DNA of 32,222 bases from a virus (IMGVR_UViG_3300049436_000150:1-32222); one strand, 5' to 3'. Shown: positions 1 through 32,222, numbered from the stretch's first letter. Translations and numbers: made by a program. Notes: a model not told the origin generated them from the sequence alone.

Positions 1-1506
1 TCAAGATGAAACTCTGCAACCGGCTCCAGCCTGCGGGCGAGCCAGATGCGCGTACTGGTTACCACACCGGAGCGCCGGCGACCGCCCCCTCTTTTCCGCT
101 TGAATTTGCAGGGTTTCCTGCATCTGCGAAGAACTCCGGTGTGGTATGCGTGAGTCTACCCCGTCATCGGAACGTCTGCAAGTGGCGCTTGAGTCTTTCA
201 GCGAAGCCAGATTCAAAACGTCTGCAAGGCTCGACGCCGCCGCGGCCTGCGCGAGTTTGTTCTCGTCGGCGCGGTTGTAATGCTTGAGCGTGGTGGTCAC
301 GTTCTTGTGCCCGAGCCGCTTCTGGGCGACCTTGGGGTCCACGCCTGCCAGGGCAAGCTGGGTGCCGACGAACCGGCGGAACAGGTGCCAGCAGCCGGAC
401 CGCCCGTGCTTGTCCTTGCGGTCGATGCCCGCATCCTCCATGTCGCGGTAGACGCACCGGTCGTTGGGCCGCTTGCCGAACACCAGGTCCCGCGGCTCGG
501 CCTTCTGCTCGTCGCGCCACGCGCGCAGCATCGCGGCCGTGTCGTCGTCCAGGCTGATCTCCCACTCCTTCTTGGTCTTGCTCCTGAACACCTTCACGAC
601 CGGGGTGTCGGCCTCGAGGTCGAAGTCCTTCCACCGGAGGATTTCGGACATCGCGATGGCGCAGCCGGTGATGGCCAGGAAGTGATAGAGGCGCCAGCGC
701 TTGGTGGGACGCTTGGGGTGCGGGCTCTCCTCGTCGGCGCGGGCAGCCGCGATGATGCGGCGCACCTCGTCGTCGTTGAACGCCCGCTGCTCCTTGTCGA
801 TGGTGGAGGGCTTCTGCAATCCGACGATCGGCGAGGCCTTGAGCCGCTCGGTCTGCACCGCCCAGTCGAAGAATGTCTCGATGCGGGTGGCGTAGACGCG
901 CAGGGTGTTGGGATGCACAGGTCGGCCCGCGTGGCTTTTGCCCTTCGGGCTCTTGATCTTGTTCGCCAGCTCCTTCGGCCAGCCCTTGTCACGCATCTGC
1001 GTGATGAACCCCGCGATGTCTTCGCGCGTGAGGCTGAACGGATCCGACTTCTGGCACCAGATCAGCACGCGCTCGATGAGCCGACCGCATTCTTCGGTGT
1101 ATTGAGCCGACCGGTTCATCGCCGCCTCGGTGCGGAACGCGGACAGGATCTCGGCCGGCGTTTGAACCGCCGGCGGCGGCGTGCGCGCGGGGGCGGCACT
1201 CTCCCGGGAACGCAGGGAGGTCGGTGGCATGGAATCAGTGTCGTGATCCTGGCCGCGTACCGCAAGGAAAAACCGAGCGACCGCGTCGGACTCGCCATCA
1301 ACCCGCACGCTCACCCCCGGCGCCTCGATTCGGCCGCGGGCCCGTCGCGCGTGCTCGGGGATCGGGAAGCGCGTGCACGCCTCCCAGTGTCCGGGCACGG
1401 TGTCCACGCCTGAAGTCACGGCGTCGAGCACGGAACGGTCGAGGCGGATGAGTTCGATGTTGTCAGAGCGAATGGGTAAGTCCCACGGATCGGTCGAATC
1501 GGTCAT
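1..1506 (-). CDS. int: Tyrosine recombinase/integrase (SAM-like core-binding domain plus catalytic domain); first catalytic Arg replaced by Ala
   Basis: Core-binding segment 'LTREDIAGFI...HPNTLRVYATRIETFFDWAV'; catalytic region 'FLAITGCAIAMSEILRWKDFDL', 'RSKTKK', 'HLFRR', 'LGHKN', 'TLKHY'. TGA stop at 1-3. Start codon uncertain because of a ~115-aa N-terminal extension. Confidence 0.92.
   Translation of the reverse strand: MTDSTDPWDLPIRSDNIELIRLDRSVLDAVTSGVDTVPGHWEACTRFPIPEHARRARGRIEAPGVSVRVDGESDAVARFFLAVRGQDHDTDSMPPTSLRSRESAAPARTPPPAVQTPAEILSAFRTEAAMNRSAQYTEECGRLIERVLIWCQKSDPFSLTREDIAGFITQMRDKGWPKELANKIKSPKGKSHAGRPVHPNTLRVYATRIETFFDWAVQTERLKASPIVGLQKPSTIDKEQRAFNDDEVRRIIAAARADEESPHPKRPTKRWRLYHFLAITGCAIAMSEILRWKDFDLEADTPVVKVFRSKTKKEWEISLDDDTAAMLRAWRDEQKAEPRDLVFGKRPNDRCVYRDMEDAGIDRKDKHGRSGCWHLFRRFVGTQLALAGVDPKVAQKRLGHKNVTTTLKHYNRADENKLAQAAAASSLADVLNLASLKDSSATCRRSDDGVDSRIPHRSSSQMQETLQIQAEKRGRSPALRCGNQYAHLARPQAGAGCRVSS
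60..146. repeat. Perfect 13-bp inverted repeat TACCACACCGGAG (60-72) / CTCCGGTGTGGTA (134-146) enclosing a TGCAGG-GTTT-CCTGCA hairpin (107-122)
   Basis: Read directly from the sequence; lies in the non-conserved 3' tail of int. Confidence 0.85.
171..228. repeat. 12-bp direct repeat AACGTCTGCAAG (171-182, 217-228), with a related ACTCTGCAAC at 11-20; candidate integrase arm-type sites
   Basis: Repeat seen directly. Arm-site role inferred from its position at the int 3' end. Confidence 0.6.
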
Positions 1507-1516
1507 GTTGGGCGAA

Positions 1517-1546
1517 AAGATACGGGATACGGTCGGGTCGATGCAA
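1517..1546 (-). promoter_or_regulatory. Candidate sigma70 promoter for int (TTGCAT-18-TATCTT) overlapped by tandem GATACGG x2 (1519-1532)
   Basis: Consensus-like hexamers ending 10 nt before the int ATG, which implies a very short leader. Confidence 0.45.
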
Positions 1547-1660
1547 GGCGAGGTACGGCATCTAGATGGGGGAATTCAACGGAAAATCAACGTCTCGACC
1601 CCCGCAATTAGGGAATTGTCAATCTGGCGAAGGGGCGGGCGGGGTTGGTAGGCTGGGGAC

Positions 1661-1996
1661 GTGGGCGATCAATCGAACAAGCTGACCGTTTCTCGCGGCG
1701 GGGCCGTGGTGTCGCTGCTCCTGGCGGCCATCGTCGGGGCCGGAGGCACCTTGGCGCTGCGCGGTGATCCGCCGCAAGCTCGCCCTGCCACGGCTCCGCC
1801 GGCGCCGCTGGTGGGTCGCTCGATAAGCGAGCCCGCGCGACCGCAGACGGCATCGACGGAGCCGGTGGTGTACATCACCAAGTCGGGGACGAAGTACCAT
1901 CGGGCCGGGTGCCAGTACGCCAGGACGGGCTGGCCCGCGAAGCTCTCGGAAGCTCGCGGACGGGGACTCACGCCTTGTTCGAGGTGTAAGCCATGA
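1661..1996 (+). CDS. Membrane-anchored protein with C-terminal Ada-like Zn-binding motif
   Basis: N-terminal TM helix, Pro-rich linker, then 'VYITKSGTKYHRAGC...LSEARGRGLTPCSRCKP'. GTG start 6 nt after TGG-TAGGCT (possibly leaderless). Confidence 0.75.
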   Translation: MGDQSNKLTVSRGGAVVSLLLAAIVGAGGTLALRGDPPQARPATAPPAPLVGRSISEPARPQTASTEPVVYITKSGTKYHRAGCQYARTGWPAKLSEARGRGLTPCSRCKP

Positions 1997-2412
1997 ATCC
2001 ACTCCCGCGGCTTGAAGCGAGGACGTTTCTGCTCGTGCGGGCGGTCTGCTGGGATCCACACCTCGACCAAGCGCATCTCGGCGGGGTGCAACATTCGATC
2101 CGGATCAATCCCGAGACCCGGACCAACGATCGCTCCGAGGTTTGCGTCGAGTTCAACCGGACGCCAGTGAATGGCGATGTGCTCGAAGTGCGTGTGGTCC
2201 GAACCGACGAGGGGCGACGGGTGGTTCACTCATTCGGTGGTGTTGTGGACACCCGACTTCACGAGTTCGGACACTGGCTCTTCTTCACGTTCCCCTCGCT
2301 TTCACCAGAAATGTGGGAGGTGGGGCATGTGTACGCGATAGAGTTATGGACAAACGACCACCGGATGGCGGTGCGTGAACTGCCGTGTGTTCCCATCGAG
2401 GATTCGTTCTAA
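1993..2412 (+). CDS. Hypothetical protein (139 aa, beta-rich)
   Basis: ATGA overlap with the upstream gene and TAATG overlap with the downstream gene; protein-like composition. Confidence 0.7.
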   Translation: MNPLPRLEARTFLLVRAVCWDPHLDQAHLGGVQHSIRINPETRTNDRSEVCVEFNRTPVNGDVLEVRVVRTDEGRRVVHSFGGVVDTRLHEFGHWLFFTFPSLSPEMWEVGHVYAIELWTNDHRMAVRELPCVPIEDSF

Positions 2413-2702
2413 TGAAGAAGCGAAACGGCAAAGGCAAGCGCTCGGCTGAAGCCAAGCCCGGCGACACGATCATGGTGCCCTTTACCCTGCCATCCACCGG
2501 GCTGATGAACGTGCGGTCCTTCGGAGGTCCACACCCAGCCGTGAAGACCCGCATAAAGCGCCGGTGGAAGCCGGGCGAACTGGCGATGGGCTTGCGCGAC
2601 GGTTTCCTGCTCGACGAGGCCGCGGTGAAGCGGACGAAGCGTGCGCGCACCAAAGCTCGCCGCAAACCAGTCCGCCCCAAGAGCAAGGGGGCTCGTTCAT
2701 GA
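2412..2702 (+). CDS. Small highly basic hypothetical protein (96 aa, MKKRNGKGKR...)
   Basis: Coupled start (TAATG) and stop (ATGA); Lys/Arg-rich. Confidence 0.6.
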   Translation: MKKRNGKGKRSAEAKPGDTIMVPFTLPSTGLMNVRSFGGPHPAVKTRIKRRWKPGELAMGLRDGFLLDEAAVKRTKRARTKARRKPVRPKSKGARS

Positions 2703-2980
2703 TCCGCCGCCTCTTCCTCGGCCTTGGCGCTGCTCTCCTCATGGGAGGCATAGCCACTATGTGGTACGTGCACGCGGAGAGCCAAGTGATTGGGCGCGAC
2801 GAGGACAGGCTCGATGCGTGGATCCTCGGTGTCACCGGCAACCATTTCCAAATGCCCATCCACCGCTCCTTGTTTCTCTGGGGTGGGCTCGCCTCTACGG
2901 CTGGCGCCGGTCTTCTCGGGCTTGCGGCACCGACCCGAACTTTGTCGCGACCGACCTCCGTCCCTGCAAGTCCTGCGTAA
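2699..2980 (+). CDS. Small two-TM membrane protein (93 aa, MIRRLFLGLGAALL...)
   Basis: ATGA coupling and two hydrophobic segments. Overlaps the 3' end of the convergent LPD38 gene by 86 nt. Confidence 0.6.
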   Translation: MIRRLFLGLGAALLMGGIATMWYVHAESQVIGRDEDRLDAWILGVTGNHFQMPIHRSLFLWGGLASTAGAGLLGLAAPTRTLSRPTSVPASPA

Positions 2981-5900
2981 GGGAGATGCTGGCGATTTCG
3001 TTGATGACGCGACGAGCATCGGCCTCACCAACTTCACCGGACTCCACTCCCCGACGGAACTCCGCGATTTCGATGGCCGCCTCATGCAGGACTTGATACC
3101 TCTCAAGGTCTGCATCTGTCGCCGTTCGACTACCTGCTCGCTGCCTCGCATCCGTCAGAGCCTCGTAGAACCGCTCGACCGTGGCACCGCGGCCGAGCGG
3201 ATCGCGGCTGAACAGGCGGCCCACGACCGGAAGGTCCGCGGCCTTGTCGCCGGCCGCCAGCTTCCGCACGCCCGTCCATGACTCGATCCACCTCGCGGCA
3301 TCCACGCCGGCTCCGCCGGTGTACCCGCTGATCACGTGCTCGACCTTGCGAGGACTGACATTCAGCCACTCACCGATCCGCTTGGCGGTCTCGGTGGTGT
3401 ACGCGCCGAACTGCTCGGCCGGCGGCCGACTCTCCTGCTCATGCTGGGGCACGATCTGCCGGCGGCTGAACGCGTCGTAGTTCCCCACGACCTCGACCGA
3501 CGGCTTGATCACGGCCGGCACCAGGTCGTACACGCTGTCGACGGGCATGAGGCCCACGAGGGTGTCGAACACCGCCTCGCTCACCGCCCGCGGGTCCTTG
3601 CGGTACATCGAATCGAGCGCCATTTCCGGGAGCGTGCCGAACACCATGCCCAGCTCGAAGGGCTTGGGCATCTTCACGATGCGCTTGCCGCCGTCGAAGC
3701 TGAAGTTCCAGTACCGCTCGCGCTGCCAGGTCGGGAGCTCCTGGTACCACTCGTCGTCCTTGTGCATGTACCAGATCAGCAGGCTGGGGATCGTGACGCC
3801 CACAAACGCCCGAGCGGTCATGCGAACCGGGTGCTGCACGCCTTCGCGGACCATGCGGCTGGTGCCCTGCACCGCGGCGTTGAAGAACGGGATCGCCTGA
3901 TTGATCGCCTGCGTGAGCGTGCCCGCCCGGGTGAAATCGACGGTCGCCTCCTTGCTCGCGATCATCGCCTCGATCGCGGCCGACTGCTTGTCGCCGGTGC
4001 GGGCCAGCTCTCGCTCGTAGACGCGGGTGAACTCCACGATGCGCGGCGAGCCCTCGAACGCGCCCAGCGCATCCCGGATGCTGTCGATCGGATGCCGGGC
4101 GGTGCGGATCGCCTTTTCGCCGCGACCCGTGGCCAGGCCCTCCTGCACCCGCCGGCCCGCCGCGGCGCGGTCTTGACCCATGATCGTGGTCATCTTGCCG
4201 CCCAGGGCCTCCCATCGCTGGGCGCCGGGGTCCTTTCGGAGCTCCTGCCAAAGGCCGCGCATCTGCATGGCCATCGGGCCCACTGCCGGCAGCTTCTCGA
4301 GCCCACGCCGTTCGCCCCTGCGGAAGATGTTCCAGGTCATGGCATCGCGGAGCGGATTGCTGACCAGGCTGAAGGCTGGATTGAGGCCGGTCGCGCCCAG
4401 CTGGACGAGCCGCTTGGGAGGCCCCACGATCGCGGTGAACCAGGAAGGCAGCACCTCCTTGTCCATCTCGGTGACCACCCGGTAGATCTCCGGGTCGAGC
4501 TGCCAGAACTCGCGCTCGCCGTTCCGCCAGATCGAGACGATCGGCTCCTTGCCCGTGAACGCCGGGGCGTTGCTGTACACCGTCGCGATCTGGTCGAGGT
4601 CCGCGTTGGTCAGGTCCGCGCCCGCCGCGTGCAGATCGGCCCGGAGCTGCTCGAGCGTGAACGTGGTCGCCCTCTTGGGTGTCGGCACCCTCTCGGCGAA
4701 CCACGCCTGCTTGGGGTACTTCGCCGCCAGATCGACCAAGGCCCGGCCGACGCGGGCCTTGTTGGCGATCGCGATCATCTGCTCGGTCTGCATCGCGATG
4801 GACTCGACCGGATCGACGATGGGTCGCCCGCTGCCCTTGATGCGCTTGGTGGCGGTGCCGGTGTTCACCTGGCCCCGGCCCGTGCCAAGCCCCTTCGGGC
4901 CCGCGATGTCCTCCTGCGTGAACAGCCGCTTGAACGGCACGTAGATCGGGTTGGCGATCCGCATCGCGTCGGCCGCCTCTCGGCTGAGTCCGCCGGCCTC
5001 GACCACGTAGTCCATCACGTGGTTGGCGTACTCGGTCACATCGTCGAGCGCCTTGCGAAACGTCGGCGTCTCGAGCTGCTGCACGGTGGAGCGGGCATCC
5101 TCGAGCGAGATCCCCGGGTTGATCCCGCGTTCGTGCAGATCGATGGCACGGCGCGCGACCGCGTACGACTCCCAGTCCGCCAGGTTCTTGCGCACCGGCC
5201 GAAGGGCATCGACCAGCGAACCGCCCGTGCGATCGCCGGCCAGATTGGTGGTGTAGTTCTCGATGAAGTGCCGGGCGGTGCCGGGTGCGGAGGATTTCAC
5301 GGCCTGGCGCAGCTTGCTGGGGCTCTCTTTGGCAAGCAGCGTGCCCGGCTGCACCCCCGCCTTGGCGAGGAGCCGACCCTCGGCGCGCTCGAGCGGGGCC
5401 GCGTCGTTGGTCAGATAGCGGGCCAGGCGATCGATGGCGACGGTGGGCCGGACGTCCTGAACCGCTCGCTTGGCCAGACCGAGCAGACCCTTGGGCCGCT
5501 GATCGATCTGCGCGGCCACGCGCCCGGGAGCGCCCTGAATGTCCCATCGCCGGTACTGATCGGCGAGCGTGCCCCATTGCTCTGCGAACTTGGGGTTCTT
5601 GCCGAGGATCTGGGTATCGAACCACTGCTGAGTCAGCGGTGCGGACTTGCTCATGTCCTCACCGAGCAGACGCCGCGCGACGAACTCCGCCACCCCTTCG
5701 CGCCCGTACCCCCCGTTGGGCTTCCGGTTGCCGTAGAGCTGGCGGCCGAGGTCGATCAGCTCCCGCCGCACGGCCGGACCGCCGAAGTTATTCCAGCCGA
5801 TCGTGTGATCGTGGAGCGCGTGGCCGAACTCGTGAGCCGCGACGTTGAGCTCGTCGAAGCGGCGATTGCGGATGACGTACCTTCCGGGATCGAACCAGCC

Positions 5901-7997
5901 GGCCGCCTTGTGCCGCGCGAAGTCGCCGTGTCCAAAGCGGATCGGCACACCCGTCATGCTCCGCATCTGGTCGTGGATGTCCTGGATGCGAACCTGGGCC
6001 TTGGCCTCGCCGGTCATCGTCTTGGGCTGGGCCAGCTTCCAGCTGGTTCCCAGCGGTGCCCGCGAGCCGGCGCGAGGACTGAACAGCGGGCCCGTCTCTC
6101 GGTCAAGGTCGCTCTCTCGGGTCCGTTCCCGCTGCGCGGCCTCGGCCTCGCGAGCGGCCTCTGAGGCGATGTCCGGCCTGGTCTCGAACAGCGCGCGCTG
6201 GGTGCCCGTGATCGGCTCGGAAGCCTGACCATAAAGCCCGCGACCTCCGCTGAGCGCCGAGGGCTTCTCGAGCGATCCCTTGTCGACGGGAATCGGGGGC
6301 ATGTTCTCGGCCCGAACCTCGGGATACTGGCCGTGGTCGATGATGACCTTGTAGCCGTCGCCGGAAGACTCCACACGGAACTTCGTGCCATCGATCTCGA
6401 ACCGCGTACCGACCGGGAGCGTGTCGGGCTTGACGCTCTGGAACTTGGCGTCAATGCCGGCGTTGGTGCGCGGCAGGTTGTCGTGCAGCGTGGCGAGGAA
6501 CGCGAGCTCGGGATCGATCTGGTTGGCGGTAAAAAACTCCTTGGCCGCTCGGACCCGCTCCGCTCCGTACTTGGACCCGGCGGACTCCAGCGCGTACTGC
6601 TCGTACTTGTCCCAGCCCATCTGGTAGGCGAGGTCTTCGGCGCCGGCACGGGAACCCCGCGCGTTCTTCTCGAGGCGGAACAGGCGTTTGAGCTCGGGGT
6701 GACGCGTCATCATCTCGCGGGCCTCACCCGGATACGTGTCGCCGGGCCAGACAAAGTGGCCGCCCATGGACCCCATCTCGTCGCTGACCTCGATGTCGGG
6801 GGCAATGGACTGGTGCGCCTCGACAAGCCGGGCTTCGATGTCGGCCCGCTTGTACTCACCTTCCCGACTCCGCCGCGGCTTGGCCACCGGCGGCTTCGGC
6901 TTTGGAACATCCGTCGGCGCTGGCGGCTCGGTGGGCTCCGGTACCGGCTCGGCACGGGGAGGCTCGGGCCACTGCGGCGGGAGATCCAGGGACTCACCGG
7001 GCCCGCTTCGGAGTTGGCTCAGCTGGTCCTGCTCGGCGATCAGATCACGGGCAGTCTGCCCCTGATCGCGGCCACGCGCGTAAGCGGCTTGGTAGTCCTG
7101 GGCCGAGCGGAGCCCCGCCTCGCTTCGCACCGCCGCCCGATCAGCCGGAAGGGCCATGCCCGCGCGAACCGCCCGACCCGCGGCCGGGAGGGCCAACCCG
7201 ATGGCGCCTTGCTCGCCCAGACGTCCGGGCGTGAGCGGGACGGCCTCTCCCCCTCCGGCCCGGATGGCCAGTTCTCCGCCGACATCCGCGAGCACGTTGC
7301 CGCCGGCACCGAGCGCCATGTCGGTCACGACGCCGCGTACGCCGGGTGCCGTAGAGAGTCGGCCCAGTGCGCCGGCGACCGGGACCATGCCCAGCGAGGC
7401 GTTGATGGCGCCAGCACCGAGCGCAGCACCCAAGCTTGCTCCGCGATCCTGTGCGGCGCTGATGCCCTGCGTGCCCAGCATGGCCGCTGGCGCCACCGGA
7501 GCGACGGCGCCCGCCGCGATCAGCGGGGCCACACCGCCCACCAGCCTCGAGGTGTACTGCGCGGCGTTGCGAAGTCCGGATGCATCCTCCGGGGCGTAGC
7601 TCGGGGTGAAGCGACCGAGCCCGGGCCCGACGACATCTTCCATGCCGAGCGCCTGCGTCACGCTGCCCGCGGCCGCGGCGAGTCCCTCGCCCACGATCGA
7701 GCGTGTACCTGGTTGGAGTCCGGCCGCCAGAGCCTCGGGCGTGGCGCCCAGGTTCGGACCCATGCGGGCGAGCGTCTCCTGCTCGCGGCGCTCGTTGAAG
7801 AGCGGCGACGGCGCTCCGCCCGGGTGGAGCGTGCCCGCGGGCATCATCGGACCGCCCCACGGGCTCTGCCCCGCGTCGAGCTGCTGCACGATCGTGGGGC
7901 GCGGTGGACCCTGCGGCGCCTGCAGCTGTTGCCGCGCACGTGCCTGCGCCTGCGCGATCCGGATCCGCAGTTGCAAACGGCTATCGATCTGGCTCAT
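2895..7997 (-). CDS. Large polyvalent ejection/internal virion protein (1700 aa) with zincin HExxH metallopeptidase-like domain and C-terminal LPD38 domain
   Basis: Gly/Ala hydrophobic N-terminal region; 'AAHEFGHALHD' (HEFGH at 5820-5834) with a downstream 'REGVAEF'; LPD38-type C-terminus 'DDEWYQELPTWQRERYW...KMPKPFELG...KPSVEVVGNYDAFSRRQIVP'. Confidence 0.85.
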   Translation of the reverse strand: MSQIDSRLQLRIRIAQAQARARQQLQAPQGPPRPTIVQQLDAGQSPWGGPMMPAGTLHPGGAPSPLFNERREQETLARMGPNLGATPEALAAGLQPGTRSIVGEGLAAAAGSVTQALGMEDVVGPGLGRFTPSYAPEDASGLRNAAQYTSRLVGGVAPLIAAGAVAPVAPAAMLGTQGISAAQDRGASLGAALGAGAINASLGMVPVAGALGRLSTAPGVRGVVTDMALGAGGNVLADVGGELAIRAGGGEAVPLTPGRLGEQGAIGLALPAAGRAVRAGMALPADRAAVRSEAGLRSAQDYQAAYARGRDQGQTARDLIAEQDQLSQLRSGPGESLDLPPQWPEPPRAEPVPEPTEPPAPTDVPKPKPPVAKPRRSREGEYKRADIEARLVEAHQSIAPDIEVSDEMGSMGGHFVWPGDTYPGEAREMMTRHPELKRLFRLEKNARGSRAGAEDLAYQMGWDKYEQYALESAGSKYGAERVRAAKEFFTANQIDPELAFLATLHDNLPRTNAGIDAKFQSVKPDTLPVGTRFEIDGTKFRVESSGDGYKVIIDHGQYPEVRAENMPPIPVDKGSLEKPSALSGGRGLYGQASEPITGTQRALFETRPDIASEAAREAEAAQRERTRESDLDRETGPLFSPRAGSRAPLGTSWKLAQPKTMTGEAKAQVRIQDIHDQMRSMTGVPIRFGHGDFARHKAAGWFDPGRYVIRNRRFDELNVAAHEFGHALHDHTIGWNNFGGPAVRRELIDLGRQLYGNRKPNGGYGREGVAEFVARRLLGEDMSKSAPLTQQWFDTQILGKNPKFAEQWGTLADQYRRWDIQGAPGRVAAQIDQRPKGLLGLAKRAVQDVRPTVAIDRLARYLTNDAAPLERAEGRLLAKAGVQPGTLLAKESPSKLRQAVKSSAPGTARHFIENYTTNLAGDRTGGSLVDALRPVRKNLADWESYAVARRAIDLHERGINPGISLEDARSTVQQLETPTFRKALDDVTEYANHVMDYVVEAGGLSREAADAMRIANPIYVPFKRLFTQEDIAGPKGLGTGRGQVNTGTATKRIKGSGRPIVDPVESIAMQTEQMIAIANKARVGRALVDLAAKYPKQAWFAERVPTPKRATTFTLEQLRADLHAAGADLTNADLDQIATVYSNAPAFTGKEPIVSIWRNGEREFWQLDPEIYRVVTEMDKEVLPSWFTAIVGPPKRLVQLGATGLNPAFSLVSNPLRDAMTWNIFRRGERRGLEKLPAVGPMAMQMRGLWQELRKDPGAQRWEALGGKMTTIMGQDRAAAGRRVQEGLATGRGEKAIRTARHPIDSIRDALGAFEGSPRIVEFTRVYERELARTGDKQSAAIEAMIASKEATVDFTRAGTLTQAINQAIPFFNAAVQGTSRMVREGVQHPVRMTARAFVGVTIPSLLIWYMHKDDEWYQELPTWQRERYWNFSFDGGKRIVKMPKPFELGMVFGTLPEMALDSMYRKDPRAVSEAVFDTLVGLMPVDSVYDLVPAVIKPSVEVVGNYDAFSRRQIVPQHEQESRPPAEQFGAYTTETAKRIGEWLNVSPRKVEHVISGYTGGAGVDAARWIESWTGVRKLAAGDKAADLPVVGRLFSRDPLGRGATVERFYEALTDARQRAGSRTATDADLERYQVLHEAAIEIAEFRRGVESGEVGEADARRVINEIASISLTQDLQGRRSVATKFGSVPQAREDRRQP

Positions 7998-8070
7998 GTG
8001 CTACCCCGGTCCCCACGGCATGACTTTACGGCTATCCTTGCTCGATCGTGGGGACGATCGGGGTCGGGGC
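7998..8070. promoter_or_regulatory. Divergent promoter region with back-to-back -10-like boxes (TAAAGT on -, 8023-8028; TATCCT on +, 8033-8038) and inverted GTCCCCACG (8009-8017) / CGTGGGGAC (8047-8055)
   Basis: 73-bp gap between divergent starts; motifs read directly. Confidence 0.6.
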
Positions 8071-8568
8071 ATGTCAGCAACACTCAACGTGTTCATGGCC
8101 GCGGAGCTGCTCCGTGACGGCGAGCCCGTCAGCGAGTTCACGCCCTACGGATCCACACGCAACCCCATCGAGCCCGCCGCCGTCGACGGATACCGCGTCC
8201 GCGCCGTCACCCACCGCCTGGCCCCGGGTCAGTCCATCCAGATCTACGACCGCACCACCCACGGCGCCTTCGTGTTCCGGGCCCTCCGCGCCAAGGGCGG
8301 CGAGGCCGATGTCTCGTGGAAGGTGGACAAGCCCACCAGCTCGAGCAACGACACCGCTCTGGGCACCCACATCAACCACCCCAAGAAGCGGCTGTCCTGC
8401 TTCGCGTGGGAGACCTTCACCACCGACGATGCCCGCGTGCACGCCAACCAGGCGACCTACGCCGGCTCGCCCTTCCCGACCCTCGAGGACGGGCTGATCT
8501 ACGGGATGTGGGTGAAGAACTTCAGCAACACCGTCACCATCGAGGTGACCGAGATCGGCACCGATTGA
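8071..8568 (+). CDS. Hypothetical protein (165 aa, MSATLNVF...), possibly virion-associated
   Basis: High GC3 from ATG 8071. The upstream part of ORF 7606..8568 is a shadow of the LPD38 gene. Confidence 0.8.
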   Translation: MSATLNVFMAAELLRDGEPVSEFTPYGSTRNPIEPAAVDGYRVRAVTHRLAPGQSIQIYDRTTHGAFVFRALRAKGGEADVSWKVDKPTSSSNDTALGTHINHPKKRLSCFAWETFTTDDARVHANQATYAGSPFPTLEDGLIYGMWVKNFSNTVTIEVTEIGTD

Positions 8569-8593
8569 CCCTCTTCAACCTGGGAAACTGACC

Positions 8594-8995
8594 ATGGCCG
8601 GACCCAAAGACGTGCTGGAGCGCAGCAAGGCCGCGATCGCGGTGGACGATGAGCCCATCGGCGACCCGACCTACGACGACGCCTACGACCGCCTGCTCGA
8701 GATCGTCCAGAGGTTCACCGACGAGAACGACGGGCTGGCCTGTCCGCTCGGGCATCTCGAGTCGATCTGGCGGATGGATGCGCGGTTCAAGGGCCGTCCG
8801 TTCATGGAACGCCTGACCGACCTGTACAACTTCGAGGCGATCGAGAGCAACGCCGGCGGGCAGCACTACCGCATCACGCCCAAGGGCGAGAAGATGCGGG
8901 AGACGTACGCCAAGACCAAGGCCCGCGAGAGCGCCAAGAACAAGGCCGCTCAGACCTCGGGCGCGGGCGGCGGCGGACAGACCAGGAACGACTGA
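8594..8995 (+). CDS. Putative winged-helix DNA-binding protein
   Basis: Helical body ending in a wing-like 'AIESNAGGQHYRITPKGEKM' (YxITxKG) motif. Confidence 0.5.
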   Translation: MAGPKDVLERSKAAIAVDDEPIGDPTYDDAYDRLLEIVQRFTDENDGLACPLGHLESIWRMDARFKGRPFMERLTDLYNFEAIESNAGGQHYRITPKGEKMRETYAKTKARESAKNKAAQTSGAGGGGQTRND

Positions 8996-9336
8996 TCGGG
9001 CGGCTTGGGCGAGATGCCGACATGCCACGTTCCGTAGCGCTGGTAGAGCGCGATGTGGAACGTTCGCGTCACGCCGAACACGCCACCCGTGACGCGGAAA
9101 ACCGCCGCCGGCATCCGGATGCCCTCGACGCTGGTCGGCAGGTCGTAGCGACCAAGGGCCTCGAAAGGCACCAGAGGGTCTTGGGCCATGCGGCGCAGCC
9201 CCGCCGGCTTGGCCGCGATCGCCACGATCTTCCGCGCCGATGCGACGGTGACGAGTGAGATGGCGGCCTCGGACTCGGCGGTGTCACGCCCGAGTCGCGA
9301 CGCAAACGCGGTTCGTGCTGGCAGGTCGATGGGCAT
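8950..9336 (-). CDS. Hypothetical protein (128 aa), antisense to the surrounding block
   Basis: High GC3 in this frame and protein-like composition. Fills the gap between the + genes; 46-nt convergent overlap with 8594..8995. Confidence 0.6.
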   Translation of the reverse strand: MPIDLPARTAFASRLGRDTAESEAAISLVTVASARKIVAIAAKPAGLRRMAQDPLVPFEALGRYDLPTSVEGIRMPAAVFRVTGGVFGVTRTFHIALYQRYGTWHVGISPKPPDQSFLVCPPPPAPEV

Positions 9337-9398
9337 GTGGGTATTGTTTCCCGAACCCGTGGGGACTTCACGCCGAGCGCGGCGAGGGGGCGGGGAAC

Positions 9399-10049
9399 AT
9401 GTCGCAGACGTCCCTGATCGGGATCAAGCCTGAGATCGAGGCTGTCGGCACGCGCCAGAACGGCTGGCGTCCGCTGGTGCCGGGCGATCCGAACGCCACC
9501 AGCGGCAAGGGATTCGGGTACGCGCCGAGCACGCCCGCCAACACCGCGCTGCAGGCGTTTACCCGGCTCGGGAACGTGCCCAACCTGGCCCGCCTCACGC
9601 CCACGCTCAGCGGGGCCCTGGCGGCCAACCAGCTCTATTACACGCTGCTCGACCCCACGCACAACGTCAAGCTCAGCTACTACGGCCGGCACTCGAGCGT
9701 GCCCGTGGGCAAGGTGTTCAGCGTGCGGCACTGGCTGCTCCGCGAGCTGGATGCGATTCCGAACATCGTCGAATACCTCGGCGACGGGGCCTTCGACGTG
9801 ACCGGCACGCTGGTGGCCGGCGGACCGGCGGTGAGCACCGAGGCCTCGGTGCTGCTGCCCAGCGATCTGCGGTGGGCCACGCCCGTGGTGGCCAACGACA
9901 AGACGCCCGACCCGGGAGTCCGCATCGACTTCGACCAGACCGACGGCAAGCCGGTGGTGTGGATCGATGCGCTCGGGTACGCGGTGCTGGTGGCGCAGTT
10001 CGTCAACACCGACACCGAGGGGTGCGGTGCGATGGTCGCGCAGTTCTGA
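9399..10049 (+). CDS. Hypothetical protein (216 aa, MSQTSLIGIK...)
   Basis: ATG 9399 after a G-rich RBS; high GC3; preceded by TATTGT (9342-9347) and CGTGGGGAC (9358-9366). Confidence 0.8.
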   Translation: MSQTSLIGIKPEIEAVGTRQNGWRPLVPGDPNATSGKGFGYAPSTPANTALQAFTRLGNVPNLARLTPTLSGALAANQLYYTLLDPTHNVKLSYYGRHSSVPVGKVFSVRHWLLRELDAIPNIVEYLGDGAFDVTGTLVAGGPAVSTEASVLLPSDLRWATPVVANDKTPDPGVRIDFDQTDGKPVVWIDALGYAVLVAQFVNTDTEGCGAMVAQF

Positions 10050-10123
10050 GCCACGCCTCCCCTCCACCCCATTGGTAACCCGCGGTGCATGTTGCACCGG
10101 ATTTGGAAACCCCGGAGTCCCCC

Positions 10124-10729
10124 ATGAAAACCCGCACGATGCTGCTCGCCGCGATTGCCTTGTGTGCATCCATGATCGGTGCTCTCCCTGCCCGTGCCGA
10201 CGGGTACGCCGAGTTCTTCATCAACCCCGCCGGACAGGTCACGGGGAGCATCAACGGCTCGCCGCTCACCCTGCCCACCAGCTTCGCCATCGTCATGGGC
10301 TCGTTCGACGATCCCGAACATCCCGGCCAGACGCTGTTCAGCATGTACAGCTGCACGGCCACGCCCAACTCGTACTCCGACCTCTGGGTCGGCGGACGGG
10401 TGCTCACCACCGACTTCCACGGGTTCAGCGGCCTGGTCGGCTACTTCAGCACGATCAGCTACCCCGGCCCGGTCCCGCCCGAGCCCGTGCTCATGCGGCT
10501 GGTGATCGACGGCCACCCGATGATCGACTTCACGGGCGAGCCGGTGCGGGTGGATGTGGTGGGCGAGGACACGCGGGTGCGGCTCGGGCGGCCCCCGCCC
10601 CTGAGCTTCGACCTGTACACGTTTCTCGACGCTTGGTTTTCTGGTGCGTTGGAGGCGGACATCAACGCGGACGGCGTGCTGAGTGTGCAGGACCTCTTCG
10701 ACTTCCTGGCCGGCTGGTTCGGCCCCTGA
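10124..10729 (+). CDS. Secreted protein with C-terminal GC-type dockerin-like anchor (201 aa)
   Basis: Sec signal peptide MKTRTMLLAAIALCASMIGALPARA-D; C-terminus 'FDLYTFLDAWFSG..ADINADGVLSVQDLFDFLAGWFG' matches the Phycisphaerales GC-type dockerin repeat as I recall it. Confidence 0.8.
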   Translation: MKTRTMLLAAIALCASMIGALPARADGYAEFFINPAGQVTGSINGSPLTLPTSFAIVMGSFDDPEHPGQTLFSMYSCTATPNSYSDLWVGGRVLTTDFHGFSGLVGYFSTISYPGPVPPEPVLMRLVIDGHPMIDFTGEPVRVDVVGEDTRVRLGRPPPLSFDLYTFLDAWFSGALEADINADGVLSVQDLFDFLAGWFGP

Positions 10730-10734
10730 ACGAC

Positions 10735-10803
10735 TGCGGGCGCGTGTTGGATGCGGTGGGGGCTCATTACCCTCGCCACCCGGTTCGACTCCGGGGCCCG
10801 CTA
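10735..10803 (+). tRNA. Non-canonical tRNA-Met/fMet-like (anticodon CAU) or tRNA-like RNA; no encoded CCA
   Basis: Acceptor GCGGGC/GCCCGC with a terminal U-U mismatch and discriminator A; mini D-arm GCGU-GUUGG-AUGC; 8-bp anticodon stem ending GGG/CCC with loop CUCAUUA; canonical T-arm CCCGG-UUCGACU-CCGGG. Confidence 0.75.
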
Positions 10804-10806
10804 TTC

Positions 10807-11682
10807 ATGATCCGCTGCCTCATCGAGACCGAGAAGAAGGATTTCCGCGACCCGCTCTTTGCCGGTCCGCGGCGGGCGGCGTACGCGCACCTGTCGTGCT
10901 GGTATCCCTACCGCGGCGATCCCATCGCGCCCCTGGCCGAGCAGATCCCCGGGGTGTACGACCACCTCAAGGGCACGCCCCCGGACCTGCGGGCCTTGTA
11001 CCTGCCGTGGTTCGCCGAGTATGAGACCGCGGCCAAGGGCAACCCGCCGACGCCGGCACCGGACTGGACTAAGAAGCTCGACGACGCGATCCCACGCCGT
11101 CAGGCCGAGTACATCGCCCGCGAGCTGGCGGTGTTCGGGCTCATCCCAATCCTGTTCGACTTCGAGAACAACCTGATGGATGTCGGAGGTCGTATCAGGC
11201 CGCAGGCCGACCGCACGTCCTACCTGCGGCGGGCGTCGGCCCCGCTGGCCAAGGTGTTCGGCGAGCGGTCGTGCACGGGCTTCGTGCGGATCAAGAGCGA
11301 CGCCCGCGTGCTCGACGGCAACGGGGTGCCGGTGCAATCGGGCACGATCGACAACACCAGCGCCGTGCCGTCGATGAGCCGGTCGCGTGCGGAGTGGGGC
11401 CGACACCGACGCGATGTCCGCGCTTGCCGAGCGCCCGCGTGCACGCACCTGCCGCCGATCTGGACGGACAGCGGCAAAGTCATCCAGGACCCCGACGAGA
11501 TGCTCTCGCAGCTCTATGGGGCCATCCTGTTGGATTCGGCCGCCGGCGTGCGGACGTTCATCCTGGCCATGTACATGATCGAACGCAAGGGCCCGAGCGG
11601 GCGTGATCTCTGGGCCGAGGCGATGAAGACCGTGGACCGGGCGATCGCGGACGCCGAGGCGGCGATCGGGGAGGTGGGCTGA
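10807..11682 (+). CDS. Hypothetical protein (291 aa), alpha/beta; possibly glycoside-hydrolase-like barrel (weak)
   Basis: ATG 10807 in the frame of ORF 9967..11682 with high GC3. 'PILFDFEN' resembles a DxE catalytic strand. Confidence 0.7.
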   Translation: MIRCLIETEKKDFRDPLFAGPRRAAYAHLSCWYPYRGDPIAPLAEQIPGVYDHLKGTPPDLRALYLPWFAEYETAAKGNPPTPAPDWTKKLDDAIPRRQAEYIARELAVFGLIPILFDFENNLMDVGGRIRPQADRTSYLRRASAPLAKVFGERSCTGFVRIKSDARVLDGNGVPVQSGTIDNTSAVPSMSRSRAEWGRHRRDVRACRAPACTHLPPIWTDSGKVIQDPDEMLSQLYGAILLDSAAGVRTFILAMYMIERKGPSGRDLWAEAMKTVDRAIADAEAAIGEVG

Positions 11683-14088
11683 ATGAGCGTTGTCGCAACC
11701 ATCCTCGCGCTGCAGGGCGTGCTCGGGGCGTCCGTCAACCTCTCGGTGCTCCGGGCCTATCAGGGCTACGACGCCGGCACCAACATCTTCGACGACAAGC
11801 TCGGGGCTAGCAACGGCACGTGGGTCGGCTCGCCCTCCCTTCAGCAGACGCCCGGGTTCGGCGAGAACGAGACCCCTTCGTACCACGTCGACTTCGGGAC
11901 CAGCGGCAAGTACGGCGACCTGGGGGCCAGCGGCGCGGTCAAGGCGGCCATCGGCGGCAACGGGTTGACCGTGATCGTCGCGGTCCGGCACTCGGCCGTG
12001 ACCGACAACGACTACGTGCTCTCGTCGTTCAGTGGCTCAGGCACCAACGGCTTCTCGATCTGCTTCAACCAGACGGCCGGGGGGGCGAACAACGCCAACA
12101 ACGTGGCCGTGCGGATCGGCTCGTGGGACAACAGCGCCTATTACGCGGGCGCGTACGTCGATCCCGGATCGTCCACCTCGATCCAGCACGACGACGACGT
12201 GCACATCTGGGCCTTCTACATCAACCGCAACGGAGCCGGCACGCCGATCATCAAGATCTGGTGCGACGGGATGCCCAAGCCGGTCACCACCTCGACCGCC
12301 GGTTCCGTTCCCTCGTTCTCAACCGGCACCGACAAGATGGTGTGGGGATGCCTCTGCTTCAACACCACCATCGACTCGACGGCCTCCCGCGCTTTCGCAG
12401 GGAAGATGGCCCATCTGTACATGATCGAGGGCGAGCCGACGCAGGTGCAGCTCCGCGACGTCTGCCGCGCGATGTACTACACGGTCCGCGGCATTCCCGG
12501 CGTGATCCAGCACGGCAAGCCCTCAACCACCACCGCCATCAAGACCATCGCTGGATCCGTCGCCGCTGGTTATGGCGACCCAGTCCGCAAACTGCTCGAT
12601 CTCTCCCCCTCCGCGAATCACCCGATCAACGCCAACGCGACCACCAACCGGCACCCGACGCTGGAGAACTTCGACGGTATTCCGGTGCTGTGCTTCGACA
12701 ACTTCTTCGCGAACTACACCCAGTGGAGCGCCTCCAGCTACTACAAGCAGCAGACGCTCGACATGGGCACGATCACGGGCACAGGTGCGAATGGCGACGC
12801 GGTGAACTCCGCCGCGCCCGCGAAGGTGCTCCAGCAGTACCACATGGGCGTGCTCTTCGCGTGCCGGCCACAGTGCAACGCGGCCCGGGCCCGGAACGCC
12901 TATCTCTTCGCGGGTTACGACTCGGGCGGGACAAACTACGCGGCCCTCGCACTCAACGGCGACGAATGCACGAACGCCCGAGCCGGAAGCGTCAAGTTCG
13001 CCGCGAATCTCCCCAAGGCCCGCGTCGGTCCAGGCCTATGCGTGATGGGGTGGTCCACCGGCCAGACCGGCGACCCCAACTCGGCATCCGACGTGCTGAT
13101 GGTGACCAACCGCTGGCAGTCGGCCGCGGCCGGCGCGTGGAACAGCGGAACGGTGGCCTCGGCCATCACGAAGTGGTGGATCGGTGGAAAGCCCGACAGC
13201 GGAACTGCTGGCCAGGGCAACGACCACTATGCCGGATACGTCGATGAATGGATCGTGACCAAGTGCGGATTTACGCCGGCCGAGGCGACGGCCTTCGTCA
13301 ACTCCGCCTTCGCTTCCGCCGGAGAGATGGTCACGCCCGCCAACCACGTGCTCGTCGTCGGGGACTCGATCGCGTCGGGTACGTACAGCGCCAAGTGCCA
13401 GACCATGCTCGGCATCGGCGGGATCCCCGCGGCCGCGAGGCGCAACACGTCCTTCTGCAACGCCTCGATCGATTCGATGCGGGTCGACGACACCGTGGCC
13501 CCCTACGACCCCGGCGTCTCGATGGTGAACCGCGGGTCGCTCTTCTCTGACCTCTCCGGAACGTACACGCCGCCCGAGGGCGGCACCGCCTACAAGTGGA
13601 CGGACAACCGCGCCGCGAAGAACATCGCCGCCGTCGAGCTGGTCGTGAACGACGCGAACGACGGCGTCACACAGCCGGTGTGGGCAGGGTTGATCTACAC
13701 CGCCGGGGCCCAGAGCTCATCCAACGGCATCAATAACCCCGGCCAGATCGGGCTCATCGACACGCTCAAGCTGCTCGGCTGTGCCGGGAACATCTACTGG
13801 AACGAGGAAACCGACAACTCCGGAGGGCCGGGCGCGACGCCGAGGAATCTCGCTCTCCGGGCGCTGGTGGGATCGCAGATCAGGAAGCTGGTGATCCTGA
13901 CGCCGCTCGATCCGACCCTTGGCTACGAGGCCGACAACCTGCACCCGCTCCCGGCGAGCCAGATGATCTGGGGTAACGACTGGTGGAGGCAGGCGCTGCA
14001 GGGAGCCATCGGAGGGTCATCGGACAGTGATGCCGGAGGGCGAGGGCGGCGCACGGGCCGCACGAACAGGACGCAGAGGATCGCATGA
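11683..14088 (+). CDS. LamG/ConA-like lectin domains plus SGNH/GDSL esterase; candidate receptor-binding or tail-spike protein (801 aa)
   Basis: LamG-like 'DDDVHIWAFY...IWCDG...FAGKMAHL' and 'WIGG...YAGYVDEWIV'; SGNH blocks 'VVGDSI', 'VVND', 'DNLHP'; Arg-rich C-terminal tail. Confidence 0.7.
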   Translation: MSVVATILALQGVLGASVNLSVLRAYQGYDAGTNIFDDKLGASNGTWVGSPSLQQTPGFGENETPSYHVDFGTSGKYGDLGASGAVKAAIGGNGLTVIVAVRHSAVTDNDYVLSSFSGSGTNGFSICFNQTAGGANNANNVAVRIGSWDNSAYYAGAYVDPGSSTSIQHDDDVHIWAFYINRNGAGTPIIKIWCDGMPKPVTTSTAGSVPSFSTGTDKMVWGCLCFNTTIDSTASRAFAGKMAHLYMIEGEPTQVQLRDVCRAMYYTVRGIPGVIQHGKPSTTTAIKTIAGSVAAGYGDPVRKLLDLSPSANHPINANATTNRHPTLENFDGIPVLCFDNFFANYTQWSASSYYKQQTLDMGTITGTGANGDAVNSAAPAKVLQQYHMGVLFACRPQCNAARARNAYLFAGYDSGGTNYAALALNGDECTNARAGSVKFAANLPKARVGPGLCVMGWSTGQTGDPNSASDVLMVTNRWQSAAAGAWNSGTVASAITKWWIGGKPDSGTAGQGNDHYAGYVDEWIVTKCGFTPAEATAFVNSAFASAGEMVTPANHVLVVGDSIASGTYSAKCQTMLGIGGIPAAARRNTSFCNASIDSMRVDDTVAPYDPGVSMVNRGSLFSDLSGTYTPPEGGTAYKWTDNRAAKNIAAVELVVNDANDGVTQPVWAGLIYTAGAQSSSNGINNPGQIGLIDTLKLLGCAGNIYWNEETDNSGGPGATPRNLALRALVGSQIRKLVILTPLDPTLGYEADNLHPLPASQMIWGNDWWRQALQGAIGGSSDSDAGGRGRRTGRTNRTQRIA

Positions 14089-14528
14089 GTGACGGGGCGG
14101 GACCATCGGGGGGTGGGGGTGGGCAGTTCCAGCCCGGCAATCCGGGGGGACCGGGCGGTGCGCGTCCGAACGCCGGCCGCAAGCCGCTGGTCGTGAAGCA
14201 GGTGCTCGAGGACCTGCTCTTCGGCGAGATCGAGCCCAACGCGCCCACGTTCGAGAACCTGATCCTCAGGGCCCGCACCACCATCGCCGAGGCGATGGAT
14301 GCGAGGAACGCCGACGATAAGCCGACCGCCACCGCGGCCCGGACCGCGATCGAGGTCTGGCGGCTGGCGTTCGGACGACCCAAGCAGATGAGCCAGAACC
14401 CCAGCGTCACCTCGCACTCGAGGCTGGCGGGCACGCTCGACCAGCTCCGCCGCGATCACCTGCTGGCCCGCACCAGCGCCGTGCTGCTGCCCACGAACAC
14501 CACTCCCGACACCGATCCGGATGCGTGA
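14085..14528 (+). CDS. terS: Terminase small subunit
   Basis: 'GQFQPGNPGGPGGARPNAGRKP' motif typical of this TerS class; GTGA overlap with TerL. Confidence 0.7.
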   Translation: MSDGAGPSGGGGGQFQPGNPGGPGGARPNAGRKPLVVKQVLEDLLFGEIEPNAPTFENLILRARTTIAEAMDARNADDKPTATAARTAIEVWRLAFGRPKQMSQNPSVTSHSRLAGTLDQLRRDHLLARTSAVLLPTNTTPDTDPDA

Positions 14529-16537
14529 CCACGACCGACCCGGCAACGCCCGACCCGACCAGCGAGCCCGCGGCCCAGCCGAGGTTCCACGCGCTGTCGT
14601 ACCCGGATGACCTGTGGACCTGCCCGGTCACCGGCATCGCGGTCTGGAAAGACCCGGCCAAGAACCTCGACAAGCGCATCGAGATCCTGCTCGAGGCCGA
14701 GAGCGACCCGGAGTACCAGGCGGAGCTGATGTGGGCGTGCCGCCGCTCGTTCCTGCTGTGGGTCAACCTGTTCGGCTGGACGTACGTGCAGATCGAACAC
14801 ACCCAGGAGGGCAAGCGGGGCGTGCTTGGCGACGCGTACCGGCCCTTTGTCACCTGGCCGGTGCAGGACGACGCCGCCCTGACGCTGCTCGCATCGACCG
14901 GGCTCTCGTTCCCCGAGCTTGAGGCGGCCGTCGCGTCGGGTCGGCTCGATGAGATCGCCGCGGCGTTCGAGGTGGCGATCGACAAGTCGCGAGAGATGGG
15001 CGCGAGCTGGCTGGTGCTGGCCCTCATGCTGTGGCTGTGGCTGTTCTACCCGAACCTGTCGATGCTGCTGGCCAGCCGGCGGGCCGACGAGGTGGAGACC
15101 ACCGGCCGAGTCGACTCCGAGCCGGGAACGGGTTCGATCAGCGGCAACCCCGACACGCTGTTCTGGAAGCTCGATTGCCTGCTGCATTGGCTGCCCGAGT
15201 GGATGCGCCCGCCGTTCGTGCGGACCGACATGCACCTGCAGAACCTGGCCAATGGCTCGGTGATCGACGGCTCGACCACCAACGACGACGTGGGCCGCGG
15301 AGGACGGCGGCTGATCGTCGCGGTGGACGAGGCGGCCGCGGTGCACAACCTGCGTTCGATCCACAACTCCGCCAGCTACACGGCGGTGACGGTGTGGAAC
15401 ATCTCGACGCCCAAGGCCGGTTCGTGGTACTCCAACATCGTGCTCTCGGGCGGGCCGCGGGTGATCACGCTGGGCTGGTGGGACGACCCGCGTCGGGGCG
15501 GCTGGGGGCGGGAGTGGACCTGGGACCCCGAGTTCGGGCGCATGGTCGTCGACGGCCCATACCGCCAGCGGGAAAAGGACCGGCACAAGGACGATCCCCG
15601 CAAGGTCGCCGAGAACGTGGACATCAACCACGAGGCCGCCGGCCGGAACGTCTTCAACATCGTCAGCCTCCGCCGGCACGTCGACCTGTTCACAAGGCCG
15701 CCGCTGTGCGTGCTCCGCTTCGAGATCGAGGAGACCAACCCGATCCTGCGGCGGCAGATCCTCCGCAAGCGACAGCTCGACCGGATCGTCGTACGCGAGG
15801 CCCGGCCGGGCGAATGGGGCTGGCGGTGCTGGTTTCCGTTCGATCCCGATCGGCCCTCCCGGCTCCCGCAGGACCGCACGTACGTCATGCCCATGGACAT
15901 CAGCTACGGCCTGGGCGCCAGCAACAGCGTGACCGGGCTGGGCGATCGGCACACGCGGCGGATCATGGCCGAGCTGGCGACCGCCTCGCTCCCGCCCGAG
16001 CAGTTCGCCGAGCAGTGCCGCATCGCCGCGGTCTGGTTCGGCGGGTACCACAAAGAGCCGTTTGCGATCTGGGAGGCCAACGGGCCGGGCCAGCAGTTCG
16101 GGCGGACCATGCTCGATCTCGGCCAGGCGTGGTACTACTTCGATCAGAAAACCACCGGCGTCGCGGATGAGACCACCCAGCGGGTTGGGTGGGTCTCCAG
16201 CGACGAGAAGAAGATGGAGAGGCTGCTGGATCTGCGGGCGGCGTACGACGCGGGCCGGCTCACCAACCCGTCGAAGGAGGCGGTGCAGGAGGCGATGCGG
16301 TACATCCGCTACGAGGCGGGCTCGGGGTTCAGCTGCGGTCCCGACCGGCTCGAGCAGGAGGGCACCGAGGCCCGCAAGACGCACGGCGACCGCGTGATCA
16401 TGAACATGCTCATGGTCGAAGGCTTCAAGCGGGCCCCGGAGTACCAGCCGAAGTTCGCCGAGCCGCCGCCGGGCTCACCCGAGGCCGAGATCCGCGAGAT
16501 GCAGCGGGAGAGGAAACGGGGCGCAGGGAAGTGGTGA
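14525..16537 (+). CDS. terL: Terminase large subunit
   Basis: Walker A 'KSREMGASW', Walker B 'IVAVDEAA', motif III 'ISTP', nuclease 'MDISYGLGASNS', 'WEANGPG', 'HGDRVI'. Confidence 0.93.
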   Translation: MTTTDPATPDPTSEPAAQPRFHALSYPDDLWTCPVTGIAVWKDPAKNLDKRIEILLEAESDPEYQAELMWACRRSFLLWVNLFGWTYVQIEHTQEGKRGVLGDAYRPFVTWPVQDDAALTLLASTGLSFPELEAAVASGRLDEIAAAFEVAIDKSREMGASWLVLALMLWLWLFYPNLSMLLASRRADEVETTGRVDSEPGTGSISGNPDTLFWKLDCLLHWLPEWMRPPFVRTDMHLQNLANGSVIDGSTTNDDVGRGGRRLIVAVDEAAAVHNLRSIHNSASYTAVTVWNISTPKAGSWYSNIVLSGGPRVITLGWWDDPRRGGWGREWTWDPEFGRMVVDGPYRQREKDRHKDDPRKVAENVDINHEAAGRNVFNIVSLRRHVDLFTRPPLCVLRFEIEETNPILRRQILRKRQLDRIVVREARPGEWGWRCWFPFDPDRPSRLPQDRTYVMPMDISYGLGASNSVTGLGDRHTRRIMAELATASLPPEQFAEQCRIAAVWFGGYHKEPFAIWEANGPGQQFGRTMLDLGQAWYYFDQKTTGVADETTQRVGWVSSDEKKMERLLDLRAAYDAGRLTNPSKEAVQEAMRYIRYEAGSGFSCGPDRLEQEGTEARKTHGDRVIMNMLMVEGFKRAPEYQPKFAEPPPGSPEAEIREMQRERKRGAGKW

Positions 16538-16773
16538 GCTTATTCGATGAGCGTGCCGACGTGCTTGAAGATCCGAGCACTGGTTTCGGCACTTGGATCA
16601 ATGAGCACGTGGACGTGCAGGCAGCTCTCGCGCAAGCCGACCGTGTCCCTCGCCGTAAAGTGAGCGGCCATCCGGGGATGAAGAACAACCACCGCGACCG
16701 CGGCTCGACTCCCGCGCACGGCCTGTTCGACCTCATGAAACCAGATTGCCTCGAACTGGACTCGCGTGAGTGA
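16534..16773 (+). CDS. Small hypothetical protein (79 aa) between terL and portal
   Basis: GTGA overlap with the terL stop; fills the gap; lower GC than its neighbours. Confidence 0.45.
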   Translation: MSLFDERADVLEDPSTGFGTWINEHVDVQAALAQADRVPRRKVSGHPGMKNNHRDRGSTPAHGLFDLMKPDCLELDSRE

Positions 16774-16790
16774 GGCGTCAGTGCTCATGC

Positions 16791-16813
16791 TGGTATGATA
16801 CAAGCACGTGGGG
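16791..16813 (+). promoter_or_regulatory. Extended -10 promoter (TGgTATGAT) followed by CGTGGGG, upstream of portal
   Basis: TATGAT at 16794-16799; motif at 16807-16813. Confidence 0.55.
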
Positions 16814-16848
16814 CTTCCACCCGGAATGATCCGGGCACGGGGGCCGGG

Positions 16849-18750
16849 GTGCTCGATCATCTGACGCCGGACAAGCTGGCCGACATGGTGCGCCGCGGCT
16901 TTGACCGCCTGGAGTCCGCGCGCGACCAGCGGGCCGAAGGTTGGCGGCTGATCACCGGGCCGCACTACATGCAGCCGGTGAAGTCCGCGCTGGGCAACGA
17001 TCGGCAGCCGCTCAACCTCAGCGCCCAGACGCTGCGGACGCTGCTGCCGTACCTGGCGTTCCAGTCGCCCGCCGCGAACACCCGGGCGCTGACGGCCGCG
17101 ATGGAGTTCGAGGCCGAGCTGCTCCGGCAGATCGCCGACCAGGAAAGCCAGAAACTCCGCCTCGAGGAGAAGTACCAGCTGGTGGCCGCGGACGCGATCG
17201 TGACCGGCGTTTGCTTCATCAGCTCGCGCCTGCGGCCGTCCAACGCGGTGCTGCTGGACCAGGGCAACGAGATCGATCCCGGCGAGGTGTGCGAAGAGGT
17301 CCACGACTTCGACGACTACGCCCCGGACCCGATCGCCAAGACCCGCAACCAGTTCCGCATGGAGGCGGTGCGGTACCGCGTCTCCCGCCGGCAGGCGATT
17401 CAGGAGAAGGTGTTCGGCCGCGATCCCGGCGAGCTGCCCCCCGGCACGCCCGGCGCTGAGCACGTGATGACGCGGAGCGAGGCGGCCGAGATCCTCAGCC
17501 GGGTGCCCGGGATCGAGCGGACCGACCCCAAGGAGAACGCGGCCCTGAGCCAGTCGCCGCGGGGCGAGACCGAGGAGGACCAGGACACGATCGAGCTGTG
17601 GGACGTGTTCGTGAAGTGCTACGGCAAGGTCTACACGGTGACGCTGATCGCCCAGCCCTCGCGTGCGGGCGAGATCGCGGGAGCGCCCAACCAGAAGTAC
17701 CTGAGCCTGATCATCGAGCCGACCCGCGAAGAGGGTCCGCTGGATGCGCTCTGGTTCCTGCCGGTGCCGAACAACATCCAGGAGATCTCGATCGAGCAGT
17801 GGCAGCGGGACATCGCGGTCTGCGCCGATCTGGTCACCAACAAGCTCATCAACCAGTTCCTCCGCACCAAGCGGAACGTGATCTACCGCGGCGACGAGGA
17901 CGAGGCCCTGACCGCCAAGGAGGCCGACGACGGCGAGTGGATCAAGTCGTCCGACCCGACGCAGTTCACCGAGCTGGGCACGGGCACGATCATGTCGGAC
18001 CTCATGTCCGCGATGCCGTTCCTCACCGAGAACTGGAACAACGTCACGGGCAACCTGCAACTGGCGGGCGGGGCCAACGCCATCGGCAACAACAAGACCG
18101 CGACGGCCTTCGAAGGGCTGGCCGAGAAGGTGCAGGGCTGGCTGCACTTCCTGCGCTCCAAGGTGGAAGGCCTCGCGACGCGGCAGCTCCGCCGGCGGAT
18201 GTGGTTCGCCCGGAACAACCCGACGCGCGAGTGGCGGATCCCGACGCGGATCTCGCCGGATGTGATCCTCGACATCCTGTACTCCGCGGCGGACGCGGAG
18301 GGCACGCTCGACGATGTGCAGTTCGACGCGCAGGCGTACTCGATGCAGCACCGGGACCCGGCGATCGAGGCCCGCGAGATCATGGAGTACATCACCACCG
18401 GCCTGCCGTCGCTGCTGGCGATGTCGGCACAGTTCGGCCTGAACGCGGTCTCGGCCAACCGGCTGATTTCCCGCAAGATGGGCTGGCGCGAGATGGACCA
18501 GATCGTGCCCGACGCCGTGCTGATGCAGCAGCGGATGTTGATGATGGCCATGGCGGCGCAGGGTGGCATGGGTGCTGGGCCGGGCGGGGCGATGGACGGT
18601 GGGATGCAGCCGGGGATGGGCATGCCGCCCGGCGGGGGCATGGGCGGTGGGATGGGCATGGGCGGTCCCGGCGCTCCGGCCCCGACCTCGCGCGCGAACA
18701 TGCGGCGATCGACGCAGGCGCCGAACAACTCGCCTGGGGGTGTGCGATGA
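16849..18750 (+). CDS. Portal protein with Gly/Met/Pro-rich disordered C-terminal tail
   Basis: Size (~633 aa), position after terL, and P22-like portal pattern ('PLNL..QTLRTLLPYL', 'KTAT'). GTG 16849 preferred because ATG 16795 lies inside the -10 box. Confidence 0.85.
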   Translation: MLDHLTPDKLADMVRRGFDRLESARDQRAEGWRLITGPHYMQPVKSALGNDRQPLNLSAQTLRTLLPYLAFQSPAANTRALTAAMEFEAELLRQIADQESQKLRLEEKYQLVAADAIVTGVCFISSRLRPSNAVLLDQGNEIDPGEVCEEVHDFDDYAPDPIAKTRNQFRMEAVRYRVSRRQAIQEKVFGRDPGELPPGTPGAEHVMTRSEAAEILSRVPGIERTDPKENAALSQSPRGETEEDQDTIELWDVFVKCYGKVYTVTLIAQPSRAGEIAGAPNQKYLSLIIEPTREEGPLDALWFLPVPNNIQEISIEQWQRDIAVCADLVTNKLINQFLRTKRNVIYRGDEDEALTAKEADDGEWIKSSDPTQFTELGTGTIMSDLMSAMPFLTENWNNVTGNLQLAGGANAIGNNKTATAFEGLAEKVQGWLHFLRSKVEGLATRQLRRRMWFARNNPTREWRIPTRISPDVILDILYSAADAEGTLDDVQFDAQAYSMQHRDPAIEAREIMEYITTGLPSLLAMSAQFGLNAVSANRLISRKMGWREMDQIVPDAVLMQQRMLMMAMAAQGGMGAGPGGAMDGGMQPGMGMPPGGGMGGGMGMGGPGAPAPTSRANMRRSTQAPNNSPGGVR

Positions 18751-19304
18751 AGGCCAAGGGCTTCACGAGGGACGGCGTTCCGCATGTGGTGTTCTGCGTG
18801 CCTTCGCAGTCCGGTGTGGTCGTCGTTCCGCTCGACAAGAGCAAGCCGAGCCCGTACGCGTCGCCGGGCAACTCCTGGACCTGGAACGGCGACACCGAGC
18901 GGCCGACGCTCTCGCCGTCGGTCAACTGCCCGAGCATCCGCGATCACTTCCACATCACCGACGGCATGGTCGCCTATTGCAGCGACTGTGCCCACAAGCT
19001 CGCGAGTCAGACCGTCGAAATGCCGGATCTTGGCGATCTGGCGGACATGTTCACCGACAAGGAGAAACGCATGGATCCTGAAAACACCACCGACACCACC
19101 GGCAACCTGGACCTCGCCAAGGGCGACCCGAACGCCGACGCGACCACGGCCACCGGCGCCGCGGCCGAAGAGTCCACGCCCGCCGACACGCGTTCCTGCC
19201 GTCAGCGGCTGACGCGCCTCGAGCAGGCTGTGCAGAAGCTGTGCGACCTGCCGAGCGTCTGCCCCAAGGTGGCCGAGGAAATCCGCACACTCATCGAGGC
19301 CTGA
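18747..19304 (+). CDS. DUF6527-like domain fused in frame to an acidic/coiled-coil segment that has its own RBS and ATG at 19071
   Basis: ATGA coupling to portal; 'WTWNGDTERPTLSPSV...HFHITDG...CSDCAH.L...TVEMPDL'; AAGGAG at 19059-19064 before ATG 19071. Confidence 0.65.
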   Translation: MKAKGFTRDGVPHVVFCVPSQSGVVVVPLDKSKPSPYASPGNSWTWNGDTERPTLSPSVNCPSIRDHFHITDGMVAYCSDCAHKLASQTVEMPDLGDLADMFTDKEKRMDPENTTDTTGNLDLAKGDPNADATTATGAAAEESTPADTRSCRQRLTRLEQAVQKLCDLPSVCPKVAEEIRTLIEA

Positions 19305-19307
19305 GCC

Positions 19308-19661
19308 GTGCCGCTGATCGCCAAAATCGCCTGGTGTGAGTGCGACAAGTGCGGCAAGCGCGCCGAGTTGTTCGTCAAGGCCGAGCACGGGTGGCAACGC
19401 CCGTGCTCGGACCCCTCGTGCACGGGCACGATGGCGACCAGCGCGGGACGCGACTACCAGCTCTTCCACGGCAACCGCCGCTTCGCCGGCACCGAGAGCG
19501 AGTCCATCAACGAGGGGTGCCATCCCGCCGATGTGGCGACGCACCGCAAGCTGATGGGCTCGGCCGCGGACTGCCTCCGAGACGACGGGACGGTGCACTT
19601 CTCCGACCGCGCCGAGCAGCGGAAGTACGTGCGCAAGCTCCGTGAGGTCGGACTGGCTTGA
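19308..19661 (+). CDS. FmdB-like zinc-ribbon protein
   Basis: CDKC...CSDPSC; typical location between portal and scaffold. Confidence 0.7.
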   Translation: MPLIAKIAWCECDKCGKRAELFVKAEHGWQRPCSDPSCTGTMATSAGRDYQLFHGNRRFAGTESESINEGCHPADVATHRKLMGSAADCLRDDGTVHFSDRAEQRKYVRKLREVGLA

Positions 19662-19704
19662 CCGGCTGTTGATCGGGATGTACGCTTTCGCGATCATCGT
19701 GGGG
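19658..19704 (+). promoter_or_regulatory. Sigma70-type promoter TTGACC-17-TACGCT followed by CGTGGGG, upstream of scaffold/capsid
   Basis: -35 at 19658-19663, -10 at 19681-19686, motif at 19698-19704. Confidence 0.65.
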
Positions 19705-19751
19705 TCGATGACGCCACCCGTAAACCTCGGGGGCGGGAAGTGGGCGGGGTG

Positions 19752-20774
19752 ATGGACGGCGACAATTCGAACGGTGTGAGCGCAGCGGGTACTTCGCCGG
19801 CGACGACCGATCAGGCCGCGCTCGTCCATCCCGATAGCGCGGCCGGCTCGTCCGGCGGCGCGGAAGCCTCGCTCTCGCAGAACAGCGGCGGACAGAACAG
19901 CGGGCAGACCGACGGCGCACCGGCCGGAGACAACGCCGGGACCGCCGGCGAAGCTCGCGACGTGTCCAGCTCCGTCGATCGCGTGCTGAACCTGCTCGAT
20001 GGGCAGTCGCGGGCCGCCGATCCCATGTCGTGGTTCGATCCCGACAACGCCGGCGCGATGCCGATGCAGCCGCAAGGCGGAACATCCGGATTTGCCCACT
20101 CCTTCGGCCCACCACAGGGCCAGACTCTGCAAGCCGCTCAGAACGGACAGCAGCAACAGCAGCAGGGCGGGTTGCCCGATCTGCCCAAGCTCGACATCGA
20201 CGCCATCGACCGGGGTGCTCGCGAGAGCATCGACCCCGGCGCCTACGAGAAGGGCGTCAAGCCGATCATCGAGGGCCTCCGCCAGCAGCAGCAGGCCATG
20301 CAGGCGATGCACCAGCATCTGGCCCAGCACGCCCAGGTGATGCCGCGCGTGCAGCAGCAGATGGCCCAGATGAGCCGCGTGGAGGCTCAGCAGACGCTCC
20401 GCACGGTGCACTCGCACTTCGACACCGTGGCCAAGGACCCCGTGCTCAAGAACATCTACGGCGAGAGCTGGAGCAAGGCCACGCCCCAGCAGAAGCAGGA
20501 CCGGCTCGCCGACGCCCGCAAGGCCGCGCAGATCCAGGCCGCGGCCGCGATGCAGGGGGCCCCGATGTCCGACGCCGAGGCGATGCGGCTGGCGTCCGAC
20601 GTGCGCTACGCGGGCCTCTCCAAGAGCCAGGCGGCGCGGGCGATCAAGGACTCCATGCAGCAGCGGAACAACATGCGGTCGGCGTCGGGGGTGTCGGCGC
20701 CCGCCGGCACGCCTGCGTTCGATCGTGAAGCGCTCATTCGTGAACTGGACAACAAGCTCGCCAAGACGGCTTGA
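19752..20774 (+). CDS. Capsid scaffolding protein
   Basis: Disordered N-terminus, Gln-rich coiled coil and short C-terminal helix; directly upstream of the major capsid gene. Start could also be GTG 19740 or 19749. Confidence 0.7.
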   Translation: MDGDNSNGVSAAGTSPATTDQAALVHPDSAAGSSGGAEASLSQNSGGQNSGQTDGAPAGDNAGTAGEARDVSSSVDRVLNLLDGQSRAADPMSWFDPDNAGAMPMQPQGGTSGFAHSFGPPQGQTLQAAQNGQQQQQQGGLPDLPKLDIDAIDRGARESIDPGAYEKGVKPIIEGLRQQQQAMQAMHQHLAQHAQVMPRVQQQMAQMSRVEAQQTLRTVHSHFDTVAKDPVLKNIYGESWSKATPQQKQDRLADARKAAQIQAAAAMQGAPMSDAEAMRLASDVRYAGLSKSQAARAIKDSMQQRNNMRSASGVSAPAGTPAFDREALIRELDNKLAKTA

Positions 20775-20838
20775 CGAGATCGGATTCGGCGGTGCTTCGA
20801 GTGGGGATAACCAGTGTTCGATTCGACCGAGGTGAACC

Positions 20839-21918
20839 ATGCCCGGCCTTGACCAGACCCAACTCGTCGACCTCCTCGCCACCACGCAGGCGCGTTACAA
20901 GAAGGTGGCCATCCAGACCCAGCGGGACACCGACTATCCCGGTGCGCGCATTCTGTTCAACCAGCCCAAGGAGGACCTGCCCGGCGGGTCGGCCTTCGAG
21001 GTCTCGGTTCGCGTGCGCGACAAGGGCACGGCCCGACTGATCAACGCGTACGACCAGACCCCCGTCACCCAGCGCGAGATCATGCGCCGGCTGCGGGTGA
21101 CCTGGGTCGCCCCGTTCGAGCACATGCTCTTCGACATCCTCGAGGACAACCTCAACCAGGGCGGCGCCGAGCGCATCGTCAACCTCTACGAGCAGCGGCG
21201 CGGCGCCAGCAAGGAGAGCTGGAACAACCTGCTGGAGACGATGATCTGGTCGCCCGGGCCCAGCTCGACGGCCGACAAGCTTTTCACCGGCATGCCGTAC
21301 TGGTTCCCCTCGCTGGCAATCGGCGCGTCCGACCCGGTGGGCGGCTTCAACGGCACGACCGTGATCTTCGAGGACGGCTCGACCAGCTCGACCATCGCCA
21401 ACCAGGACCGTACCAACATCAACCACGAGCGGCTCCGCTCGTTCGTCGGCACCTACACCGCGGGCGCGGTCGACACGCTCATCCGCCTGACCCGCCGAGC
21501 TCTCAAGCGCACCGGTTTCCGCATGATCCCGGGGCTGCCTGGGCAGAACCCCAGCCCGAACCAGATGGGCTACATCTTCACCAGCGAGAACCTGCACGAC
21601 GAGCTGGAAGACCGGGTCAACAAGGGACCGGACGACCTGCAGGGCGACGAGGCCCGGTTTACCGAGCCCAAGATCCGCCGCGTGCCGGTCGTCCCGACGC
21701 CCCGCCTCAACGGCGTGGCCCACGGCTCGGTCTTCGGGGCTCGGCCCCCGACCGTCCGCGGCTGGTGCGTCCGCGGCATGTGGGAGCAGGAGACCAAGCC
21801 CAAGCCGGTGGATGCGAACTTCACCAGCGTTGCCATCGGCTGGCTGGGCCAGGGCAACCTGATCGCCGAGGACGTGCGTTCCGGCGGGTTCCACCTGCAC
21901 ACCGTCCGCGCCGCCTGA
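20839..21918 (+). CDS. Major capsid protein (359 aa)
   Basis: Size, position after scaffold, GAGGTG RBS, strong codon bias, and HK97-like pattern ('ERIVNLYEQR...NNLLETMIW...GMPYW'). Confidence 0.8.
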   Translation: MPGLDQTQLVDLLATTQARYKKVAIQTQRDTDYPGARILFNQPKEDLPGGSAFEVSVRVRDKGTARLINAYDQTPVTQREIMRRLRVTWVAPFEHMLFDILEDNLNQGGAERIVNLYEQRRGASKESWNNLLETMIWSPGPSSTADKLFTGMPYWFPSLAIGASDPVGGFNGTTVIFEDGSTSSTIANQDRTNINHERLRSFVGTYTAGAVDTLIRLTRRALKRTGFRMIPGLPGQNPSPNQMGYIFTSENLHDELEDRVNKGPDDLQGDEARFTEPKIRRVPVVPTPRLNGVAHGSVFGARPPTVRGWCVRGMWEQETKPKPVDANFTSVAIGWLGQGNLIAEDVRSGGFHLHTVRAA

Positions 21919-21937
21919 TTCAGACTCTTCTTACTCC

Positions 21938-21970
21938 GCCGGAGCGGCCGCGTAGGCCGCCCCGGCTTTC
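21938..21970 (+). terminator. GC hairpin (12-bp stem, one mismatch) followed by TTTC after the capsid gene; weak terminator or mRNA stabiliser
   Basis: GCCGGAGCGGCC-GCGTA-GGCCGCCCCGGC-TTTC. Confidence 0.5.
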
Positions 21971-22037
21971 CAGATTCGAACGACCTTCGTGGGCCCGACG
22001 CAGACACAGACCCGCCGGCCGCCGGTAGGAGCCACCC

Positions 22038-22601
22038 ATGCACCAGGCACAAGACAAGCAGCCCGAATCCGGTTTCTGGGCCTACTACACGGCCAAGAAC
22101 ATCAACGCCACCGACGCCTCACGCACCGCGATCAACGCCAACCTGGCGGTGGGCGACGTGCTGGTGCCCGACCCGTACGGCCACGAGCAGAACGACCGTG
22201 ACGCCGCGGGCGCGATCATCGCCGGCTCGGGGGCCAAGAAGGGATTTGCGTACACCCAGCCCCAGACCGGCTTCCTCAACGGGAAGAAGGCCGTGGTCGT
22301 GCGCGAGATCCCCTCGGGCGTCAACGACCTGGTTGCCGGCAGCGCCACCCAGCGCAAGGGCGGCCAAGTCTTCGTGGAGCCGTTCGCCGGCGCTGAAGGC
22401 ACCGTCAAGATCCTCGCCAAGACCCACGCCAACATGGCCGCGGGCACCGATTACCTTGGGGTCGCCAACGGCGATTTCGGGTTGGTGATCAAGACCAGTG
22501 TCGCCTCGCTGGCCGCACTCGCCGAAGTGTGCGCGTTGGCCGACGAGACGGTGAACACCTCGGTCACCGCCGCGGTGAAGCGCGTCATCGCGATGGCCTG
22601 A
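22038..22601 (+). CDS. Probable capsid decoration/cement protein
   Basis: AGGAG RBS; Ala/Gly/Val-rich 187 aa directly after the capsid gene. Confidence 0.55.
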   Translation: MHQAQDKQPESGFWAYYTAKNINATDASRTAINANLAVGDVLVPDPYGHEQNDRDAAGAIIAGSGAKKGFAYTQPQTGFLNGKKAVVVREIPSGVNDLVAGSATQRKGGQVFVEPFAGAEGTVKILAKTHANMAAGTDYLGVANGDFGLVIKTSVASLAALAEVCALADETVNTSVTAAVKRVIAMA

Positions 22602-22627
22602 GCCGTTCGGAATCCCCTTGCCCCACG

Positions 22628-22674
22628 AACGGGCCGGTTCGCGTGGCACTGTGCTGCGGTCCGGTCCGTTTTTT
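22628..22674 (+). terminator. Rho-independent terminator after the head operon
   Basis: AACGGGCCGG (22628-22637) / CCGGTCCGTT (22661-22670) with an inner GCAC/GTGC stem, ending in a T6 run (22669-22674). Confidence 0.6.
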
Positions 22675-22698
22675 CTTGAGACCCCCCCCGCCCCCCTC

Positions 22699-23538
22699 AT
22701 GCCCGCCGGAAGCTCGCTCAACTTCTTCGACCTGCTCCTCCGCGTGGCGAGGCGGACGCGGTACGCCCGGACCGATCCGGCCACGGGGCTCGAGACGCTC
22801 CCCGATGACCCGGCCACGCTCAACCGCCTCAAGGACGCGGTGAACGACGCCCGGATCGAGTTCTACCGCCGCACGCCCAAGGCCTCGTACCGCCGGCAGG
22901 CGGTGGATGTGGTGCTGACCGCCGACGGCGCGGGGCCGGACAACATCGCGGGCAACCCGCGGCGGGTGATCCTGCCGTGGTTCGTGTCCGATCCCAGCCT
23001 CACCAGCTGGCAGGTCTCCGCCGGCTCGGGCGGCAACCGCTCGCTCCGCATGACGCATCCCAACCTGGTGCTGGCGGCGATCGCGAACCAGCCGGACGCT
23101 GCCGGCTTCCCCGAGATGGCCTGCGCCCTGAGTTACGCGGAGACCATCGAACACGACAACCACCGCTCCCGCTGGGAGCTGCGCATGTTCCCCGCGCCCG
23201 ACCTGGTGTACACCCTCACCGGGATGTGCGGGGTGGACCTCGGGCGGATGGCCCGGTTGACCGACCGCGAGCCCGCGGGGTCCATGCACGAGATGGCGAT
23301 CGTGGAGGGCGCGGTCGCCTTCATGATGAAGGCCGATCCCGATCTGGCCAAGCGCAAGGCCGCGATGGACAACTTCGACGCGGCCGTGGCGATTTCGCTC
23401 GGCGTGGAAGACAAGCGCAAGCCCGGCACGCTCGGCGTGGCCGGCCCGGCGCTCGGCTCGTTCAGCTCCGGATCGCGCGGGCCGCTGCCCGTGCTCGACT
23501 CATACGAAGGCTTTAACGGCACCATTTCACTCCGATAG
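22699..23538 (+). CDS. Head-tail adaptor / tail tubular protein A-like
   Basis: 'LNFFDLLLRVA...LKDAVNDARIEF...LRMFPAPD.VYTL...HEMAIVEGAVA' pattern and position. Confidence 0.6.
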   Translation: MPAGSSLNFFDLLLRVARRTRYARTDPATGLETLPDDPATLNRLKDAVNDARIEFYRRTPKASYRRQAVDVVLTADGAGPDNIAGNPRRVILPWFVSDPSLTSWQVSAGSGGNRSLRMTHPNLVLAAIANQPDAAGFPEMACALSYAETIEHDNHRSRWELRMFPAPDLVYTLTGMCGVDLGRMARLTDREPAGSMHEMAIVEGAVAFMMKADPDLAKRKAAMDNFDAAVAISLGVEDKRKPGTLGVAGPALGSFSSGSRGPLPVLDSYEGFNGTISLR

Positions 23539-23550
23539 GAGACCCTGACC

Positions 23551-24168
23551 ATGGCCGGCGACAACCCCCGAACCATCAACGCGACCATGCAGGATTCCCT
23601 GACCGATCAGGGCTTCATGCGGTCGATCGGCACCTGCGTGCAGAACTGGGCCGACGAGAGCGGTGTCCGCATCTCGGGCGCCACCACCCCGGTGTTCGTC
23701 AGCGACGGCAACGTCGCCTACGCGCAGTGGGCCGCCGCCAACAACGACGTGATGATCATCCACCAGCCCGCCCCGCAGGAGCTGGCCAAGGCGGAGTACA
23801 CCGGCTCGGACGGCACCACGCGTTACACGCCCAACATCAAGCTGGATGTGAAGCTCACCAAGGCCGCCGGCTCGGACACCCCCACGCTCGCCTGCCCGCT
23901 CTACGTCGTGAAGCCCGACGGCACCAAGCAGGGACCGTGGCTGCCGCGGGCCAACCTCGCGCTTCCCGCCACCGCCGCGGGCGTGTACACGCTCGAGTAC
24001 CACGGCCAGGGCGTATCGGGCCAGCCCACGCACACGATCGACGCGGGCGACGAGCTGTTCTTCAACCTGACCCCGGGCGCGCACGGCACCGACACCCTGC
24101 AACTGCGCGGGGCGACGGTCCGGTGCAAGGTCAACGCCAGCATCACGAACGTCGACAACCGGGCCTGA
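23551..24168 (+). CDS. Hypothetical virion protein (205 aa)
   Basis: AGGAG RBS, high GC3, beta-rich, within the tail module. Confidence 0.7.
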   Translation: MAGDNPRTINATMQDSLTDQGFMRSIGTCVQNWADESGVRISGATTPVFVSDGNVAYAQWAAANNDVMIIHQPAPQELAKAEYTGSDGTTRYTPNIKLDVKLTKAAGSDTPTLACPLYVVKPDGTKQGPWLPRANLALPATAAGVYTLEYHGQGVSGQPTHTIDAGDELFFNLTPGAHGTDTLQLRGATVRCKVNASITNVDNRA

Positions 24169-24194
24169 GCCCCGGGTGAGCCTCGGAGGGCGGC

Positions 24195-25859
24195 ATGGAG
24201 CGTCGTCTGGAGCCGCCCGTCCGAGGGGCGGCCGACAACACCCCGTACATCGACACGCCCGGCCGGGAGGGCTTCTGTCCTCCCTCGCGCCTTCTCAACA
24301 CCTGGCCGTACCCGACGGTCGGCGAGCGGCTGGTGATGGGGTCGCGTCCCGCGGTCGTCAAAGCCTTTCCCCAGCCGGTGGCCGCGAACCAGCCGGTCAG
24401 GGGGGGCGGCGTGGTGGCCCGGGCCCGCGGCATCACCAGCTACCGCATCGGCGCCACCACCGACCAGACCGACGCCACCACGGACCCCAAGGCGGGCGAT
24501 GCGCTGGTCGGCCAGGCGTTCGCGCTCGCCCCGGCGTTCGGCATGCAATGGAGCCGGTACGAGAACGTGAGCCCGGCGGGCAGCTTCGCCGACACCGGCC
24601 CGAACAATCAGAGCGTCAACGCCGTGGCCTGCTCGCCCGACGGGACCAAGGTGATCATCGCCAGCAACTACGCGGACGCCTCCACCAAGCTGGTCTCCCG
24701 CGTGACGTGCCTCAACGCGAACACGGGCGCGGTGGTGTGGAGCGTGAAGATCGCCACCGCCGGCGTCGACCGCTTCACCAACAGCCTGTGCTGCTCGGAC
24801 GATCGGGTCTTCGTGTGCACCAACCGGTACCTGCACGTGTACCGCGTGGGCGACGGGGCCACGGTCGGGAGCGATCCGACGTTCACGTCCTCGCCGTACA
24901 ACCTCAACGGCTGGGCGGACGAGGTGATCCAGGCGGTGCTGAGCCCGGGTCAGCGCACGCTGTACGTGCTGTTCCGCGGCTCGAGCGTGGGCCTGACGCT
25001 GCCCAACGGGCTGGCGGTCAGCGGCGGCATCTACGCCCAGCACTTCCGCGCCGGGGTGATGGCGTTTGCGGTGCCGACCACCGTGGACCAGACCACCGAC
25101 GACGACCTGCGGCAGGCCCGCATCGGCGAGGACTTGGACTCGGCGGACACGTATTACGAGGCCGATCACGGCTACCTCCGCTTCAGCGAGCGGATGCTGG
25201 GCGGATGGTCGCGGCAGACCAACATCGCCCGCGGCATCGAACCGGTTGGGCTGGCACTCGGGGACGATGGCTCGATCTTCGTGGCGCACGCCAATCAGGG
25301 GTGGGGCCCCAAGAGCGACGGTTCCCACGGCGCTCCCAACCAGGTCGGCCCGTACGCCACGATCACCAAGTTCGATGTCAACGGGCACTGGCTCCGCAGC
25401 GTCGACACCGACTCGATCCGCGAGGTTGGGAGCGGCGGGTTTCAGAACGACATCCCGACCAGCGGGACCGACCCGACCAGCATCATGGCGATCGCCGCCG
25501 GTGATGGGCGGGTGTACGTGGGCGGTCGACGCAACAGCGCCGCCGGGTACAACGCGTTCTGCTACGACCAGGACCTCAACTGGATCTGGGCCCAGTGGCT
25601 CGGCCAGTCGTTCTCGGGCCCGGTGCAGACCATCCGCGAGACGGGTGTGTACGTGCACCCCGGCACGCGGCGGGTGCTCTTCGCGGGCGACCGCAACGCC
25701 GCCTGGCCCGGCGCAGGAGGCGCCAACGCCCACCTCTGGGAGCTGGACGGCCCGACCGGGGTGATCCTGCGGACCTTCGACGTGGGCGCGGCGGTGAGCG
25801 CGCTGGGGGTGTGCGGACGGACGGCGGGCGATGTGTTTTACGTGAGCGACAAGGTCTGA
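24195..25859 (+). CDS. Beta-propeller tail protein with a nozzle-like N-terminal segment
   Basis: GGAGG RBS; propeller-type repeats ('AVACSPDGTKVII', 'LALGDDGSIFVA', 'GRVYVGG'). Confidence 0.6.
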   Translation: MERRLEPPVRGAADNTPYIDTPGREGFCPPSRLLNTWPYPTVGERLVMGSRPAVVKAFPQPVAANQPVRGGGVVARARGITSYRIGATTDQTDATTDPKAGDALVGQAFALAPAFGMQWSRYENVSPAGSFADTGPNNQSVNAVACSPDGTKVIIASNYADASTKLVSRVTCLNANTGAVVWSVKIATAGVDRFTNSLCCSDDRVFVCTNRYLHVYRVGDGATVGSDPTFTSSPYNLNGWADEVIQAVLSPGQRTLYVLFRGSSVGLTLPNGLAVSGGIYAQHFRAGVMAFAVPTTVDQTTDDDLRQARIGEDLDSADTYYEADHGYLRFSERMLGGWSRQTNIARGIEPVGLALGDDGSIFVAHANQGWGPKSDGSHGAPNQVGPYATITKFDVNGHWLRSVDTDSIREVGSGGFQNDIPTSGTDPTSIMAIAAGDGRVYVGGRRNSAAGYNAFCYDQDLNWIWAQWLGQSFSGPVQTIRETGVYVHPGTRRVLFAGDRNAAWPGAGGANAHLWELDGPTGVILRTFDVGAAVSALGVCGRTAGDVFYVSDKV

Positions 25860-25887
25860 TTCGAACCGTGGGGAAGGGAGTTCAAGC

Positions 25888-26415
25888 ATGCAGTGGATCA
25901 CGAAGGCATTGGATTGGGTGCAGAGCAACCGCTGGCCCGCGCTGGTGGCGTGCCTGGTCATCGCCGGCATCGCGGTCGCAGCGGTCGTCGGGTGCAACCC
26001 GAAGGTGCAGGTGCCCGCCGGCATCGCCACGCAGATGCGGACGGAAAAGTCGGTTCCGCTCGACCAGGCCAAGACCCTGCTCGACGACTTCCGCGTGCGG
26101 TGTGAGACGCAGAACGCCGCCAACGCGAAGGACCTCGAGCGGCTCAGCGGCAACATCAACCAGGCCGAGGCGTGGCAGGCCAACGTCAACGCGCTGCTCT
26201 GGAGCGGCATCACCACGGGGGCGGACGCCGCCGGCAAGGCGATTCCCGGGCTCGGGGCGGTGCTGCCAACGTTGACCGGCCTGCTCGGCGCGCTGTTCTT
26301 CCCGCGTATCGGCGAGCGGAAGCGGGTGGATGCGGCGTATGACCAGGGACGCACTGAGACCATCGCCACGCTCGCGTCGGCCAAGGGGCTCATCGAGACC
26401 GGAAAGGTTGGGTAA
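25888..26415 (+). CDS. Lipoprotein with coiled coil and C-terminal hydrophobic segment (spanin-like or other lysis/membrane protein)
   Basis: Hydrophobic N-terminus ending in lipobox-like VVG-C; C-terminal 'IPGLGAVLPTLTGLLGALFF' followed by a basic tail. Confidence 0.55.
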   Translation: MQWITKALDWVQSNRWPALVACLVIAGIAVAAVVGCNPKVQVPAGIATQMRTEKSVPLDQAKTLLDDFRVRCETQNAANAKDLERLSGNINQAEAWQANVNALLWSGITTGADAAGKAIPGLGAVLPTLTGLLGALFFPRIGERKRVDAAYDQGRTETIATLASAKGLIETGKVG

Positions 26416-26714
26416 TGAGCTGGGAGGCGGTCAACGAGTTTTCCAAGCGGTACGGCGCCTACGCCTTCGGCACGGTCGTGCTCCTGCTCGTGTGGGCGAT
26501 GGTGTTCCGTCCCCTGCTGGCCGACAAGCAGGCCAGCATGGAGCGGTTCAGCGAGATCAGCCAGTCGCTGAACACGGCCAGCGCCAACCTCAAGGACGCC
26601 ACACAGGCGCAGGCGCGGATCGCGGAGGCCCAGGCCGCTACCGCCGCGATCCTCGACCGGAGCGTGGCGCGGCTGGAACGTCTGAGCGAGAACCTGCGGG
26701 CCAACTCACCCTAA
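26415..26714 (+). CDS. Small single-TM coiled-coil protein (holin- or i-spanin-like)
   Basis: TAATG coupling; TM 'YGAYAFGTVVLLLVWAMVF' followed by a heptad-rich helix. Confidence 0.55.
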   Translation: MSWEAVNEFSKRYGAYAFGTVVLLLVWAMVFRPLLADKQASMERFSEISQSLNTASANLKDATQAQARIAEAQAATAAILDRSVARLERLSENLRANSP

Positions 26715-26718
26715 CACC

Positions 26719-29280
26719 ATGGCATGGAGCAGCGGACCACCCTGGACTCTGACCGCCGCGGGCATCCGCGAGTGCGTGGTCACCACCGCGCCCGCGACCA
26801 GCCCGGCGGCGGTGGTGATCCAGTGCCCGAGCCCGGCCATGCTGCCGGCCGTGCTGGTGCGGTGCAGCCCGGACGGCAGGTCCTGCTTCGAGGTCGCGAT
26901 CACCGGCGGCACGGGCGGGAACGTGGTGGCCCGGCGGGTGACCTTCGGCAGCGTCGGCGTGGCCCTGGCCACCGTCGCGCACGGCCTGACCACCGGCGTG
27001 CCCTTCCGCATGGAGGTCCGGGTCGTCGGCAACATCCTCAGCGTCCGGTTCAACGACTCGACCACCGACCTGCTCAACTACGACATGGGCTCGAGCCTGG
27101 CCAGCCTCGGCTGGGCCGGCTTCGCCAGTTCGACCAACGGGTGCAGCATCACGCTCTTCCAGGTGTGTGCCCTGACGGCCGTGATCGAGGAACGCACCGA
27201 CGTGCTGTGGGCGTCGGCGGGCGGCGACCTGGTGGCCAGCCGGGACGGCACCAGCCTTTCGCCTGTCGCCCAAGGGGTGTTCAGCGCCCTCGACCGGGTG
27301 ATCGGCGTCGAGCAGGATCAGAAGCTCTACCTGTTCGACGGAGCGGTGGCCAAGGTCTTCGATCCGCTGACGTTCGCACTCACCGCGTACGTGCCGTCCG
27401 CCGGCCAGCTCCCGGGCCAGAGCGGCGTGCCGGGCCGGTGCACCACGCGGGCCGCGGAAGGCCATCTCGGACGCGTGGTGATGGAGAACGGCAACGACCT
27501 GCTCTTCACCGCGGTCAACAACCCGCTGGACTGCGCGACCGGATCCGGTTCGCCCGGTGGCGCGTTCGCGCTGGCGGTCGCCACCAACGGCAAGCTGGAC
27601 GGGACGGTCAAGGCCCTCAAGAGCACCGACCGGCTCGACCTCCTGATCGGCACCGACCGGAGCATCTGGCGGTTCAGCGGAGACCCCGCCCTCGGCGCAG
27701 TGGAACTCAACAAGATCGCGGATGTGGGCGTGACGGGCCCGCTGAGCTTTGTGCGGGTGGATCCGCCCGACGACGACTCCCCGGGCTTCACCGTCGCGCA
27801 CACCACGGGCGGGCTGGGCATCGTGCCCGATGGCGGGGTGTTCGTGCCGGTGTCGTCGCTGACGCTCGCCCAGCTCGTCGAGCCGGCCGACCCGGATCTG
27901 CTGCTGATCTCGCTGGTCCGCCTGGTGCAGCGGCACGGCATCATGATCTTTCTGACGCAAGCGCAGGCGGGGCTGGCCACCGGCAGCACCAGCCTGTACT
28001 ACGCGGAGAAGATCGGGCAGTACTCACGCGGGGCCGGCGGGTTCTTCCCGACCCAGCTCCCGGACTCGGTGGGCCCGACCGCGGCGTGGGCCTTCAAGGG
28101 GAACGTGATCATGGGCGGCCGCAACGGCTACCTGTTCACGCTCAACGACCGGGTGCTCGTGGATGACGACGGCGCGGCCAACGTGCCGGTGGTGAGCCGG
28201 ATGCCGCTGGCGCCGCTGATCGACGAGGCGATCGACAACGACGTCGGGCTGTGCCGGACCCACCTGCTGCTGGCGGCCACCAGCGATCCTGTGAAGCTGG
28301 AGATCTACGGCGGGCAGAGCCCCGAGCAGGCCTACGACGGCCCCAACCGGCGGCTGCTGCTCTCCCGCGAGGTCTCGGCCGTGCGGCAGGACGTGATGAC
28401 CGAGGTGCGGGCCCCGGCCCTGGTGCTCGAGATCGGCAACGCGGTCGCGGGCCGCAAGTGGCGGCTCGAGGCGGCCAAGGTCGAATACGAGCCGATGGAG
28501 CTGACGCGGCACGACCGCCTGCCGGTGCCCGCGGAGCCGCCGTGCGTGACGGTGAACAGCAGCACCGACGGCGTGGTGACGTTCCCCGGCGGGCCCGGAC
28601 CGGGCGACGGGAGCGAGTGCGAGGATCCGGTGCTGCTCTCGGAGGACCCACGGTGCACGACGCTGTGGCGGGGCGGGTCCCGATCCAAGACCGGCGGGTG
28701 GTCGATCTACAACGCGACCGCGACCGGCGGGTGCTGCTGTGACGATGCGGACGTGATCCGCGTGGTGCAGGGGTGGTCGGAGTTCAAGGTCTTCAACCCG
28801 GACGGCTCGCAGTCGTCGAAGGAGCGGTTCGACATCATCGTGCCGGCCTCGCCCACGCCGGGCTGGCTGGACTTCATCACCGGCTTCGCGCGGAACACCG
28901 TCAACGTCGAGTACGGGCTGCGGCTGCGGACCTACGACGGCGCGGACAACCTGCTCAGCGACAACAGCACGCAGAAGCTGCAGGTGCAGGGTCCGCTCGG
29001 GTGCGAGTGGGACGGCTTCGCGCTCGGGGGAGGGGGAGGGGCGGAGTACTCGTTCGACATGCCCCTGCACGCCGAGGGGATGCACCCCTGGGCCCAGAAC
29101 TGCGATATCCCCGACGCGGTGCCGGCCACGGGCCAGGGCACGACCTGGACGTGCGTGAGCTACAAGCCGCTGGTGATCACCTGCAACCGGCTCAAGTTCA
29201 CGGGCGTGTGGCGGAACTACTACGGGGGCGGCGCGGTGTTCAACGAGGTCACGGCGGTCATCGAGTGGGAGGTCGCCTGA
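26719..29280 (+). CDS. Tail nozzle / DNA-stabilisation-like protein with N-terminal ConA-like and C-terminal Cys-rich extra domains (853 aa)
   Basis: Central 'GRVVM...LLFTAVNNPLD...LLIGTDRSIWRFSGDP' propeller of P22 gp10/T7 gp12 style; PG linker then 'GGCCCDD' domain. Confidence 0.55.
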   Translation: MAWSSGPPWTLTAAGIRECVVTTAPATSPAAVVIQCPSPAMLPAVLVRCSPDGRSCFEVAITGGTGGNVVARRVTFGSVGVALATVAHGLTTGVPFRMEVRVVGNILSVRFNDSTTDLLNYDMGSSLASLGWAGFASSTNGCSITLFQVCALTAVIEERTDVLWASAGGDLVASRDGTSLSPVAQGVFSALDRVIGVEQDQKLYLFDGAVAKVFDPLTFALTAYVPSAGQLPGQSGVPGRCTTRAAEGHLGRVVMENGNDLLFTAVNNPLDCATGSGSPGGAFALAVATNGKLDGTVKALKSTDRLDLLIGTDRSIWRFSGDPALGAVELNKIADVGVTGPLSFVRVDPPDDDSPGFTVAHTTGGLGIVPDGGVFVPVSSLTLAQLVEPADPDLLLISLVRLVQRHGIMIFLTQAQAGLATGSTSLYYAEKIGQYSRGAGGFFPTQLPDSVGPTAAWAFKGNVIMGGRNGYLFTLNDRVLVDDDGAANVPVVSRMPLAPLIDEAIDNDVGLCRTHLLLAATSDPVKLEIYGGQSPEQAYDGPNRRLLLSREVSAVRQDVMTEVRAPALVLEIGNAVAGRKWRLEAAKVEYEPMELTRHDRLPVPAEPPCVTVNSSTDGVVTFPGGPGPGDGSECEDPVLLSEDPRCTTLWRGGSRSKTGGWSIYNATATGGCCCDDADVIRVVQGWSEFKVFNPDGSQSSKERFDIIVPASPTPGWLDFITGFARNTVNVEYGLRLRTYDGADNLLSDNSTQKLQVQGPLGCEWDGFALGGGGGAEYSFDMPLHAEGMHPWAQNCDIPDAVPATGQGTTWTCVSYKPLVITCNRLKFTGVWRNYYGGGAVFNEVTAVIEWEVA

Positions 29281-29283
29281 ACC

Positions 29284-29733
29284 ATGGCCGTCAGCTCCGA
29301 CCAGCGCAACCCGGTGATGATGCCCAGCGTGAACGGCGGCGATCCCCGCTCGGTGCGCTCGGGCTTCCTGCAGGTCGGCGAGTTGATCGATCGGCCACGA
29401 GACACCTGCACGCAGACGCAGGCGCCCCAGGTGGGCACGCACATCGACTTCACGCTGCAGGTGGTGGACCGGCGGCGGAAGCCGCGGCTGGGCCGGTCGG
29501 TGGTGCTGGCGTACGTGTCGGCGACCGAGGACGGGCCGCCGGACGGGACGCAGACGGTGACGGCGCAGACGGGCGTGATCCTGTCCACGCTGATCGCGGG
29601 CAAGGCGTTCCTGCTTTTGACCGAGGCCGACGGTACGATCGTGGTACGCATCGACGGTGCCAGCGCCACGCGGCGCCTGCACACGTCGGTCGTGGGGGCC
29701 GTGACCTACGGCGCGAGTGTCGTCTGGCCATAA
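29284..29733 (+). CDS. Hypothetical tail-associated protein (149 aa)
   Basis: GGAGG RBS, high GC3, operon context. Confidence 0.7.
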   Translation: MAVSSDQRNPVMMPSVNGGDPRSVRSGFLQVGELIDRPRDTCTQTQAPQVGTHIDFTLQVVDRRRKPRLGRSVVLAYVSATEDGPPDGTQTVTAQTGVILSTLIAGKAFLLLTEADGTIVVRIDGASATRRLHTSVVGAVTYGASVVWP

Positions 29734-29744
29734 GGGGGCTTCCC

Positions 29745-30746
29745 ATGGGCGGTCTCGCGGGCATTTTCGGCGGTGGGGCTCTGAGCGCGCTGGGCGGCAT
29801 CCTCGGGGCCCAATCGGGCAACCGGGCGGGGCGGCAGGCTCGCGACTATCAGGCCAGCCAGGTGGAGCCCAACCGCTACGGGCTGTCGCTGGCGCTGGGC
29901 GGGCAGGGCCTGTACGACTTCCAGGGCCAGAACTACCAGGACTTCGCGGCCCGGCAGCGGGGTGGGAGCTTCGCCCGCGATCCGACCATCGACGCCAACT
30001 TCCAGCGGCTGATCTCCGGGCAGGCCCGCGGGGCGGGCACGGGCATCCTCGGCGCGCTCAACCGGCTGCGGGCCCAGACCAACAGCGCCCAGCGGCAGGA
30101 GATGGGCCGGTACGACCAGCAGACCGGGCAGATCGTCGACCAGTACCGCCAGGGCGGGGCGCTGGCCCGCATGTTCGGGGCCGGCCGTGACAACACCATC
30201 CGCGCCGATGCCGAGCGGAGCCTGCGGAGCACCAACGACCTCATCCAGGCCCGGCTCAACGCCAGCGGGCTCGGGGCGTCGACCGTCGCGACCGACCAGC
30301 TCCGGGCCAACATCGGCGACAACCAGCGGGAGCTGCAGCGGGCCTTGCAGGGCTCGAGCGATTCGCGGCTGGACCGGGAGATCGGTGCGAACAACCAGGT
30401 GGCGGGCGCCATGTCCGGCCGGGACCTCGGACGGGTGGGGCTGTGGGAGAGCAACCTCGGGCGCGCGATCCAGCTCCAGCAGGCGCCGTTGAACGTGGCG
30501 CTGAGCACGCTTCAGGGGAACGTGATGAACCCGTACCTCGGGCAGAGCGCCACGCAGTATTACCCGGGCTACTCGGGCGCGGGCTCGGCCGTGGGCGGGC
30601 TGGGGAACGCGCTGGCGCTGTACTCGGCGGCGCAGGGGCAGGCCGGGGGGGGCGGGGCGGGGGGGACGCCGAGCGGGCAGAACCAGAACAGCCAGGCGAG
30701 CGAGGCGCTGGTGCGGATGCTCAACAACTACTTCGCGGGGACGTGA
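29745..30746 (+). CDS. DNA ejection/pilot protein (333 aa)
   Basis: N-terminal 'MGGLAGIFGGGALSALGGILGAQS' Gly-rich hydrophobic helix and Gln/Ala/Gly helical body typical of podoviral ejection proteins. Confidence 0.7.
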   Translation: MGGLAGIFGGGALSALGGILGAQSGNRAGRQARDYQASQVEPNRYGLSLALGGQGLYDFQGQNYQDFAARQRGGSFARDPTIDANFQRLISGQARGAGTGILGALNRLRAQTNSAQRQEMGRYDQQTGQIVDQYRQGGALARMFGAGRDNTIRADAERSLRSTNDLIQARLNASGLGASTVATDQLRANIGDNQRELQRALQGSSDSRLDREIGANNQVAGAMSGRDLGRVGLWESNLGRAIQLQQAPLNVALSTLQGNVMNPYLGQSATQYYPGYSGAGSAVGGLGNALALYSAAQGQAGGGGAGGTPSGQNQNSQASEALVRMLNNYFAGT

Positions 30747-30749
30747 TTC

Positions 30750-31916
30750 ATGAGCCGCTACCCCATCATCGACATCGGACTGGACCGGGCGCTGGCGCAG
30801 GGGCTGGCGCTCGGCGAGGCCCGCGACCGATCCGCCCAGCAGGACCGGCAGTTCCAGATCGAGCAGGACCGCCTGCGGCAGGAAGCCGAGCAGGCGAACC
30901 TGTTCCGCGCCCTGCGCTTCGGGCAGGACCAGGCGGAGGCCAACGACCTCTTCGGGCATCGCCGCGTGATGGAGGAACAGGGCCAGCAGGGGCTCGACCT
31001 TCGGGCAATCGAGGAAGAGCAGAGGCGGATGCAGGCGGGCGCGGACAGCTCGCTGCTCACCAGCGAGGCCGACCGGCTGGGAGTGTTCGCGGGCGACAAC
31101 TCGCAGGGACCGCCGGCACCGGATGAGCAGTTCCGTCGGCAGTTCGCGGCCGCGAGCCCGGAAGTGCAGAAGCAGCTCGTGCTCCGCGCCCAGATGGGCG
31201 CGGCCAAGCTGCAAAGCGATGCGGCCAAGGCCCAGGCGGACGCGACCGACCGGGACCGGGAGACCCAGGAGCTCGAGCAGTTCATCAAGGCCCGGAACGT
31301 CGCCCCGAAGTACGCGGACCAACTGCGGGCACAGCTCGAGGCCAAGCACGCGGGCGTCGATGACAAGGTGTTCGCAGCGACCATCCGGGCCCAGAACGCC
31401 GACGAGCTGCTCGCGTCCCTGCAGGCCCAGTTCCCGCGTGGGAATCCCGCCATCCTCAAGGGCACGGTCGATCAGTGGGTGACAACGGGCCGGAACGAGG
31501 ACCTGCCGCAGGTGAGCGTGACGGGCGAGCAGAGGCAGGTGTCACTCGCCAGCGACCGTCGATTCCAGATCCTGACGCGGAAGGAGAAGGCGGCGGAAAA
31601 GCGGCTTGAGGAGTTCAGAGACTCACACAAGCTTGCGATCCGCGCGGGCGACGCCACCGTGGTCACGGAGCTCGGCCGCTTGAAGAAGGAGTATGACAAC
31701 CTCGCCCAAGAAACGCTTCGGTACCTCGAATCCACCACCGACGGCACTGCCGCGCCCAGTCAGAGGAACGGAGCAGGAAGTCAGGCCGAGCCGGACGACG
31801 GCGGCGACATCCCCGACGACGTGCTCAACCAGGCGGCGGAGGAACTGCCGGATGCACCCCCGGCGGAGGTGGAGCGGCGGGCACGGGAGATCATGGGTAC
31901 TGCGATCCGGCGGTGA
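30750..31916 (+). CDS. Second ejection/internal virion protein (388 aa, coiled coil)
   Basis: Gln/Glu/Arg/Ala-rich helical protein following the pilot protein. Confidence 0.65.
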   Translation: MSRYPIIDIGLDRALAQGLALGEARDRSAQQDRQFQIEQDRLRQEAEQANLFRALRFGQDQAEANDLFGHRRVMEEQGQQGLDLRAIEEEQRRMQAGADSSLLTSEADRLGVFAGDNSQGPPAPDEQFRRQFAAASPEVQKQLVLRAQMGAAKLQSDAAKAQADATDRDRETQELEQFIKARNVAPKYADQLRAQLEAKHAGVDDKVFAATIRAQNADELLASLQAQFPRGNPAILKGTVDQWVTTGRNEDLPQVSVTGEQRQVSLASDRRFQILTRKEKAAEKRLEEFRDSHKLAIRAGDATVVTELGRLKKEYDNLAQETLRYLESTTDGTAAPSQRNGAGSQAEPDDGGDIPDDVLNQAAEELPDAPPAEVERRAREIMGTAIRR

Positions 31917-32222
31917 TCAGTGCCGCGAGGGATACGGCAGACCCCACCTCATGATCTCAGACATGTGCATGCCCACGCCTTGCACGCCCGGAAACAGCGT
32001 TTGTGCCGTGACATTCATCGCCGGCAGGAGATTCCTAAGCCACGGCTTGAGGTTCCCTTTGATCACGATCACGTCCGCTGACGAATCGGTCGCCATTTCA
32101 CCGAACGCCTCCATGTGATCTCGCTCGATGGGATGTGCGATGGAATATAGACACTGCTGAGCGACCATCCGGTCCGTCATCTCGTAGGTGCCTAACAACC
32201 AGCAGAAGGGCGGTAAGCCGCT
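31917..32222 (-). CDS. C-terminal part of an FRG-domain-like protein (5' end outside the window)
   Basis: Frame is open to the window edge; 'DRMVAQQCLY' (R..AQ.G.F-like) and 'LPAMNVTAQTLFPGVQGVG' resemble FRG C-termini; lower GC. Confidence 0.7.
   Translation of the reverse strand, partial: SGLPPFCWLLGTYEMTDRMVAQQCLYSIAHPIERDHMEAFGEMATDSSADVIVIKGNLKPWLRNLLPAMNVTAQTLFPGVQGVGMHMSEIMRWGLPYPSRH

Follow-up and report, generated by a model that had tools for sequence, protein, structure and literature searches.

The window, by which we mean the whole stretch of DNA analysed (IMGVR_UViG_3300049436_000150, 32,222 bases), is a whole virus record. Its integrase together with the terminase, portal, and capsid genes identifies it as a temperate tailed phage (Table 1). 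A tRNA gene fills nearly the whole 77-nt gap between two protein-coding genes of this phage. The stop codon of the upstream gene (10727-10729) is situated 5 nt before the tRNA gene, and its product carries a GC-type dockerin-like motif that scores 27.8 bits with NF041540, below the cut-off of 29. This motif is common to many other contigs in the same metagenomes. On the other side, as stated in the first-pass annotation, the tRNA ends 3 nt before the start codon of the next gene and a clear Shine-Dalgarno motif is lacking ahead of this ATG, the only upstream G-rich run being located inside the T and acceptor stems. Several other genes of the phage are without a clear Shine-Dalgarno motif as well.

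Table 1. Coordinates of the tRNA gene, its parts, and further features of the window
Feature	Position	Strand	Remarks
Compact initiator-type tRNA(CAU) gene, 69 nt, CCA not encoded	10735-10803	+	Sequence, ARAGORN, folding, class membership
Acceptor stem 5′ strand, U1 unpaired, G2, C3, G4	10735-10741	+	Pairs with 10796-10802; formyltransferase elements
D arm, 4-bp stem (one G-U; 10742-10745/10751-10754), 5-nt loop ending with GG (10749-10750)	10742-10754	+	
Extended anticodon arm, 8-bp stem (10755-10762/10770-10777)	10755-10777	+	
1-nt variable region (10778) and canonical T arm (10779-10795; 5 bp, loop UUCGACU)	10778-10795	+	
Acceptor stem 3′ strand (10796-10802), discriminator A73 (10803), 3-nt trailer TTC	10796-10806	+	
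Upstream gene, 201 aa	10124-10729	+	Signal-peptide-like N-terminus, GC-type dockerin-like C-terminus
Downstream gene, 291 aa	10807-11682	+	Small unnamed family; ATG 3 nt after A73
Tyrosine integrase	1-1506	minus	
Large polyvalent protein with LPD38 domain, 1700 aa	2895-7997	minus	Opposite to structural genes
Rightward run: terminase, portal, major capsid protein	14525, 16795, 20839	plus	

The family of the downstream gene comprises 10 matches including the gene itself, and its profile matched none of 401 Phycisphaerae genomes. A low-confidence structure model gives a TIM-barrel/glycoside-hydrolase-like product (feature score 0.89), which may serve as a lead only. In six of the ten matches (self included) the alignment begins within query residues 1-5, and of six homologs aligned, five start with Met at the position of ATG 10807; hence this ATG is a genuine start. 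No stop codon interrupts the reading frame upstream as far as 9967, across the entire tRNA, but a longer protein from the frame 9967-11682 was rejected, since the homologs begin at Met 10807.

The phage DNA is present in bioreactor metagenomes. Contigs from two other runs (X5, covering 10664-10814, and X6, covering 10514-10793 and 10773-11006) show no differences across the tRNA gene, which rules out an assembly error. Among RNA runs none was found to carry the phage DNA; a single run labeled “RNA?”, probably DNA, had no reads over the tRNA. Neither a sigma-70 promoter nor a terminator was matched in the region 7800-12000. Searches for close DNA homologs gave no match of an exact 24-nt pattern in viral contigs and short T-arm matches only in a blastn search against 50,697 phage records. 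In viral contigs, related phages sought via protein (gene 10807, terminase, and an alignment of two homologs) gave no confirmed relative, and except for the integrase none of the window proteins matched the fetched loci.

Fold of the phage tRNA and comparison to host initiator genes

With -39.9 kcal/mol and a z score of -2.83, the cloverleaf represents both the minimum free energy and the centroid structure and accounts for 90% of the ensemble; only 1 of 200 shuffled sequences was as stable. The D stem begins directly after position 7, without an 8-9 connector, and its loop GG is located 12 nt before C32. The anticodon stem contains two wobble pairs and ends with three G-C pairs that close the 7-nt loop CUCAUUA (10763-10769), in which CAU occupies 10765-10767 and U37 is found at 10768; reading the loop as UCA was rejected, since the stem places CAU at the center. 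At the acceptor end, the mismatch U1xU72, G2-C71, C3-G70, G4-C69, and A73 constitute the bacterial initiator set. An alternative register with a 1-nt connector, a 5-bp D stem, and a 7-bp anticodon stem is 5.8 kcal/mol worse, and the preferred D-arm register agrees with L111 and L101, the relatives described below, and with the class as a whole. The fold is kept when the tRNA is folded in its mRNA context.

Counted from the secondary structure, the D/anticodon branch comprises 4+8 = 12 layers. Of the canonical cloverleaf, the 7-bp acceptor and 5-bp T stems, the T-loop UUC, and the D-loop GG are present, whereas the 2-nt connector with U8, A14, the 5-bp anticodon stem, and the 4-5-nt variable loop are absent. 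The formylation pair R11:Y24 is absent too; its equivalent layer is G-C, the purine belonging to the Y24 strand. ARAGORN reports a tRNA-Met at 10735-10803. Rfam gave no match at E<=1 for the whole window; with 251 nt, RF00005 was absent at E<=10, the tRNA gene being below its gathering threshold of 29 bits, and the best match of the clan was tRNA-Sec with 15.4 bits (threshold 47). Thus, the structural statements of the first-pass annotation (a 69-nt initiator-like cloverleaf with its stems, loop, linker, and variable region) are all correct, and the gene is not scored as an ordinary tRNA-Met, the alternative fold being non-canonical as well.

For comparison, 31 initiator genes of Phycisphaerales genomes, the likely host group, were parsed; they are the best-scoring loci and not a random draw. 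All 31 are 73-74 nt long and canonical, with U1:U72 and A37, and CCA is encoded in none of them (one gene ends at a contig end). Their 3′ flank is mostly TT, as in the trailer of the phage tRNA, and their predicted fold energy is about -28 to -32 kcal/mol. The phage tRNA shares with them CAU, the three G-C pairs 29-31/39-41, the U:U 1:72 mismatch, G2-C71, C3-G70, G4-C69, A73, the 7/5 acceptor-T domain, the D-loop GG 12 nt before C32, and the missing CCA. It differs in its length of 69 nt, in the lack of the U8/9 connector, A14, and A11-U24, and in its 5-nt D loop, its anticodon stem of 8 instead of 5 bp, its 1-nt variable region, and U37 instead of A37. Due to their presence in all 31 host genes, the U:U mismatch and the missing CCA follow the host; templating of CCA is known to depend on lineage (PMC5143459). 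Among the features listed beforehand, the compact D/anticodon layout stands as a departure from the canonical tRNA, the lack of CCA does not, and the mismatched 1:72 pair is real but normal for the likely host group.

U37 is unusual in cells and common in viral initiator tRNAs. A U37 pattern had no match in 401 Planctomycetota genomes (three carry C or G), and one Phycisphaerales genome outside this pattern contains a U37 copy. The latter (L172:219-291, genome G035, a cellular assembly) is an initiator-type tRNA of canonical length with an altered T loop. In viruses the U37 search gave 52 loci; parsing of 45 of these resulted in 37 distinct genes, among which 33 have the canonical length. Since the viral U37 genes are mostly of canonical length and 46 of the 52 compact genes described below keep A37, U37 and the compact body are separate traits.

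A class of compact initiator-type tRNA genes

Relatives were collected with gapped search patterns that required an initiator-type acceptor and anticodon arm and a short 5′ half. These patterns also prescribe the acceptor sequence GCGGG, CAU, the three G-C pairs, and a portion of the T arm, so that finding these elements conserved throughout the class carries no weight as evidence. The patterns yielded 19 and 57 viral, 46 GTDB, and 40 metagenome loci, and another scan 9 more. From 172 sources, window included, 135 genes were parsed, of which 113 are distinct. By rule, 61 were dropped for overlapping reasons: N (8), fewer than 6 acceptor pairs (20), canonical length (29), insufficient length (1), and a host-type 3′ half (31). 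The 52 distinct compact initiator-type genes retained comprise 28 viral, 17 metagenomic, and 6 GTDB genes in addition to the phage gene. Genomic context was examined for a few GTDB matches, and two class members are located in prophage-like regions of Phycisphaerales genomes.

The connector comprises 0, 1, and 2 nt in 22, 26, and 4 of the 52 genes, respectively. D-stem pairs and anticodon-helix layers add up to exactly 12 in 32 genes, compared to 8.6±2.8 (maximum 17) in 300 shuffles with lengths and composition kept; under this scoring the sum deviates from 12 in the remaining 20. The 47 genes long enough for a test with the register fixed from C32 form 162 of 188 D-stem pairs, and their 3′ strand occurs as 35 different 4-mers; after permutation of strands between genes, 102.0±5.1 pairs (maximum 119 in 2000) are obtained. 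For the anticodon extension of the same genes, 200 of 235 pairs are formed, compared to 146.7±5.2 (maximum 162 in 400). Shifted neighboring registers give 83 and 125 pairs. The excess pairing survives single-linkage clustering at 85, 80, and 75% identity, with 76 of 88 D pairs in the 22 clusters of the latter (46.7±3.6 permuted); the median pairwise identity in the class is 0.63. Homologs with compensatory changes therefore exist, and the earlier claim of selection rather than decay is borne out by the D/anticodon covariation and the conserved 12-layer length, which argue for selection on tRNA shape. Six compact matches were dropped only for their host-type 3′ half; among these, 12 layers were observed once, and the D score is 1.93 vs. 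3.35.

Among the features independent of the search patterns, an unpaired 1:72 position occurs in 43, A73 in 45, and an encoded CCA in 27 of the 52 genes, and in 17 another tRNA gene is situated within 380 nt. The A38/C39 site is kept in all 52. UUCGACU is the commonest T loop (29 of 52), which is partly imposed by the patterns. As in the host tRNA, the D-loop GG is located 12 nt from C32 in most members. The strict form without connector and with four D pairs is common to ten genes, the 5-nt loop being restricted to the phage gene. In the layer equivalent to R11:Y24, A, C, and G occur in 19, 15, and 13 of 47 members, respectively. Bulges or mismatches are frequent in the upper part of the anticodon helix; in an alignment of 11 sequences (A2), column 21 is unpaired in 7 and column 22 in 9. 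As these 11 sequences were picked by eye for their fold, pair counts from this alignment were replaced by the rule-based tests.

The top-scoring relative, L111 (52/69), is found in a Phycisphaeraceae MAG next to a phage-type repressor and a methyltransferase gene. Its acceptor stem is identical to that of the phage tRNA, the D-stem G-U is replaced by G-C, and two T-stem pairs are compensatory, whereas the anticodon extension is weaker with 6 of 8 positions paired. L101 of a Phycisphaerales MAG, with three compensatory D-stem changes, is part of a Mu-like prophage in which the terminase, portal, and capsid genes follow downstream, and its location resembles that of the phage tRNA. Both genomes also contain a canonical initiator gene. 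GC-type dockerin-like motifs are linked to Phycisphaerae. Considering this motif in the product of gene 10124-10729, the closest tRNA relatives, and the common U1:U72 acceptor end, the host of the phage is probably a Phycisphaerales planctomycete.

A covariance model (R1) matched 150 of 151 Phycisphaerales genomes, including the unpublished genome G107, which enters this tally only, with 33 candidates scored per genome; among the best 150 of 514 matches, only the training sequence L101 is compact. In an insensitive blastn search with four compact queries, the 18 GenBank loci of named phages contained no compact tRNA (17 of canonical length, 1 unparsed). ARAGORN missed 16 of the 52 class genes, among them both L111 and L101, and among 20 loci submitted to Rfam, 4 were reported by RF00005 at or above its threshold, with a hidden clan match possible for two more. 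Compact tRNA genes are thus under-annotated by both.

Several further tRNA forms were observed alongside the class. A small group of 63-67 nt (L025/L080, L078, L207, L232, and L249 of viral or metagenome contigs; L275:1480-1544 and L276:365-428 of Phycisphaerae genomes) consists of tRNA(CAU) with three G-C pairs, an anticodon helix of about 8-9 layers, a D arm in the form of a short loop with GG, and, in five of seven, U37; with its paired G1-C72 it combines an elongator-type 1:72 position with an initiator-type anticodon stem. L272:1486-1556 of the Planctomycetota genome G436, outside the 52, is a 12-layer compact tRNA(CAU) with a 2-nt connector, a 5-bp D stem, a 3-nt loop, a 7-layer anticodon helix, G37, and an encoded CCA. 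The acceptor filter removed the compact tRNA(CAU) of the viral contigs L057 and L082, whose acceptor is apparently one pair short. Exact 3′ halves of the host tRNA-fMet with a foreign 5′ half were found at the GTDB loci L093, L095, L097, L099, L100, L102, L103, L106, L108, L115, L118, L120, L121, and L127; these 14 fragments fit integration sites, and several retain a partial acceptor stem, for which the patterns select.

Proposed function and rival explanations

The phage gene is a real, selected, and structurally new variant of an initiator tRNA and part of an apparently undescribed viral class. The pattern-independent features (unpaired 1:72, A73, CCA, and nearby tRNA genes) point to initiator function, and the phage tRNA probably serves as a working initiator. 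From the DNA sequence we infer the following steps. The tRNA would be transcribed with the rightward operon leading into the terminase and capsid genes and be freed by RNase P and RNase Z-type processing; addition of CCA by the host enzyme is expected, since the host's own initiator tRNA is CCA-less as well. Canonical tRNAs contain a seven-layer core and a 5-bp anticodon stem (PMC4394434), and thus measure 12 layers from elbow to anticodon. In the phage tRNA, neither U8-A14 and 15-48 nor the base triples would form; Watson-Crick pairs would be found instead, between positions 8-11 and 20-23 and between positions 24-26 and 44-46. With the resulting 4+8 simple pairs and the D stem stacked on the anticodon stem, the canonical length would be preserved, and the D-loop GG could still meet the T loop. 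A connector-less tRNA-Pyl of M. alvus is functional in translation (PMC7609411).

MetRS would charge the tRNA via CAU, which is described as sufficient, and the formyltransferase would accept it via U1xU72, G2-C71, C3-G70, G4-C69, and A73; the formylation elements are placed in the acceptor stem, with R11:Y24 also named (PMC9976931). The three G-C pairs would admit the tRNA to the P site. An A37 base triple is thought to be important for initiator selection (PMC2528185), so U37 may lower the efficiency. The remodeled D/variable region and U37 would remove contacts of tRNA-cleaving toxins or defense nucleases, so that initiation continues during infection. Phage tRNA variants that withstand host tRNases are described, and the contacts made by AriB include the D loop as well as further regions of the tRNA body (PMC12409363). 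The benefit of the layout is likely an escape from tRNA-directed defenses, in line with the nuclease-resistant substitute considered in the first-pass annotation; phage tRNA variants can achieve such escape, and these defenses can depend on D-loop and body contacts. The enteric VapC cuts tRNA-fMet between A38 and C39 (PMC4105405), and phages are described as generally avoiding to encode tRNA-fMet where VapC targets it (PMC10264068); due to the conserved A38/C39, the compact body alone does not remove this known site. For the entire chain, from a spare initiator tRNA with a 4+8 stacked helix to poor recognition by host tRNA nucleases and anti-defense as its reason, we estimate a probability of roughly 45%.

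A spare initiator tRNA might also have acquired its compact core by drift under relaxed selection with compensation, boosting the supply without any special protection. Shape and length are conserved while sequence and register vary, the canonical loop with A37 is mostly kept, and overexpression of a tRNA alone can defeat a tRNase (PMC11555353), all of which would suit drift. This explanation is nevertheless unlikely given that the sources of the layout are viral contigs, metagenome contigs, and, for the loci with genomic context examined, prophage-like regions, and that none of the 31 parsed Phycisphaerales housekeeping genes is compact; the recurrent U37 of canonical-length viral genes moreover suggests a pressure on the loop. 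The conserved unpaired 1:72, A73, CCA, and 12 layers, all of which matter for formylation or the ribosome, likewise render it distinctly unlikely that the tRNA is a non-translating mimic, i.e., a decoy titrating a tRNA-fMet-directed nuclease, acetyltransferase toxin, or sensor. A decoy would agree with the very stable fold in comparison to host initiator genes, the lost canonical core, and U37, and some irregular phage or bacterial tRNAs, certain allo-tRNAs included, are described as not used in translation (PMC5389517).

The first-pass annotation had also considered an RNase P/Z punctuation signal. As a cis-acting switch, the folded tRNA would block ribosome loading at ATG 10807 until its excision leaves an mRNA with a 3-nt leader, and the filled intergenic gap, the genuine start, the persistence of the fold in the mRNA, and the buried G-rich run are in agreement with this. 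As a function of the class, punctuation is unsupported: a start codon within 10 nt downstream was found for 3 of 38 members scorable by an ORF of at least 70 aa within 400 nt (14 of the 52 are unscorable), namely the phage gene and two with putative GTG starts, and the distances in the two Phycisphaerales relatives are 21 and 97 nt. Since processing would need neither CAU nor the three G-C pairs, and other phage genes also do without a clear Shine-Dalgarno motif, we regard a switch as very unlikely; processing of the tRNA may affect gene 10807 in this phage, at most in a local side role. A decaying pseudogene or attachment-site remnant of the host tRNA-fMet is highly improbable and largely refuted by the covariation. 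Such fragments are common (PMC9897764), the phage possesses an integrase, its tRNA lacks an Rfam tRNA match, and 31 of the 113 parsed matches carry a host-type 3′ half. However, all stems pair, the tRNA is situated inside an operon about 9 kb from the integrase, its longest exact match to the 31 initiator genes of the likely host group is 8 nt with an identity of at most 55%, and the compact matches with host-type 3′ halves lack the 12-layer peak. An attachment-site fragment was rejected on the basis of this short match and the distance from the integrase.

Relation to known tRNAs and meaning

One of the closest known parallels is tRNA-Pyl of M. barkeri, D. hafniense, and M. alvus, which is functional on ordinary ribosomes and shares a D loop of 4-5 nt, a 0-1-nt connector, a lengthened anticodon stem (with a possible bulge), a short variable region, and the 7/5 acceptor domain (PMC7609411). 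It differs by a 6-bp anticodon stem, CUA, G73, the paired G1-C72, a variable arm of 3 nt, and a dedicated synthetase, and tRNA-Pyl of M. barkeri and D. hafniense is described without G18G19 and TPsiC (PMC7609411), whereas the phage tRNA keeps GG and UUC and would use the host MetRS. With CUA, G73, G1-C72, and the 6-bp anticodon stem all absent, an assignment as tRNA-Pyl was rejected. In mt-tRNA-Ser(UCN), a longer anticodon stem is likewise offset by shorter connectors and a shorter D loop, with the L shape, G18G19, and TPsiC kept; the phage layout differs from the mitochondrial tRNAs by its occurrence in phages of bacteria, in an initiator tRNA, and by 7-8 layers instead of 6 bp. Synthetic 7-10-bp versions, attributed to Bourdeau et al. 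1998, reportedly suppress amber codons in E. coli. The compensation assumed for the phage tRNA corresponds to that put forward for atypical mitochondrial tRNAs (Steinberg and Cedergren 1994, Steinberg et al. 1997, as cited in PMC4394434).

Nuclease-evading phage tRNAs, e.g., tRNA-Lys/Thr/Asn of T5 against PARIS (PMC12409363), mycobacteriophage tRNAs (PMC10264068), and tRNA-Tyr against retron Eco7 (PMC11555353), are phage-borne versions of host tRNAs altered next to the anticodon, as is the present tRNA with U37. As described there, they are elongator tRNAs with point changes near the cleavage site or act by overexpression, whereas the phage tRNA is an initiator tRNA with a rebuilt core. Allo-tRNAs and 8/4 tRNAs (Mukai et al., PMC5389517) similarly are non-canonical cloverleaves of metagenomes and phages missed by standard annotation, but they alter the acceptor/T branch (8/4, 9/3) and possess long variable arms, in contrast to the 7/5 branch and the altered D/anticodon branch of the phage tRNA. 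Due to this 7/5 branch, the 1-nt variable region, and the low tRNA-Sec score, an allo-tRNA or tRNA-Sec-like assignment was rejected. A literature search over mostly openly accessible full texts gave no description of compact phage initiator tRNAs. In a review of non-canonical tRNAs (PMC7609411) the words “phage” and “initiator” are absent, as are “initiator” and “fMet” in the main text of Mukai et al. (PMC5389517), and the accessible part of the DARNA preprint (10.64898/2026.02.22.705581) contains nothing on tRNA-fMet.

So far, the 12-layer D/anticodon layout has been tied to mitochondria and tRNA-Pyl. A far-reaching proposal, which we consider tentative and rather doubtful, would be an undescribed class of initiator tRNAs in phages of several bacterial groups that replaces the core by a 12-layer helix, works on bacterial ribosomes, and escapes nucleases reading the tRNA body, with excision at this locus activating the next gene as a near-leaderless mRNA. 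If the genes work, natural tRNAs without the U8-A14/15-48 core would run on bacterial ribosomes, and this in initiation, which is checked more tightly than any other role. The long-standing rule of 12-layer compensation in mitochondrial tRNAs would then become testable on natural, diverse examples from a bacterial system. Rebuilding of the tRNA body would represent a second route of phage counter-defense in comparison to changes of single loop bases, and the compact genes may provide scaffolds for nuclease-resistant or orthogonal initiator tRNAs.
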